Shown here one piece after another: positions 1 to 64,000 of a stretch of 64,000 nt of DNA. Origin of the DNA: Candidatus Helarchaeota archaeon (lineage in GTDB: Archaea; Asgardarchaeota; Lokiarchaeia; Helarchaeales; RDOG01); assembly GCA_029838215.1 (NCBI GenBank), contig JALGVI010000017.1, positions 1-64,000 of the forward strand, in the 5' to 3' direction. Each line of letters starts with the position of its first letter. Position 1 is the stretch's first letter. The translations under genes were made by a program, and so were the position numbers. The notes under the pieces are model-generated. The model ran no database searches and was not told the DNA's origin. It saw only the letters and a program-made list of their open reading frames with translations.

Positions 1-34
1 TGGTTTATAAGTTTTCATCACAAATTCTTCAGAG

Positions 35-565
35 GTGGAGATCGTGAAGACCAATATTGCCTTAATCGGGTTCATGGGAACGGGTAAGACACATATAGGT
101 AAGCTTTTGGCGGAAAAATTGAAAAAGAAATTTATTGAAACAGATAAAATTATTGAAGAATTAGCGGGAAAGACTATTCCTGCGATTTTTGCAGAAGATG
201 GAGAAATTCGTTTCCGCGAATATGAGATTGAAGCTTGCAAATCAGTTGCGAAACAGAAGAATGTTGTCATTGCTTGTGGTGGAGGCGTTGTATTAAATAA
301 AATAAATATCGATTACCTGAAACAAGATGGCGTCGTGTTTTGCTTGGAAGCCACGCCACACACAATTTTAGAACGCACGATGAAAGACGGTAAGGAATCG
401 CGTCCTTTACTCAATAACCCTGATCCTGAGAAAAGCATACGAGATCTTCTAGAGTTCAGAGCGCCATTTTATAGTGCTGCGGCAGACTATAAAGTCGACA
501 CGAATCGCTCAAGCGAGGAGATCATTAGTGAGATAATAAGGATTTTCGAAGAGATTAGAGACTAA
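35..565 (+). CDS. aroK: Shikimate kinase, bacterial AroK (P-loop) type
   Basis: Motifs GFMGTGKT, GEIRFREYE, ACGGGVV, RPLL. GAGGTG at 32-37 suggests the real start is GTG at 44. Confidence 0.93.
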   Translation: MEIVKTNIALIGFMGTGKTHIGKLLAEKLKKKFIETDKIIEELAGKTIPAIFAEDGEIRFREYEIEACKSVAKQKNVVIACGGGVVLNKINIDYLKQDGVVFCLEATPHTILERTMKDGKESRPLLNNPDPEKSIRDLLEFRAPFYSAAADYKVDTNRSSEEIISEIIRIFEEIRD

Positions 566-574
566 AAATTTCTT

Positions 575-1456
575 CTATTTTTTCTTTGTAAGTCCTTCGA
601 TGATTATTTTTTCCATTATCTCAACGGGAGCTTTCTTTTTGGTCCATCGTTCAAAAGCCTCTACGCCTTGATATAAGAACATTTTAATGCCACTTATCGT
701 GAGAGCTCCTTTCGCTCTTGCATTCTTGATTAAAAGCGTTTCAAGGGGATTATAGACGGCATCAAAAACCACTAAGTCCGACCGCAATAAGTCTGCAGAA
801 ACAGGAGTTTTGTCAGCTTGAGGAGACATTCCTACTGGAGTGCAATTCAGCAGGAGATGAGCAGGTTCCAAAGCTTCTTTCAGATTTTCTTTTGTACTTT
901 CAAAGAATGAAATTTTTTTCTCACCATAAGTCTTTTTCAAGTTTGAAATCAATGCCATTGCAACTTCTTTTTTAATATCAGTCATTAGGAGCTCGTCGAC
1001 TTCCGTCAAAAGATAAAAACTAATTGCACGAGCTGCCCCACCAGCACCCACCATTACCGCACGCTTGTTCTTGAGGGTTACATTTGCTTCTTTTAACGAG
1101 CGCATGAATCCCAATCCATCTGTATTTGTGGCCCGCAAGTATCCGTCATCATTAACGATAGTATTGATTGCACCTATTTGTTGAGCGAGCGGATCGATTT
1201 CATCAACATATTTCATTGCTTCAATCTTGTGAGGTATCGTGACATTTGCACCCAAGAAGTTAAAAGCACGAATCCCGTTAATTGCACTTCCAACCTTATC
1301 ATTATCTACACGAGTGGCAATGTAGATGGCATCCACGCCTATTTCCTTGAAAGCAACGGTATGCATTCGAGGAGACATGCTATGTTCTACGGGATTTCCT
1401 ATCAAGGTCACGATTTTCGTCTTTCCGCTTAAATTTATATCTACCAAATCATTCAT
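575..1456 (-). CDS. aroE: Shikimate dehydrogenase
   Basis: Motifs GNPVEHSMSP, GANVTIPHK, GAINTI, NTDGLG, GAGGAARA, DAVYNP. Confidence 0.96.
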   Translation of the reverse strand: MNDLVDINLSGKTKIVTLIGNPVEHSMSPRMHTVAFKEIGVDAIYIATRVDNDKVGSAINGIRAFNFLGANVTIPHKIEAMKYVDEIDPLAQQIGAINTIVNDDGYLRATNTDGLGFMRSLKEANVTLKNKRAVMVGAGGAARAISFYLLTEVDELLMTDIKKEVAMALISNLKKTYGEKKISFFESTKENLKEALEPAHLLLNCTPVGMSPQADKTPVSADLLRSDLVVFDAVYNPLETLLIKNARAKGALTISGIKMFLYQGVEAFERWTKKKAPVEIMEKIIIEGLTKKK

Positions 1457-1470
1457 TCTCCAAATTTGTT

Positions 1471-2175
1471 TTAAAAATTCATCTTTAAATCCATGAGCTT
1501 ATAAATTTGTTGCATTTCAGAGATGTTAATTTGTCCAAGAGCGGTTTTCTCATCAAGAGATGCAAACGTGAACATTCCACCAAAGATAGGAGAAAAGACA
1601 CGAGAAAGTATGCCAGCTTGTCCCATGGCAAAACAGATCATTTTAAGATCAGTAACTTCTTGCAAGAGATTAAAATGAATGAGATTATCTTGAGGTTGAG
1701 TGGCCATCGTGATTATTTTGCCAATTTTTCCCCTCATTTGCTTTATTTTTTTTGTTTTTTCCAATAAGTTTTGAAGTGGAGGAGTTTTTTTAAAATCGTG
1801 ATAAGAACAGATTATTTCTACAGAATTTTTTTTACCTAATTCCATGAGTTCAGGTAATGTTTCAGTACTTAGTTCAACATCCACGTATCTTGGGCGGATT
1901 TCGATCAATTCTTTCAAAATATTTTGTCGCTCTGTTTCGTTACCTTGAAAGTATCCTCCTTCGGATTTCTTTCGAAGTGTAAAAATCACGGGAACAGTAA
2001 TAGACTCCATGATTCCGTGTAATGAGGAAGAAATGATGGACTTAAAATAATCCAATCTGATTTCAACTAAGTTAGCTCCTTTTTGAGCCGCTTTTCCTGC
2101 TTTTTTTTTGGCTTCTTGAAGGTTTTTAGCGGCAATTGCTACACAAATCATAATTAAGGCTCCATCATTTCTCAA
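1471..2175 (-). CDS. aroD: 3-dehydroquinate dehydratase type I
   Basis: Motifs VEIRLD, IFTLR..EGG, SYHDF..TP, KI, FAMG..G..SR, TA.GQ; lies within the aro cluster. Confidence 0.93.
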   Translation of the reverse strand: MRNDGALIMICVAIAAKNLQEAKKKAGKAAQKGANLVEIRLDYFKSIISSSLHGIMESITVPVIFTLRKKSEGGYFQGNETERQNILKELIEIRPRYVDVELSTETLPELMELGKKNSVEIICSYHDFKKTPPLQNLLEKTKKIKQMRGKIGKIITMATQPQDNLIHFNLLQEVTDLKMICFAMGQAGILSRVFSPIFGGMFTFASLDEKTALGQINISEMQQIYKLMDLKMNF

Positions 2176-3229
2176 TGATGAATTCTTCCTCGACTAGACG
2201 ACCAAAATGCCTTCCACCTTTTTTATAATAGACGAGGACTTCATCTCCAACCTTTAATTCTGCCACGGAAATGGCTTTCTTGTCTTTGGAGACAAGACGA
2301 ATGGTCTCGGCGTTCTGAAGGAGTATTTTTATACTTTCGCCTTGGACTTCAGCCTTGATGAGCATGAAAGGGCGTTTTTCGATTTTAACGCGTCCGATTA
2401 TTGCCACACGACACAGTCCTTCTGTATTTGCGATAAGAACTTCATTCCCTGCTTCTAATTCGGAGAGATATCTCGTTTTACCATCAGGAGCTAAAACATA
2501 TGCAGAGACGCTTGAAGCATTTACGCGAAAAGGGCGAGATGCTACAAATTCCGTATCAAAGACTTCAGCATGGACTAAAAAAAGACCTCGTGAATGAGAT
2601 CCTACTAGCATACCTTCACCTGGTTCAAGCATTGAACAAGTATCAACGCAGACGCGGTCTCCCAGACCAACTTCCTTGATTTCGGTAATTTTGGCAACTT
2701 CAAGTGGAACGATAATTTTCTTCATTAACAATTTCTGTATATCCAAGATTTCATCAGTGCCTTTAGGCGTGAGGACTACCCCATCAGCCCCTAATTCTAG
2801 TGTTTCTAGCATGAGTCGTGCTTCGGCAACATCTCTTACATTTACAAGCAAGCGAGAATTTAAAGATTGAAAGTCTGCAATTAAGTTCTCTAAAGGAATG
2901 ACCTTCCAAGTTTCGCTAGAGATCAGAATGTTCTCAACACCTTGCCGGGCTGTTTCTAAGATCTCAGCCAGATCTTCATTGGATTTTATAACAAACTCAA
3001 GGATCACGTTTTTTTTATTTTTTGGAATTTCCTTTCCCCGCTCTACTATAATGAAATCAGGGTCATTATCTGGAATATGAGAATAAATCTTCACATTACC
3101 TAGTTCTCGAATTTTTTGGTTGTGCTTCGAATGAACCAAAAAATGATTTAGTCCGTTTGTCAAGGCTTCGATAATGAGTGGTTTTATTTCGGTCCATTCT
3201 CCATCTAACCTTAGAATCACGCTTTTCAT
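2165..3229 (-). CDS. aroB': 3-dehydroquinate synthase II (archaeal, oxidative deaminating)
   Basis: Motifs GDRVCVDTCS, GEGMLVGS, RPFRVNA, YLSEL, GRVKIEKRP, LQNAETI, GRHFG. Confidence 0.95.
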   Translation of the reverse strand: MKSVILRLDGEWTEIKPLIIEALTNGLNHFLVHSKHNQKIRELGNVKIYSHIPDNDPDFIIVERGKEIPKNKKNVILEFVIKSNEDLAEILETARQGVENILISSETWKVIPLENLIADFQSLNSRLLVNVRDVAEARLMLETLELGADGVVLTPKGTDEILDIQKLLMKKIIVPLEVAKITEIKEVGLGDRVCVDTCSMLEPGEGMLVGSHSRGLFLVHAEVFDTEFVASRPFRVNASSVSAYVLAPDGKTRYLSELEAGNEVLIANTEGLCRVAIIGRVKIEKRPFMLIKAEVQGESIKILLQNAETIRLVSKDKKAISVAELKVGDEVLVYYKKGGRHFGRLVEEEFIIEK

Positions 3230-3468
3230 AATCCATCACTACGTGATCAGTTTTACAAGTTCATGAGAATTTAAACTTGTTTAAAAAGTTTTATCAATTT
3301 TTTTTCAAATTGCTTTGCTTCTTCAAATAATAAGTAATCTGATGGAAGTGGTAAAAATTATAACGATTTTTTTTTTATGATTTGATGTAAAATTTCGCTC
3401 AAGTTTATTAGTTAATAAAAAAAATTCATTGATTTTTGCAATAAGTATGCTGAATCTCAGGTGCATTC

Positions 3469-4938
3469 ATGATGAATGTTAGTGAGTATCTTCAAGAATT
3501 TGACATGTTTTTTGATCCTCAATCAATTGCCATTTATGGGGCATCAAATAACATTCAACGATTTGGTTCTTTTCATTTACTTAATTTAATTACTCAAGGA
3601 TATGAGGGGAGAATTTATCCGATTCACCCGGCACAAGATACAATCTTAACGGTGAAGGCTTACAAGAAAATCGGTGACGTTCCAGAAAAAGTAGATTTGG
3701 TCGTCATGGTTCTTCCGACAAGGCTAGTTCTTGAGAAGTTAGAAGAGTGCGGACAGGCAGGTGTAAGGGGGATTATCATAGTGACTGCTGGTTTTCGAGA
3801 GTTGGGGGATCTAGATACAGAATTGGAAATGACTCGAATCGGTGAAAAATACGGGATGAAGATAATTGGTCCGAATTGTATAGGGATTGTAGTCCCAAAA
3901 GTCAGGATCAATTTGAGTCCGATGGCAGTAGAACCGATTGCTGGAGACGTTTCCATTATTTCACAATCTGGGAGTTATGCATGTCATATCCTGTTCATAT
4001 TACGTGAAAAAATTGGGTTAGGCATCTCAAAAATTATTTCCGTTGGAAATGAAGCTCATTTGGACATCGTTGATTTTTTGGAATATTTAGGGGAGGATCC
4101 TGAAACGAAGGCCATTGGCATATATGTTGAGGGAATCAAGAGAGGCAAAAGATTTGCGGAGGTAGCAAGGCGGGTTTCTTTGAAGAAACCGATTATAGCA
4201 ATTAAGATCGGTCAAACAACTGCTGGAATGCGCGGTGCAGCATCGCATACAGGCTCGATTGCAAACGATGAACGTATTATAAATGGAGTTTTTAAGCAAT
4301 CAGGGATCATACAAGCGGAAACCAGTATTGACATGTTAAATGCCTTGCATGCATTTTCGTGTTTACCGCTTCCTACGGGTCCGAAAATTGGTGTCGTTAC
4401 ATTAGGAGGCGGTCCAGGTACCAAAATTGCGGATTTATTAGAGCAACAGGGAGTTCAGGTACCTCTATTATCAAAGAATCTTCAAGAGGAATTAATGAAA
4501 ATCTTGCCATTTACGGCTAGCCCAAGAAATCCCGTTGATTCGACATTTGACACGCAATTTGACAACATATATAAAAAAGTCCCAAAGATGCTTCTTCAAT
4601 CCGGAGAAGTTGATGGTATCATCGTATATGGAATTTGGAGTACTGACAGTTTAAAGTATTGGATGAATTCAGCCCCAGAGAATTTAAAAAGGCACATTCA
4701 TAACAACGAGATGATGGATCTTTTTAGTCGACTTTTGGAGGGAGGAGCAAAATCCTTGAAAAGACTTTCAAAAAAGTTTAATAAGCCCATTATTGGTTCT
4801 ACGCCTTTCTCTCGAACGATCCATCCGTTGATTGATTATTGTCAAGATCAAGGGCTTCCCATTTTTCAGTTTGAAGAAAGTGTAAGACCGCTTGTAATGA
4901 TGGTGCAGTATGCCGAGTGGCTTCGTCGGCAGAAGTGA
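3469..4938 (+). CDS. Acyl-CoA synthetase (NDP-forming) alpha subunit, CoA-binding
   Basis: Motifs SIAIYGAS, IGPNCIG, SQSG, SVGNE, YVEG, phospho-His ASHTG, NPVD; no ATP-grasp domain. Confidence 0.88.
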   Translation: MMNVSEYLQEFDMFFDPQSIAIYGASNNIQRFGSFHLLNLITQGYEGRIYPIHPAQDTILTVKAYKKIGDVPEKVDLVVMVLPTRLVLEKLEECGQAGVRGIIIVTAGFRELGDLDTELEMTRIGEKYGMKIIGPNCIGIVVPKVRINLSPMAVEPIAGDVSIISQSGSYACHILFILREKIGLGISKIISVGNEAHLDIVDFLEYLGEDPETKAIGIYVEGIKRGKRFAEVARRVSLKKPIIAIKIGQTTAGMRGAASHTGSIANDERIINGVFKQSGIIQAETSIDMLNALHAFSCLPLPTGPKIGVVTLGGGPGTKIADLLEQQGVQVPLLSKNLQEELMKILPFTASPRNPVDSTFDTQFDNIYKKVPKMLLQSGEVDGIIVYGIWSTDSLKYWMNSAPENLKRHIHNNEMMDLFSRLLEGGAKSLKRLSKKFNKPIIGSTPFSRTIHPLIDYCQDQGLPIFQFEESVRPLVMMVQYAEWLRRQK

Positions 4939-4977
4939 ACAAGCCGAAAAACATCCTTTCAAAGAGAGGAATTTAAA

Positions 4978-5976
4978 GTGATGGAAAACGTATTGGGGAT
5001 CGATATCGGGGGAACCCATATCCGCGTGGCAGTTGTCAACAGGCATGGAAATGTCCTTTCCATTTCAAAAAAACCGTCCCATCCATTTGAAAAAGGATTA
5101 TTTTCCTGCATTGAAGAGCAATTAAAAAACTTGAATGAAGAAGAACTCAAGATTGGTATTGGTTCTGCAGGGCCATTAAATCCAAAGACAGGAATATTGC
5201 ATTCTCCTGGCAACCTTGATTGCGGAGAATATAAATTAAAGGAAACACTTATTAAGAAGTATGGGGCAACGCAAGTTGAGGTTCGGAATGATTTAGATGC
5301 GATTGCTTTGGGATACTATCATTTTGGTAAAGATGTGAACCAAGGTTATCACGTGCCAGCCTTGGCAGTAATTGCACCTGGAACGGGATTGGGGTCATCC
5401 ATTCTGATCGATGGACAGTGTTATTTTGGTGGAGCATTTTCAGGATTTCTTTCGTTGGAACTTGGGAGGGCACCATATTTTGGAAGTACCTTAGAAGAAA
5501 TCAAAGCCAAAATTGGAACGACATTTGAAGATTTTACTGCAGGAAAGGGAGTAATTAGCATCTATAACAAGCTTTTCAAGAAATCAAAGGATGAGAGAAT
5601 TAGAAACATCATTGATCAAGCATCGGAAACGGAAAAACCGTGGTTAATTCAAAATTTTGCCAAAAAACAAAAGGATGAAAGGTTTTTGAAGAAATATCCT
5701 GATCTAAAAGATCTTGCTGTAGATGAAACGTGTTTGAATACATATAAAAATGTCGGAAAACATTTAGGGCTTGCCATTGCCAGTTTTGTGACTCTCATGA
5801 ACCCTGACCTCATTATTCTTGAAGGTTCGATTGGAATTAATGCCTCGGATTTAATGATGGATGATTTATCAAAGCATTTTAAAAGAGCGGTTTGGTCAAA
5901 GCACCAGGAAATCCCAATTCGAATAGGTAAATTATCTAATGCTGGAGTGAAAGGGGCAGCATCTTTAGTTTTTTAA
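4978..5976 (+). CDS. ROK-family sugar kinase
   Basis: Motifs GIDIGGT, IGIGSAGP, NDLDA, GTGLG, ELG, GAASL. Confidence 0.88.
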   Translation: MMENVLGIDIGGTHIRVAVVNRHGNVLSISKKPSHPFEKGLFSCIEEQLKNLNEEELKIGIGSAGPLNPKTGILHSPGNLDCGEYKLKETLIKKYGATQVEVRNDLDAIALGYYHFGKDVNQGYHVPALAVIAPGTGLGSSILIDGQCYFGGAFSGFLSLELGRAPYFGSTLEEIKAKIGTTFEDFTAGKGVISIYNKLFKKSKDERIRNIIDQASETEKPWLIQNFAKKQKDERFLKKYPDLKDLAVDETCLNTYKNVGKHLGLAIASFVTLMNPDLIILEGSIGINASDLMMDDLSKHFKRAVWSKHQEIPIRIGKLSNAGVKGAASLVF

Positions 5977-6594
5977 GACAGGCAATGAAAAAATCAGGTC
6001 CTTGATTTTAATGAGGTTTTTATTTCTTTCAAGAATTTGACTTATATTGTTTAAAAATGCGTTTTGGATGTTTATCCCATCAATAGCAATCGTTTCAAAA
6101 ACTCTTGTATGCGGTTGCATCTGAATATCGTTTAAAAATGCTCCTAAAGGAATGATGTCTGACAAGTCTCTTTTATTTAGACAAATTGTTACCGGAATGG
6201 ATTTTTCAAGATCTCCTCGAAAGAAATCCTGCAATTCTTTCCAGCTTTTTTCATTTTCAGGTCGTAGGCTTTTTTGGCTTTCAGCAACAAAAATGATGCC
6301 ATCTGTTCCTTGTAGGACTGTTTCTCTTGTTACACAATAGAAATCCTGTCCAGTAGCAGTCCATACATTAAGTTGGATGGTCCATTCTCCTACTTTCATT
6401 TTAAATGTTCCAAAATCAAAAAATAAGGTTCTTGCATTTGCTGAATGAGCAGTATCAATTGATACAGACTCGACATTAACATTTTTTTTGAAAAGTCTGA
6501 TGAGATATTTCCAGCTTGTTGTTTTTCCGCTCATTGCTGGTCCATAAAAAACCAATTTTATCTGAATGGTTTTTTGTCCTGAATCGATTAACAT
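5965..6594 (-). CDS. mglA: MglA-like small GTPase (copy 1)
   Basis: KLVFYGPAMSGKTT, RTLFFD, TATGQ (TxxGQ form of G3), NKRD; the MglA-family signature set. Confidence 0.85.
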   Translation of the reverse strand: MLIDSGQKTIQIKLVFYGPAMSGKTTSWKYLIRLFKKNVNVESVSIDTAHSANARTLFFDFGTFKMKVGEWTIQLNVWTATGQDFYCVTRETVLQGTDGIIFVAESQKSLRPENEKSWKELQDFFRGDLEKSIPVTICLNKRDLSDIIPLGAFLNDIQMQPHTRVFETIAIDGINIQNAFLNNISQILERNKNLIKIKDLIFSLPVLKN

Positions 6595-6739
6595 GGTTTC
6601 ACCAATTGAAAAATTGAATTGAAGTTAATGATATGAAATTCAAATTTTATTAAAAGTCGAATATTTAAACTGAAAGTTTTCAGGTTTATCTGAAGAAAAA
6701 GAAAATATTATGATTGTCGATCGAAGCATCTAATCTTGA

Positions 6740-6865
6740 CTATTTTTTAAGTCCGAAATTAAAAAGCAGCTGTCGCGTTGGATTTCGTTTATGCAATTCA
6801 TATAATACTTTCCATTTCTTAATATTTTCTTCAATGCGTCTTATTTCTCGATCTGAAAGCATCAT
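6740..6865 (-). CDS. Unannotated ~41-aa basic micro-protein MMLSDREIRRIEENIKKWKVLYELHKRNPTRQLLFNFGLKK
   Basis: Read from sequence. SD GAGGTGA at 6869-6875 (minus), ATGs at 6865 and 6862, TAG at 6740-6742; lies between the longin gene and mglA on the same strand. Confidence 0.6.
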   Translation of the reverse strand: MMLSDREIRRIEENIKKWKVLYELHKRNPTRQLLFNFGLKK

Positions 6866-6902
6866 TTTTCACCTCACTTTTCTTTAATTCTTCTGTCGTT
6901 CA

Positions 6903-7316
6903 TTAGCACCTGACGAAAATTTCATTTAGATTGTTCTCAAATTGAGGGAGGTCCGGTAACAGGGTATTATTTTCGAGACATGTTGGAAGTGCTTTTGAAA
7001 AATGTTGAAAGAATCTTCCGCGAAAACTATCGTTAATCTTGGTAAAATTTGGAGTCTTGTCAGTCAAGTCGAGTATATAAACGAAAGTCAACTTTTCGTT
7101 TCCTTCTCTTTCCCGGTATATCAATAGTCTATGTCGTGAAGTAGTTATCGATTTCAATTTTTCACCGAATGTTGTTTCCGAAAATGTTGAGATAGCACTT
7201 AGAAATGCACAAATAGCATGAGGATCTTCTTGATATTTATCAAAGCTCTTGTAAAACAGGCAAATACCACCTGGTCTAAATACATAAATGCCATGAATCA
7301 TTTTATTTTTCACCAC
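6903..7316 (-). CDS. Longin-like domain protein
   Basis: Pattern IHGIYVFRPGGICLFYK...AICAFLSAISTFS...LKSI, typical of archaeal/Asgard longin domains. Confidence 0.72.
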   Translation of the reverse strand: MVKNKMIHGIYVFRPGGICLFYKSFDKYQEDPHAICAFLSAISTFSETTFGEKLKSITTSRHRLLIYREREGNEKLTFVYILDLTDKTPNFTKINDSFRGRFFQHFSKALPTCLENNTLLPDLPQFENNLNEIFVRC

Positions 7317-7603
7317 AATTTGAATTTACATGAGTGCGAGGAACGACTATATGATATTTCATGAATTATCTTTTTTAATAAAGAAATATAAAGAGCAAGT
7401 TTAGGGATTTCTAATTGAATGCGAATTCAACATTGCGAATAATTCTCTAATATTCTTGACATAATATCATTGTATTTTTCGGATATGCACCAGTTTGTGA
7501 AAAAAAGACGTGATATTTATTGATTGTTTGATTTATTTTTAAGAATTGGTTTTTAAAAAATTCAAGTAATTCAAGTAGAATTTTTCGCGCAATGAATTCG
7601 AAT

Positions 7604-8719
7604 TTACGTGAGAAATTGAGTCAGGTCCCTTGTTTTAAGGAATGGTTTAATTTCTGTAATGATATCATCCGTAACGTTTTTTATAGCTTTTAATCCATTT
7701 CTAGCAGCAATTACAATAATAGATTCTTTTAAATTTTGTATGTTCATTCCTGCCCAATGCATTTTTTTCCAAGATTTCCCTAATATTTGATTTATATAAG
7801 CTTTGTTTAATAGGTGTTGAGCAATCTTATAATTTTCCTTTCGAAAATCATGAGGAATGAATCTTTTTAATCGGAACCCGATATTATATTTTTTACATAG
7901 TTGAAATACGTGTTTATTAATCCGGCTTGTCCAGCTTGGCCATGCTTGGGTTCCTGTTCTGTATAATGATTTAAATTCTTCTAGCAGGTTTGGAAATGCT
8001 TGTTGCAATTTTTCAAGGAAGAATTTAGCCTGAGCGTCTCGAAGAGTCATTCCAGCACCAAATAAGATAAAATCAGCCCCTGCTTCTTTCGTCCTCCTTA
8101 CTATTTCTTCCATATTCTCAGGCGAATCTTCTAAAAGAGGAATGATGGGAATAAAATTGGTTCCGACCTGTATTTTAGGGTATTCTTTTTTTATTTGTGT
8201 TATTGCTTCAAGCCTCTTCTCTGGGGGGCTTGCTCGCGGTTCTAAGAATTTAACTAAATCTTCATTAAATGTTGTTATCGTGAATCCGATCGTGCACCAA
8301 GTTGTTTCAGCAATATTGGAGAAAATATCTAAATCTCTTAAAACTAAATCTGACTTTGTTGAAAGAATCACCGGAAACTTGTGCTTTGATAGTACTTTTA
8401 AAATATTGCGTGTATTCTTGAATTTCTTTTCTGCAGGTTGATAAGAATCCGTGACTCCACCGATCGCCACGACATCTGATAATAAAGTTCTTGCACGACT
8501 TAATCGCTTATCCAGCATAATAGGAGCATTTTTTTTCACGTAAATGGTTTTCTCAAAGTCTGGATGTAAATAATATTTTTTTGAACGGGCATCGCAATAA
8601 ATGCAGGCATGATAACACCCCACATATGGGTTTAAGGTATACCGACACCAAAACCAGCTATCAATATATTTTAATTTATTCAGGATGGTTTTATATTGTT
8701 TTAAAATATATTTTACCAC
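7604..8719 (-). CDS. Radical SAM protein, SplB/Rv2578c-like (putative DNA repair)
   Basis: NPYVGCYHACIYC (CxxxCxxC), GGVTDSYQPAE, TKSDLVLRDLD, LEPRA.PP..RL. Confidence 0.85.
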   Translation of the reverse strand: MVKYILKQYKTILNKLKYIDSWFWCRYTLNPYVGCYHACIYCDARSKKYYLHPDFEKTIYVKKNAPIMLDKRLSRARTLLSDVVAIGGVTDSYQPAEKKFKNTRNILKVLSKHKFPVILSTKSDLVLRDLDIFSNIAETTWCTIGFTITTFNEDLVKFLEPRASPPEKRLEAITQIKKEYPKIQVGTNFIPIIPLLEDSPENMEEIVRRTKEAGADFILFGAGMTLRDAQAKFFLEKLQQAFPNLLEEFKSLYRTGTQAWPSWTSRINKHVFQLCKKYNIGFRLKRFIPHDFRKENYKIAQHLLNKAYINQILGKSWKKMHWAGMNIQNLKESIIVIAARNGLKAIKNVTDDIITEIKPFLKTRDLTQFLT

Positions 8720-8871
8720 GTGAAGACTTCCATGTTATTCACGGATTGAATCTGTTAGAGAATCATTTTTAGTGGTTTTTCGTTAATTAATCTTGATTAA
8801 AGATCAAGACAAGAAAAAAATAAATTAAATTGAGATTTAATTTTAGAGAAGAATGTATATGAATTTTCTTC

Positions 8872-9744
8872 TTGAACATGGTTGGAGTTGACATCGTGAC
8901 GAATGTAGAAGACGCAAAGAGAAAAGCAGAAAAATTAATTCAAAAGGGTTTATCAGCTCGTTCAGATGGATTCTTTTCCGAATCAATCAAGCATTGGGAA
9001 GAAGTAGTCAAGATATATGAAGAATTAGGAATGGAAAAAGAGCGAGCCAATATTGAAATCGAGATTGCCAATACTTATTGGTCAATTGGAAGAAAGAAGA
9101 AGGCAAACGAACATTACGATCTCGCAGATGAAATCTATGAGAAGTTAGGTATCCCAAAGGAAGGGCGCCATATTTCTGCAAAAGATCGTGAAGGAGTCCC
9201 AGAAAAGAAGGATAAAGAAGAAGAAAAACAAGTAAAAGGAAAATATTCATTAAAAGTTGTAGTAATAGGGGAACCTTCGGTCGGGAAATCGTCCTTAATA
9301 CGCCGATTTTCCGAGGATAAATTTGATGCCTCTTATACACCGACTATTGGAACCGATTTCATACTTAAACTCGTTGATCTTCCTGATAATGAAGTCATGC
9401 TTACGATTTGGGATATAGGGGGTCATGAGCGTTTTGCAGACATCAGAAATTTTTATTATAAAGGAGCAAATGCTGCAATCGTCGTGTATGACCTCACTAG
9501 AAGGGCAACTTTTAAGCGCGTGAATTATTGGTATGATGACATCACAAAATGGACGGGAAAAAAAATTCCCATTGTAATACTTGGAAATAAAGATGATTTA
9601 GACAATAAGGATGTTACAGATAGAGACATTGATAAGATGAAGACTATTATTAAAGGAGTGGAATGGTTCAAGACTTCGGCTAAAACTGGTGAAAATGTTA
9701 ATGATGCATTTCGCAGCTTGGCTGAAAAATGCCTTGAAATCTAG
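8872..9744 (+). CDS. TPR-like N-terminus fused to Rab-like small GTPase
   Basis: Two to three TPR-like helical repeats, then GEPSVGKSS, PTIGTDF, WDIGGHERF, YYKGA, NKDD, TSAKTGENV. Confidence 0.88.
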   Translation: MNMVGVDIVTNVEDAKRKAEKLIQKGLSARSDGFFSESIKHWEEVVKIYEELGMEKERANIEIEIANTYWSIGRKKKANEHYDLADEIYEKLGIPKEGRHISAKDREGVPEKKDKEEEKQVKGKYSLKVVVIGEPSVGKSSLIRRFSEDKFDASYTPTIGTDFILKLVDLPDNEVMLTIWDIGGHERFADIRNFYYKGANAAIVVYDLTRRATFKRVNYWYDDITKWTGKKIPIVILGNKDDLDNKDVTDRDIDKMKTIIKGVEWFKTSAKTGENVNDAFRSLAEKCLEI

Positions 9745-9775
9745 ATAAATTAATGATGAAGTTTGGCGTCCAATT

Positions 9776-11032
9776 ATGGCAACGCATTTTATTAAAGACC
9801 CAGTATATGGATACATTACAATTTCGGATTCTCAAAAGAAATTGATAGATTCTTATCCAATGCAACGCTTGAGAAGAATTCGTCAATTATGTGGATCTGA
9901 TTATGTATATGTTGGTGCCACACATTGTAGATTTTCACATTCATTGGGAGTTTCCAATTTAGCCGAACAACTCATCACTAATTTGGTTAATAAACTCGAT
10001 CTTGATCCCATTTACATTGAGAAAATTAAACTTGCAGGATTGCTGCATGACGTTGGTCATGGTCCATTTTCTCACGTATTTGAAACGATTTTGATAAATG
10101 ACTTGCAAAAAAATCATGAGGACATGACCTCATGGTTAATTCAAGAATCGGAATTGAATTCAATTTTAGAGGAGACTGGATTCGATGCGAAGGAAATTGC
10201 GAAAATGGCGGTGGGAAAATCTGGAAGAAAAGGTGAACTTTTTCTCGATCAGATCATTTCGAGTGCAGTAGATGTTGACTCAATGGATTATATCATACGA
10301 GATAGCCATTTTTCTGGCGCAGAATATGGTTTTGTCGATATTTTTCGTCTTCTTTATACAATGGAAGTAATAAATGGAAATCTCGCCATTAATCTAAATG
10401 CATTATCCACGTTAGAATCGTTTATTCTCGCCCGGTATGAATCATTCAAGAGTATTTATTTTCACAAGACCTCTCGAGCAGTTCAGATCATGCTTGAGCA
10501 AGCCCTTCATAAAGCAAAAGAGGACTTGGGGTTAAATTCTTTTAATCAACCTGACGATTATCTAAAATGGGATGATTACACGGCTTGGAGCGCATTATTA
10601 AAAAATCCCTTATCTCGACCCATAATTGAAAGAATCGCACGTCGTCAGTTATTAAAGGTTGCCTATGAACAGACTTCAATGGTCAAACAAGAATTATTTC
10701 CTTCTCTGTTGAATAAGGAATCAATACGTAATCAAATTAAGGTCGAGATTGCCGAAGAGGCAAATGTAAACCCTGAATTCATTTGGATAGACGTGCCTAA
10801 TTTGCCCACTGTTCCTTATTTTCTATCCATCAATCTTGAACCAATGGAGATACCTGTCTTTCAAAAAAGCAAGACCGGAGAAAAAAAAATTATGAATTTG
10901 ACGGAATTGTCCGGAGTGATTAATGTCTTAAGAGGGTACTTAAACATAATGCGAGTGTATACCTTAGAGAATTTTCGTAATCACGTGAGAAAAGCAGCGG
11001 AAAAAGTCTTGGGCGCCTCTCCCATTGGTTAA
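9776..11032 (+). CDS. HD-domain dNTP triphosphohydrolase (SAMHD1-like)
   Basis: Motifs IKDPVYG, QRLRRIRQL, HCRFSHSLG, LLHDVGHGPFSH, DVDSMDYIIRD, IYFHKT. Confidence 0.9.
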   Translation: MATHFIKDPVYGYITISDSQKKLIDSYPMQRLRRIRQLCGSDYVYVGATHCRFSHSLGVSNLAEQLITNLVNKLDLDPIYIEKIKLAGLLHDVGHGPFSHVFETILINDLQKNHEDMTSWLIQESELNSILEETGFDAKEIAKMAVGKSGRKGELFLDQIISSAVDVDSMDYIIRDSHFSGAEYGFVDIFRLLYTMEVINGNLAINLNALSTLESFILARYESFKSIYFHKTSRAVQIMLEQALHKAKEDLGLNSFNQPDDYLKWDDYTAWSALLKNPLSRPIIERIARRQLLKVAYEQTSMVKQELFPSLLNKESIRNQIKVEIAEEANVNPEFIWIDVPNLPTVPYFLSINLEPMEIPVFQKSKTGEKKIMNLTELSGVINVLRGYLNIMRVYTLENFRNHVRKAAEKVLGASPIG

Positions 11033-11061
11033 ACTTTTAAATTTTACTCAGGAGAAACATC

Positions 11062-11352
11062 ATGCCTGTTGATTGTTCGAATTGCGTGAAGAATCCAGAA
11101 AATATAGATATCGCTCGAAAGGATTTAGAGTGTCCCGTAAACGAAAAATATAAAGAAAACCACGAATCTTGTGATTTTAAAGAAACCATTGAACAATTAA
11201 ATGAACGATTGAAGCAAAGTCCTAAATTTTATTGCCCAAAGCACGGTTGGAATCGAGGATGGTTATCATATCGTCCTGTTGCAGGTAGCTCTGCACCACA
11301 ATTTAGATTTTGTCCGATTAAAGGATGTAATCATCGCACTCGAGGTCAATGA
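11062..11352 (+). CDS. Small Cys/His-rich putative zinc-finger protein
   Basis: CSNC..C..C..CPKH..CPIKGC; SD-like CAGGAG upstream; follows the HD gene on the same strand. Confidence 0.65.
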   Translation: MPVDCSNCVKNPENIDIARKDLECPVNEKYKENHESCDFKETIEQLNERLKQSPKFYCPKHGWNRGWLSYRPVAGSSAPQFRFCPIKGCNHRTRGQ

Positions 11353-11359
11353 CTTATTC

Positions 11360-11563
11360 TCATGGAAGATCTATGCAATCGTATAAATCTAAAATCAAGC
11401 ACAATCTTAATAGCTCACAATTCTTGCAGTCATGTGAACAAAGACGCAAGCACTCAATGTTTAACTTGATTCTATCTCCACTATTTCTTGCATTAAATCG
11501 TAATTGCACGCGTGGTCTTTTTGGTGCTTGAATTAATTCGTTTTGATCTGTTAATGCTTTCAC
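11360..11563 (-). CDS. Small Cys-rich hypothetical protein
   Basis: C-terminal CxxxCxxxCxxCxxxxxC...C cluster; GTG start; fills the gap downstream of the peptidase gene. Confidence 0.4.
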   Translation of the reverse strand: MKALTDQNELIQAPKRPRVQLRFNARNSGDRIKLNIECLRLCSHDCKNCELLRLCLILDLYDCIDLP

Positions 11564-11720
11564 TCTACCATCTCACTGTATTACTTTCATGACATCTCTC
11601 TCAAGAATTTATATTTAAAGACCACAAATTTTGAAATTTAAAAATCTCCATTTACAAACACGTGAGATTGTAGAAAATATATCGGAAGAAGGCGTGTTTA
11701 ACCAGATTAAAGCAATTTCT

Positions 11721-12524
11721 CTATGGAATTTTGGTATTCTTGCGGAATGGTAGACGGAGTGCCTTGCGAATGATTTTTTCCATTTCTAGTTGTTCTTCAT
11801 CTGAATATTTGAAAGCATAAAAACGCGCTTCAATTTTTCTTTTTGATTTATTAATGAAGATAGTTTTTGATCCAGCTCGAGAGTCATGAACTTGAATAAG
11901 GAAATCGCCTTTAGATTTCTGAATGTCTTTAACAGTCACCCAATGACCTGGTAATCCCAATAAAAGTCCATCTTTAACGCATTCAATTAGAAGAGAAAAA
12001 TGTTTTTTGAATTCGGAAATAGAGGTAAGAACCAAACTACCGGTTCCATCATCCGAATTAAAGAGACGCGCCTCAGCCCCAAATAAAGCATTTAAAACAC
12101 GAAGTTCTAAATTTGTCTTGTACTCGTTCAAGTAATCCATTAATAGAATTTTTCGAACAATTCCTCGGTTCATGTATATAGAAACTGCCCTTTGCAAATC
12201 AGCGTGCTGATGTTGTTTTGCCAATTCTTTTTTTTGATACATTTGATTTTCGAGCATCATGTCGAAATAATCCATTGATTCCTGTATTTTCGACTGCATT
12301 TTCAGTCTTAACAAGTGATGTGAATGAGTTTTAAGAAGTAAGTACCCGCAGGCGATTTGCCAATTGATTGCATGATGTTCATTTGGATCCAGCTTAATTT
12401 TTTTAGTAATGTCGTTTAGCAATGGAGAAAGTCGATTTTTTTCGGGTGTGAGCATCATCAGGGTGGCTGCAAACCCGCACGTATTCATAATTTGACCATA
12501 AAGAGCAATGTCTCTGGAAGCCAT
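11721..12524 (-). CDS. Papain-like cysteine peptidase (C39-like)
   Basis: GQIMNTCGFAATLMML (Q...CG), GHWVTV (His), VHDS (Asp). Start taken at ATG 12524, 1 nt after the upstream stop. Confidence 0.68.
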   Translation of the reverse strand: MASRDIALYGQIMNTCGFAATLMMLTPEKNRLSPLLNDITKKIKLDPNEHHAINWQIACGYLLLKTHSHHLLRLKMQSKIQESMDYFDMMLENQMYQKKELAKQHQHADLQRAVSIYMNRGIVRKILLMDYLNEYKTNLELRVLNALFGAEARLFNSDDGTGSLVLTSISEFKKHFSLLIECVKDGLLLGLPGHWVTVKDIQKSKGDFLIQVHDSRAGSKTIFINKSKRKIEARFYAFKYSDEEQLEMEKIIRKALRLPFRKNTKIP

Positions 12525-12525
12525 T

Positions 12526-14022
12526 TTAACGTGTCGCCTTATTCTTTCGGTGATAGAAGTCACAATATTCTACGAAAGTCTTGAGTGCCCGAGCGGCTGA
12601 TTCAATACTTAAAAAGACAGGAAATCGCTGAAGAAAGAATTCCCAGTCTTCGATTAATTTATGAAAAAAGATTATCGGGGGTATGATGAATAAAACGGGC
12701 TTTCCGGCCTTCTTTATTTCATTAAGGCTCTTGGAAAGCCGTTCATAAAACATGCCAATCCATTTTGTCCGCTCAATCCAATATGGATCGTCCATTCTCG
12801 TGTATTGAATGTTTAATTCAAAAATTATGCAGTCCGTGTTTTTGTCTTTTTTAATTGCGGTAAAAATCTTATCGAGGGAAGCAAAATTAAAGAAATCTGA
12901 AGCTAGATCGACGGGATTCTTCATTGAGTTACCGACCAAGAATTGAAGGGAATTTGTCAAGTCTTCAATGGTAGATTCGTGTAACCTAGGGACTGTCAGA
13001 CCCTCACTCACTAATACATCTGTATATGAAACAGATACCCCTCCCGAAATGGAAATAATGCACACTTTACCTTTTAAATCACCATACTTCTTGTAATTAT
13101 AATAATTGAACATGACGATAATGTCGATTAGCTCATCAAATCCCTTGACATTGATGAAGCCAGTCTGTTTTTGTAATGCTTGCCACAATTGTCTTGACCC
13201 TGTTGATCCCATTATTGCTCCCGTGTGTGACTGTGCGGCTCGTGCACCTTCTGGTGTTTGTCCTCCTTTCCAAAAGGCAATTGGTTTTTTTCTGGCAATT
13301 TTTTTCACTATTTCAAAGAATTCTCGCCCTTTTTTAGGTTTGAGACCTTCCAAATAAATTCCTATAAATCGAGTGGACCTATCATCGTTCAAGTATTTCA
13401 AAAAGTCAATGACATCTAAATCAACTTGATTCCCAAAAGATACTACTTTTGAGAGCGCAATTCCTAAATTTGCCAATTTATAACTAATGTTTTGAGCCAA
13501 TCCGCCACTTTGACTCAGGATGGAAATGTGACCTTTAAATTTAGATAAACCATAATTGAAGTGTAGCCTATTCGGAACATATAAACCCATACAATTTGGA
13601 CCGATGACCCGCGTTTTATAATTGTTTTCTTTAATCATATCCCGGATTTGTTCTTCAAGTTTTATATTTTCTGGAATTCCAGTTTCAGAAAAACCTGACG
13701 TGAAAATTGTGATGAGCCTGACGTTCCTTTCAAAGCATTGTTTTAAAACTCCAGGCACTCTCTTATTTGGGATAGAAATCAAACAATAATCAATGGTTTC
13801 ACTTTCAGGAATGTCCAATATTGATTTATAAAATGGAATTCCAAGATGAGATTCTATGTTTGGATTGATAGGAAATATTTTTCCGCGAAACCCGGCTTGA
13901 ACAAAATTGTTTAGCCACCAAAATCCTCTTTTTTTGCTTACTCCGACTATGGCAATGGAATTAGGTTTAAAAAAGGAATCGAATCTCTTGAATTCGTCTG
14001 GACTAAGAATTTTTAACTCCAT
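12526..14022 (-). CDS. Acyl-CoA synthetase (NDP-forming) alpha subunit, second paralog
   Basis: Motifs SIAIVGVS, IGPNCMG, SQSGG, SFGNQ, YLEG, QSHTG, NPVD. Confidence 0.88.
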   Translation of the reverse strand: MELKILSPDEFKRFDSFFKPNSIAIVGVSKKRGFWWLNNFVQAGFRGKIFPINPNIESHLGIPFYKSILDIPESETIDYCLISIPNKRVPGVLKQCFERNVRLITIFTSGFSETGIPENIKLEEQIRDMIKENNYKTRVIGPNCMGLYVPNRLHFNYGLSKFKGHISILSQSGGLAQNISYKLANLGIALSKVVSFGNQVDLDVIDFLKYLNDDRSTRFIGIYLEGLKPKKGREFFEIVKKIARKKPIAFWKGGQTPEGARAAQSHTGAIMGSTGSRQLWQALQKQTGFINVKGFDELIDIIVMFNYYNYKKYGDLKGKVCIISISGGVSVSYTDVLVSEGLTVPRLHESTIEDLTNSLQFLVGNSMKNPVDLASDFFNFASLDKIFTAIKKDKNTDCIIFELNIQYTRMDDPYWIERTKWIGMFYERLSKSLNEIKKAGKPVLFIIPPIIFFHKLIEDWEFFLQRFPVFLSIESAARALKTFVEYCDFYHRKNKATR

Positions 14023-14136
14023 GTTTTAAATTCAATCCAAATTCTATTTTAAAGATTCTGAATTGAGAAAAAAAATTTGACTCATTCAATTTTTATTTAA
14101 TGGAAATCTAGAGCTTCTAAATCAAAAGAATTTTCA

Positions 14137-14649
14137 ATGAAAATGGCTGAATGTCAATTTTTTTGTCTTATCAAAAGCCAAATCACAATGAATTTAAATA
14201 TAAAAAGCACAAAGAACTATTTTGTGTGCAATCTTGGAAGCATGGAATGGAAATCTTCTTCCGAGCACTATCACGTGATTAAAAGCATTGAAAAATTGAG
14301 CAAATACCGAGGTCTTGAAATGTGCCCAAAGGAAAAGGGTCCAGTATTGGAAGCAGAGCTTTACGAATTAAACGTTCCGGGGTCATTAATTCTTAAAGAA
14401 GTCATGGATTCTAAAGCAAAACGCATTGGAGTAGTGCGTTGTGTCAAGCTTACGTTTCCACCTAAAGTCGAGTTAATCATAAAGGGTCTTGACATGGAAA
14501 TCCCAATTGATTATAAAAACGTGAGCAAGGTCGGCACCGTGATTCAGCTTAAGACGAAAATTCCCGTAGCAGAAGAGTGTGATACCAACGAAATCATTCG
14601 ATTACAAGAAGAAATCAAGAATGAAATGAAGGAATTGTATTCTGGATAA
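14137..14649 (+). CDS. PRC-barrel domain protein
   Basis: LILKEVMDSKAKRIGVV...IPIDYKNVSKVGTVIQL matches the PRC-barrel pattern; likely start is ATG 14242. Confidence 0.6.
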   Translation: MKMAECQFFCLIKSQITMNLNIKSTKNYFVCNLGSMEWKSSSEHYHVIKSIEKLSKYRGLEMCPKEKGPVLEAELYELNVPGSLILKEVMDSKAKRIGVVRCVKLTFPPKVELIIKGLDMEIPIDYKNVSKVGTVIQLKTKIPVAEECDTNEIIRLQEEIKNEMKELYSG

Positions 14650-14671
14650 TTTCCATTCCAATTTAATATTT

Positions 14672-15214
14672 GTGAAAATCATGTTATTTAATCTAAAGGA
14701 TAAAACTCCTAAAATTCACGAAACTTGTTTTATTGCTCCGAATGCATTGATAATAGGGGATGTCCGGCTCAAGGAAAACTCCAGTATTTGGTTTAATTGT
14801 GTCCTGCGAGCCGATAAAGGATCGATCATCGTTGATAAAAATTCAATAATAGAGGATAATTGCATCATCCACGGCATGGGAAAAACGAATATAGGCGAAA
14901 ATGTCATCATCGGACATAATACTATCATCCATTCTTCATCTATTGGTAAAGATGTCCTTATAGGTTCGAATTGCGTGTTGATGGATGGAGTGGTTGTCGG
15001 TGCGGGAACGATGATCGAAGCTGGAAGCCAGATCTTGCCGCACGTGCAAATTCAACCTCGGGTTTTCGTGCGAGCCAATAATGCAATCAGAAAAAAAAAC
15101 CATTACAGTGTTTTGAGAAAAATTAAACCTGAGATTTTAGAACGAAATCTAAACTTCATCAGGGCCTACGGCGAATTGGCTCAATATTATAAGAAAAATC
15201 TCAAGACAAAATAA
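14672..15214 (+). CDS. Gamma-class carbonic anhydrase family (hexapeptide repeat)
   Basis: IAPNALIIGDV, IWFNCVLRAD, DNCIIH, IGHNTIIH (three His ligands). Confidence 0.9.
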   Translation: MKIMLFNLKDKTPKIHETCFIAPNALIIGDVRLKENSSIWFNCVLRADKGSIIVDKNSIIEDNCIIHGMGKTNIGENVIIGHNTIIHSSSIGKDVLIGSNCVLMDGVVVGAGTMIEAGSQILPHVQIQPRVFVRANNAIRKKNHYSVLRKIKPEILERNLNFIRAYGELAQYYKKNLKTK

Positions 15215-15216
15215 AA

Positions 15217-15588
15217 TTACTTATTTCCTTCTATATTTGGGGTTCCAATGCGTTTTATCCGTTCAATACTATCAAGTAGGGCGAGTAATACTCGAAGTAG
15301 CGAATTTAATTCATCAAGATTTTTCTCTTTGCTAATCAAGGCATTGATGTAATTGAGTTTTTGATTAAGGACCTTTTTCAACTCTAAAAGACCTGATTCT
15401 TGCATTAATGCAGTTATTCCTTCATCGCCTTTGGTTTTAATCACGCGTTTCTCACAATTAGCGCAGAAAAGCTGTTTCGATTTATCCAAGAATAATGGTG
15501 ATTGACAGGCTGGACATACATCTGAAACCATGGTATAGCCTTTCCTTAGCATTTGAGCCATTTTCTTAATGTGTCCTTCTTCTTCCAT
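15217..15588 (-). CDS. UPF0148 / Sjogren syndrome-scleroderma autoantigen 1 family Zn-ribbon protein
   Basis: KKMAQMLRKGYTM...CPACQSPLF...FCANC. Confidence 0.85.
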   Translation of the reverse strand: MEEEGHIKKMAQMLRKGYTMVSDVCPACQSPLFLDKSKQLFCANCEKRVIKTKGDEGITALMQESGLLELKKVLNQKLNYINALISKEKNLDELNSLLRVLLALLDSIERIKRIGTPNIEGNK

Positions 15589-15743
15589 TTAAAACCCGTG
15601 CCTACTAACTGATGATTAACCTTAATACTTTTTGAGCGTGAAGAAATCCATTTTTTTTTACGTGAAGCCGAAAAAAATTCTTAAACACAAACAATTTAAA
15701 TTAGAAAACTTTTATGTTTTTTCATTAGTAGAGGTCTGAGAAC

Positions 15744-17192
15744 TTGTCTGAATCCAAATTTACCGTGAAAATCAGAGGTATCTATTCAACTTTTTTAACG
15801 AAGTTGTTATCCAATTACTTTGGAATTACTAAAGCCACAGACATCATCAAGTCTCGCATGGATTTACCTTTTCATGAAGTTGATCCCGACATTACCATTA
15901 CGAATGCCCGTGAGCTCCAAAAAATTCACGTGAGTGGGAAGAAAGAAGCAATTGAAGAATTTATAAAAGTTATTCGAGAAGAATTTCCTGACACGATAAT
16001 TTGCTCATCTCAGTCTGGCGAAAATGCCATTTACAAGGGAATTGTAGTAAAAAACAATTATGATAAGAGATTTTCTATCGTGAATTTTGGCAATTTCAAG
16101 GCAATATTAGAAAATGAATTGGTAAGGCCAGGAAAAGAGATCTTGGCTAGAATTGAAACACCTGATTTTGGAAGAAAAAAGGCGATTGCAACAACAAATG
16201 TCACGATACCCGGATTATATGCCGTGTTGCTATTTAGAAATCGTAATAAAATTAGTCAACAAATTCGAAATCAACAGGTTCGGAAAAATCTTTATCGATT
16301 GGGCTCAAGGCTTCAAATGAAAGAATGGGGAATCCTTTGGAGAACTTCGGCCGAAGAGATCTTGGAAGAAGATGAAAATATCTTAATCGAGGAAGTTGAC
16401 CGATTACAGGAAAAGGCAAATTATATATTAAAACGTTATAATGAGATTCCTAATTTTGGTCTTGTATTCGAAGGTAAAAATATAATAAGCGTGGAGTTTC
16501 CATCACATTGTAAGCCATTGATGGACGAAATCCGCCGCTCTGTTGCTAGCATAGCGACTGTTAATAATCATCATTATTATAAATCTTTAAGCCGAGAATT
16601 TAATTTTTTAGTCGATTTTTCAGAAAAACTCGTCTATAAAAACCCCGATTATTTCGACCCGGTTAATAATGAGTTAAATGCCTTTTTTAGAACATTTTTT
16701 CCCACTAAAAATCAATTAGTTCACATTCATCACGTGAAGGTTGATTCACGCACATTTTACTTGACTCCTGGTAATCTTATTAGTATTGAGGATGATTTGA
16801 TCAAAATTAAGCGTAAAATCATTGCAAAAAAGCGTGCCAATTATAATGGATTAAATATCTTAAAAGAAGTCGGAGATTATGCCATACTAACTTGTCAGTT
16901 TGATAAATGGTACATGAGAACGGAATATTTTTCATCAAAGAATGAATTGAAGGGAGAATATTGGAACATTAATACGCCCATTGAACTTTATTTTGATCCG
17001 CATCGAATTCGGTATTGTGATTTGGAAATTGACCTCATTAGAAGGTCATCTGGAGAAATTGAAATCATTGACCAGGAAAAATTGGAATTGGTCTATGAAC
17101 ATAATTACATTTCTCAAGTATTGCGCGATAAGGCAATAAAGGTTGTAAACGAGTTAAAAGAAAAGTTAATGACTGGAAGTCAAATTTTTTAA
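15744..17192 (+). CDS. fau-1: Ribonuclease FAU-1 (RNase E/G-like plus DUF402)
   Basis: VKIRGIYST, S1-like region, WGILWRTSA, HHYYK, C-terminal ELKGEYWNINTPIE...DLEID. Confidence 0.88.
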   Translation: MSESKFTVKIRGIYSTFLTKLLSNYFGITKATDIIKSRMDLPFHEVDPDITITNARELQKIHVSGKKEAIEEFIKVIREEFPDTIICSSQSGENAIYKGIVVKNNYDKRFSIVNFGNFKAILENELVRPGKEILARIETPDFGRKKAIATTNVTIPGLYAVLLFRNRNKISQQIRNQQVRKNLYRLGSRLQMKEWGILWRTSAEEILEEDENILIEEVDRLQEKANYILKRYNEIPNFGLVFEGKNIISVEFPSHCKPLMDEIRRSVASIATVNNHHYYKSLSREFNFLVDFSEKLVYKNPDYFDPVNNELNAFFRTFFPTKNQLVHIHHVKVDSRTFYLTPGNLISIEDDLIKIKRKIIAKKRANYNGLNILKEVGDYAILTCQFDKWYMRTEYFSSKNELKGEYWNINTPIELYFDPHRIRYCDLEIDLIRRSSGEIEIIDQEKLELVYEHNYISQVLRDKAIKVVNELKEKLMTGSQIF

Positions 17193-17972
17193 GATCTTTG
17201 GTTTTAATGGCAGATTCGAAGCACAAATTGTAGTTCTCGTAGATATTGATAAATCTAAATCGTTGAGTGTTTTCCCATCTTCTGTATAAACGGTCCCGCC
17301 AGCCTCTTCGACAATGATCTTACCTGCTGCTAAATCTACGATTCGAAGTTTTTTTCTCAAGTCTATAAAAGCATCTAAATTTCCAGCCGCAACGTGACAA
17401 AGATCCAATGCAGAAGAGCCAAAAACTCGAATTTTTCGAACTTTACGTCCCAAGTTTATAAAACTCGAGAATTGTTTTTCTAAATTTTGAATGGAAATAT
17501 TTGTTGAAATAACGGCTTCTTTTAATTCGGATATGTTTGAGACTGAAATTTTTGTTTCATTTAAACTTGCGCCCCGATCTTTTATGGCTTCGAAAAGATT
17601 TCCTGATGTTAAATCCATTACAATGCCATAAAATAGATCTCCTAATTTATTGGAACTTGCTGTTGCGATAGATACACAAAAATATGGTAACCCTCTACTT
17701 GCATTTGTGGACCCGTCAATCGGATCTAGGATGATGTAATGTTCAGGTGAATTACCGATTTGTATCTCTCCAATTTCTTCACTAATTAAATTAAATGAAT
17801 GGCCTTTAGATTTTAAATATTTAATTACAGTTTCTTCGGCTATAATATCGATTTGTTCTAAGTCATCTCCTCCTGCTCCTTTTTTTCCTAGCAAGAAAGA
17901 TGTTCCAATTAATGGTTGAATATTTATCTTGACTTTTTTAACTGCATTTTTTAAATCTTTTATTAATATCAT
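17166..17972 (-). CDS. suhB: Inositol monophosphatase / FBPase family
   Basis: Motifs SEE, LDPIDGSTN, RVFGSSALDL, DLAAG..IVEEAGG. Confidence 0.92.
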   Translation of the reverse strand: MILIKDLKNAVKKVKINIQPLIGTSFLLGKKGAGGDDLEQIDIIAEETVIKYLKSKGHSFNLISEEIGEIQIGNSPEHYIILDPIDGSTNASRGLPYFCVSIATASSNKLGDLFYGIVMDLTSGNLFEAIKDRGASLNETKISVSNISELKEAVISTNISIQNLEKQFSSFINLGRKVRKIRVFGSSALDLCHVAAGNLDAFIDLRKKLRIVDLAAGKIIVEEAGGTVYTEDGKTLNDLDLSISTRTTICASNLPLKPKILKNLTSSH

Positions 17973-18107
17973 TTTATTTCACTAGTTATTGTCTAAATCT
18001 TATTAGATGAGAATAATGAGATCATTTATTAAATGTAAATCATTTTTTATGTTCATCAAGTTTTTTGTTTATAAAATTTAAATTGAATATAGATTTTTTA
18101 TAATTGT

Positions 18108-18194
18108 GCAGGAGTAGCCAAGCCTGGAAACGGCGCAAGGTTCAGGTCCTTGTCTCGTAGGAGTCCCTGGGTTCAAATCCCAGCTCCTGCACCA
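18108..18194 (+). tRNA. tRNA-Leu(CAG), CCA encoded
   Basis: Acceptor GCAGGAG/CTCCTGC, anticodon arm CAAGG-TTCAGGT-CCTTG, long variable arm, T-loop TTCAAAT. Confidence 0.96.
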
Positions 18195-18266
18195 TTTTTA
18201 TGTTTAATTTTAGTTTAGATATATAGCGAAACATTTGATAAAATAAATATAAGAACAAAAAAAATA

Positions 18267-18536
18267 ACCCCTATATTTCCTTTGAAAATGAAGTATAATT
18301 TCTTTTATTAACAATAAAATGTAAAAAAATTGATATGCTTCTCTAAAAAATTTGTAAAAAGCTATATAAATAAATTGAATGAATAACCGAATGAAGAGAT
18401 TTATTCCTATTTAATAAACATTTCTTTTTTTTAAGAGATTTAATTTTATAATAAATAATTTGGAATCGAAATCGAGGGGAGTCTTATATTTCAAAATTTG
18501 TATTATCCAAGTATTACCCCTTCATTTCCATTGGAA
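18267..18536. promoter_or_regulatory. ORB cluster A: three ORB/ORB-like boxes flanking an AT-rich tract (candidate replication origin)
   Basis: Boxes at 18267-18287 (minus, TTTCAAAGGAAATATAGGGGT), 18460-18480 (plus, TTGGAATCGAAATCGAGGGGA) and 18516-18536 (minus, TTCCAATGGAAATGAAGGGGT); 18288-18459 is about 84% A+T by my count. Confidence 0.75.
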
Positions 18537-18603
18537 GATCAAAATTTTATATTATTTTGCTTGAAAGTTTATATTAATTTAACCGAAAGAATGAGGCATT
18601 TTA

Positions 18604-19986
18604 ATGCATATAAAAAATAAAATGCAACTTTTAAATAATAGGAAAGGGAAAATGCAAGAAATCCGGAAAATAATATTAAACTCATTAGAATTTTGTTTAA
18701 AAACAATTGATCCTCAAAGTTTAGTTCAAAAAAATGTAAGAATTAAAAAAAATATTTTAGAAATTGGTAAAATTCAATATAACTTAAAGGAAATAAATGA
18801 TATTTATGTCATTGGAGGAGGGAAAGCGAGTAAGTTAATGGCCCAGACAATATCTTCCATTTTAAATTCAAGGATAAAAAAAGGGATAATAATTGCCTTA
18901 AAAGGAACAATATTTAACAACAATATAAAAAATATAGAAGTTTGGGAAGGAACTCATCCCATTCCGTCAGAGTCGAATATTCAAGGAACCAAAAAAATGA
19001 TGGAAATTATTCAAGATCTTACTTCTAACGATTTAGTTATTGGATTAATTTCTGGAGGAGGATCGGCATTAATTAATCTTCCAGCTCATTCAATTCCACT
19101 TAAAGACATGCAAAAGTTTTATGATATTTTATTGAAACATGATCTTGACATAATAAAGATAAATACCTTACGAAAACATGTTTCTCAAATAAAAGGAGGA
19201 CAGTTGGCTCAGTTATGTTTTCCAACGCCAATGATAAACTTAATAATTTCAGATGTTTTAAACGATCCTCTTGAATATATTGCTTCGGGACCAACCTGTC
19301 CAGATACAACTACTTTTGCCGACTGCATGCAAATCATCACAAAACATCGAGTGAAGGGTATTCCTTCGTCTATCATGCAACATTTCCAAAAAGGATTAAG
19401 AAAAGAAATACCAGAGACACCTAAACCTGGAGATAAATGCTTCACTACAGTTAAAAATATTATCGTCGGAAATCTCAAAGTAGCGTGCGATTCCATACAA
19501 GAATTTTTAACTGAAAAGGGAGTGAATGCTAGCATTATTGACTATAGTTTAAGTGGAAATGTCATGCATTTAGCAAGTTATATTCACGATATAGCGAAAC
19601 GAATGCTTGACAAGCATAAACCATTTGATCCTCCGGGATATCTAATTTTTGGTGGTGAATCTACGGTAGAAATTACATGTATTCCTGGAACGGGTGGACG
19701 TAATCAAGAATTATCATTACACGTAATGAACAAATTTCAAGATGAGGATATAGAATACGTGTTTTGTTCTATTGGAACTGATGGGATTGATGGAAACTCC
19801 ACGGCAGCCGGAGCACTAATTGATTTTCAAACACCAAGAGATGCTCGCAAGAAAGGATTGCAATGTCTTTCTTTTCTACAAGATCATGATTCATATAACT
19901 ATTTTAAGAAATTGAATGATGGTTTGATCATTACAGGACCTACGGGAACAAACGTTGCAGATGTAATGGTATTGTATTTGGAATGA
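18604..19986 (+). CDS. gck: Glycerate kinase type 2 (GckA/TtuD, MOFRL)
   Basis: Motifs IGGGKAS, HPIP, LISGGGSAL, RKHVSQIKGGQL, SDV..D..IASGPT, GGRNQE, GTDGIDG, TGPTGTNVAD. Confidence 0.93.
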   Translation: MHIKNKMQLLNNRKGKMQEIRKIILNSLEFCLKTIDPQSLVQKNVRIKKNILEIGKIQYNLKEINDIYVIGGGKASKLMAQTISSILNSRIKKGIIIALKGTIFNNNIKNIEVWEGTHPIPSESNIQGTKKMMEIIQDLTSNDLVIGLISGGGSALINLPAHSIPLKDMQKFYDILLKHDLDIIKINTLRKHVSQIKGGQLAQLCFPTPMINLIISDVLNDPLEYIASGPTCPDTTTFADCMQIITKHRVKGIPSSIMQHFQKGLRKEIPETPKPGDKCFTTVKNIIVGNLKVACDSIQEFLTEKGVNASIIDYSLSGNVMHLASYIHDIAKRMLDKHKPFDPPGYLIFGGESTVEITCIPGTGGRNQELSLHVMNKFQDEDIEYVFCSIGTDGIDGNSTAAGALIDFQTPRDARKKGLQCLSFLQDHDSYNYFKKLNDGLIITGPTGTNVADVMVLYLE

Positions 19987-20003
19987 AAATAAAAATCCAG
20001 CAA

Positions 20004-20111
20004 TGGTGGACAGGGGGAGAATCGAACTCCCGACCTCGAGCTCTCTTCAGCATTCTTTCAAGCGGAAATGCTTCGTAAGGCTCGCATCATAACCGACTAG
20101 ACTACCTGTCC
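20004..20111 (-). tRNA. tRNA-Val(TAC) with 31-nt intron at 37/38 (20043-20073), CCA encoded
   Basis: Acceptor GGACAGG/CCTGTCC, D arm GTCTAG..GGTTATGAT, stem CGAGC/GCTCG, loop CTTACG|A after intron removal, T-loop TTCGATT. Confidence 0.9.
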
Positions 20112-20223
20112 TATAATAAAATGCAAAATCCAATGAAGATCAAGATAAGATTAATCTTGAGAACACGATTTGTTTTTCAAATCGGAATTAAATATTTTCC
20201 TCTAAAACGATCATTCACAAATC

Positions 20224-20709
20224 TTATTCTGATTTTATCTTGAATGCTCGATGAATTTCATGAATTACGATGGCTGCTGTTCCAATGGTACCCAAATCGC
20301 CTTCGACATCCAAGTAAACGCTTTCTCCTAAGTCTAATTCTTTTTTCGAGAGACCGGGAGTAGAACCACCAAATACGAGTAAGACTTTTTCCTTGGTTTT
20401 TAACGATGAAGCGATTTCGATAGGATCGAATTTCTTCTTACCATGAGGTTTGGGGACGAATAATAAGATCTTTGAAGGTTTTAAGATTTCTAACACGTCT
20501 GGGAGATCTTGCAAGACGATTAGATTTTTTTGGTTCTTAATTACCATCTTGTTAACATCTGGAATGCCACTTTGAGCGGCAGATCCTACAGCTTTAGCAA
20601 TTATTATGGTCTTTAAATTAAATCCGATTATTAATTGAGTCATTTCCCGCATTTTCTGTGTTGAATATACGTTGAATAGACATGCAAGTAAGTTATCCAT
20701 TTCATTCAT
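20224..20709 (-). CDS. SPOUT-fold protein, COG4080/DUF2122-like
   Basis: Motifs NVYSTQKM, GSAAQSGIP, VLQDL.DVLEIL.P, VFGG..PGLS..EL..GE. Confidence 0.75.
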   Translation of the reverse strand: MNEMDNLLACLFNVYSTQKMREMTQLIIGFNLKTIIIAKAVGSAAQSGIPDVNKMVIKNQKNLIVLQDLPDVLEILKPSKILLFVPKPHGKKKFDPIEIASSLKTKEKVLLVFGGSTPGLSKKELDLGESVYLDVEGDLGTIGTAAIVIHEIHRAFKIKSE

Positions 20710-20953
20710 TTTTATTTCAAGCCGTATGAGTTTTTTAAATCATTACGATAGACGTTTTAAAAAGATTTTGACGATAATTTTTTGAAAGAAATGAAAAGAG
20801 ATGATTAATCAAAAAATTACAAGAATTAGGTTTTAATGATTTTGTTTTCATTAAAAATCTTCCGAGAAAGATTAAAAATGGATCTTTTATGATTTAATTT
20901 GCAAGATTTTCTAATTTTGAATTTAGGAAAAAAATTTTGAATTGGTGTAAGTA

Positions 20954-22303
20954 ATGTCCGATAAGAAAATGACTACAGATGAGATTTTGGCCAAATCTCA
21001 AAAGCCTTCAAAGGATGCTCTTGAATTGCATCCGTTTTATAAGGGAAAGATACAAGTCACGGCTAAGTGTGCCATTCGTGATTTTTCAGACTTTAGCATT
21101 TGGTATACGCCCGGTGTTGCTGCTCCATGTCGAGCAATCCAGAAGGATCCTTCTTTATCATTTGAGCATACAAATCGAGCCAATACTGTTTGCGTGATTT
21201 CAGATTGCACGCGAGTTTTGGGTTTAGGGGATATTGGTGCAGAGGCAGGAATGCCAGTTATGGAAGGAAAATGTCTTTTATTCAAATATTTAGGAGGAGT
21301 AGATGCATTTCCATTATGTCTTGATACTAAAGATCCTGAGGAGTTCATTCGCATTGTAAAGGTTCTGCAGCCTTCATTTGGAGGATTTAATCTAGAAGAC
21401 ATAGCGAAGCCTAAATGCTTTCATATTTTGGACACGCTTAGAGCAGATCCTGAAGTTAAAGTTCCAGTTTGGCACGATGATCAACAAGGTACTGCGGCAG
21501 TAACTCTTGCAGGTGCCATTAATGCAGTGGACATAGTAAATAAGAAAAGAGAAGATGTCACGATTGTCTTTTTTGGTGCAGGGGCAGCAAATGTTGCAAT
21601 TTCACGCGTGATGTTTCACGCTGGGTTTGATCCCAAAAAATCAGTTTTCGTGGATTCAAAAGGGATCCTTTCCAAGGCACGTAAGGACATAAAACAAGGA
21701 ACCTATAAATGGGATCTCATTACAAGTACAAATGCAGACGATATCAGTGGAGATATTGCTGAATCATTCAAGGATAAGGATATGGCGATATGCCTTTCGA
21801 AATCGGGTCCAGACGTGGTTAAAAAAGAATGGATTTCTTCAATGGCAGAAGATTCCATCGTTTTTGCATGTTCAAATCCCATTCCAGAAATCTATCCTTG
21901 GGAAGCAAAAGAAGCTGGGGCACGAATCGTGGCTACGGGTCGAAGTGATTTTCCAAATCAGGTAAATAATTCTATGGGTTTTCCTGCAATATTTCGTGGA
22001 ACACTTGATGTGAGGGCAAAAACGATCACGGATGAGATGTGCATTGTTGCAGCAGAATCTTTGGCGAAAACTGCTGCCTTAGAAGGACTGGATGAAGAAA
22101 ACATAATACCGAACATGTCAAATAGAATTGCCTTCATCAACGAAGCCATTGCCGTTGCAGAAAAAGCAATTAGTCAAGGTGTTGCCCGGTTAAAACTTAG
22201 TAGAGATGAAATCAGACATCTTGCTGAAATGAAAATCAATAACGCTCAAGATCAAATAAAGTTATTGATGCGTGAAGGATTTATTCCAATTCCCAAGACT
22301 TAA
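20954..22303 (+). CDS. NAD(P)-dependent malic enzyme
   Basis: Motifs YTPGVAAPC, VLGLGDIG, PVMEGK, NLEDIAKP, WHDDQQGT, GAGAA, ACSNP.PEI, ATGRSDFPNQVNN. Confidence 0.96.
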   Translation: MSDKKMTTDEILAKSQKPSKDALELHPFYKGKIQVTAKCAIRDFSDFSIWYTPGVAAPCRAIQKDPSLSFEHTNRANTVCVISDCTRVLGLGDIGAEAGMPVMEGKCLLFKYLGGVDAFPLCLDTKDPEEFIRIVKVLQPSFGGFNLEDIAKPKCFHILDTLRADPEVKVPVWHDDQQGTAAVTLAGAINAVDIVNKKREDVTIVFFGAGAANVAISRVMFHAGFDPKKSVFVDSKGILSKARKDIKQGTYKWDLITSTNADDISGDIAESFKDKDMAICLSKSGPDVVKKEWISSMAEDSIVFACSNPIPEIYPWEAKEAGARIVATGRSDFPNQVNNSMGFPAIFRGTLDVRAKTITDEMCIVAAESLAKTAALEGLDEENIIPNMSNRIAFINEAIAVAEKAISQGVARLKLSRDEIRHLAEMKINNAQDQIKLLMREGFIPIPKT

Positions 22304-22425
22304 TCATTTTAGCAAATATCTTTTTTAAAAACCGCTCTCTTTTTTTTTAAATTGTTCCTTTGCCATTTTCGCAAAAAAATGCTCATTTTTCCAAAAAATT
22401 GCTCATAACTTCGATTTTTTAGGAC

Positions 22426-22433
22426 TTTATATA
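22426..22433 (+). promoter_or_regulatory. TATA box of the small peptide gene
   Basis: TTTATATA about 27 nt upstream of the first in-frame ATG (22460). Confidence 0.5.
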
Positions 22434-22492
22434 CCGTTGTCAGAAAAAAAGAATCGTTCATGCACAAAACACAATCGCATGAGGTTAAAAAA

Positions 22493-22624
22493 ATGAATGC
22501 AGTCGAACAATTAAAAGAAAGCAAAATCTTGTCAATAATGACCACATTGGTGGCATTTGCAACGGGTTCTAATCTTGCAACCTCTGGAAGTGCCGGTCCT
22601 TGGGGTCCTTGGCCTTTCCCATGA
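22493..22624 (+). CDS. Unannotated 43-aa peptide MNAVEQLKESKILSIMTTLVAFATGSNLATSGSAGPWGPWPFP
   Basis: Read from sequence. SD GAGGT at 22481-22485, ATG 22493, TGA 22622-22624; upstream in-frame ATG 22460 would give 54 aa; poly-T follows. Confidence 0.65.
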   Translation: MNAVEQLKESKILSIMTTLVAFATGSNLATSGSAGPWGPWPFP

Positions 22625-22637
22625 AAAATTTGACCCC

Positions 22638-22653
22638 TTTCCTTTTTTTTTTT
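22638..22653 (+). terminator. Oligo-T archaeal terminator after the peptide gene
   Basis: Run of 11 T (22643-22653) starting about 19 nt after the stop codon. Confidence 0.5.
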
Positions 22654-22668
22654 AATTTTCAAATTTTT

Positions 22669-23168
22669 TGTGAATAAGTGGATTCTCTACGTAAACTAAA
22701 TTCACATAACTTAAGTGATTCAGTTTGTGAATTAATTTTAAATAGACGAGAAAAGAATATTGACGAAATCCGACAAAAAAAGAAAACATTAGAAAGTCAA
22801 TATTGAATTATCATAAATACATCTTTACTTTATATCGGTAATTTATAGAAATTAGAAATTATTATTAATATTCACGTCAAAGTTTAGTTTTTACGTATTA
22901 ATATGGTCGTTCAAGATATTTGAACGTAGATATTAATCAGTTAATATATTTTTTATGAATCAAAGTTCACATAATTCTTATGGTTCACAATTCTTTGTGA
23001 TTAAAATTTTGTCTAATCATACTTGAACCCCATAATTTCCATTGGAACTCGACTTATTTAGACGTTCACATATGTGAAATTATGACCCCTTCATTTCCAT
23101 TGGAAAATCTTGCTACCAATAAGTTTTAAGAAATTTGAAACTTAAAATTCTAGAAAATATAATGTGAA
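22669..23168. repeat. Dispersed TTCACA/TGTGAA motif array, including the palindrome TTCACATATGTGAA
   Basis: Eight exact copies at 22669, 22701, 22726, 22966, 22984, 23065, 23073 and 23163. Confidence 0.8.
23027..23105 (-). promoter_or_regulatory. ORB cluster B: two direct ORB boxes upstream of DP1 (candidate replication origin)
   Basis: TTCCAATGGAAATTATGGGGT (23027-23047) and TTCCAATGGAAATGAAGGGGT (23085-23105); the latter is identical to 18516-18536. Confidence 0.82.
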
Positions 23169-23207
23169 TTTTATAATCGGTCGAAAAAATCAAATAAAAC
23201 AAAAAAG

Positions 23208-24594
23208 ATGGAAATAGATTATATGGATCGCGTGAGGATAATCAAAGCGTTTTTAAACGAGGGTTTTGAAATAGATCCAGCTTTATTGAAGTTCATTCAA
23301 TATCATGATGATTCTGAATCCTGCTTATTTGAAGTATTAAATAGAGTAAAACGAACGAAGAATTTACCTTCTGTCTTGACGTTGTCCTTGATTCAAGATG
23401 GTGTTTCTTCATCAAAAGCTAATAGAAATGCCTCCATTTCATCGAAGGAATCCAGCTTATTTTTGAAAAATGTCAAGCGTTCAAGATTTCATTCTAACGT
23501 GATCATTTACAAAGACCCTACTGGACGTTCTTTCAGTACAGGTCAAGTTGAAGATTTTTCAAACCATTTTTTATTAAGATATCAGATGCTTAAAACCATT
23601 CTTCGCCAGCGTCCAGAGGCGAGAAACGCAATTTCCATCTCTAGAATTAAGTTCATCAATAATTCAGAGATTGGAATCATTGGAATGATACGATCGAAAG
23701 TAGAGAAACAATCACGAAGCATATCACTTGAATTAGAAGATGAAACTGGAAGAATTGTTGGAATAATTTCTTCAAAAGAACAGGAACTCTTGAAGAAAGC
23801 CGTTCACCTGCTAAACGATCAAGTAATTTATTGTAAGGGTCAAAAATGGAATTCTAGTTCGTTTCAAATTAAGGATTTTTTTTGGCCAGATGTTCCATTT
23901 AACAAGCAAGCAACAGGATATTGCCCTTTCCGTAAAATATTTAATAATTGCTGGGGATATCGTTGATGGGATTGGCGTGTATAAAAATCAGGAAAATGAT
24001 TTATATATCAACGACATTAATCAGCAATATGAAAAGGTGGCTTCTTATCTAACGTCCCTCCCCGAAGACCTAACAATAATAATGATTCCTGGAGGAGCAC
24101 ATGATGCAGTTCGAAAAGCATTACCTCAACCTGCTATTCCCAAAAAACACGCACGCGATCTTTATGAAATGAAAAATGTTATAATGCTTGGAAATCCCTG
24201 TTTTTTTTCTATTCATGGAGTCGATTTCCTTGTATACCACGGTGAAGGATTGGATGATGTTATACCTGTCATTCCTGGTCTAAGTTATGAAAATCCGTGC
24301 TCTTGTATGAAAGAATTTTTAAAAAGTCGTCATTTAGCACCTTGCTATGGAACAAAAACAAGTATTATTCCCGAAAAAGAAGATTTCATGGTCATTGATC
24401 GAGTCCCTAACGTGTTGCATTGTGGACATGCCCATGTTTCAGACTATGTTGACTATCGAGGCGTGAAATTAATTAATAGTGGATGTTGGCAAGGTTTGAC
24501 TTCCTTCCAAAAAGAAAGGGGAATAACCCCTACTCCAGCAAAAATATCGATTTTGAATTTGAAGACTTTAAAGACTCAATTCATCCAGTTTTAA
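23208..24594 (+). pseudogene. polB: DNA polymerase D small subunit DP1, split by a frameshifting deletion (may be an assembly error)
   Basis: 5' ORF has the N-terminal helical domain and OB fold to FWPDVP. 3' ORF has VKYLIIAGDIVDGIGVY, HG, RHLAP, GHAH. Phosphoesterase motif I (SDxHxGS) is absent at the junction near 23905. Confidence 0.85.
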
Positions 24595-24716
24595 TTTCAA
24601 TTCGTTAAGCGATTATTTTTTATTAGAAGGAGTTTATTTTATTCCTCAAGAATATTAGATATCATGGTTGTTGGTGACCAGACCTGACGAAGAAAAAGGA
24701 AAAAGACGAAAAAAAA

Positions 24717-25226
24717 ATGCCTACAATAAAAATCATATCAACAGAAACATCAGTATCTATTCCAAAAGATAAACAAGTTTCACCTTCAGATCCTGTCTAT
24801 GATTCATTCCTTGAGAATTTGCAGAGGCGTCCTAAGAAAAGAAAATCGTCTAAAGAACTACTCTTTTCTGAATCGGAGGCTAAACCTGTTGAACCAATCT
24901 CACCTCCTTCAACTATCGATTCAATAGAAGATGATGATTTTGAAGAGGGCGAAACGGGCGAAGGTGGGATGTCAGAGGAACTTTTAAAAACAATGAAAAT
25001 GCTTGAAGAGATAAAACAAGAAAATCTGGCATCTGAAAGTAGCACAACGCTTAAAGAAGACATACCTTTGGAGATTGATGAAAGCATTCTGAAAAAAATC
25101 ACCTGTCCTTTTTGCCAAAGGTCAATACCCCTTCGTAAATTGGAATTCTTACAACAAGGATATTCTGATTATTGTCCATATTGCCATGAAATGATCCTTC
25201 CAGATCAAGTAGCAGACCAGCTATGA
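24717..25226 (+). CDS. Hypothetical protein: acidic/disordered region plus C-terminal Zn ribbon
   Basis: DDDFEEGE tract; CPFC...CPYC. Confidence 0.6.
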   Translation: MPTIKIISTETSVSIPKDKQVSPSDPVYDSFLENLQRRPKKRKSSKELLFSESEAKPVEPISPPSTIDSIEDDDFEEGETGEGGMSEELLKTMKMLEEIKQENLASESSTTLKEDIPLEIDESILKKITCPFCQRSIPLRKLEFLQQGYSDYCPYCHEMILPDQVADQL

Positions 25227-25526
25227 TTATCCTTTTTTTGCTTCAATCTCTTGTAGATTAAACCTTATTGAGAGATTGCCGTGTACTTTCTGGATTTTTT
25301 GCAAAATTTTTAAATAGCGCTTTCCTCGATACTTTAAATCACAAGTTTTTAAACTCGGAGAGTAAAAAATTATGAACCCATTACCATCATCATCTTTGTA
25401 AGTAATGGATGTTTCACCTGTTTCAGCATATTTTAACCGTGTTTTTATTCTGGGAAATAAAATCCCAAATTTTCCACTATACAGGTTTAGAATTAATTCT
25501 TTTATGAACTCATCAGTATGCATCAT
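25227..25526 (-). CDS. Hypothetical protein
   Basis: 99-aa ORF with normal composition filling the intergenic space; no motif recognised. Confidence 0.5.
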   Translation of the reverse strand: MMHTDEFIKELILNLYSGKFGILFPRIKTRLKYAETGETSITYKDDDGNGFIIFYSPSLKTCDLKYRGKRYLKILQKIQKVHGNLSIRFNLQEIEAKKG

Positions 25527-25612
25527 GGTTATAACGGACTTGTTAAATTAGAAATTTAAATGATTTTCGTGAATATTTTCATTTTTTTATTGGGAATGTG
25601 TTTGAAGATATT

Positions 25613-25915
25613 TTAAGATGTATTTCTTACGTATCTTGAGGAATAAAATAAAACAACGCCCACTGATGCAAGAACGACAGTAGTGAGTAGATTAAATACC
25701 ATCGAAATGTAAAAATTTTGTTGTATTTCGGAGTAAATTAGGGGTAAAAACGGGAGATAACTTGCATTTATCAGAAGATAACAAAAAAGCATCGTGAATG
25801 TCAGATTTGCAACTACAAAATAGATCCAGGCAAGATTTAAGAGTATAATACCGCATTTTTGCTCAAAATAATAAATTTCCCAATCTCCTAAGAAAAATTG
25901 TTTGATCTTTTTCAT
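25613..25915 (-). CDS. Small membrane protein (about 2 TM)
   Basis: Two long hydrophobic segments. Confidence 0.55.
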   Translation of the reverse strand: MKKIKQFFLGDWEIYYFEQKCGIILLNLAWIYFVVANLTFTMLFCYLLINASYLPFLPLIYSEIQQNFYISMVFNLLTTVVLASVGVVLFYSSRYVRNTS

Positions 25916-25997
25916 TTAGCATTCCTACCATCTTTTCTCTCTAAAAAATTGGTATTCAAAATTCTTTGTCTTTAAATACGCTTTTCGATAAAAAAAA

Positions 25998-26711
25998 TTG
26001 AATTCTTATTTGAAGGTGAAATTCTTGATCTCTACATATAAAGTAAAGCATCTCACGCCGGATGCAAAAAAAGTCGATATATCTTTAAAAATATTAAAAC
26101 GCACGAATGAAAAAGAAGTTACACTAAAGAAGGATAATTCAAGACATCGGGTTTGCACTTTCATAGCAGCAGATGATACTGGGACCATTAATTTAAATAT
26201 ATGGGATGATGTCATTGATTTAATTCACATCAATGATAAAGTCCAAATTAAAAACGGCTATGTTCGCGAATTTCAAGGTCAAATATATTTGAATATTGGT
26301 CGATTCGGAACGATTGAAACCATTGGAAAAGTTACAGATTCGCCATCAAAGAGCGTGCTGGAATCAACTGTAAAAATTAAAGATTCAATTTCGAAAAAAT
26401 TCGGCTTGAATTTATTAGTAAAAGTGGCTGAAATTTCCGAGATCCGAACAGTTACTGTAAAAAAAGATAATTCGAAGCATGAATTATTGGATGTTTTGGT
26501 TGGCGATGAGACCGGATGCGTTATCCTTACGCTTTGGGATAAGCAAATTCCAAAAATTACAGGATATAATACCTATCAAATAAATAATGCTTATTTATCA
26601 GAATATAATGGAGGATACCGGCTAAATATTTCCCGAAATGGATCAATTCATAAGGTTGATCGGGATATCTCAGTCAATTTACTACACAATCTTTCTCTTT
26701 TAGATGTTTGA
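25998..26711 (+). CDS. Single-stranded DNA-binding protein with two tandem OB folds
   Basis: Repeated KKDNS.H.....(A/V)(A/G)D(D/E)TG.(I/V).L.(I/L)WD...(I/Y)QI.N.Y..E(F/Y).G...LNI.R.G.I. Confidence 0.85.
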   Translation: MNSYLKVKFLISTYKVKHLTPDAKKVDISLKILKRTNEKEVTLKKDNSRHRVCTFIAADDTGTINLNIWDDVIDLIHINDKVQIKNGYVREFQGQIYLNIGRFGTIETIGKVTDSPSKSVLESTVKIKDSISKKFGLNLLVKVAEISEIRTVTVKKDNSKHELLDVLVGDETGCVILTLWDKQIPKITGYNTYQINNAYLSEYNGGYRLNISRNGSIHKVDRDISVNLLHNLSLLDV

Positions 26712-26764
26712 AGTAAAAACCTTCTATATTTCATTTTATCCATAACAATTTTTTTCAGAGGTAA

Positions 26765-28009
26765 ATGATTTTGTTACAGATTGAAAATCTGAATACGGTA
26801 AAAACTTGTAAGAATTGCTTGAATTCAGAATATCATGACACGCGAACTATGCGACACATAAAGATCGGTGAAGATGGGCTATGTGATTTATGCAAGCAAG
26901 ATCTTCTATATCGCTCCGAATTTTTCCAGTTGAGAAAAAGAGTGAGAGATGACCTGCCGCGAATTTTTGAAAAGGTAAAAAAAGAAAAACATGAATATGA
27001 TGCCATTTTGTGGTTAAGTGGTGGAAAAGATAGTTCTGTCGCGCTTATTCTAGCCAAAGAAAGATATAATCTTAATATTTTAGCATTCACTATCGATAGA
27101 GGGAATCTTTTTGCTCAAACAAGGAAGAATATCGATAATTTAACGAATCACTTAGGCGTGGACCACATTTATTTTAGAACCCCTCCAAAAATATTTCGAA
27201 ATCTATTAAAATTTGGGATTTCTACAATGTCGCGTATTGGAATATGTTGTACTGTCTGTGGAAGTCTCATGCACCGACCCATTACTTCCCGGCTTCTAAT
27301 GAATCACGACATCCCGCTGGTGATTACCGGTGTCGATTTATGGGAAATCTACGGAGCATTTCTCGATCAAAAATGGCGTGAGCAGAAAAATAAAAAACAG
27401 AATGAATATAATCAATTTTTTCAGTATCTGCCACAATTTAACGAATTAGTAAATGATTACGAAGCAATTATCACGATGATTCTAAGAAAGTTACGGTTGC
27501 ATTCGAAGGATCCTGATCATTTTAAAACGTTGCGGGATGAATTTCTTCAAATAATTGAACCAATGAAACGCTGGTGGCTCAATGAAGAAGAGAAAAAGAA
27601 ATTTAAAGAAATTAATCAAAAAATTAAATACATTCCTTTAACTGCAATTGAAATTACAAAAAAAAGTGAACTTTTTAAATTATTGGACAAGTATGGGTGG
27701 AAATTACCAAAATTACCATCAGGAGAAATCATCGGAACTGACTGCCGAGCAGGAAACCTATTTAACGCAATTTCTAGTTTTAAATCTAAATCACAACTAT
27801 GGGCTTATAGAATAATTAGTGGAAACGTAACTAAACAAGAAGCCATCGAAGAAATAAAAAAGCCGGTCAATGTAGAGCTCTTAAAAGAAATTCTTGACTA
27901 TTTCGAAATCGAAAATCTTGAAAATCGTTTAAAACTTGGCTGGAACAGCCCGTATTACAGGGATCTTTTTAATTTAAAAGTGATAGAATCATTACAACGC
28001 AATGATTGA
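26765..28009 (+). CDS. PP-loop ATPase, N-acetyl sugar amidotransferase-like
   Basis: N-terminal CKNC...GLCDLC, YDAILWLSGGKDSS, CCTVC, TDC. Confidence 0.72.
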   Translation: MILLQIENLNTVKTCKNCLNSEYHDTRTMRHIKIGEDGLCDLCKQDLLYRSEFFQLRKRVRDDLPRIFEKVKKEKHEYDAILWLSGGKDSSVALILAKERYNLNILAFTIDRGNLFAQTRKNIDNLTNHLGVDHIYFRTPPKIFRNLLKFGISTMSRIGICCTVCGSLMHRPITSRLLMNHDIPLVITGVDLWEIYGAFLDQKWREQKNKKQNEYNQFFQYLPQFNELVNDYEAIITMILRKLRLHSKDPDHFKTLRDEFLQIIEPMKRWWLNEEEKKKFKEINQKIKYIPLTAIEITKKSELFKLLDKYGWKLPKLPSGEIIGTDCRAGNLFNAISSFKSKSQLWAYRIISGNVTKQEAIEEIKKPVNVELLKEILDYFEIENLENRLKLGWNSPYYRDLFNLKVIESLQRND

Positions 28010-28107
28010 AAAATAGCAATAACTCTAAGAATTTGAATGAATTTTAAGTAATGATGTTATTTTCCGGAATATTTCTTTGAATTGCGTAATTCTGGGTGAT
28101 CTTTTTA

Positions 28108-29058
28108 TTAAATTTTTTTCAACACTTTAGCAATATCTTCAGGCGAAGTTGAATTTACAAATACACCACTTCCCAGCTCACAACCTCCCAAGTACTTCAT
28201 CTTACCTTCGCCTCTATTCATCACGTAAATTTCAATATGAAAATGATAGAATGGATATTTTGTGTCATCACAGGGTGATTGATGAAGGATCATTTCGTAT
28301 GCTAACTCTTCCTCAAATAATTTTTCATATTTCTTGAGAATTCCCCTCAATATTTTTGCAAGTGAACTTTTCATGTTTGATGTAAATTCCAGCAAACTTT
28401 GGACGTGTTTTTTAGGATAAATAAACGTTCCATATGGCCATGTTGCAAAAAACGGAATAAAACAAACAAAATCTTCATTTTCTAAAATAATTCTTGAACC
28501 TTCTTTCTTTTCTGATTTGAGATGGTCACAAAACAAGCATGACTTTTTTTCAGAGTAATATTCTTTAGAATTTTGCAGTTCACGCCCAATCTTAGGTGGA
28601 ATAAACGGGAATGCATATATTTGCCCGTGTGGGTGGTCTAAACTAACACCAATAAAGCGACCTCTATTTTCAAAGATTAATACGTATAAGATTTCATCTC
28701 TGGTGCTTAAAGCTTTAAACCTTTGAATCCAAATCTCAATAATTTCTTCGATTTGGTCATGATCTAATGCGGCTAGATGTTTTTCATGAGATGGAGAGTA
28801 TATAATCACTTCACATTGTCCGATTCCAGGTTTAATTTTGAGTAAGGGATCAGTAATACTTACATTTGAATCAGGAATTCCCAAAGCTGGAAATTTATTA
28901 GGCAATACAAGGACCTTCCATTCTCCTTTTATCTTTATCTCTGGGGAACCCACGCAAAACGGACATGATTGCTTTTCTGGTAGATTTGGTCGTTTCATTC
29001 GACGTGGATTTATAATCACCCACTCTTTTAAAAAAGGATTCCACCTTAATTGACTCAT
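28108..29058 (-). CDS. galT: Galactose-1-phosphate uridylyltransferase
   Basis: Motifs LRWNP..EWV, CPFC, NKFPAL, FENRG..IGVSLDHPHGQ, HFHIE. Confidence 0.95.
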   Translation of the reverse strand: MSQLRWNPFLKEWVIINPRRMKRPNLPEKQSCPFCVGSPEIKIKGEWKVLVLPNKFPALGIPDSNVSITDPLLKIKPGIGQCEVIIYSPSHEKHLAALDHDQIEEIIEIWIQRFKALSTRDEILYVLIFENRGRFIGVSLDHPHGQIYAFPFIPPKIGRELQNSKEYYSEKKSCLFCDHLKSEKKEGSRIILENEDFVCFIPFFATWPYGTFIYPKKHVQSLLEFTSNMKSSLAKILRGILKKYEKLFEEELAYEMILHQSPCDDTKYPFYHFHIEIYVMNRGEGKMKYLGGCELGSGVFVNSTSPEDIAKVLKKI

Positions 29059-29084
29059 TTATTATCACGATTTAAGAGATTTGT

Positions 29085-30398
29085 TTAAAGAAACGATTGA
29101 AAAAAATCTAAAATACGCGAAAAATCGACAATATTAATTGCAGATATTCCTAAAATTGGAAAATTAAAGAATTTTGAAATAGCTTCAGGTGAAGATGCTC
29201 CCGGTTCATCTTGTTTATTAGCAAGGATGCAAAACTTAATTGTTTCGACCTCTGTCTCAAGATTCTTATATACTTGTAGAACTTGCATGATGTCTTTTAA
29301 TTTAGAATCGGTTACAAATGCTATTATTACCGGTTTAAATTCGAGGATTTCATCCATTGAAACCGAATCTAAATCTTTCACACTAAATCTTATTGAAGAA
29401 TCTCCCGTTAAGTGAAGCTTTGGTGGATCATCATAATTAATGAATTTATCCTCTCCTTTATTCACTAATAAATTTAGAACCGTTTTTTTACCTACTCCTT
29501 TATTACCTAAAAGCATGACTCTCAATTCCTTTTCTTCAAATAAGGAACGTAAATTTGAAAGGAGAGAATGATATGCATCTTCAATTATACCAAAAATCTT
29601 GGATTTATTGGATAATTCAGCAGAAAGTTGATTGTAATATTCTTGTAGATAAGTGAAAATTTGTTGTTCTAAATTATTTTTAACGTTTCTTTCTTTTTCT
29701 AATCTTTCAAAGGATATTTTTATTTCATCATTTAAAATATCAATCTTGGACGATAATGATTCTATTTCTGCCCTGTAATTTTTCACTTCTTCTTCCAAAT
29801 TCTTGATCTTTTCTTTTTGAGTTTCGATAAGTTTTTCATAAAGAGCCATCCCCCGATCTTTTTCATCTAGCTTTTCTTGGATTTCCTTCATCGTTGTTTC
29901 AGGAACTGGAATGTCTTCATCTTCAAAGATAGCATCAAGTTCTTCTTGGGATATTGGAACGTTTCCAAGACTTAAGTCCATAAAAATTTTTGGCAAAACT
30001 TCCATATAATCCGTCCCGATTAAATCTAGTACGTCAGAAATTCTAAGCGTCCGATTTTGATACTCTTGTGGGTTGAACTTGTGAATTTTTTCCAAGATCA
30101 AGCGGGATGCAACGGGTAGCATTTTTGAATAATCGCCACTTTCTTCTTTTTTCAATATTAAGGAAATGACAAAATTTGGAGCAATGTAATACCGATGTGT
30201 GGCCATTCCCGAGAAAAAACTTGCAATTTTATAAGATTTCGTGTTTAACGTGATAAAATTGGGTTTTAAATTACGCATTCGATGAAGTGAACCAATTTGC
30301 ATTACTTCTTCGTCAGAAAGAGTAAAATCTGGAAATGTCTTTATTAAAAAAAATCCTTCTTTATTGGTCCATCCTATAAGAGCAACGCCTACTGGCAA
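29085..30398 (-). CDS. Longin/uDENN-like, coiled-coil and degenerate Arf-like GTPase fusion
   Basis: N-terminal GVALIGWTNKEG...FP; about 110-aa coiled coil; GNKGVGKK, ANKQD, ISA; G3 reads DLDS. Confidence 0.65.
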   Translation of the reverse strand: MPVGVALIGWTNKEGFFLIKTFPDFTLSDEEVMQIGSLHRMRNLKPNFITLNTKSYKIASFFSGMATHRYYIAPNFVISLILKKEESGDYSKMLPVASRLILEKIHKFNPQEYQNRTLRISDVLDLIGTDYMEVLPKIFMDLSLGNVPISQEELDAIFEDEDIPVPETTMKEIQEKLDEKDRGMALYEKLIETQKEKIKNLEEEVKNYRAEIESLSSKIDILNDEIKISFERLEKERNVKNNLEQQIFTYLQEYYNQLSAELSNKSKIFGIIEDAYHSLLSNLRSLFEEKELRVMLLGNKGVGKKTVLNLLVNKGEDKFINYDDPPKLHLTGDSSIRFSVKDLDSVSMDEILEFKPVIIAFVTDSKLKDIMQVLQVYKNLETEVETIKFCILANKQDEPGASSPEAISKFFNFPILGISAINIVDFSRILDFFQSFL

Positions 30399-30578
30399 GA
30401 ATCACACCTCTTCGCAATTTTTTTCTTTGGAATTTTGTTTTAATCACTAATTCATAGAATAACCTATTTTCATTATTTTCCATACATGAATTTCAAGTTT
30501 TTAAGATTAACTTGATTTATATAAAGAAGATCTATTTTTTACACATTTCTATACTAAAGTGATCTTAGATTAAAAATA

Positions 30579-30672
30579 TGGTAGCGGGAGTAGGATTTGA
30601 ACCTACCATCTCAGGGTTTCCCAGTTTTTACTTATGAGCCCTGCGGGATCATCCTGGCTACCCCATCCCGCT
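30579..30672 (-). tRNA. Initiator tRNA-Met(CAT) with 15-nt intron at 37/38 (30618-30632), CCA encoded
   Basis: A1:U72 pair, GGG/CCC anticodon stem, loop CTCATA|A; canonical BHB (CTCA/TGGG helix, 3-nt bulges). Confidence 0.95.
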
Positions 30673-30890
30673 AAGGATATTGTAGTTTCGCAAGTATGTA
30701 ACTCACGATCATTGAAGACCTTTGTCTATAATTACATAAAAATTCCTTTTAAAATTTTTATTCTAACAATTTTACTTGAAAGAAACCTCGGAGTATATAT
30801 AGAATAATGCGAAAAACAATAAGGACCTCTTAGAGAGATAACACATTGGTCATTAGCAGTAAGTTACAATGTTTATAAAGAATATTAAAG

Positions 30891-32444
30891 ATGGTGATGT
30901 TCCCCGTGAGTAAAATTGATTTTTTAATGGTTCTACCTCCCGCAAAACCTTTTCCTAGACCACTAGATCTTACTTATCCTTTTTATGAAAAAATTGAATA
31001 CCAAAAGAAATTAAATATCTTACCGCTTCAAGCGGGAGCACTTCGGATAACGACAATTCTAAACAGCGAGGGATATGGAGTAGCTTATCACGATTTCTGT
31101 CATTTTTCAGGTGCAAGTACGTTACGTGAAACGGTAAAAAGTCTAATTAAAAAATATGACCCTGCCATTATCGGAGGATATTCCTATACGGCACTAATGA
31201 GTGGTCTTCGGCGAATTTTTACTCTTGCAAAAGAAATTAATCCTAACATTATCACAATTGCAGGTGGACCGCACGTAACATTTTTAGATTCCGAGAGTCT
31301 AATCGAATTTTCAGGAAATTTGGATATAGTAGTTCGTGGAGAAGGAGAAAAAACGATAGTTGAGCTCCTTCCATTATTAAAATCAGAAAAATCGATAGAT
31401 GGAGTAAGAGGAATTACGTATTACAAAAACTTGAGCATAAAAAGAAACAATGCTCGTAACCTGATGTCGAATGATGAATTATCTTCACTTCCATTACTTG
31501 ATTTGAGTGCAATTCCTAAAAAAGAATTGAATAGACCCATTTATTTTGCTATGAGCGTTTCTCGTGGTTGTCCTTATCAGTGTACGTTTTGTATTAACCC
31601 ACGATTCTGGAACGGTCAGTTGCGCTTTCGACCCGTTGATCACGTCCTTGAAGAAGTTAAAATGCTTGAAGCTCATCATGATGTTTTAATGGATTTTGGC
31701 GATACTAATTTACCAATTAAATTGAATATTTTCGAAGATTTAGTGAAGAAATTTAATAAAGAACAATTTCGAAGAGTTAAAATTGGAATGGTCCTGATTA
31801 GATCAAATTTATGTGATGATGTGCGCCTGAGTTTAACTAATAACCTAATAAAAGATCAATATAATGCCTATGTAACAATTGGAATTGAGAATTCCCATGA
31901 ATCCATATTGAAGTTAATGCACAAACCGTCTTGGGATATTCAACTTTCTGCATTGAAAAAGATTCATCAGAAAAGAATGCGAAATGTTCCTTCGTGGATG
32001 GTGGGATTTCCTGGAGAAGATTTGGAGACAATGACTCACAATTTTAGGACACTGAATTCCTTGCATGATGATAATATTTTGGATTCTGCCATCGTTTTTA
32101 TTTATGTTCCAATCCCTGGATCACCCCCTTTTAACAATCCTGAAAAATATGGAATAAAAATATTGTCTCGAGATTGGGATTTATTCGATAGAGCAATTTA
32201 TCCTCCCCCGTATCACTTATTTAACCCTAAAACAGGAAAAATCACTCTTACGAATAAACAAATTTGGAGTTATTATATCACAATGCTTGAAATTATCAGA
32301 AGAAAAAGAGTAGAAGATGGTGAAGAAATTAAAATATTGGAATACTTGAAACTAATAGAAGAAAAACCTCAATACATTAACTTTAATCCTGTTGATGGTG
32401 ATGTCAATTTCTATGAAGATTTTCCTACTCATTTAGAGTATTAA
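30891..32444 (+). CDS. Cobalamin-binding radical SAM protein (class B methyltransferase-like)
   Basis: IAGGPHVT, VVRGEGE, SRGCPYQCTFC, IGIEN, MVGFPGE. Confidence 0.88.
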   Translation: MVMFPVSKIDFLMVLPPAKPFPRPLDLTYPFYEKIEYQKKLNILPLQAGALRITTILNSEGYGVAYHDFCHFSGASTLRETVKSLIKKYDPAIIGGYSYTALMSGLRRIFTLAKEINPNIITIAGGPHVTFLDSESLIEFSGNLDIVVRGEGEKTIVELLPLLKSEKSIDGVRGITYYKNLSIKRNNARNLMSNDELSSLPLLDLSAIPKKELNRPIYFAMSVSRGCPYQCTFCINPRFWNGQLRFRPVDHVLEEVKMLEAHHDVLMDFGDTNLPIKLNIFEDLVKKFNKEQFRRVKIGMVLIRSNLCDDVRLSLTNNLIKDQYNAYVTIGIENSHESILKLMHKPSWDIQLSALKKIHQKRMRNVPSWMVGFPGEDLETMTHNFRTLNSLHDDNILDSAIVFIYVPIPGSPPFNNPEKYGIKILSRDWDLFDRAIYPPPYHLFNPKTGKITLTNKQIWSYYITMLEIIRRKRVEDGEEIKILEYLKLIEEKPQYINFNPVDGDVNFYEDFPTHLEY

Positions 32445-32542
32445 ATCTCTTTCGGAAATTAATGATTCTTTACGGAAAAATTAAATGGAACTTATCAGAA
32501 TTGATGGATATTTATAATTTCTTAATAATGTCTTGATTGTAA

Positions 32543-33994
32543 TCATATTCGTATTTGAAATTTATCAATACCTTCTCTGATGAATATTCTTTTCTCTTCA
32601 TCAATATTTCCATCTATTTTTCCTTCAGCTAGTAGTGTTATGAAAGTCTTAATGATATCCTGTACGGATTTGTTGAAAAATTCAGCAAGTTCATCAAAGT
32701 ACAAGATTCCATCTTCGCTCTTTTCAACGAAATTTATAATTAATTTGTGCATGCGGGAACTATAAGTTTTTGGTATTGGTTTAAGAAACACGTGAATTGG
32801 CGGAGGGACGATTTGTATCTTTTCGAAGGTTGGGTATATTGTTTTATTCATTTCGATCAAAGATGTACTTAAATAATCCGTAGCCTTCAACACGAGAAGG
32901 GGGAATTTTTCAATAGTGCCTAACTTCGAAGCGCCTCTCCAACTATTGTAACTGGATGGATTAGTTATTTTTCTTACTCTAATTTTTATTGAAGGGGAAA
33001 CTAGCAAGGAAAGCTCTGCAGTTAGTCTTTTGTCAATGTTATTAATGTCGACAGAGCCGCCAGATAAAAAAATATTGTTAAAAAATATGTTTCTTAATGA
33101 AGGTTCCACTTCATCAATACAGCGTATAATTAATTGAGGAAGCGATTCATCTTTTCCAACCAGTTCGGGTTGGAAGAGTACTTCTGGTGCTAAAAAACGT
33201 TCCGTTTCGACGTGAATCAAAGATCGATCAGGTAAAAGATAGTCTATCTTTTTATTATAAAATTCTTTCGAGAAGATATAATGATCTTCCACATCTTTAG
33301 AGTGGGGATTACTTTCACACAAATTATGTTTAATGTCTTGAATTATTAGATTAGGAGAAACTCCTGCAATTGGCTCGCTTAAACTCTTGAACTTGCTTCC
33401 TATGAGCTGTTTTAGATGATCTGAAATGTATTTTCCTCCAAACATTGTATTTTGCGCTTTAAGGGCATGTCCCTTCAAGACAGGTAAGATTTGAATTTGT
33501 TTATGACCTATTTCTACAATTAACCCTGTAATTTGTTGATCATTAGACAGCAAAGCAGCATATGGTTGAGAAACGAGACATAAGCCTAGAACATTCAAGT
33601 TTTTAAAGAAATAATCCATAAAAAATGTTAAATATTCTTCAGATGCTAAAATTGGATATAAAAGAATAACGTATCCATTAAAGGGTCTTTTAATATTTAA
33701 CGAGTATAAAGTATGTTCTAAGAACTTTTCTAGAAGATCTGGATTAGATAAAAGAGGACCATTTATCGGTTGTTTCAGGTTTAGTCCCAGATTTCGATCA
33801 ATTGCTTCAAAACCAAAATATATATCTTTAGAAATATCTATTGATAAATTATTCAAGACTGATTCAATCATTTTAATTTGAAGAGCTGTTTTTCTTGTCC
33901 CTATTATTGTTGGAATTACAAGTCTTGGTTCATCTTCACCTGCAAAACCAATTTTAGATGTATGAGATCCTATTTCAACCACTAAAACCTTCAT
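32543..33994 (-). CDS. Divergent actin-family protein with C-terminal PCI/winged-helix domain
   Basis: VVEIGSHTSKIGFAGEDEPR, IVEIGH..QILPV, GG, Y.LPD, ERFLAPEVLFQP, NIFLSGG, SWRGAS; C-terminal LAEFF..S...I..LL.EGKI.G.ID. Confidence 0.85.
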   Translation of the reverse strand: MKVLVVEIGSHTSKIGFAGEDEPRLVIPTIIGTRKTALQIKMIESVLNNLSIDISKDIYFGFEAIDRNLGLNLKQPINGPLLSNPDLLEKFLEHTLYSLNIKRPFNGYVILLYPILASEEYLTFFMDYFFKNLNVLGLCLVSQPYAALLSNDQQITGLIVEIGHKQIQILPVLKGHALKAQNTMFGGKYISDHLKQLIGSKFKSLSEPIAGVSPNLIIQDIKHNLCESNPHSKDVEDHYIFSKEFYNKKIDYLLPDRSLIHVETERFLAPEVLFQPELVGKDESLPQLIIRCIDEVEPSLRNIFFNNIFLSGGSVDINNIDKRLTAELSLLVSPSIKIRVRKITNPSSYNSWRGASKLGTIEKFPLLVLKATDYLSTSLIEMNKTIYPTFEKIQIVPPPIHVFLKPIPKTYSSRMHKLIINFVEKSEDGILYFDELAEFFNKSVQDIIKTFITLLAEGKIDGNIDEEKRIFIREGIDKFQIRI

Positions 33995-34162
33995 AACGAA
34001 TAAAATCTAACCAATTAAAATAAAGTTTATCACTTTAAGCATTCATACTTACGGATTTAAACGAAGAGATAAGAACGAGCGATATTTTATTACTTAATTC
34101 AAGAAATCGTCAAGATCGAAAAATTTTTAGAATGAAAAATATGAAATTGAAAAAAAAAGAAA

Positions 34163-34843
34163 TTAGTATGGTGCTTTTTTGAGAAAGCCATACAGAAACA
34201 ATGAATATCCTATTATTTCAACCAGCACACCAATGAAACTGAAACTTGTATAAATGTCGACGTAAATGGTTCCAATTTTCGAACATATTGCATGAACAAA
34301 ATAGCTAGACATTGCAACGACTGCTCCCATCCCTACAAATAGAGGATGAATGTTAGATAAACGTTGCTGATGATAAGCAAAGATAAATGTTATTGCTAAT
34401 AATGCAAAGGTTGGAATCCCTAGTAAAAACATTGTTATTACTACCAGTTCGTAGTCAATGAGAATGATGATAGTAAACAACCCAATAACAATGCTGCAAT
34501 AAAGTAATATGCCAATATTTCGGATTTTTGGTTTATTTTCAAACCAAATATCTAACATTGTTATAAATAATAGAATTAAAACAGTGCTAATTATGATAAA
34601 TTGAACAAAAATCATAATTTGACTGGCAATCGTTGCATAAGGTACAAGTCCCGTGACCCAAAGAATATCAAACACGTGTTGAACTGATTGGCCAATAAAT
34701 GCAAGTCCCAGTAGGAAGGGGATGTCTGAAATATAGCGTTTTTCACTTTCTTTCCACTGATAAAAGAGCACGCTCGCTAGAGCAACATATACGGCTTCTT
34801 TCGTGAACATGGTTGTAATTAAAAAGATATACTCAACAATCAT
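34163..34843 (-). CDS. Polytopic membrane protein (6-7 TM)
   Basis: Six to seven hydrophobic segments with short loops. Confidence 0.7.
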   Translation of the reverse strand: MIVEYIFLITTMFTKEAVYVALASVLFYQWKESEKRYISDIPFLLGLAFIGQSVQHVFDILWVTGLVPYATIASQIMIFVQFIIISTVLILLFITMLDIWFENKPKIRNIGILLYCSIVIGLFTIIILIDYELVVITMFLLGIPTFALLAITFIFAYHQQRLSNIHPLFVGMGAVVAMSSYFVHAICSKIGTIYVDIYTSFSFIGVLVEIIGYSLFLYGFLKKAPY

Positions 34844-35387
34844 TTTGAATCACCGAAAAAATATTTCACAATTTGGGTGGATTCATAAGAAATTACTTTT
34901 TTTTTGCGAAAAAAAATATAAAAACTAATCAAAAAATGAACTTGTAAAGAATTAGCAATTTATGATATTAATTTAACATTTTTAATCCAAATATTTCTAG
35001 GTCACGCATATTATTGAACATAGATAATATTTTCAATAAATAATAGGTGTCTAAAGTTAAATTCAACTTAGATACTTTAGTAAATTGATGATATATTCTG
35101 TCTATTTACAATATTTTTGTATGGAAAGGCCTAATTTGATAATTTCAACAATGCGATCTTCAAAGTCCATTATAGAGTGGAAACATTTCTATTCGTATAA
35201 CTTGAAGTATCCAACTCCGAATTGCGCATCCTGATGATGATAACTAAAAATCATTTAAAGAAATCATTTATGGGAGACACTTCACCAATTTTTAATAAAG
35301 AACCAAAAATGTTATTATATGAGTTACACATAGCTCCTTGAAGAATAAAAAAGATTCAATTCTTTTTCTTAACCTTGAGGACCTTAA

Positions 35388-35900
35388 ATGATTTCCCAAA
35401 TCGATTCTGAAGTTTTTTTAGGCGTTGTTCAAGAACTCGTTGGTGAAGAAGCCATAGCAATAGTAAAAATGCTAAATGAGAAATATGAAGCAACCGATGA
35501 GGAACTTTCAAATAAATTGGACGTGCGTCTAAATATCATCCGAAAAACTCTTTATAAACTCTATGATAATCATTTAGCTATTTTTCGACGAATTCGAGAT
35601 AAAAACACGGGCTGGTTTGTATATTTTTGGAAGCTAAAGCCAGAACGTATATCTGACCTTGTTCGAACTAAGAAGAAGATGGTTTTGCAAAAGCTCAAAG
35701 AACGTTTAGATTTTGAACGCGATCACGTATTTTATCAATGTGAAAACGGATGTCCGAGATTTATTTTTGAAGAAGCATTAGAAATCAGTTTTCAATGCCC
35801 AACATGCCACGCTCCATTGATAAATATTTCGAATACAGACATAATTTCAGTCCTTGAATCAAAAGTAAACATTTTAGAACAAGATCTTGAACAAAAATAG
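35388..35900 (+). CDS. tfe: Transcription factor E (alpha)
   Basis: TDEEL...IRKTLYKLY, GWFVYFW winged helix, CENGC...CPTC Zn ribbon. Confidence 0.95.
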   Translation: MISQIDSEVFLGVVQELVGEEAIAIVKMLNEKYEATDEELSNKLDVRLNIIRKTLYKLYDNHLAIFRRIRDKNTGWFVYFWKLKPERISDLVRTKKKMVLQKLKERLDFERDHVFYQCENGCPRFIFEEALEISFQCPTCHAPLINISNTDIISVLESKVNILEQDLEQK

Positions 35901-35937
35901 CGAATAATTAAATAAGATCTTTTTTTTTGATGATTTA

Positions 35938-36705
35938 ATGAAAACAATTAATATACTCCCCAAAATTTATTCGTTTCCTAAGCAAATAATCTATTCTGAG
36001 TTGAAAAATTACATAAATAGAGAATTTATTGATTTAGATTTAAATGTCAAAATTGATTTCATCTCAAAAGCTCAAATTAAAATTTCTCTTGAGGGTCCTG
36101 ATGAAGAAATCGCTCATAATTTTTTAAAGAAAAGCTTTGTAACCATTTCTTCACTAAATTCTATAAAAACTGGGCTGGTAAAAAGGGGTAGATGTATTAG
36201 TGTTGGTAAGCACGGATTTGGTCTCTTTGTGAATATTGGACTAATAGAACCGAAAAAAAAAGATGCTTTGCTTCCATTATTTGAATTAAGAACACAATTG
36301 CTTGATGATCAAGATTTTTCCTTGCGTTCTATTATAGACTTGTTTGGATTTATTGATGGATTTCCACTGGAAGTTGAAATTTCTGAGATTAATGAAAAAG
36401 ATCAAGTTTTTGTTCGGTTAACAAATAATCAAATTGATATTTTCAAGTCTTGGATAGAAAAAAGCCTTGATCGACTGTTCGTGTACGGAATAAACTCAAA
36501 AAATCTCTACAAAATCATTAGTCAAATTAATCAATTTGGAGACATTCACTCTGTTGATAGGTTAGGCTTGTTTGATTTTATTCTCATTCTAAAAGAAGAT
36601 ACCTCTGCTAAAGGAATGCTTCCAATTCTTGGAAAAAAAATACAAGCAAAAATGAATTTTTTTTCTCCTAAAATGATCTTGAAACGATTGGAAAAAATTT
36701 CTTAA
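35938..36705 (+). CDS. DUF2110 family protein
   Basis: GKHGFGLFVNIG, LLPLFEL, GFIDGFP.EV; the usual neighbour of tfe in archaea. Confidence 0.8.
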   Translation: MKTINILPKIYSFPKQIIYSELKNYINREFIDLDLNVKIDFISKAQIKISLEGPDEEIAHNFLKKSFVTISSLNSIKTGLVKRGRCISVGKHGFGLFVNIGLIEPKKKDALLPLFELRTQLLDDQDFSLRSIIDLFGFIDGFPLEVEISEINEKDQVFVRLTNNQIDIFKSWIEKSLDRLFVYGINSKNLYKIISQINQFGDIHSVDRLGLFDFILILKEDTSAKGMLPILGKKIQAKMNFFSPKMILKRLEKIS

Positions 36706-36772
36706 ATTTGCCAAAAATTAATGAGATTGATTTTTCTGTTTGATTAGCTTGACTTGGTAGAATTTTTTCCAT

Positions 36773-37333
36773 TCAATATGCTGGTCGGGCTGAAAAATCA
36801 ATGTTAATGTTAAATTCATTTTTATTCCATACCTTCTCTTCGTTTTCAGGCATAATTGTAAATTCATAACCAAAAAATTCGGTCCAAACTAACGGGAAAC
36901 AAAGAATAGTTTCCGCCAAAGTTCGGATCATTGCAATTTCTTCGTTTATTTCATCTATATCATTTTCTTTTAAAGCTTTTATAAAGAGAATGACTTCATC
37001 GTGATGGTAGGAATATCTTATATTCAAAATAATATCGACATTCGTTCCTCCGATGTCAAATTTAATTTTTAATTTTTTACTATTGAATGGAAAAACCTTG
37101 CATAACCAATCCGTTAAAAGACTTTTTCCGTATTTCTTGAAAAAAGCCGAAATATCTGAACCACTCTTTTTCATTTGCCATTTATTCCATGCCTTTTCAA
37201 AGTTAGATTTATATGATCGAATTTGAGAAACCCTGCTTTGAATTTCTGATTTAAAGAATTTTACCATATCAAAACGTTCAAATTTCGTTTTATTTGCGAG
37301 TTTGTTCACGAAATCCTTGAATTTAAAAAACAT
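36773..37333 (-). CDS. Hypothetical protein
   Basis: 186-aa ORF divergent from the roadblock operon; no motif recognised. Confidence 0.6.
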   Translation of the reverse strand: MFFKFKDFVNKLANKTKFERFDMVKFFKSEIQSRVSQIRSYKSNFEKAWNKWQMKKSGSDISAFFKKYGKSLLTDWLCKVFPFNSKKLKIKFDIGGTNVDIILNIRYSYHHDEVILFIKALKENDIDEINEEIAMIRTLAETILCFPLVWTEFFGYEFTIMPENEEKVWNKNEFNINIDFSARPAY

Positions 37334-37686
37334 AGATAATCGTTTCCGTTTTTTTTTCCTTAAATTTTATTTTGTTTTATTTGCTTAAAAAAAGTGATAG
37401 TTATCATAAAAGTCTGATAGGAGTAAGTATGATAAAAATAAAATGATAATTCTTTAAAAGAGTTTTACCTATCGATTGAAATTGCTCGAGTATTTATCAT
37501 AAATTATCTCATTGGATGTATCAAAAAGAAACAAAATCAAATTAATAGGGACATTTTCACATTTCTTTCTGAATTTACATTATTTGCTTTTTTCGCATTT
37601 ATTGTAGTTTAAATAGGGAAGGGTAAGAAACAATATAGATTTTAATTCTGGAAAATATTGCCATTTCCATTAAAAATCACTAAAAA

Positions 37687-38697
37687 GTGACCACGATGTC
37701 CGAAATTCAAATAACACGACAACTAAGAGCTCATTTAAACAAGATAAAGAGAATTTTTGGGGTCGAAAATGTTGTTGTTTCACAACGTGATGGGAATCCC
37801 ATTGAAAGTGTAGGAGTTTGGCTTTCAAAACATGATATATTTGGATTATGTTCATCAACGTCTGCTATATTTAACGTTGCGGAAATATTGCATGGTTTTG
37901 ATTTGAATTATATACTCATTGATGGAAGAAATAGCAAGATTCTCATAGCGCCAATATACAATAAATCATCCCATTCTGAGTTGTCAGATGTACCTGAAAA
38001 TCAACCTCCTTCACGAGCTGAATTTTTTGTTTCTGTAACGACTCGACCAAAGGTAAATCTAGGGGGGATTTTCATTAAAATGCGACAAATTCTCCAAGAC
38101 ATTTCTTTTTCATTAGAAAAGTCGGGACAGGATTTTAAACCTCCGCTGAGAAATTTTTCCGAAACGGAAGTTCAAGATATTTTAAATTCATTCAAGGTGA
38201 AAGAGGAACTGGAATCAAACCAAGAAAATAAATCAATAAGCACATTTTCAATGAGGATGTCATCTGAGACTTCTGAAAAAATTAGGGATTGCGTTTACGA
38301 CTTCTTAAAAAACGTGCCTGGAGTGAAAATTGCGAGTGTTGCTTTAAATGGTGGTTATACTCTCTGTAAGTTTTCTTTGGATCCATTGATAGATAACCAA
38401 GGGGCCATGTCTTATAGCCTATATGACACAAGCCGCCGCATTATTTGGATGCTAAGAAAAACTCAATTAAATCACGTTCTTTGTGAATGTAAAAATCACG
38501 CTCATTTTATTTATGGCATTATAGATGGCTCCATCTTCAGCACTTATATCAAAAAATCAATGGATAAAAGGTTGGGACTTTTACGTTTGATTATCCCTCA
38601 ATATATACAAACGCTACAACAATACATGGGAGAAGCAAAAAAGGAGAAATTCAGTGAATTTGACTTCAAAGAATTACTTGAAGAACTTAATGTATGA
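37687..38697 (+). CDS. Tandem roadblock/LC7 (MglB-like) protein
   Basis: Two repeats: GVENVVVSQRDGNPI... and PGVKIASVALNGGYTL...LGLL, each with roadblock secondary-structure pattern. Confidence 0.75.
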   Translation: MTTMSEIQITRQLRAHLNKIKRIFGVENVVVSQRDGNPIESVGVWLSKHDIFGLCSSTSAIFNVAEILHGFDLNYILIDGRNSKILIAPIYNKSSHSELSDVPENQPPSRAEFFVSVTTRPKVNLGGIFIKMRQILQDISFSLEKSGQDFKPPLRNFSETEVQDILNSFKVKEELESNQENKSISTFSMRMSSETSEKIRDCVYDFLKNVPGVKIASVALNGGYTLCKFSLDPLIDNQGAMSYSLYDTSRRIIWMLRKTQLNHVLCECKNHAHFIYGIIDGSIFSTYIKKSMDKRLGLLRLIIPQYIQTLQQYMGEAKKEKFSEFDFKELLEELNV

Positions 38698-39623
38698 AAA
38701 ACTCAAGGAGAAGATCTAGAATGGAGCAATATTTCTCTTTAAAAAACTTGATTCAAACACTAGGACGTTCAGACTTCTCTCTTTTGATCCATATGATACT
38801 TAATCGTGTTCCGATTTTAATAATTGGACAAGATGAATCGTTGGTTGATGAACTTGTATCTAAGTTAGTATCATTAGCGCCCCACAGGTCCGAATTAATT
38901 TATTATTCTGATTTCGTTGATGAATACGACTATAAAACTCTTCTCCAGGAAGAAAATGACGATTTTAAAAGCCCCCGCATTATTATTAGATCTCCTTCAA
39001 ATGCATCACAACATGCAATTGAAAATATTTCTTCCCTAAAAGGATGGATATTGGGATATACGAATAAAAATGGAATGAAAGATCAAATTTTTAAGGATTT
39101 TTTAACTAAAGAAGAACCTTGTGTCGTGATATTCCTTAATCAACTGGATAAAATTAGGATTGATGTTTTTGGAATTAAAGTGAATGATTTGGATCTCTCA
39201 CTTGAAAAAAGGATTCTCACCAAAGCTATCAAGCAAACAGAAGTTGCTTTAGAGAAAATGAAACGCGTATTACATAAAAAAATAAAGATGAAAAAAGAAT
39301 CCGAAGTTCTTAAGGCAGTTATGAATTTCAGCATGGAGGAAGAGGAAATTCAGAAAAACATATTTCAAGAAGAAATACAATCTTTCGTACATGCAGCAAG
39401 TAGAGCATTAGCGGTTCTATCCAGAATAGATTTAGTTCATGAACTTGGGATGCAAATAAAAATCGCTGATAATACATTGCTTCGGACTATTGATTATGAA
39501 GATGTGAATATTAAACGGCTTTTAGACTTTATTAAATCGGAATTTGGAGTTGATTTTTTTTCATGCATTAAAGGTTCGTGGAAGGATCGCTCAGGAGATA
39601 AAATTGATGGACTATGGGGTTGA
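38694..39623 (+). CDS. Folliculin/cDENN-like domain protein
   Basis: SLKNLIQTLGRSDFSLLIHMILNRVPILIIGQDESLVDELVSKLVSLAP resembles the start of cDENN domains; ATGA overlap with the roadblock gene. Confidence 0.55.
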   Translation: MKNSRRRSRMEQYFSLKNLIQTLGRSDFSLLIHMILNRVPILIIGQDESLVDELVSKLVSLAPHRSELIYYSDFVDEYDYKTLLQEENDDFKSPRIIIRSPSNASQHAIENISSLKGWILGYTNKNGMKDQIFKDFLTKEEPCVVIFLNQLDKIRIDVFGIKVNDLDLSLEKRILTKAIKQTEVALEKMKRVLHKKIKMKKESEVLKAVMNFSMEEEEIQKNIFQEEIQSFVHAASRALAVLSRIDLVHELGMQIKIADNTLLRTIDYEDVNIKRLLDFIKSEFGVDFFSCIKGSWKDRSGDKIDGLWG

Positions 39624-39638
39624 TAGGAGGATTAATTA

Positions 39639-40196
39639 TTGTTTGTTGATTACGGAAAAAGAAAAGTAATGGTAAAACTTGTTTATTGGGGTGGTGCCAT
39701 GTCAGGGAAAACCACTTCCGTCAAATTTCTATTTCATTCATTCAATTCTGATAAATTATTGCACTCTATTGAAACAAGTACTGGTAGAACGTTATTTTTC
39801 GATTATGGAGAACTCATACTGAACCGAGGACAATGGGAATTTCATGTTAATGTATGGACTGCAACAGGTCAAGATTTTTATTGTGAAACTAGACCAACTG
39901 TTTTGGCTGGTGTAGATGGTATTATTTTCGTGGCAGATTCGAATCCCGAGTTACTTCAAGACAATTTAAAGAGTTGGATTGAACTTACATCAATTTTAGG
40001 TGCAAAAATTAAGTCTATCCCAATTATATTTTGTCTCAATAAGCGAGATCTTAACAACAAATTAACTTGTGAAGAATTCCAAAAGGCACTAGGAATTAAA
40101 GGGAAATTCAATGTTGTCGAAACAATAGCTACACATGGAGAGAACGTGCTTAAGACATTTCAATTAATGATAAAGAGCATATTAGAAAAGAATTAA
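39639..40196 (+). CDS. mglA: MglA-like small GTPase (copy 2)
   Basis: VKLVYWGGAMSGKTT, TGRTLFFD, WTATGQDFY, NKRD. Confidence 0.87.
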   Translation: MFVDYGKRKVMVKLVYWGGAMSGKTTSVKFLFHSFNSDKLLHSIETSTGRTLFFDYGELILNRGQWEFHVNVWTATGQDFYCETRPTVLAGVDGIIFVADSNPELLQDNLKSWIELTSILGAKIKSIPIIFCLNKRDLNNKLTCEEFQKALGIKGKFNVVETIATHGENVLKTFQLMIKSILEKN

Positions 40197-40235
40197 AAAT
40201 TTTCTTGGTGTTTAAACAACATCTTTACTTTTTGT

Positions 40236-40460
40236 CTAAACTGCCAATTCATTATCAATTTTTTCTCTTTTAACCTTGTTTTTAATCAGACAAGTTATAT
40301 ATCCTGCTATTCTATTTCTAAAATGTTTTGATTTATATATTATCAATTCATTTAACATTTTCTTATTATTCTCGAAATCTAAGTTAAACTTGTCTGGAAA
40401 CTGTTCATATATTTCATTTGAAATTCTCTTTATTGTCTCAGTTCTTACTTTTCCACACAT
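40236..40460 (-). CDS. rps17e: 30S ribosomal protein S17e
   Basis: GKVRTE.IKR, DFENNKK, SK.FRNRIAGYIT. Confidence 0.95.
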   Translation of the reverse strand: MCGKVRTETIKRISNEIYEQFPDKFNLDFENNKKMLNELIIYKSKHFRNRIAGYITCLIKNKVKREKIDNELAV

Positions 40461-40765
40461 TTTTTAAACCATTTCCTTGTCTATCAATGTCTGTGAAGTA
40501 ATTTCCATTTTGATTTTTATATTTTATTCAAAATGAAATTTATGATTTCTTTTTATCAATATTGATTGAAAAGGTTTTTTCTTTTTCTATTACCTCCTAA
40601 TTTAAAATTCAAGCTTCTCTCTATGAGTGTATTACGTGATAGTTCCTAAGTTTAAGCTGACGATCCCTCAGACCGGCCTACGAAAAACTACATTTTATGG
40701 TCTTTTCTCGTCTAAAAATTCATAATTTAACATTCTTTTTCTCATTAACATGAACCTGTTAAAAT

Positions 40766-41857
40766 GTGGAGGATATGTCAATGATTAAAAAATCAGTCAA
40801 AGAAATACAAAACTTAGACTTGGAATGTGAACACGAGCCCTTTCTAGATGAAATTCGTGGAGAATATACATGTTCGAAGTGCGGTCTAGTGCTTTCCACG
40901 TTGTATATATCTCCTTCCTACCAATTAAATGAGAATAATTTCGATACTTCAAATTCATCCAGAAATTATGTTGCATTGGGAGATAGGGTAAACATCGTCG
41001 ATGGTCTTGGAAGCTTTATTGATTATCAGTATTCATCATACTTTTTGGACAAGAAAGGATTACCAGTATCCGCTCATTACCAAACATTATTTAAAAGATT
41101 AAAATATCGATATGATTTAAGAGCACGAATTTGTAATCGAGAAACTCATTATCGGGCATTAAAAACATTGAATAAGATTGTTTCTTTTCTAAATTTGAAC
41201 GATAAAATTAGGGATCGAGCCGCATATTTTTATCAAAAAATTATAAAAAACGAAGAAAAAAAAGAAATTACAAATCACTTGGCTTTAGTTGCACTCTGTC
41301 TTCTCCTAGCAACCCGTGAATATAAAGAAAAGGCTCCTATTACAATTCAAGAAATTACTAAAGCCTTTCAGAAACTTGGACATCGTGTAAGTGAACGATC
41401 CCTCATTCAACTTGCACTAAAAATTCGCCCTAAATACAATCACCTATTCTTGAAACAGACTCGCTTGAGCGAACATTACATGCCTCGGATCATTTCCCAA
41501 GTCATAAACAATCCAGAAATACGGGAGCGCCTCGCCATATATAATCGCAACATTGAAGATTATCAGAAGAAATTAAGGATCATAAGTCAAAAAATTCTGT
41601 CTGAAATTAATAAAGAAATGAGAGGTGGTAGAAACCCTCATATTTTTGCGGTTGCTGTTCTCTATTGCGCAGATCAAATCATTTCAAAAAGAGAAAAGAA
41701 ACACGCCATCCTGACTCAAAAACTCCTGTCGAGAGCAACAAATGCTGCCGAATATTCAATTAGGGATCATTGGAGAGCCATACTTTATGAATATTTTAAG
41801 AAAGCGCGAGATGAAGGAAGATTGCATGATTTTTATCAAAATTCAATTTTTAAGTAA
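40766..41857 (+). CDS. tfb: Divergent TFB (TFIIB) paralog
   Basis: Zn ribbon CEH...GEYTCSKCGLVL, two cyclin repeats, GRNP..AVA.LY, TQK.L...YSIR. Confidence 0.82.
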   Translation: MEDMSMIKKSVKEIQNLDLECEHEPFLDEIRGEYTCSKCGLVLSTLYISPSYQLNENNFDTSNSSRNYVALGDRVNIVDGLGSFIDYQYSSYFLDKKGLPVSAHYQTLFKRLKYRYDLRARICNRETHYRALKTLNKIVSFLNLNDKIRDRAAYFYQKIIKNEEKKEITNHLALVALCLLLATREYKEKAPITIQEITKAFQKLGHRVSERSLIQLALKIRPKYNHLFLKQTRLSEHYMPRIISQVINNPEIRERLAIYNRNIEDYQKKLRIISQKILSEINKEMRGGRNPHIFAVAVLYCADQIISKREKKHAILTQKLLSRATNAAEYSIRDHWRAILYEYFKKARDEGRLHDFYQNSIFK

Positions 41858-41868
41858 TTTTTTCGTTC

Positions 41869-43446
41869 CTAGTATAAAAAAATTGAAAAAATGAAGACTG
41901 TTAATATGTAAATCAAAAAAGATATGAAGGAATTAAAGAACTTTTTATCCAAATTTACCACATCTGCTAAAAATAAAGCCGTAAAAAGTGTCATGCTTAA
42001 TAAAAAGACATATAATGGCCAGATTGTTATGATGTGAAATAAGTTTAAGGAAATGCTTGAAAGATTTGGAGATTGAAAAATTTGAAAGGAATAATATAAT
42101 AGAGGCGAGATTGAAGTAAGCATCCCAAGCACGCCACTTAAAACAATACAAAGAAATCTAACTTTAAAATGCTGTGCTTTTAATAAAATTAACCGTTCTT
42201 CTGTTAATTGTTGATTAATTTTTAGTTGAGTTAATATAGATATTAATCGAATTCCTGTCTCTCTACTGCTCTTTCGGAGCATTCTCTGAACTAGGCTAAC
42301 AAGTTTCTTTGAATGTGGATTTTGAAGTTGAACTGAAAAAAGATGCCAAAAATCTTCAAATGAATGGCCGTTTTTAAGCAAAACATCCTGAGTGGTGTCT
42401 ATGATGCTCAATATATTGCTTGATGAATTCTTAAGCGCATCTGTATATGCTTTTTCTTCCGAATTATATCTTTTCAATGAGTTTGCAAAATATAGAAGAA
42501 ATTCGGTAAGATCAAGAAATTCCCGATTCATTTTCAACCATTTCTTTCTTTGTAGGTTTGGTGAGAATACATCTATTTCTCCAAATATCTGAAGTGATGT
42601 TTTAAACAGTTTTGAACGAATGAAAATAAATATCATGATGATTATGGGAATTAAAATGATTGTAATTGCATTAGCTGCAAGTCCGTAAAAACTTAGGAAT
42701 AAAGTAATGATAAAAGGCAAAAATATGCATAAGCCTATTAAGAATATTAATTTACTTTCCAATTCTTTTGTATATCTTTTATATTCTGCTTGCTTTTCAA
42801 CGTAATTCAATTCCAAAAAGTCTGTAATTAAATCTCTCTTAAAATTATTCGATAATAAATTCTGTATTCTCTCTTTTAATGTATTGCTTGGTTGGGTTTC
42901 AGCAAAGTTCCATAAGAGAATTTCTGGATCTTCTCCATTATTTACACCTTTCAAAATTTCTTGAAATTTGCTTGAGATAACAGGATATGCTCCATTTGCA
43001 ATGAGTTCAATTCCATCTAGAATTGAATGATTCGTCTTTAACATTAATAGTAAATCTTGAAAAGCCAGTTCTGTTCCAAAAATAATTTGTATCCTTATTT
43101 TATCATAATAGAAGATTAAGCGATTTTTCAGGTAAATATAACTAAAAAGAGCAAACATTGTGGATATAACAAATGATATAAAGATATTAAACAGTATGAG
43201 GAAAAAGAAAGTAGTTGAGAATATAAAAATAGAAAAAATAATGGATGCTCCAATAATTTCATTTGGATTCAAACCTGTTTCAATAAAAAAATACTTGCAC
43301 GCTTTGTTTAGTTTATCATCCTGAATGAATTTTGATACGAATTTAATTCCTGGAAAATTTCCAAGGAGTTTAAACAAACGAGCTAAGTTTTTCATTTTTC
43401 CAGTTTTTATTTTTAAATGTCTCTTAAAAACGCCCCGCGTTGTCAA
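41869..43446 (-). CDS. TadB/TadC-like (T2SS-F) pilus platform membrane protein with fused repeats
   Basis: Multiple TM segments, two GspF-like soluble regions (ISSKFQEILKGV..GEDPE); downstream of the secretion ATPase. Confidence 0.72.
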   Translation of the reverse strand: MTTRGVFKRHLKIKTGKMKNLARLFKLLGNFPGIKFVSKFIQDDKLNKACKYFFIETGLNPNEIIGASIIFSIFIFSTTFFFLILFNIFISFVISTMFALFSYIYLKNRLIFYYDKIRIQIIFGTELAFQDLLLMLKTNHSILDGIELIANGAYPVISSKFQEILKGVNNGEDPEILLWNFAETQPSNTLKERIQNLLSNNFKRDLITDFLELNYVEKQAEYKRYTKELESKLIFLIGLCIFLPFIITLFLSFYGLAANAITIILIPIIIMIFIFIRSKLFKTSLQIFGEIDVFSPNLQRKKWLKMNREFLDLTEFLLYFANSLKRYNSEEKAYTDALKNSSSNILSIIDTTQDVLLKNGHSFEDFWHLFSVQLQNPHSKKLVSLVQRMLRKSSRETGIRLISILTQLKINQQLTEERLILLKAQHFKVRFLCIVLSGVLGMLTSISPLLYYSFQIFQSPNLSSISLNLFHIITIWPLYVFLLSMTLFTALFLADVVNLDKKFFNSFISFLIYILTVFIFSIFLY

Positions 43447-43685
43447 GAACCTAAAATTATAGTTAGAAATTTATACGTTAACGTAATTATCATTAATATT
43501 GCCACCAAAAAAATAAGAGGATAAAAAAAAGTAGGAATATCTGGAAGAATGCCGAGAATAAATGTTCCGGTAATTAAAAAAACGGTCGCACAAAATAGGA
43601 AAGAGTATGTTTCATCGCAAAATGGAATATATATCATCTCAATTATCCAGAAAATCAAGATTATGAGAATAAATACTTCTATCAA
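43443..43685 (-). CDS. Small membrane protein (3 TM) in the pilus operon
   Basis: Almost entirely hydrophobic; overlaps both neighbours by 4 nt. Confidence 0.6.
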   Translation of the reverse strand: MIEVFILIILIFWIIEMIYIPFCDETYSFLFCATVFLITGTFILGILPDIPTFFYPLIFLVAILMIITLTYKFLTIILGS

Positions 43686-45883
43686 CTGATTTCCTCTCGT
43701 ACAAGCGGCTTCTCGTTGAAATCACGCACATTTTTTGTTGTTTTAAAAAAAACACACATTTTTTTATTAATTGAGCTAAGTTCTGTAGTATTATTAATTC
43801 TAAATGAATTAAATATCGTTTTAAGTTCGTTAATTTCCCAAAGAAATAACTTAGGAGTAATGATTTCTAAACAGGATTCCCTTATTTTATTTACAATTGA
43901 AGAAATATCATAAAATTCTTCCCATGATGAAAAATCTGAAATTAAATCATCTTTTAATGGGTCTCTATGAAAAAGTGTGTTAATCTTTATTTCTCCTGTC
44001 CTCTCCATTTTTGCAACTTCATCAATTTTGATTACTCTTCTCCCTAAATCTGTTTTTCCCATTTGGATGATTAAATCGATGTTACCAATGGCGGTTTTAG
44101 GAATTTGCTCATCTTCTAGCCAACGTTCAATGATTAAGTTGGAATTTGTTCCATGACAAGTTCCAAGACAACTTTGTAATCCTACCTTTAATAAAAAAAA
44201 GAAAGCATGAATAGTTTCTGTATGGATTAATTCACCGATGATAACAATGTCAGGAGTTCGATGTAATGTCTCACGAACTTGATAGCTTTTAGTGGTTTCT
44301 TCATGTACGTGATCCCTGCGTGATAATTTAAATCTCATTTGGTGTTTTCCGTACAAAAATTGGGGAAGGCTTTCTACAACATCTTCAATATATATTTTTC
44401 TCCATGAAGAAGGTGTTAAGAAGTCAAGAGCGTTCAACAAGGTCGTTTTTCCTGAACCTGGTTCTCCGATGATAATAATGCTTCGCTTGTGAAACAGGAA
44501 AAAACAAACAAGAGCAAGCGATTCAGCATTAATCGTCCTTGATTTTAAGAGTTCGGTAATGGAAAATACTTTTCTCCGTAATTTTCGAACTGTAAAGTTT
44601 ACCTTATCTACAGCCAGAGGGCTTACATTCATTTCTACACGAATTTGAAAGAAATCAGTTAAAATTTCAGTTTTTAATGACGGTTTTTCCTCATTTAATG
44701 ATAAATTACTTTCCGCCCTTAATCTAGTTCGAAAGTTTTTTATTTCGTCAAAATCGAGATAAAGATTTGTTTTACATCTGCCCCACTTCTCATGATCTAG
44801 ATATAAGGCTGTTCCAGGGCCATCAAAATAGATCTCCTCAATATTTTGATCTAAAAATAATGGAAGTAGCTTATTTAGACCGATTGATTCAAAACAAATT
44901 AGATGCTGGAATCGTTCTTCACGTTCATGAGGTAACAAATCAAAATTGATTAAAATGGATTTAACTGCTTTCATGCGGTTCTTTAAAAGTCTATTAAAAT
45001 TTAAAATTGAACGTTTTTCAACTTGCAACATATTCGAATCTTGGAGATTCGTTAACATCTTGGATATTCTCTGCTTTTGATTTGAATTTAAATCAAAATA
45101 TCTTTTAATCTCATATTCTTTTTCAAGTGAATTGCTCTCATAGATTGAAATCACATAAGGTCCAACATTATATTGTTCATTGAGAATTTTTTTGTTAGAT
45201 TGTTTATTTATTGTTTCTATGTCTTGCCTTCTATGTCCTGTCGAAGGTGGAAGGTAAATTTCGAGGAATTCGGCAAATTTGATGCTGGGATCTTTTTTAA
45301 AAAAAGCGTAATAATCCTGAATTAATTTCAACTTTTCTAATTCTTTTTTTACATACTGTAGAAATTCAATATATTTATATGAGCAGCGTTTACAATTTAT
45401 ATCGGATTTTTTAATTAGCTCTTGTTCCTTTTTGATTTCATATGAAACGTCAAAAAGCGTTTTTAATGGATTATTCAAGAATTCTGCAAATCCATAAATA
45501 TCCTTAAAATTTAATTTCAAAAAAAATATCCGTTTTTGCTTACAAGAATAATTTTTTGAGCAATTTATATCCACTAATGAAACGGTCATTATCCTTTCTT
45601 CAATTCTTTTTGCTATTCTAACCAAATTTTTGAATTTTTTTGTTTTATTTTCATTTATATGAATTGTCTGATCAGGCTTTTCTATGAATATGTCATCAAA
45701 TTCATATTCGTTTTCCTTAATTATTTTCAAGATTTCCTTAAAACACGGAGCAAGAACGGCATCCCTGCCTTGATTTTGACATTGATTTTCACAATATATG
45801 AATAATCGGTTGATTTTTTTTGTTACGTTATTATTTTCCACATTTTCCAACAAGATTGGTTGAAATTTATGGGAACAATTCAT
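43682..45883 (-). CDS. VirB11/TadA-like type IV pilus assembly ATPase with Cys-rich N-terminus
   Basis: LDQNIEEIYFDG, Walker A GEPGSGKTT, IED..E, PDIVIIGE, GTCHG. Confidence 0.9.
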   Translation of the reverse strand: MNCSHKFQPILLENVENNNVTKKINRLFIYCENQCQNQGRDAVLAPCFKEILKIIKENEYEFDDIFIEKPDQTIHINENKTKKFKNLVRIAKRIEERIMTVSLVDINCSKNYSCKQKRIFFLKLNFKDIYGFAEFLNNPLKTLFDVSYEIKKEQELIKKSDINCKRCSYKYIEFLQYVKKELEKLKLIQDYYAFFKKDPSIKFAEFLEIYLPPSTGHRRQDIETINKQSNKKILNEQYNVGPYVISIYESNSLEKEYEIKRYFDLNSNQKQRISKMLTNLQDSNMLQVEKRSILNFNRLLKNRMKAVKSILINFDLLPHEREERFQHLICFESIGLNKLLPLFLDQNIEEIYFDGPGTALYLDHEKWGRCKTNLYLDFDEIKNFRTRLRAESNLSLNEEKPSLKTEILTDFFQIRVEMNVSPLAVDKVNFTVRKLRRKVFSITELLKSRTINAESLALVCFFLFHKRSIIIIGEPGSGKTTLLNALDFLTPSSWRKIYIEDVVESLPQFLYGKHQMRFKLSRRDHVHEETTKSYQVRETLHRTPDIVIIGELIHTETIHAFFFLLKVGLQSCLGTCHGTNSNLIIERWLEDEQIPKTAIGNIDLIIQMGKTDLGRRVIKIDEVAKMERTGEIKINTLFHRDPLKDDLISDFSSWEEFYDISSIVNKIRESCLEIITPKLFLWEINELKTIFNSFRINNTTELSSINKKMCVFFKTTKNVRDFNEKPLVREEIS

Positions 45884-46154
45884 ATTGAATTCCCTTTTTC
45901 TTCCTAAATTTTAAATAAATTTATAAACGAGTAATTCATGCGAAAAATTTCGATTTTTTTTATTTGAAAGATTTGTCTAATTAAAGGATTCACGTGGTTA
46001 TGTAAATCCTATCCAATTTTCGAGTTTCAGGGATGAATGATAAGATCCTATCTAAACTTCTTCTCGAACGATATTTAAACACAACAAACAAAATTCAAAC
46101 AAGGAAAAAAACAATATTTGTGAAGAAGTAAACAATCAAATTTTTAATCCAAAT

Positions 46155-47789
46155 TTGTTTCTACTAAATAAGAAAAAATGGAAATATAACATTATGTTCA
46201 TTCCAACTCATAACTTGAATTCTATCGAAACGGATATTCTTGTAATTGGGAGTGGTATTGCTGGACTTTTTTTTTCCATCAAGGCTTCCAGATTCGCAAA
46301 TATCATAATTATCACAAAACGAGAAAAAGAAGAAGCCAACACACAATATGCGCAAGGAGGCATTGCAAGTGTCACTACTTCAGATGATTCTTTCGAAGAT
46401 CACGTGAGAGATACGTTGATTGCAGGAGATGGTTTATGTAGCCGCCCTGTTGTTGAAGAAGTTGTGGAAAAAGGACCTGAAATGATCGAAGAATTAATCG
46501 GATTGGGTGTGAAATTTTCGAAGAAACCTGTTGGGAAAGGATATGATTTAGGTATTGAAGGAGGTCATTCAAAAAGAAGGGTTTTTCATGCTGCAGATAT
46601 GACTGGAAAAGAAGTTCAAACAGTATTATTAAATCGAATAATGGAAAAAGAAAATGTAAGAATACTAGAATATCATATTGCAATCGATTTAGTATGCCAA
46701 AATGGAAAATGTATCGGAGCTTATGTCTTAGATATAAAAAATAAAAAAGTTATTAACGTATCTGCAAAGATAACAGTTTTGGCTACTGGTGGGGCAGGAA
46801 AAGTATACCTTTATACCAGTAATCCTGATATTGCGACAGGGGACGGCATTGCGATGGCATATAGAGCTGGTGCAACCATTCTTAATATGGAATTTTTTCA
46901 ATTCCATCCAACTTGCTTATACCACCCTTATGCGAAATCTTTTCTGATCTCTGAAGCGCTTCGAGGGGAAGGAGCAGTTTTGAAAGACAAAAATGGTAAG
47001 GAATTTATGATTAATTATCACAAACAAAAAAGTCTGGCCCCTCGTGATATCGTAGCACGCGCTATAGATAATGAATTAAAGAAGAGCGGGGATGATTGCG
47101 TCTTTCTGGACATTAGTTTTAAAAATCCTGATTTTATTAAAAAAAGATTTCCTGGAATCTACAAGAAATGTTTAAATTTTGGGATTGATATCACAAAGGA
47201 TCCCATACCTGTTGTTCCTGCTGCTCATTATTCATGTGGTGGTATTAAGGCTACCCTTGATGGTCAAACCGACATTCAAAACCTACTTGCGATTGGAGAA
47301 GTAACATGTACTGGACTTCATGGGGCAAACCGATTAGCGAGCAACTCACTTCTAGAAGGACTTGTAAGTTCTTTTAAAGCATCAGAAAAATGCAGGTTAC
47401 TTTTGAGATTCGATATAAAAAATCAGAGATTTGCATGTTGGGAATCAGGTAATGCAGTGGATAGTAATGAAGCGGTTATCATTTCTCAAAATTGGGACGA
47501 AATTAGAAGATTTATGTGGAATTACGTGGGAATTGTCCGTACAGATAAGCGTCTAGAACGAGCAAAAAAAAGAATAGTAATGTTACGAGATGAAATTAAT
47601 GAATATTACTGGGACTTTATTGTTACTTCAGATTTAATAGAATTACGAAATCTCGCAACAGTGGCGGAGATCATAATCGATTCAGCATTATTAAGGAAGG
47701 AAAGCAGAGGAATTCATTATAATCTCGATCATCTCGAAAAGATCGAGCCGAGAAATACGGAAATAAGAAAAAAACGCACTTGGGTTTAG
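46155..47789 (+). CDS. nadB: L-aspartate oxidase
   Basis: GSGIAGL, YAQGGIA, EGGHSKRR, ATGDG, QFHPT, SEALRGEG, APRDIVARAI, HGANRLASNSLLE, ESRG.HY; likely start is ATG 46194. Confidence 0.96.
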   Translation: MFLLNKKKWKYNIMFIPTHNLNSIETDILVIGSGIAGLFFSIKASRFANIIIITKREKEEANTQYAQGGIASVTTSDDSFEDHVRDTLIAGDGLCSRPVVEEVVEKGPEMIEELIGLGVKFSKKPVGKGYDLGIEGGHSKRRVFHAADMTGKEVQTVLLNRIMEKENVRILEYHIAIDLVCQNGKCIGAYVLDIKNKKVINVSAKITVLATGGAGKVYLYTSNPDIATGDGIAMAYRAGATILNMEFFQFHPTCLYHPYAKSFLISEALRGEGAVLKDKNGKEFMINYHKQKSLAPRDIVARAIDNELKKSGDDCVFLDISFKNPDFIKKRFPGIYKKCLNFGIDITKDPIPVVPAAHYSCGGIKATLDGQTDIQNLLAIGEVTCTGLHGANRLASNSLLEGLVSSFKASEKCRLLLRFDIKNQRFACWESGNAVDSNEAVIISQNWDEIRRFMWNYVGIVRTDKRLERAKKRIVMLRDEINEYYWDFIVTSDLIELRNLATVAEIIIDSALLRKESRGIHYNLDHLEKIEPRNTEIRKKRTWV

Positions 47790-48580
47790 TATTCTTGAAC
47801 TTGATTAACGAGGGTATTGCTATCGAAATCAGAATATTAGCCATCTCTTCAATTCCATTGATCGAAAAAAAAATCGGTCTTCCTACTCTTTCACGATTAA
47901 TTTTTGAAGCAATAAACCGCCAAGCAAATCTATCTAATGGTGACATTATTATAATTGCTCAAACGATAATTTCAAAAGCGGAAGGCCGAATATTCGATCT
48001 CAATGAATTTAAAGTAACAAGTGAAGCCGAAAAATTAGCAAAAGAGCTAAAAAAAGATCCTCGATTAATTGCTGCTATCTTGAGTGAATCCAAGCAAGTC
48101 TTAAAAAAAACGGATAAATCATTGATTGTAGAATTAAATTCTGGTCTAATCTGTGCTAATGCTGGAGTTGATCAATCCAATTCTGGAAAGAATAAGGTTA
48201 CCCTACTTCCAAAAGATCCTGATGGGAGTGCTCTGACAATTAAAAAAGAGATTAAAAAGATTTCGGGAAAATCCGTTGGAATCATCATTTCCGATACTCA
48301 AGGACGTGTGCTTCGAGAAGGTGCTGTAAACATTGGTCTTGGATTTTCTGGATTCAAGAATGGTATCTTGCATTATGAAGGAAAAACCGATCTTTTTGGT
48401 TTTAAACTTAAAACAACAGAAATCAACATCATTGATGAATTGGCATCAGCTGCAGAACTTTTGATGGGTGAAGCAAATGAAGGTATTCCTGTCGTTCTTA
48501 TTAAAGGATATAACTTTGAACCGGGTTATGATTCATCCAAATCTCTAATAAGAAATAGAAATAATCAATTATTCAAGTAA
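47780..48580 (+). CDS. cofE: Coenzyme F420:L-glutamate ligase
   Basis: GDIIIIAQTIISKAEG, ICANAGVDQSN, LLPKDPD.SA, SDTQGR, DELASAAELLMGE..EG.PV. Confidence 0.93.
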   Translation: MGLVFLNLINEGIAIEIRILAISSIPLIEKKIGLPTLSRLIFEAINRQANLSNGDIIIIAQTIISKAEGRIFDLNEFKVTSEAEKLAKELKKDPRLIAAILSESKQVLKKTDKSLIVELNSGLICANAGVDQSNSGKNKVTLLPKDPDGSALTIKKEIKKISGKSVGIIISDTQGRVLREGAVNIGLGFSGFKNGILHYEGKTDLFGFKLKTTEINIIDELASAAELLMGEANEGIPVVLIKGYNFEPGYDSSKSLIRNRNNQLFK

Positions 48581-48602
48581 GGAAAGAGTTATCTTAATTT
48601 CT

Positions 48603-49112
48603 ATGAGTTTTATTTTGATTAATAATTGGAGAATTAATGTATTGCATCCTGAAAAAGCAACTAAATCAAAAAAAAGTGATGAAGAAGACTATAAGTACTT
48701 AGCAATTGTAAAAAAAGGCATGAAACGAATAAAAGAAGTAAAAAAGAAATATGTAGAAGAATTGAGAACATATAATGAATTGCTCAAAGAAAATAAAAAT
48801 CTATTTTTACGACCTACCTATGTGAATCGAGGTAAAAAAGTCTATTATTATTGGTACAGGTATATCTGGGATCCTATAAAAAAAAAGACGATCCAAGTAT
48901 ATGTTGGAAAACGTAAATTGAACGAAGATGAAGATTTACCTGATCCTCCTCAATACCCTTTGAAGGATCTGGAATTCGAGACTTTAGACAATAAAGAAGA
49001 CATTGTAATTTCGCGAGAAGATTACTATAAATTTAAAGAATTATTTGAAGGTCTCGAAGTAAGTTTCAATGTGAAAGAGCTAATTAAATCCGACAGAATA
49101 CCTCTTATTTAA
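48603..49112 (+). CDS. Hypothetical basic protein, possible beta-sheet DNA-binding domain
   Basis: GKKVYYYWYRY....KKKTIQVYVGK motif; very Lys/Tyr-rich. Confidence 0.55.
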   Translation: MSFILINNWRINVLHPEKATKSKKSDEEDYKYLAIVKKGMKRIKEVKKKYVEELRTYNELLKENKNLFLRPTYVNRGKKVYYYWYRYIWDPIKKKTIQVYVGKRKLNEDEDLPDPPQYPLKDLEFETLDNKEDIVISREDYYKFKELFEGLEVSFNVKELIKSDRIPLI

Positions 49113-49143
49113 TCATCTATGGATTTTATATCGGTGCAGAAAA

Positions 49144-49950
49144 ATGCGTAAGATTAACATGGAAAGAATCAAAGTATTCATTTTTGATCTTGATGGCGTG
49201 GTCTATTTAGGAAATCAGTTAGTACCACGAGCTGATGAAGTAATTGATAAAATCAACAAATTAGGAAAAAAAGTCTATTTTCTGACCAATAATTCTACCA
49301 GAACTCGAAATGAATATGTGAAAAAGTTGAAAAATTTAGGAATAAAAGCCATTCCCGATATTATTATGACGAGTGCTCGAGCCACGGCCATCTATTTATC
49401 ACAAATAAAGAACCACGCAAATGTTTTTGTCATTGGAGAAAAAGGTCTCCAAAAAGAGCTAACTACTTCAGGATTTAAGGTCACTAACAAAAATGATACT
49501 CAGTCTTTGGTTGATTTTGTAGTAGTAGGGCTCGATCGATTTTTTGATTATGAAAAATTAACATTTGCTCTTCATCACGTCATTAAAGGCGCAGAATTCA
49601 TTGCAACAAATGATGATGCTTCATTACCCACTGAAACATTACCGTTGCCAGGCGCAGGAAGTATGGTCGCCGCCCTAACAGCCTGTACCTCCAAAAAACC
49701 AAAAATTATTATAGGGAAACCAAATCCATTTGGAATCAATTTAATTCTTCAACAAGAAAATTGTTCTCCTACTCAGTCTGTAATGATTGGAGACCGAATT
49801 TCGACTGATATCCAAGCTGGAAAAAAAGCAGGAACATCAACCATCTTGGTTAAAACGGGAGCAGGGTTAGAAGAACTTGCCAAGTATAATAATACGAAAA
49901 ACATGGATTTGATTATAGATTCTATCAAAGATCTTGAAAAATTCCTGTAA
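49144..49950 (+). CDS. HAD-IIA (NagD-like) phosphatase
   Basis: FDLDGV, LTNNS, GKP, MIGDR..TDI..G, V.TG. Confidence 0.93.
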   Translation: MRKINMERIKVFIFDLDGVVYLGNQLVPRADEVIDKINKLGKKVYFLTNNSTRTRNEYVKKLKNLGIKAIPDIIMTSARATAIYLSQIKNHANVFVIGEKGLQKELTTSGFKVTNKNDTQSLVDFVVVGLDRFFDYEKLTFALHHVIKGAEFIATNDDASLPTETLPLPGAGSMVAALTACTSKKPKIIIGKPNPFGINLILQQENCSPTQSVMIGDRISTDIQAGKKAGTSTILVKTGAGLEELAKYNNTKNMDLIIDSIKDLEKFL

Positions 49951-49985
49951 ACTTTTTAATTATGTTAATTAACATGGTGTATTTC

Positions 49986-50360
49986 TTAATGGCTTAAGAG
50001 ATCATCAATTCTTTTTGCCATCCGTTCAATAATTAGTAATGTGATTCCAAAGGAACGTTTCAGAGTTATCGTTAGGATTAATGCTTCTTCTCCTGCTTCA
50101 ACAAGGATGACACTATAAGGTCCCGATTCCAGAATGAATTTATCAGGAGATTTATTAAAAAGTTCAAATATTACACGATCTCCCAACATTGCCATCTGAG
50201 ATGCCATACCAGCAAGTAATTCTTCATTATATCCATTTTCAAGTGCATTTGCAATAATTAATCCATCCCTAGATACGATTGTAATGGCAAGAATATCCTG
50301 ACTTTTTTCGAGTACTTCACGGAGCATGTTGTTTAGAGAACTTGACATATCCGATACCAA
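49986..50360 (-). CDS. Roadblock/LC7 (MglB-like) protein
   Basis: ILAITIVSRDGLIIA, LLAGM, ILESG..SVILV.AGEEA.LIL, FG..LL. Confidence 0.9.
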   Translation of the reverse strand: MVSDMSSSLNNMLREVLEKSQDILAITIVSRDGLIIANALENGYNEELLAGMASQMAMLGDRVIFELFNKSPDKFILESGPYSVILVEAGEEALILTITLKRSFGITLLIIERMAKRIDDLLSH

Positions 50361-50442
50361 GAGAACAATCCACCTTTAGCAATATATGAGCTAAAGATGA
50401 TTCTAAATTCTCGAATTTAAACCAAACAAAAAATCTTGTCTC

Positions 50443-51147
50443 GTGCATGGAAAATTTTATTTATTTCTCTTCAGTTGTTTAAAAACCAGAAATTCGAATG
50501 AGGATGAGCAAATGATCGAATTAATATACAAAATGAAATACAAGGACGTGCAGATTCAAGTTATAAAAGGTAAAATTTCAAACCTACAAGTTGATGCCAT
50601 AATGTGTCCCACTAATTCTTACCTAAGAATGGAAGCTGATGTTGCAAAATTTTTGAAAGAAATTGGTGGTTCAGAAATCGAAACTGAAGCATTGAACTTT
50701 TTAGAAAATTACAAAGATTATTCTTACTTGAAAGACTTTGAAGGTAGCTGTCCCATTGGAACTGCCGTTATTACGAGCGCAGGCAAATTAATCCCAAATA
50801 TAAAATATGTTATTCATACCCCCGTAATTAATGAATCTGGAGAACAAACAAAAAGAACTCGAATTCTAAGTGCGATCCGGGGAGTAATGCAAAGGGCTTA
50901 CGAAGCTTGGTGGAAACTTGGACTAAACGAAAAGAGTAATCTCTGCGAAAGCATTGCAATTCCGGGATTTAAGATGGGAACCGAACGTCTCTCAAAAGCA
51001 AAGATTTCTAGGGCAATCATCGATGGATTGGTCAATCAATTAAATACATGGTTTGTAAAGGCACCCCTCAAGAAAATAATTCTCATAGATCAAGATGATG
51101 AACTTCTTCAGCAACACATAAAGGTCCTCGAAACCCTTAATGAATAA
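50443..51147 (+). CDS. Macro-domain protein with altered ADP-ribose loops
   Basis: I.VIKG.I..L.VDAI, G.AVIT.AGKL..KYVIH.P, SIAIP; likely start is MIELIY near 50512. Confidence 0.8.
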   Translation: MHGKFYLFLFSCLKTRNSNEDEQMIELIYKMKYKDVQIQVIKGKISNLQVDAIMCPTNSYLRMEADVAKFLKEIGGSEIETEALNFLENYKDYSYLKDFEGSCPIGTAVITSAGKLIPNIKYVIHTPVINESGEQTKRTRILSAIRGVMQRAYEAWWKLGLNEKSNLCESIAIPGFKMGTERLSKAKISRAIIDGLVNQLNTWFVKAPLKKIILIDQDDELLQQHIKVLETLNE

Positions 51148-51207
51148 CTCTCCATTCATTTGAATTTTTGTTTTATTAATGAAGGATCAAATCCAATCAG
51201 TTAATAA

Positions 51208-51774
51208 ATGCTTTCAGAATATGTAAGACGTGAAGCAAAATCTCCTCTATTACTTAGAAAAAGAGATACTCAAAACAAGCTATTAAATATCGCTTATGGT
51301 CTCAAAAAACGTCTATTCAAAAAAAGAATACGGAATGCGAAAAGCGTGAGATTAAAATTTAAAAAATATCCCTCTGTTACCGTAGATGCAGTAATCATTG
51401 AAAATGAAAGAATCCTACTTGTCAAGAGAAAATATGATCCTTTTAAAAATTATTGGGCTCTCCCTGGCGGTTTTATAGAACTAGGAGAAACGGTTGAAGC
51501 GGCCTGTATTCGAGAAGTGAAAGAAGAAACAAATCTTGATGTCGAATTTAAATCTTTTTTTGGCACCTATTCTAATCCGAAACGAGATCCTCGTGGGCAC
51601 GTAATAACTGTTGTTTGTTTCTGCAAGAAAATAAATGAAAATCAATTTCCTATGGGATCAGATGATGCAAAGGAAGCCAAATTTATTGGCAAGTCAGAAT
51701 TAAATAAAATAAAAGATAGAATTGCCTTTGATCACTTACAAATAATGACTGATTCGGGATTTTTTCAGCTCTAA
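51208..51774 (+). CDS. Nudix hydrolase (ADP-ribose pyrophosphatase-like)
   Basis: WALPGGFIELGETVEAACIREVKEET, RDPRGH, GSDDA, AFDH. Confidence 0.92.
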   Translation: MLSEYVRREAKSPLLLRKRDTQNKLLNIAYGLKKRLFKKRIRNAKSVRLKFKKYPSVTVDAVIIENERILLVKRKYDPFKNYWALPGGFIELGETVEAACIREVKEETNLDVEFKSFFGTYSNPKRDPRGHVITVVCFCKKINENQFPMGSDDAKEAKFIGKSELNKIKDRIAFDHLQIMTDSGFFQL

Positions 51775-51803
51775 TTTTATTAAAAGGATGTGAACTTTCT
51801 TCG

Positions 51804-52502
51804 ATGAATGATTCAAGCGAAAATGAAAAGATCTTAGAAACCATTTCTAAATCATATTATATTTGCAAGGAAAAAGTAGATCGATATGTTGCAAAGACAA
51901 GAATGGAAGAAAAGCGAATAAGAAAAAGCAAAACCGAATCAAATATCCTAAGTAGAAAAGATCTTATTGAATTTAAAGTTAGTTACATCCCATTTCTACT
52001 ACTAGATGGAATGTATGAAATTAAATATTCAAAAAAGAATGTAATAAAAATATCACTTAGGAGTGAAGTTTTCTCCATAACAATAGGCAATTTAACGTTC
52101 AAGAAGACCGAATTACATCAATTAAAAGAAGATTTATTCGAACTAGACTTTATTGAATCAATCATTCAAGAAAATAATGCAAAGATAGCAATTGATGCTC
52201 AAGGAAAGGAAATTAAGGAAAAAGATATTCCTGAATTTCAATTGATAGATAAGAAATTACTTGAAGAAATTCAAAAAAAAGACCAAATTGTAAAAGTTCG
52301 TTATAATGATAAATTCCTTCTTGAAAAGTTAAAATCACGTTTAATAAAAAGACCATTAGACTATGTTAAAATAATAGAAGAGAAAATTTCTATTAGGTAT
52401 TTGATAATTCTCCGAGCACGTTATGAAGGAACATTTGAAATCAATAATAAAAAGAAAACAATGATTATTGATAGCGTGACTGGATCATCAACATTAGAAT
52501 GA
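51804..52502 (+). CDS. Hypothetical protein
   Basis: 232-aa ORF co-directional with its neighbours; no confident motif. Confidence 0.6.
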   Translation: MNDSSENEKILETISKSYYICKEKVDRYVAKTRMEEKRIRKSKTESNILSRKDLIEFKVSYIPFLLLDGMYEIKYSKKNVIKISLRSEVFSITIGNLTFKKTELHQLKEDLFELDFIESIIQENNAKIAIDAQGKEIKEKDIPEFQLIDKKLLEEIQKKDQIVKVRYNDKFLLEKLKSRLIKRPLDYVKIIEEKISIRYLIILRARYEGTFEINNKKKTMIIDSVTGSSTLE

Positions 52503-52553
52503 GATGAGAGCGTATTTTTTCCATCATTTATTTTAAACTTGGTTTGAATAAAG

Positions 52554-53174
52554 ATGACCTCTAAGTTTAAATGTTTCCAATGCGGACAATGCTGTGTGAT
52601 CAAATATCCCTGCATTTATAGTTTTGAATTGGATAAGGCAAAGAGATTAGCTACTGAGCTTGATGTAGAATTGGGCATAACTCCGTTTAGATTTAAATTT
52701 GATTTAACAAATAAAAATATCATCATTCTCATATATCGATTTAATAAAAGGCCTTGTATTTTTATGCAAAATAATAAATGTATGATCCAAAAGGATAAAT
52801 TCATTGCATGTAGGAAATATCCTATTGCCACATGGTTAGATCTAGGTTTTTTATCATTATTGGGTTTCCATCAAACCTATTTTGATTTTGATCGCACTTG
52901 TACGTTCTTAAAAAGTCAAGAATATGAAATAGATGCTTTAATAAAAGAACCCTTAGAAGAGATTTTTCCTTCAGAATTAAGAGCTTCTAAAGAAGATAGA
53001 GATACATGGATTTCAATGGAAAAAAATCTTCGGCGGATAGCAAAGAATCAAAAATTCAAATTAATCTCAGACATAAAAATGAAGAAAAAGAACAAATTTC
53101 TATATGAAAAAAATCTTAAAGAATGGAATCAACTGTCTTTCGAACAATATATTAAAAAATATGATAATTTATAG
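52554..53174 (+). CDS. YkgJ/UPF0153 cysteine-cluster protein
   Basis: FKCFQCGQCC, CIF....CMI....CRKYP. Confidence 0.85.
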   Translation: MTSKFKCFQCGQCCVIKYPCIYSFELDKAKRLATELDVELGITPFRFKFDLTNKNIIILIYRFNKRPCIFMQNNKCMIQKDKFIACRKYPIATWLDLGFLSLLGFHQTYFDFDRTCTFLKSQEYEIDALIKEPLEEIFPSELRASKEDRDTWISMEKNLRRIAKNQKFKLISDIKMKKKNKFLYEKNLKEWNQLSFEQYIKKYDNL

Positions 53175-53192
53175 TAGGACCAACTATTGTTT

Positions 53193-53399
53193 TCACCCAA
53201 TGCCTAATTGATCAAAAAGGACGTTTATGCTGTTTGAAATCCAATTAAAGATACCAAATATTAATCCTACTAAGATTAATATGACTACAATAGATACTCC
53301 TATCAATAAACCCTCTTCTGTAATTGGAGAAAAGAAGATTTTTACCAATAAATTTGTCATGACCTTTTGTTTTGAATTCTTTAATAATAAGGCATTCAT
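53193..53399 (-). CDS. Flp/pilin-like small membrane protein
   Basis: SPITEEGLLIG followed by a long hydrophobic helix; likely start is ATG 53360. Confidence 0.5.
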   Translation of the reverse strand: MNALLLKNSKQKVMTNLLVKIFFSPITEEGLLIGVSIVVILILVGLIFGIFNWISNSINVLFDQLGIG

Positions 53400-53445
53400 A
53401 CGAAATTCTTTAATTAGAATGGTATATTAACTCCAATTTTTGCCA

Positions 53446-54099
53446 TTAAAAGGACAGTAGTCTAAGAATGGAAAGAATAAAAAAAAGACATTGGGAACTG
53501 ATGTTAAGTATAAGAAAATAATTTTTTTTAATGAAATAAAACGAGATTTCGGGTTCATTTTGCATAAAATTATCTGTTAGAACAACATTTAAAAAAAGAA
53601 TGAGCATTATTGCAAATGATAGTCCGAGTCCAAAGTTGACAATGAATCCTTCGATTAAAATCGTGATCAAAAAGTAACTAGGTAATGGAACAACTATTTG
53701 AATGACCTGATCGAATAGAACATAACAAGTAATGCCTATAAAAATTATAGAAGCGAACTTGCATTGATATTGTGATTTGAAATGGAGATCCTTGTCTTTT
53801 TCTTGAAATGATCCCCTGATTTTCGGAATTCTTGATGTTTCGACCATCTGGGAAATCACATACACGAGGAATAGAACATTCATCGAACAAGATGTATAAA
53901 AAAAGAAAAAAACATCTGTTTTTAGAAAATTCATACCAAAAATACTCACAAAACCAATACCAGGAATCAATGAATAAATATGAAGAACTTCTACAAAATA
54001 CATAAAACATAATGTGAGGTAGAATGAAATTACAAAGATTATAACTAAGAATCTGATTTTGGTATTTCGAATGTGTGAAATGGTTATAGATTTCATCAT
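53446..54099 (-). CDS. Membrane protein (about 5 TM)
   Basis: Five hydrophobic segments; same strand as the pilin-like gene. Confidence 0.55.
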   Translation of the reverse strand: MMKSITISHIRNTKIRFLVIIFVISFYLTLCFMYFVEVLHIYSLIPGIGFVSIFGMNFLKTDVFFFFYTSCSMNVLFLVYVISQMVETSRIPKIRGSFQEKDKDLHFKSQYQCKFASIIFIGITCYVLFDQVIQIVVPLPSYFLITILIEGFIVNFGLGLSFAIMLILFLNVVLTDNFMQNEPEISFYFIKKNYFLILNISSQCLFFILSILRLLSF

Positions 54100-54266
54100 T
54101 TAGCTCCAAGATACTGGATTTTAAAACCTTACAGACTTTTTTTGAATCTCGAAAATGATTTTTTTCGTAAAAATTATAAACATATTCTATTTTTAGAATC
54201 AAGAAATAAAAATTGTACGATTATTGATAAGGCTAAAAATTAAGTGAAATCAGGTAGTAATTCATA

Positions 54267-54530
54267 ATGACATCGATGTACGAAATCATCTTGAAACCGC
54301 TAATGACAGAATCGTCATTTAATCTCATTGAAAAGGAAAATAAATTAATATTTATTGTAAAAAGGGACGCAAATAAAAAAATGATAAAATGGGCGGTTGA
54401 AAAACTTTTCAACGTAAAAGTTGAAAAAGTTAATACCTTAATACAAAAAGATGGTAAGAAAAAAGCGTACGTAAGGCTTTCTCCTGAGTATATAGCTGGT
54501 GACATTGCCACTAATTTAGGAATTTTCTAA
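54267..54530 (+). CDS. rpl23: 50S ribosomal protein L23
   Basis: P.MTE, ENKL.FIV...ANK..IK.AVE.LF.VKV.KVNTL, KKAYVRL, A..LG. Confidence 0.97.
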   Translation: MTSMYEIILKPLMTESSFNLIEKENKLIFIVKRDANKKMIKWAVEKLFNVKVEKVNTLIQKDGKKKAYVRLSPEYIAGDIATNLGIF

Positions 54531-54543
54531 GTGGGGTCATAAA

Positions 54544-55260
54544 ATGGGAAAACGAATTCGAGTTCAACGTCAGAGTTCAAAAGTCTTTAGAGCACCAACG
54601 CATAAGGCACTAAATCCTGTAAAATACGTTCCATTATCTGATAAACCCAAGTTAACTGGTGTAATTCAAGAAATAACTCATGAACCTCGGCGGGGTGCGC
54701 CTCTAGCAAAAATAAAGTATGAAAATAATATGACAAAGTATCAAATCATACCAGAATCAATTTATGTAGGGAAACAGGTCGAAGTTGGGGCAAAAGCAGA
54801 ACTCGAAATTGGAAATGTGTTACCATTAATCCGCATCCCTGAAGGAATTCCAATTTGTAACATTGAAGGTAATCCTGGAGATGGTGGAAAGTTCATTCGA
54901 TCTTCTGGGTGCTATGGGACGATTCAATCTCGTTCACGTGAAAAGGTTGTCGTGAAATTAAAATCGGGACAATTAAAATCATTTAACCCATTATGTCGGG
55001 CAACAATTGGAATCGTGGCGGGTGGTGGACGACCTGAAAAACCGTTTGTAAAAGCAGGAACAAAACATCACTTAATGCGTGCAAAAGGTCGGAGATGGCC
55101 CGTAGTTCGAGGTGTTGCAATGAATGCTTGTAGCCATCCTCACGGTGGTGGAGGACACCAACACATTGGGAAGAAAGGATCTTGTGTTTCGAGGAATGCA
55201 CCTCCTGGTCGCAAAGTGGGTCTTATTGCTGCCCGGAGGTCTGGAAAAAAGAAGAAATAA
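54544..55260 (+). CDS. rpl2: 50S ribosomal protein L2
   Basis: MGKRIRVQR, HEPRRGAPLA, GGGR.EKP.VKAG, VRGVAMN..HPHGGG.HQH, PPGRKVG.IAARR.G. Confidence 0.98.
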   Translation: MGKRIRVQRQSSKVFRAPTHKALNPVKYVPLSDKPKLTGVIQEITHEPRRGAPLAKIKYENNMTKYQIIPESIYVGKQVEVGAKAELEIGNVLPLIRIPEGIPICNIEGNPGDGGKFIRSSGCYGTIQSRSREKVVVKLKSGQLKSFNPLCRATIGIVAGGGRPEKPFVKAGTKHHLMRAKGRRWPVVRGVAMNACSHPHGGGGHQHIGKKGSCVSRNAPPGRKVGLIAARRSGKKKK

Positions 55261-55272
55261 TTCAAAGTTGTC

Positions 55273-58200
55273 TCAGGTATTTTTTAATTTTTCCGAATAT
55301 TTTTCAAAGAATTCCGTATCTTTCAAAATTTTGAAATCCTTGCAAAATTCCTCCACTTCTTCTAGAATTGGTAGGTTTTGCATATTCTTATTCGGCATTG
55401 TATGACGACTATCTACTGATGATTCCAATTGAAGATTTTTTAGATCTTCGACCTTATTCTCACAATAAACCTGAATTTTTTTCCATTCTCTATAATTAAA
55501 AGCAGAAAGTTGAATATACTTTAAATTTTCTTGCTTCAAATATTGTAAAAATTTATTTTTCAAGGAAAAAAAAGGCACGATAATCAATATACTCTTAACT
55601 TCCATTTTAACGTGTTCTTCCATTTGACGAATCTTCGTTATGAATTCTTGCTTAGACAAATCTTCTGTAATAATCAAACCATTACAGTTTCTTGATGGAA
55701 TGAAGAAATCAAATGGTTTGCAATCATCAAATTTCATAAACTTATTTTTCCTAAATTCTTCCATCATTTTTTCTCTAATTATCTTTCTGCTAACGTTTAA
55801 TTTAGGGTTTTTATAGATGATCGAAATTCTACGATCCATGTTTGATTTATAAACGGGAATTGATGTCTCAAGAAGCAGCCTATTTCGCAAAAGTTTTGCA
55901 AGTATCGAGTTGAACCTATTTATATTCATTTCAATTTGTGAAATCACGTCTCGTTTTAATACGTAACCGTTAGTCATCATATGATAAATAAAAAAATAAA
56001 GTTCCTTTTCTTCATTAGTAAAGTTTTCCAATGCTGAAAAATCTTTAAAGTTGTTGCTTTGCACGCTCAGCTTATTTTCTTTATAGTCTTTCATTTGAAA
56101 AAATTTTCTAAAATTTGAAGTATTTGATTGAAAAATTTCGTCTAGTGTAATTGGAACATTTGGTGAAAATGGAGCTCGAATTCTAAATGGAAACGGAAAA
56201 TTCAATGTGCTCATGATTGCTTCACGTTTGGGAATTGTTCTTAAGTATTTTTCTTGTTCCTCGTTTAAATTTTGATAGTTTGATACTTTATCCGTATCAT
56301 TTTTATCCGTCAATCGAAAACTTATTTTTACTGCAGAATTTGAGATGATATCACTTGAAATCTCAGGACGAGTTGCAATAGATATCATTGATTCACCGAC
56401 CCCTCTTAACAATAATGGAATATCTTCGCCTAATGACGTTTCGGATATCTCTCTCAAGATAGACGGAACTAAAAGTTGCGCGTCCTCAATTATAGTAACG
56501 TGTTTTAAATCATTTGTTACTCCTCTTCTAAGAGCTTCATCTATTGCATATTTTAGGATAATGTTCATTAATAACCTAACATCTTCTTTGGTACCTTGTT
56601 TATAAATAACGTTTGAAAGATCGAAGACAACCTTATGCTTCATTAATTCTTCAAATGGGATTGTTGTTCTATCCGTATTTAAAATCTCTCCTAGAATACC
56701 ACTTACAAATTTCGTAAAACGATTTTCTATCGCCGCAATTGTCATTACGATGGCCTTATTCTCAGATCTATTTTCCAATGAATAACTGCGTAGTTCTTCG
56801 AAAAAGGATTTAAAATCACGTTTATTCTTGTCTCTTATGCATTTTATTAGAACCTCTCTTGTAATTTTCTCCATTTGTGGGCTAAATTCTAATTTTGAAT
56901 ACGAATCTTTAGTTAAAGTGCTCTTAAATACTTCTTTTAAAATGGAAAATATTTTATTTGCATGATTTTCTGGATTAGCTCGATGTGGATCGAATAAATT
57001 GATTTTAAGTGAATTTTGTTCATCACCTAAAATGAAAACTAAGACTGGTTCCTTAATCCGCTTTATGAGGTTCCTGTAATCTCCTTTCCATTCTAGGACC
57101 ATCCAATTAATTTTAGGAAATTTATTTGTCAACTCAATTAGCATATTCTTTGTAAATTCCGTTTTGCCCATTCCAATTAAACCAGTAATGAACACGTTTA
57201 ACTTCACTTCTTCAATATCTAAAAAAGCACGAAATAACTCTTGGTTTCCATACAGAACATCTCCAATATAGATTTGTGTACTATTCGGATTATCAATTAT
57301 GGGAGGTAATTCAAAGTTGGGGATTTGAATTCTCTGAATTGTGGAAGGAAATGCTTGTTCAGGCAAGTGAAAAGTCGCTATAAGTTGTTCTGTAGTCATT
57401 TCAAGAGAATCCAGAAGTCCACGCATTAAGGCAATGGGAAGAGCTTTAAGCAATTTATAGTTCTCTATACTTAATATTTTAACAATTTGGTTGGAATCGG
57501 AAAATATATTTTTCAGTATCGCTTTAGCTTTATCAATATTCCTTTGTAATTGGACTAAATTATGAGATTTTAAGACTAAATAATTAGATACTTTCCAAAA
57601 CTGAACGAATTCCATATGCTTGATGTTAAGGAGATTTATACGAATTTCTTCCGTCGCAAGCATCTCATCAATCTGTTTACTCGAATTGTAAAATGAAGCG
57701 AAATTGTCTTGCACTTTTTGCTTGAATCTTGAGAAATCTTGACTAAAACTTGGTTTTATTGAAGAAATAAAATGACAATTGATTTTATTAGAAAGAAAAT
57801 TATTAATGAGTTGATCAATTTGTGTGAGAGTTGATTCAGCTTTTATTGCAGGAATGGAATCAAATTTTAAAATGCTAATATATAGGTCATCTATTTTTCT
57901 GTTTATTTGTATTATATTTTTTTCAACTTTCTTATATTTATAATTGCCTAACCCTAAAATCTCTTTCCATTCATATGTTAATTCATCACCTGTTAATACT
58001 CTAAATCCAATTCCATTAAAAACGGTTTTAAATGTAGTTTCGAGGAATAAAACTTTTGCCTCTAGTTCGCCGACTAACTTATCAACTGATTTTCTTCCAC
58101 TTATCATTAAAATAAATTGAATTTCGATTTTATTATTGCGAATTACAATCTCATATGATAATTGAGGAATTTGTCGTGCAATATTGACCAAATGGTAAAA

Positions 58201-58815
58201 AAGATAATTTGTATTTCCCATTTTAAGTAAGCGGTCAACGATCCTAGGAATTTCGCGTTCCTCTCTCATGGAAATATTCTTAGGAATTTCTGTTATTTTG
58301 ATAATTGCTAAAACTTTTTTATGACCATTTTTTCCTCTGAATATTAGTGCACATTCCCCGACTTCAGTATCTTTTACGGAAAAACGATATTTTGCCACAT
58401 CAAGAAGAGAAATAATAAGGGTAATCTCAACAACAATAACAATGAACGATATACAAAATGAAATAGGGTTGAACATTTCATAGATACTGAATAAACTTAA
58501 TAGTAAAGACATTACAATCGTGCTGAATATAATGGATATAGTAATATTCACGATTTCATCTTTTGAAAGAAAGGAAAGACCGAGGAATCCAAGTAAGAAA
58601 AGAATTGTACCGTAATTACTAAAGTAAATAAAAAAGACAGGATTCTGAATAATTGGCACTCCTCTTATTACGTAAATTATGTAAATATTGAAAATTAAGT
58701 CAATTAATTTTGGTACTGAAGTATTGAAATAAACATTAAAAATAAAAACAAATAGGGTGTTAAAGAAAGTAATTCCAAAAAGGAATAAACAGCTACCTAA
58801 CAAAATATGAACCAA
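55273..58815 (-). CDS. Membrane-anchored VirB4/HerA (DUF87-like) ATPase with C-terminal winged-helix region
   Basis: Four to five N-terminal TM segments; Walker A GLIGMGKT; Walker B IIEDAQ; LRGVGESM..ATRP..S..I.SN..KI.FRL; LNEEQ..YL..IP..EA. Confidence 0.8.
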   Translation of the reverse strand: MVHILLGSCLFLFGITFFNTLFVFIFNVYFNTSVPKLIDLIFNIYIIYVIRGVPIIQNPVFFIYFSNYGTILFLLGFLGLSFLSKDEIVNITISIIFSTIVMSLLLSLFSIYEMFNPISFCISFIVIVVEITLIISLLDVAKYRFSVKDTEVGECALIFRGKNGHKKVLAIIKITEIPKNISMREEREIPRIVDRLLKMGNTNYLFYHLVNIARQIPQLSYEIVIRNNKIEIQFILMISGRKSVDKLVGELEAKVLFLETTFKTVFNGIGFRVLTGDELTYEWKEILGLGNYKYKKVEKNIIQINRKIDDLYISILKFDSIPAIKAESTLTQIDQLINNFLSNKINCHFISSIKPSFSQDFSRFKQKVQDNFASFYNSSKQIDEMLATEEIRINLLNIKHMEFVQFWKVSNYLVLKSHNLVQLQRNIDKAKAILKNIFSDSNQIVKILSIENYKLLKALPIALMRGLLDSLEMTTEQLIATFHLPEQAFPSTIQRIQIPNFELPPIIDNPNSTQIYIGDVLYGNQELFRAFLDIEEVKLNVFITGLIGMGKTEFTKNMLIELTNKFPKINWMVLEWKGDYRNLIKRIKEPVLVFILGDEQNSLKINLFDPHRANPENHANKIFSILKEVFKSTLTKDSYSKLEFSPQMEKITREVLIKCIRDKNKRDFKSFFEELRSYSLENRSENKAIVMTIAAIENRFTKFVSGILGEILNTDRTTIPFEELMKHKVVFDLSNVIYKQGTKEDVRLLMNIILKYAIDEALRRGVTNDLKHVTIIEDAQLLVPSILREISETSLGEDIPLLLRGVGESMISIATRPEISSDIISNSAVKISFRLTDKNDTDKVSNYQNLNEEQEKYLRTIPKREAIMSTLNFPFPFRIRAPFSPNVPITLDEIFQSNTSNFRKFFQMKDYKENKLSVQSNNFKDFSALENFTNEEKELYFFIYHMMTNGYVLKRDVISQIEMNINRFNSILAKLLRNRLLLETSIPVYKSNMDRRISIIYKNPKLNVSRKIIREKMMEEFRKNKFMKFDDCKPFDFFIPSRNCNGLIITEDLSKQEFITKIRQMEEHVKMEVKSILIIVPFFSLKNKFLQYLKQENLKYIQLSAFNYREWKKIQVYCENKVEDLKNLQLESSVDSRHTMPNKNMQNLPILEEVEEFCKDFKILKDTEFFEKYSEKLKNT

Positions 58816-59159
58816 TAGAGTATGTTCTCTTGAAATTTGCTTTTTTTTTTAATATATCTGAAAAATAGCCCCCCTAAGATTAATGACTCGCCAAGTATTG
58901 CAAATATGAATAAGAGATTTATTTGTTCAATCAACGAATTTAGTATAAATAAGAAATTTATTAGTCCATATAACGAAGGAAACTCTAAAATAAAGTCTGG
59001 AAAGAGGTTGAATTCACTCAGATATATGTTTGCTAGAATGAAACAGGTGATAGTTATGACTATAATTGCTAAACAAGAGAAAACTCTCTCAAGCTCTCTT
59101 GGTCTTGGAGTTTTTACTGGTATTATTTCCTGTTTCACGTATACTTCCTTGTCAACCAT
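58797..59159 (-). CDS. Small membrane protein (2-3 TM)
   Basis: Hydrophobic segments; overlaps the ATPase start. Confidence 0.6.
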   Translation of the reverse strand: MVDKEVYVKQEIIPVKTPRPRELERVFSCLAIIVITITCFILANIYLSEFNLFPDFILEFPSLYGLINFLFILNSLIEQINLLFIFAILGESLILGGLFFRYIKKKSKFQENILYWFIFC

Positions 59160-59234
59160 TTTTATCAGTATTTACTTTTATTGGTCTAAAAGTTTTACGT
59201 TTTGTTTTATATTTTAACTCCACAAAAGAAGAAA

Positions 59235-61106
59235 TCACTTCATTTTCATTTTTTGTAAATTCTTCGCAAGTCTTTTTCTTTTGAAAAGAATAGCTGAGAA
59301 ACATCCAATCAATAACGTTGAGATCGTTAAACCCATGTTTGACATTAAAAACTCCATGAAACCATTTGTAATGAGAATCACGTAATTATATTCTTCAGCA
59401 AGATATGTTCCGTTTCCAAAATAGACGAATTTAATATGGATTGGATTTAACGATTCGGGAATCAATAAGGAAAAAATTAGCTCTCCATTTTCATTTGATA
59501 TCAACGTACTATGATATTTTCCATTCAGATAAACATTTACTTCTTCATTTCCTAAAAAAACACCATTTTTAGTCTGAAAACTAAATTTCAGGATTTTATT
59601 CTTAAGAATATGCCCTAGCAATGTAACTTGAGGAATTATTTCAATGGGAGTGAGTTCTAAATCCCAAAACTCATCATCATATATCTTACCGTTTATTCGA
59701 TATTGTAATAGAACTTCATTTGAGATTGTTTGAGGAAGTGACCAAGAAAAATTTGCCCATCCATCCATAGAATAGACTTCTTTTACTTTTTTCCATTCTG
59801 TATTTTCCCAAAAAAATAATTCAATACATTCACCATCTAATATTTCTCGAGATGAATGTGCATCTTTAAAAAAAAATGAAAAATCCATAATTCGACTTTC
59901 AGGATTTTTATGAACTAAAACATGACAGGATAATGGCCTTGGTTTAATTTGAATGGGAACAATTTTTGTTAAATTACTACCTTGCTCAAATGGAATTGCT
60001 TCCAAAATGAGATCATGTATCCCGCTTTCATTCAAGGATTGAAATACTATTTGATGATTCAAGTGATTAGATGTATCTAAAAAACCAAAATCAGAATTGA
60101 ATAGATATGACACGTTTGAGAGAAATTCTGTTTGCACCTGAATGTTTATTTGTGGATGTTCGTAAGAAACAACTGGAAAAATGTTGCTTGCATTTAAGAT
60201 AGAAACGAAAAATGAATTATTTATATCAAGCACCTCGAATTGTAAATTTAAGTTTAATGGGTTATAATCTATCGTTTCAATATTATTTAATATTGCCCGA
60301 TACATTCCAGATTTTCCACTATCCGTATCTAAAGTAAGATTCAAGATTCCTTCTGAATTTGTAGAAACATTTTCGTTTGATATTAAAACGAAATCAGGAT
60401 CGAATAATTGACAATTTATTAATTGATTGCGAAATTTAAATGTAGAATTATGCTCATTATAGAATTGGATCGAAATCTTTGTTTTATTTCCTTGAAATAT
60501 TATTGAAGGGTATTGATCTAGGATTTGGTAAGCGAGATCTGCCTTGAATATTCTTATTCCATTGACCGATTTTAACGTAACACCTTCTATAGCTCCTGTT
60601 CCTTCTGGATCGATCTCTATTTCTATATTTGCAACAGCTCTAACATCTGATTGCGTAACTGGATCATAACTTTCAGGATCTAAAAAGATCACTTTTGAGA
60701 TTTCGAAATTCTCTCTTGGATGCGGTAAAAAATGATCATCAAAATAAAAATTCTCAAGATCTAACGAGTTGCGGATCACCTCATATTGTGATGAAACATT
60801 TAATACATAAGTTGTTGAAATTCTTATTGATTCACCTATTTCATAATACCCTGCCCCATACATATCAACTGTATAAATTGAGATATTCTTCCATTCTTCT
60901 TCATCTGTTATTTGAATTATCTTTGGTAACTGGAACTGAGAACTTACTTGTATATTAGTTACAAAAATTGAAATCGCGAAAACAAATATTAGAATCACAC
61001 TCAAAAAAAGCACGAATATCGTGATGCTGGTCCTAGAATGAACGTGTTTCATGACTTTTAATTTCAATGGAATATGATATAAACAACACGACCCTATTTT
61101 GCGCAA
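59235..61106 (-). CDS. Surface glycoprotein with N- and C-terminal TM segments and beta-rich ectodomain
   Basis: N-terminal TM, C-terminal TM plus KRKR; 12 N-x-S/T sequons counted. Confidence 0.75.
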   Translation of the reverse strand: MRKIGSCCLYHIPLKLKVMKHVHSRTSITIFVLFLSVILIFVFAISIFVTNIQVSSQFQLPKIIQITDEEEWKNISIYTVDMYGAGYYEIGESIRISTTYVLNVSSQYEVIRNSLDLENFYFDDHFLPHPRENFEISKVIFLDPESYDPVTQSDVRAVANIEIEIDPEGTGAIEGVTLKSVNGIRIFKADLAYQILDQYPSIIFQGNKTKISIQFYNEHNSTFKFRNQLINCQLFDPDFVLISNENVSTNSEGILNLTLDTDSGKSGMYRAILNNIETIDYNPLNLNLQFEVLDINNSFFVSILNASNIFPVVSYEHPQINIQVQTEFLSNVSYLFNSDFGFLDTSNHLNHQIVFQSLNESGIHDLILEAIPFEQGSNLTKIVPIQIKPRPLSCHVLVHKNPESRIMDFSFFFKDAHSSREILDGECIELFFWENTEWKKVKEVYSMDGWANFSWSLPQTISNEVLLQYRINGKIYDDEFWDLELTPIEIIPQVTLLGHILKNKILKFSFQTKNGVFLGNEEVNVYLNGKYHSTLISNENGELIFSLLIPESLNPIHIKFVYFGNGTYLAEEYNYVILITNGFMEFLMSNMGLTISTLLIGCFSAILFKRKRLAKNLQKMKMK

Positions 61107-61223
61107 AATCGTGTTTTATTTCTTACTTTTTTTTAATTATGGTCTTTACATTTAAAACGGTAGTTAGTTATAATAATCAAAAAATAAAATTTTTTTAAAA
61201 AAGCTCACGCAAGTTGAGATTGG

Positions 61224-63398
61224 ATGACAAGAATTAAGCAAATTGACAAAATCCTCAGTCTTATCAATCAAAAGGATAGAATAAGAAATGTTGGAATCGT
61301 TGCGCATATCGACCACGGAAAAACCACGCTTGCAGATTGCCTACTTGCTCGGACAGGACTAATATCTCCATCTCTAGCTGGTCAACTTCGTGCATTGGAT
61401 TACTTAGATGAAGAACAGCGGAGAGGAATAACAATGAAATCGGCAAACGTTTCTTTGGTTTACAATGATTTCTTAATAAACTTGGTTGATACTCCAGGTC
61501 ATTAGAATTCATCTTATGAATTGAATTCTGACCAAGTGGATTTATCTCCCAAGGTTTCTCGCGCGCTTAGATCTATCGATGGTGCCATTGTAGTCGTGGA
61601 TGCCGTAGAAGGCTGCCAAATTCAAACCGAAATTGTATTAAAGCAAGTATTGAAAGAATTGGTTCAACCTACTTTGTACATTAATAAAGTAGATCGACTT
61701 ATTAAAGAATTAAAATTGGATCCTGACCAAATTCAAGCCCGTTTTCAAAAAATAATCGATGAATTTAATGACTTGATTGAGAATTACTCTGATTTCCAAT
61801 TTCAGAAAGAATGGCAGATTCAACTTGAAAAGGGAAATGTAGTTTTTGGATGTGCAATTTTCCCAAATTGGGGAATTTCTTATCGAAAAATGCTCCAAAC
61901 TGGGTTGAAATTCAAAAATATATATGATAGCTATCATTCTTCTGATCAACTAAACGCTTTGGGTCAGCTTCATGACCTGATTCCATTGAGTGATTCCATT
62001 TTTGATATGATTATTAATTTACTCCCGAATCCCATTAAGGCTCAAGGATATAGAATACATGGAATTTGGAAAGAGTCATCCAATCTTGAAATGAATGAGT
62101 TTCTTAATAAATGCGAAGAGAAAGGTCCAACAATTTTATGCATAAATAAGGTAATGACGGACAAACATGGTGGTTTTACTTGTATTTGTAGGGTCTTTTC
62201 TGGTGAGATCTTTCGAGGGATGCGTCTGTATGCAATGAATTTAAAAAAATTTATCCAAATTCGGGATCTTTATATTTTTATGGGAGAACAACGAGCAAGA
62301 GTTGAGCGAATTCCTTGTGGAAACATAGTAGCTTTTAAAACAATGACAGCAATTAATGCTGGAGAGACGCTGGTTCAAGAGGGATATGAAAATAATTCTG
62401 GATTCTTTGAAATGTTTCATTATATCTCTGAACCTATTCTCACAATTGCTCTAGAACCCAAACAACCAAGCCAATTGGAAAAAATGCTAGATTTTCTCAA
62501 TGTCATGTCGTTGAATGATCCAAGTCTAAGAGTTACCGTTAACAGGGATACTGGAGAATATCTTATTTCTGGATTAGGAGAACTTCACTTGGATATCCTT
62601 TTAAAAGAAATTGAGAAACAGGGAATAAATGTGATTCCCTCTCGCCCATTAGTCGTATTTCGGGAAAGTATAACTCACTCGGTTTCACCTATATCCAGTA
62701 GTACAAAGGATGGATTAACTGAAATCGAGATTTCGATTGATCCTTTAAGTAATGATGAAATTAATCTTATAAATCAAGGTAAATTATATCAGAGTGGGAA
62801 AGTATTTCATATTGAATCTCATCTAAATCTAATCCTTGATGAAACGGAAAAAAGCATTCAAGATCCTGTTATTCAAAGAATTTTAAGAAAAGGATTTGAT
62901 AAGATATTAAAAACAGGACCACTTTGTGATCAACCCGTAAGAGGATTGAAAATAAAAATTCATGCTCTAAAGATCCAAAAGAAACAAGTCTTGTCTTCGC
63001 CTTTGGAAATTCAATTGTTGCTACGAAATGTGATTTTTGCATCAATCTTAACAGGAACACCCATTTTATTAGAACCTATTTCAAAACTAATCATTCAGCT
63101 TCCTCTAAATCTGATAAAGGCCGTGGAAACTCTTGTTGCTCAAAAAAAAGGGAAGATCTTGTCAATTGAACAGATCGGAAATTCATCATCAATTACGTGC
63201 ATCATCCCTATAAAGAATTCATTAGAATTAACTGGTGAATTAAGATCAAAATCATCAGGACAAGCATTTTGGCAAGTCTTTTTCTCACATTGGCAGGAAA
63301 TTGAATCATCCGAGGCCCGAATGATTATAAAAACAATAAGGATGAAAAATGGTCGAATTCCAGAGGTACCAACACCTGATTTTTTCCTAAATAAATAA
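61224..63398 (+). CDS. Archaeal EF-2 paralog (aEF-2p); join(61224..61502,61536..63398), 713 aa after splicing
   Basis: [18 protein letters not shown]|VD, NKVD, GLGELHL, LLEP, ELR.K.SG.A; domain IV lacks the diphthamide His (HRG region reads VLSS). Confidence 0.9.
61503..61535 (+). other. 33-nt bulge-helix-bulge (archaeal endonuclease-type) intron in an mRNA
   Basis: Outer helix TCCA/TGGA, central 4-bp helix GGTC/GACC, 3-nt bulges ATT and AAG, inner 8-bp helix AGAATTCA/TGAATTCT. Begins with in-frame TAG; excision restores DTPGHVD. Confidence 0.88.
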
Positions 63399-63569
63399 CA
63401 TTTTTTAAAGGTTAAAACAAGAAGAACTTGTTTTTCCAATTTTTGGAAACAATTCTGTGCTTCACATAAGAATAAATCAATGCCACGAGATGGATGATAT
63501 ATAATCGTTTTATAGGACGATTTCAAGGACTAACGAATTTTTTATCTTGAAAAGGAACCAATTTCGATT

Positions 63570-63646
63570 GCAGCTGTGGTATAGTTTGGTTAGAACCGGA
63601 GGTTCCCATCCTCCTGACCCGGATTCAAATTCCGGCAGCTGCACCA
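63570..63646 (+). tRNA. tRNA-Gly(CCC), CCA encoded
   Basis: Acceptor GCAGCTG/CAGCTGC, anticodon arm GGAGG-TTCCCAT-CCTCC, T-loop TTCAAAT. Confidence 0.94.
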
Positions 63647-63660
63647 CTTCTCTTTCATAT

Positions 63661-63999
63661 TTAAATCAAGAATTCTTGTAGCTTCGTATCTAGCTTTTTA
63701 ATGATCCGCTTATAATATCGAATTTCAATAGGAATTAAGTTTATAAGAAATAGTCGATTTTGACGTGTCTTGACATCATTTAACAAGTGTACATGGATGA
63801 GAATTCTATCTATTGTTATCGCAAGATCGTTGATAAAACTGATATCCATGATTTCGTTTTTAAAGAGAAAAGAAGCCAATACTGCTACTATGGATTCAAT
63901 ATCTATGGCTCCTCGAAAATTAATATTATTATTTTTTGTTGCCAAAACAATTAATCCTTCATCCGAACAAATAAAAGTCCCTAAAAAACCAACTTTTTT
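63661..63999 (-). CDS. Roadblock/LC7-like protein, 5' end beyond the window
   Basis: Frame stays open to the window edge: ...GTFICSDEGLIVLA...DIESIVAVLA... roadblock pattern. Confidence 0.55.
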   Translation of the reverse strand, partial: KKVGFLGTFICSDEGLIVLATKNNNINFRGAIDIESIVAVLASFLFKNEIMDISFINDLAITIDRILIHVHLLNDVKTRQNRLFLINLIPIEIRYYKRIIKKLDTKLQEFLI

Positions 64000-64000
64000 A

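Follow-up and report, generated by a model that had tools for sequence, protein, structure and literature searches.

A predicted tRNA-type intron in the G3 motif of an EF-2 paralog gene from Helarchaeota

The window analyzed here is a stretch of 64,000 nucleotides (positions 1 to 64,000, forward strand, of contig JALGVI010000017.1, assembly GCA_029838215.1) from Candidatus Helarchaeota archaeon, an Asgard archaeon whose genome is a MAG of 3.6 Mb in 170 contigs, 94% complete and with 6% contamination. In the list of open reading frames, 61224–61505 and 61521–63398 share one frame. An earlier note on this DNA had proposed that the two are a single gene with a TAG-bearing insert inside the G3 motif DTPGHVD, and indeed the deletion of 61503–61535 (33 nt, TAG included) leaves one ORF of 713 codons, reading ...LVDTPGH|VDLSP.... 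Exon 1 corresponds to positions 2–79 of the Pfam GTP_EFTU profile (E = 9e-26) and is 57–65% identical to the N-termini of orthologs. Exon 2 resumes the same profile at position 83 and continues with EF-G domains II, III, IV, and C, so that the Pfam coordinates are contiguous across the spliced junction. The intron is single-copy: a blastn-short search found no copies of it elsewhere in the genome beyond chance matches of 11–15 nt.

Table 1. Features of the aEF-2p gene and its predicted intron, and genes for splicing enzymes in the same genome. Positions without a prefix are those of the window; C1, C13, and C168 are contigs of the genome.
Feature	Location	Strand	Remarks
Exon 1 of aEF-2p	61224–61502	+	93 codons; G1, G2 RGIT, and G3 as far as DTPGH
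Predicted BHB intron	61503–61535	+	33 nt; in-frame TAG right behind the His codon; made up of the third base of the 5' bulge, the inner hairpin, the 3' strand of the central helix, and the first two bases of the 3' bulge
Exon 2 of aEF-2p	61536–63398	+	620 codons and stop; rest of the G domain, EF-G II, III, IV, C
Outer helix h, 5' strand TCCA	61493–61496	+	Thr-Pro codons; partner 61537–61540
Outer helix h, 3' strand TGGA	61537–61540	+	inside the Val-Asp codons GTG GAT
Outer helix extension GATA/TATC	61488–61491/61543–61546	+	
Central 4-bp helix H, 5' exonic strand GGTC	61497–61500	+	partner 61530–61533
Central helix H, 3' intronic strand GACC	61530–61533	+	
5' bulge ATT	61501–61503	+	3 nt; predicted cut after 61502
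3' bulge AAG	61534–61536	+	3 nt; predicted cut after 61535
Intron hairpin h'	61504–61529	+	8-bp inner helix; 10-nt loop 61512–61521
Inner helix strands AGAATTCA/TGAATTCT	61504–61511/61522–61529	+	
EndA alpha-like gene	C168:14184–14756		best PDB match 3p1z_B, E = 5e-48
Second, divergent EndA paralog	C1:87093–87752		
RtcB ligase	C13:28973–30277		

The encoded protein has the five-domain architecture of EF-2 (Pfam GTP_EFTU, D2, EFG_III, EFG_IV, and EFG_C) and keeps the GTPase motifs, NKVD being visible in its alignment with canonical aEF-2. The domain IV motifs HxDxxHRG (with the diphthamide His) and SPHKHN are absent from it, and in the alignment the tip of domain IV lacks the loop with the diphthamide His, which in the order's canonical aEF-2 reads VVHEDPTHTRAGQ. 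A second EF-2 homolog of the same genome lies on contigs C59 and C107, divided by the contig break, and canonical copies of aEF-2 are present in all relatives. As judged from its sequence, the gene is aEF-2p, the EF-2 paralog of Asgard archaea that lacks the diphthamide loop. It resembles the aEF-2p of Narrowe et al. 2018 (PMC6143161) in its five domains and conserved G motifs, in the lack of conservation of the diphthamide loop and of the second domain IV loop, and in its coexistence with a canonical aEF-2 in the genome. Unlike what is found for the Helarchaeota copies here, the part of that paper available to us gives no account of introns in the gene.

In public databases the Helarchaeota copies of aEF-2p are filed as N-terminally truncated proteins. 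The nine nearest public proteins (42–100% identity), Helarchaeota included, are all labeled as truncated 'GTP-binding proteins' of 609–620 aa, i.e., they are cut at G3. Only among proteins of 40% identity or less are full-length forms seen, and no spliced, RNA-derived full-length version is found among the nine nearest homologs. A query for RNA sequencing runs over 54001–64000 listed none.

The pre-mRNA around the insert can form a complete hBHBh' motif at 61493–61540 (Table 1), with all the coordinates that the earlier note had given for it. The ViennaRNA centroid of 61480–61555 is exactly this fold, with the 5' bulge unpaired; the minimum free energy structure is equal in energy to the centroid and has one additional pair, which moves the 5' bulge by one base. 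The fold of this segment has −26.1 kcal/mol (z = −3.6), and none of 200 shuffled sequences was equally stable. The geometry is that of a canonical BHB: two 3-nt bulges on opposite strands, a 4-bp helix as spacer between them, and the helices h and h' on the flanks. We infer the cut positions from the EndA rule and from the exact restoration of the frame. As the note had claimed, cuts after the second nucleotide of each bulge would excise exactly 61503–61535 and join CAT|GTG, giving an intact 713-aa product. There is an alternative, nearly isoenergetic register with a 5-bp central helix (GGUCA/UGACC), which RNAalifold favored when run on eight sequences. It was rejected, as its cut sites break the frame and the consensus of 12 sequences is the 4-bp register. 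Because a cut in the 5-bp register would not restore the frame, correct splicing would depend on EndA choosing the 4-bp one.

Alignment of aEF-2p genes across Asgard archaea, a check that the note had proposed, reveals an insert at the same position, with covarying stems, in 12 sequences. Relatives were gathered through a genome search; a search of genome contigs for related loci with exon 2 returned no relative. The 11 further inserts are 28–33 nt long and occupy the identical nucleotide position. The intron-bearing set comprises the window, a genome of the same family (G001), and the metagenomic Helarchaeota contigs L079–L084, L085, and L092–L094. In 10 of the 12 sequences the length of the insert is not a multiple of three, and it shifts the frame. 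Run on these 12 sequences, RNAalifold recovers de novo the outer and central helices, each with 4 bp, the inner helix with 8 bp, and both 3-nt bulges. Over the 16 pairs, 95.3% of the alignment cells are paired, against at most 53% in slid controls. Double, compensatory changes affect half of the pairs (8/16; 27 compensatory cells). None of 500 shuffles reached the observed value for the percentage of paired cells, the number of compensatory cells, or the covariation score, and for the other two of the five measures 6/500 and 3/500 did so.

The helices contribute differently to this signal. Compensatory changes are found in seven of the eight pairs of the inner helix, and the outer helix UCCA/UGGA is unchanged in all 12 intron-bearing genes. 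The central helix, one strand of which is exonic and the other intronic, covaries: it is GGCC/GGCU in L082 and shows G.U variants in others. For example, in L082 the synonymous exon change GGU to GGC is answered in the intron, where GAC has become GGC, a compensation between exon and intron. Some of the homologous motifs are imperfect. The first inner pair is mismatched in L082–L084, the 5' bulge of L080 has 2–3 nt, and L084 has one mismatch in the central helix.

The exons bear the mark of the same structure. The codons beside the junction, ACT CCA GGT CAT|GTG GAT, are almost frozen among the 12 genes with the intron: those for Thr, Pro, and Val are invariant, and those for His and Asp each vary once. 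At the same spot of the intronless orthologs the codons for Thr, Pro, and Gly vary freely. All 23 intronless orthologs examined have DTPGH[LV]DF unbroken at the exact predicted junction, and the same BHB cut rule restores the frame for all the inserts of 28–33 nt. The resulting coding sequences have 703–725 codons and no internal stop. Synonymous sites are largely saturated (pS 0.61–0.83) versus pN of 0.22–0.38, indicating purifying selection.

The expectation that the splicing machinery is present in this cell is borne out by the genome, which encodes two EndA genes and RtcB (Table 1). The best structural match of the first EndA, 3p1z_B, is the catalytic alpha subunit of Aeropyrum pernix, and the protein is of the crenarchaeal alpha type. 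The EndA of Asgard archaea has been described as (alpha-beta)2 with an L1 loop of broad specificity (PMC5829648). The earlier note had also assigned BHB introns to two tRNAs of the window. Rfam finds tRNAs of 105 nt at 20007–20111 (−) and of 91 nt at 30582–30672 (−) with a model of 71 positions, lengths compatible with introns, whereas a strict scanner scores no canonical BHB in either. By eye, the 105-nt tRNA has a BHB at 37/38 whose 4-bp helix contains a single A.G mismatch. ARAGORN missed both of these tRNAs.

In a genome-wide scan for BHB motifs that might mark further mRNA introns, the aEF-2p site ranks first among the strict motifs that fuse two ORFs. The strict definition of hBHBh' yields only 573 sites in the 3.6 Mb, both strands included (approximately 8e-5 per position). 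When fusion of ORFs is also required, 25 sites remain, versus 13–19 with shifted splice sites; by eye, the other top candidates look non-coding or like frames of neighboring genes, and they were set aside. Loose and relaxed motifs give 654 fusions (608–656 with shifted splice sites) and 1112 fusions (1104–1155), respectively. Because these counts are close to those of the controls, structure and ORF fusion alone do not discriminate.

The observed fold with its conservation and covariation, the recurrence of the intron at one site, its frameshifting lengths, the intact exons under selection, and the presence of the enzyme genes strongly support an intron of the EndA/RtcB type. Given 11 relatives with a same-site insert and a co-evolving fold, the mRNA almost certainly needs splicing. 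The proposal of the earlier note, a tRNA-type intron in the mRNA of an EF-2 paralog, thus finds strong support in the comparison of 12 sequences, in covariation, and in the enzymes. We regard it as highly probable that the locus is one aEF-2p gene whose G3 motif is interrupted by a BHB intron that was gained once in an ancestor and is removed, most likely constitutively, by EndA and RtcB. The hBHBh' fold of the pre-mRNA would be built by the intron together with the exon codons ACU CCA GGU CAU and GUG GAU. An endonuclease of the heteromeric (alpha-beta)2 type would cut the second base of each bulge from the third, i.e., after 61502 and 61535. Ligation by RtcB, which we infer, as we do splicing in vivo, from the sequences, would then produce ...CCAGGUCAU|GUGGAUUUA..., and the excised 33-mer would be freed, probably in circular form. 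The 713-aa GTPase would be encoded by the spliced mRNA only; the unspliced one would end at the TAG after 93 codons. The single gain would date to the common ancestor of the aEF-2p clade of Helarchaeota, with retention since then.

One may ask whether the two frames are instead translated apart, a 93-aa stub with G1–G3 and a remainder of 620 aa assembling non-covalently, and the hairpin being incidental, a terminator, or a processing site. Public annotation does call two genes, and there is a TTG at 61521. Yet the break would fall within the G3/switch II motif (DTPGH|VD), and neither a start nor a ribosome-binding site is conserved in the frame of exon 2. Besides, the inserts of the relatives vary in length and phase, yet excision by the BHB rule leads to the exact junction every time. 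Synonymous sites in the exon flanks are frozen, and covariation maintains both 3-nt bulges and the spacing of 4 bp, which is more than a plain hairpin would need. A split gene is therefore very unlikely. Still less credit can be given to a disabling mutation of a pseudogene or to a mis-assembly, as might be suspected from an in-frame stop in a MAG of 170 contigs: 12 assemblies, independent of each other and made from different samples, have the insert at the same site, and all 12 frames are otherwise intact and under purifying selection. Translational recoding, either by read-through of the stop or by ribosomal bypassing over the hairpin as in T4 gene 60, has an equally negligible probability. 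The stop does lie right behind a potential take-off codon and is followed by a stable hairpin, but neither the window nor G001 has a CAY landing codon ahead of GTG, and bypassing leaves the conserved 3-nt bulges and 4-bp helix unexplained. Read-through would add 11 residues to switch II, and it could not rescue the 10 genes of 12 in which the insert shifts the frame.

A different question is whether splicing of the aEF-2p intron is regulated, with its removal conditional on stress or on a high capacity for tRNA splicing or RtcB ligation, by analogy with HAC1/XBP1. The unspliced mRNA meets a stop immediately behind the His codon, and the intron has been kept across a divergence that saturates synonymous sites. 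Moreover, similar aEF-2p introns are found in other Asgard lineages, at G1, EQ|KRG, and RRG|IT; this makes four sites in total, all in or beside G1, G2, and G3, with up to two introns per gene, which could hint at some use. However, sequence does not tell regulated from constitutive splicing, and a constitutive intron of long retention explains the pattern equally well. The motif is an ordinary EndA substrate, like those in this organism's tRNAs. The majority of orthologs in the class, from well over 100 genomes, have no intron in this region, and the intron is thus dispensable for the function of aEF-2p. The EQ|KRG intron differs in presence between the close relatives G001 and L085, a pattern that looks like neutral gain and loss. 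HAC1 and XBP1 do share with the aEF-2p intron a short mRNA intron removed without the spliceosome, the succession of an endonuclease and a ligase of the tRNA type (tRNA ligase or RtcB), and a truncated or different product from the unspliced mRNA. They are, however, cleaved in a stress-regulated way by Ire1 at twin stem-loops with 7-nt loops and not by the tRNA endonuclease, and the aEF-2p intron folds as a BHB for EndA, without such twin loops. Regulated gating is accordingly an unlikely explanation.

The closest precedent for the aEF-2p intron is the BHB intron of the cbf5 pre-mRNA in the Crenarchaeota (Desulfurococcales and Sulfolobales; Watanabe 2002, Yoshinari 2006, Yokobori 2009, PMC2738675). 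In both cases exon and intron together form a BHB-like fold cut by EndA (a prediction for aEF-2p), the hosts possess a hetero-oligomeric endonuclease, the distribution is lineage-specific with one gain and later losses, and the gene ends up mis-annotated. The differences concern the host gene and the phylum (aEF-2p, Asgard/Helarchaeota) and the presence of introns at four sites by lineage with up to two per gene. The cbf5 gene of this genome (C106:65656–66600) is a single open frame with no stop. The aEF-2p intron would work like that of cbf5, yet lies outside that intron lineage. The BHB introns of archaeal tRNAs and rRNAs (Marck and Grosjean 2003; for a census of tRNA introns in Asgard archaea, bioRxiv 10.64898/2026.10.13.758758) have the same geometry and the same predicted enzymes, and the aEF-2p intron is within the size range of many tRNA introns of the same genome. 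Here, however, the substrate is an mRNA, conserved codons replace the tRNA stem, and the reading frame must survive. A literature search for BHB introns in Asgard mRNAs found only work on tRNA and rRNA and the cbf5 papers. The supposition of the earlier note that such a case had no prior description is hence right for the gene and the phylum within the literature searched, but the mechanism has been known since cbf5 (PMC2738675). In conclusion, this is a known mechanism, that of the cbf5 intron of 2002, in a new gene and a new phylum.

For two decades, endonuclease-dependent splicing of archaeal pre-mRNA has rested on cbf5 in the Crenarchaeota alone. The aEF-2p case is comparatively well supported, by 12 sequences, covariation, and exon-intron compensation, and it concerns a translation-factor paralog in the lineage nearest to eukaryotes. 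One may speculate that aEF-2p is a hotspot of tRNA-type introns whose removal acts as a switch, the amount of this ribosome-associated GTPase being set by the splicing capacity of EndA and RtcB. We consider this improbable; if true, it would be an archaeal counterpart to the RtcB-dependent control of XBP1/HAC1 among the prokaryotes most closely related to eukaryotes. For the census of genes, estimates of how many archaeal 'pseudogenes' and split genes are truly spliced would shift. The aEF-2p intron also provides a clean test substrate for the specificity of Asgard EndA, and it is relevant to the use of non-spliceosomal mRNA splicing and RtcB-type ligation before eukaryotes.

The gene for the EF-2 paralog aEF-2p (61224-63398, + strand) holds a bulge-helix-bulge (BHB) insert within its G3 motif, and the description of 61488-61546 in the earlier note matches the sequence exactly. 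The ViennaRNA centroid of 61480-61555 is precisely the fold proposed there; an equal-energy MFE structure adds one pair and moves the 5′ bulge by 1 base. At -26.1 kcal/mol, versus -14.9 on average after shuffling (z = -3.6), the fold is more stable than every one of 200 shuffles. Removal of 61503-61535 yields the junction CAT-GTG and a single ORF of 713 codons, as had been claimed. The Pfam profile GTP_EFTU is matched by exon 1 up to profile position 79 and by exon 2 from 83, followed by EF-G II, III, IV, and C. The strict hBHBh′ definition is matched at only 573 positions of the whole genome, both strands included, and in the genome scan that the note had suggested the motif at 61493-61540 ranks top among ORF-fusing sites.

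Coordinates of intron elements, tRNAs, and related loci (window coordinates unless a locus record, L, or genome and contig, G and C, is named; hyphens within motifs mark the insertion point)
Feature	Location	Strand	Details
Outer helix, 5′ strand	61493-96		TCCA; exon bases
Central helix, 5′ strand	61497-500		GGTC; exon bases; bulge ATT next
Inner hairpin	3′ of bulge ATT		8 bp, AGAATTCA/TGAATTCT; 10-nt loop
Central helix, 3′ strand	61530-33		GACC; bulge AAG next
Outer helix, 3′ strand	61537-40		TGGA; 3′ of bulge AAG
tRNA Val-UAC	20007-20111	-	105 nt (Rfam); 31-nt intron at 37/38 by eye
CAU-anticodon tRNA	30582-30672	-	91 nt (Rfam); ~15-nt intron by eye
Canonical aEF-2, two pieces	G000:C59:1842-2729; G000:C107:2080-3362		this genome; split at contig ends of C59 and C107
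Conserved upstream region	59235-61106; L082:55-2299; L085:140-2534		synteny kept
G1 (P-loop) site, GHIDHGK-TT	L018, L020, L021, L036 (~1247-1300 of locus)		30-32 nt; 4/4 genomes of genus g8
G1 (P-loop) site, GHIDHGK-TT	L078 (G092:C13)	-	30-32 nt; 1/54 genomes of genus g7
EQ-KRG site, just before G2	L085:2790-2840; L093:620-680		40 nt counted; ~41 nt by eye
RRG-IT site, switch I	L086:2780-2830; L087:2790-2840		30-31 nt; central helix GAGG/CCUC in L086

Among 41 related genomes, all 23 intronless orthologs examined read DTPGH[LV]DF unbroken at the predicted junction. Within the family, the one other genome (G001) carries a frameshifting insert of 31 nt that is likewise flanked by CCAGGTCAT and GTGGATTTA, with a wholly different inner helix (UAUAAAAAUA/UAUUUUUAUA) and a GGUC/GACU central helix. 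When public proteins were queried with the 93-aa stub, many stubs were found to terminate directly after DTPGH, and their contigs provided ten further examples at the G3 site, for a total of 12. These inserts are 28-33 nt long, and 10 of the 12 lengths are not multiples of three. Each of the nine nearest public proteins (42-100% identity) measures 609-620 aa, being cut at G3, and it is only at ≤40% identity that full-length forms occur. Public gene calls break the Helarchaeota aEF-2p up into two to three "genes", namely 70-105-aa stubs, a piece of 30 aa, and a "GTP-binding protein" or "elongation factor EF-2" of 609-620 aa (e.g., L079, L080, L092, and L093, from GCA_054799095.1, SRR31155650, GCA_013375355.1, and GCA_054384095.1). 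The introns are the cause of this systematic mis-annotation.

The same-position insert with covarying stems that the earlier note had proposed to look for is thus present in 12 sequences, with compensatory changes. From these, RNAalifold recovers de novo the outer and central helices (4 bp each), both 3-nt bulges, and the inner helix (8 bp); compensatory changes occur in 8 of 16 pairs. In this consensus 95.3% of cells are paired and 27 are compensatory; none of 500 shuffles attains the observed percent paired, number of compensatory cells, or covariation score, and on the two remaining measures 6 and 3 of 500 do. Sliding the partners by 1-3 columns lowers pairing to 28-53%. L082 combines a synonymous GGU-to-GGC change in the exon with a matching GAC-to-GGC change in the intron. 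All 12 genes with the intron keep the codons around it, ACT CCA GGT CAT-GTG GAT, nearly constant (Thr, Pro, and Val invariant, His and Asp each varying once); in intronless orthologs, third positions are free to vary for Thr, Pro, and Gly. These patterns show selection on the BHB geometry itself. Five full-length genes spliced in silico give 703-725 codons with a terminal stop only, at pS 0.61-0.83 (synonymous differences being largely saturated) and pN 0.22-0.38. Distribution, covariation, and intact selected genes therefore exclude an assembly artefact. The same evidence rules out a pseudogene, given the intact 703-725-codon frames and pN < pS, and stop read-through, given also the 10 of 12 inserts that are not multiples of three.

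The window protein belongs to the EF-2 family of GTPases, and its motifs G1, G2, G3, and G4 are all intact. It differs at the tip of domain IV, having another 13-residue stretch where the order's canonical aEF-2 has VVHEDPTHTRAGQ; by sequence, it matches aEF-2p as defined by Narrowe et al. 2018 (PMC6143161). The names of its nearest public homologs point to Helarchaeota/Helarchaeales as the organism's group. The genome has a second, canonical EF-2, on contigs C59 and C107, whose G1-G3 region is unbroken and whose middle is missing from the assembly. Upstream of the intron-bearing genes of the window, L082, and L085 lies a conserved gene on the opposite strand for a 560-620-aa protein with no Pfam match; in L082 and L085 a gene for a small Arf/Ras-like GTPase comes before it. 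A same-order aEF-2p match (G002:C140:11854-14028, L038) contains one TGA; the open frame has 723 aa versus 725 codons matched, and the TGA is probably the gene's own final stop codon, past which the search extended the match.

In other lineages, aEF-2p has similar inserts at three further sites. At G1 the intron covaries with a synonymous site of the exon, the central helix being either ACGG/CUGU or AUGG/CCAU, and the weak outer helix (0-2 bp) makes this a relaxed HBh′ form. The EQ-KRG intron has a GAAC/GUUC central helix, two AAA bulges, and, in L085, a 10-bp inner helix; it is absent from G001. The Helarchaeota genes of L085 and L093 combine it with the G3 intron, leaving a middle exon of ~30 codons. 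About ten public stubs end at RRG-IT, named Promethearchaeota, Hermodarchaeota, or "elongation factor 2" (P0053-P0078). All proteins with introns at these further sites lack the diphthamide loop, and on this account the full-length partners of the RRG-IT stubs are aEF-2p-like.

The genome encodes the RNA ligase RtcB and two proteins of the splicing endonuclease family (EndA), both of which have an N and a C domain. For one, the best matches are catalytic alpha subunits of crenarchaeal heterotetramers (3p1z_B, E 5e-48; also 3ajv_B, 2cv8, and 2zyz_B); the second, a divergent protein, has matches to structural subunits as well (3p1z_A, 3ajv_A, and 2zyz_A). One study reports Asgard EndA as (alpha-beta)2 with an L1 loop conferring broad specificity, and the title of a reference therein links hetero-oligomeric EndA to archaeal pre-mRNA splicing (PMC5829648). 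Two window tRNAs had been said to carry BHB introns: both are over-length, with one A.G mismatch, by eye, in the 4-bp helix of the Val-UAC intron. ARAGORN reported neither, though both are matched by Rfam.

The best explanation is ordinary archaeal BHB splicing acting on mRNA. The genomes themselves show the fold, how it is conserved, that the exons are intact, and that the enzymes are encoded. The whole outer helix and, of the central helix, the 5′ strand come from exon codons; EndA would cleave each bulge after its second base, and RtcB would presumably join the exons in vivo. Separate translation of the two ORFs conflicts with a break that falls inside switch II, with the lack of a conserved start, and with selection on the bulges and their spacing, and ribosomal bypassing would call for a landing codon that is absent in both the window and G001. 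The idea that splicing gates aEF-2p expression in the manner of HAC1/XBP1 is unsupported: close relatives differ in intron presence, and most orthologs in the class have no intron in the region, so that the intron is dispensable.

The supposition that such an intron had no prior description holds for gene and phylum within the literature searched and fails for the mechanism. The cbf5 intron is a precedent for BHB splicing in archaeal mRNA (PMC2738675). In this genome cbf5, the classical host, is one uninterrupted 341-aa frame (G000:C106:65656-66600). The literature searched contains no description of BHB introns in Asgard protein-coding or EF-2 family genes: in the excerpts used, Narrowe et al. 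have nothing on introns in the aEF-2p gene, the word "intron" appearing a single time in the full text; a preprint on Asgard introns of October 2026 (bioRxiv 10.64898/2026.10.13.758758) covers tRNAs only; and archaeal mRNA introns are absent from the searched passages of a review on non-canonical splicing from 2026. Judged from comparative sequence data, the aEF-2p intron is real, and would represent a known mechanism in a newly recognised host gene. All four intron sites lie within or adjoin G motifs, and a durable exon half of the BHB may be possible only from invariant codons.
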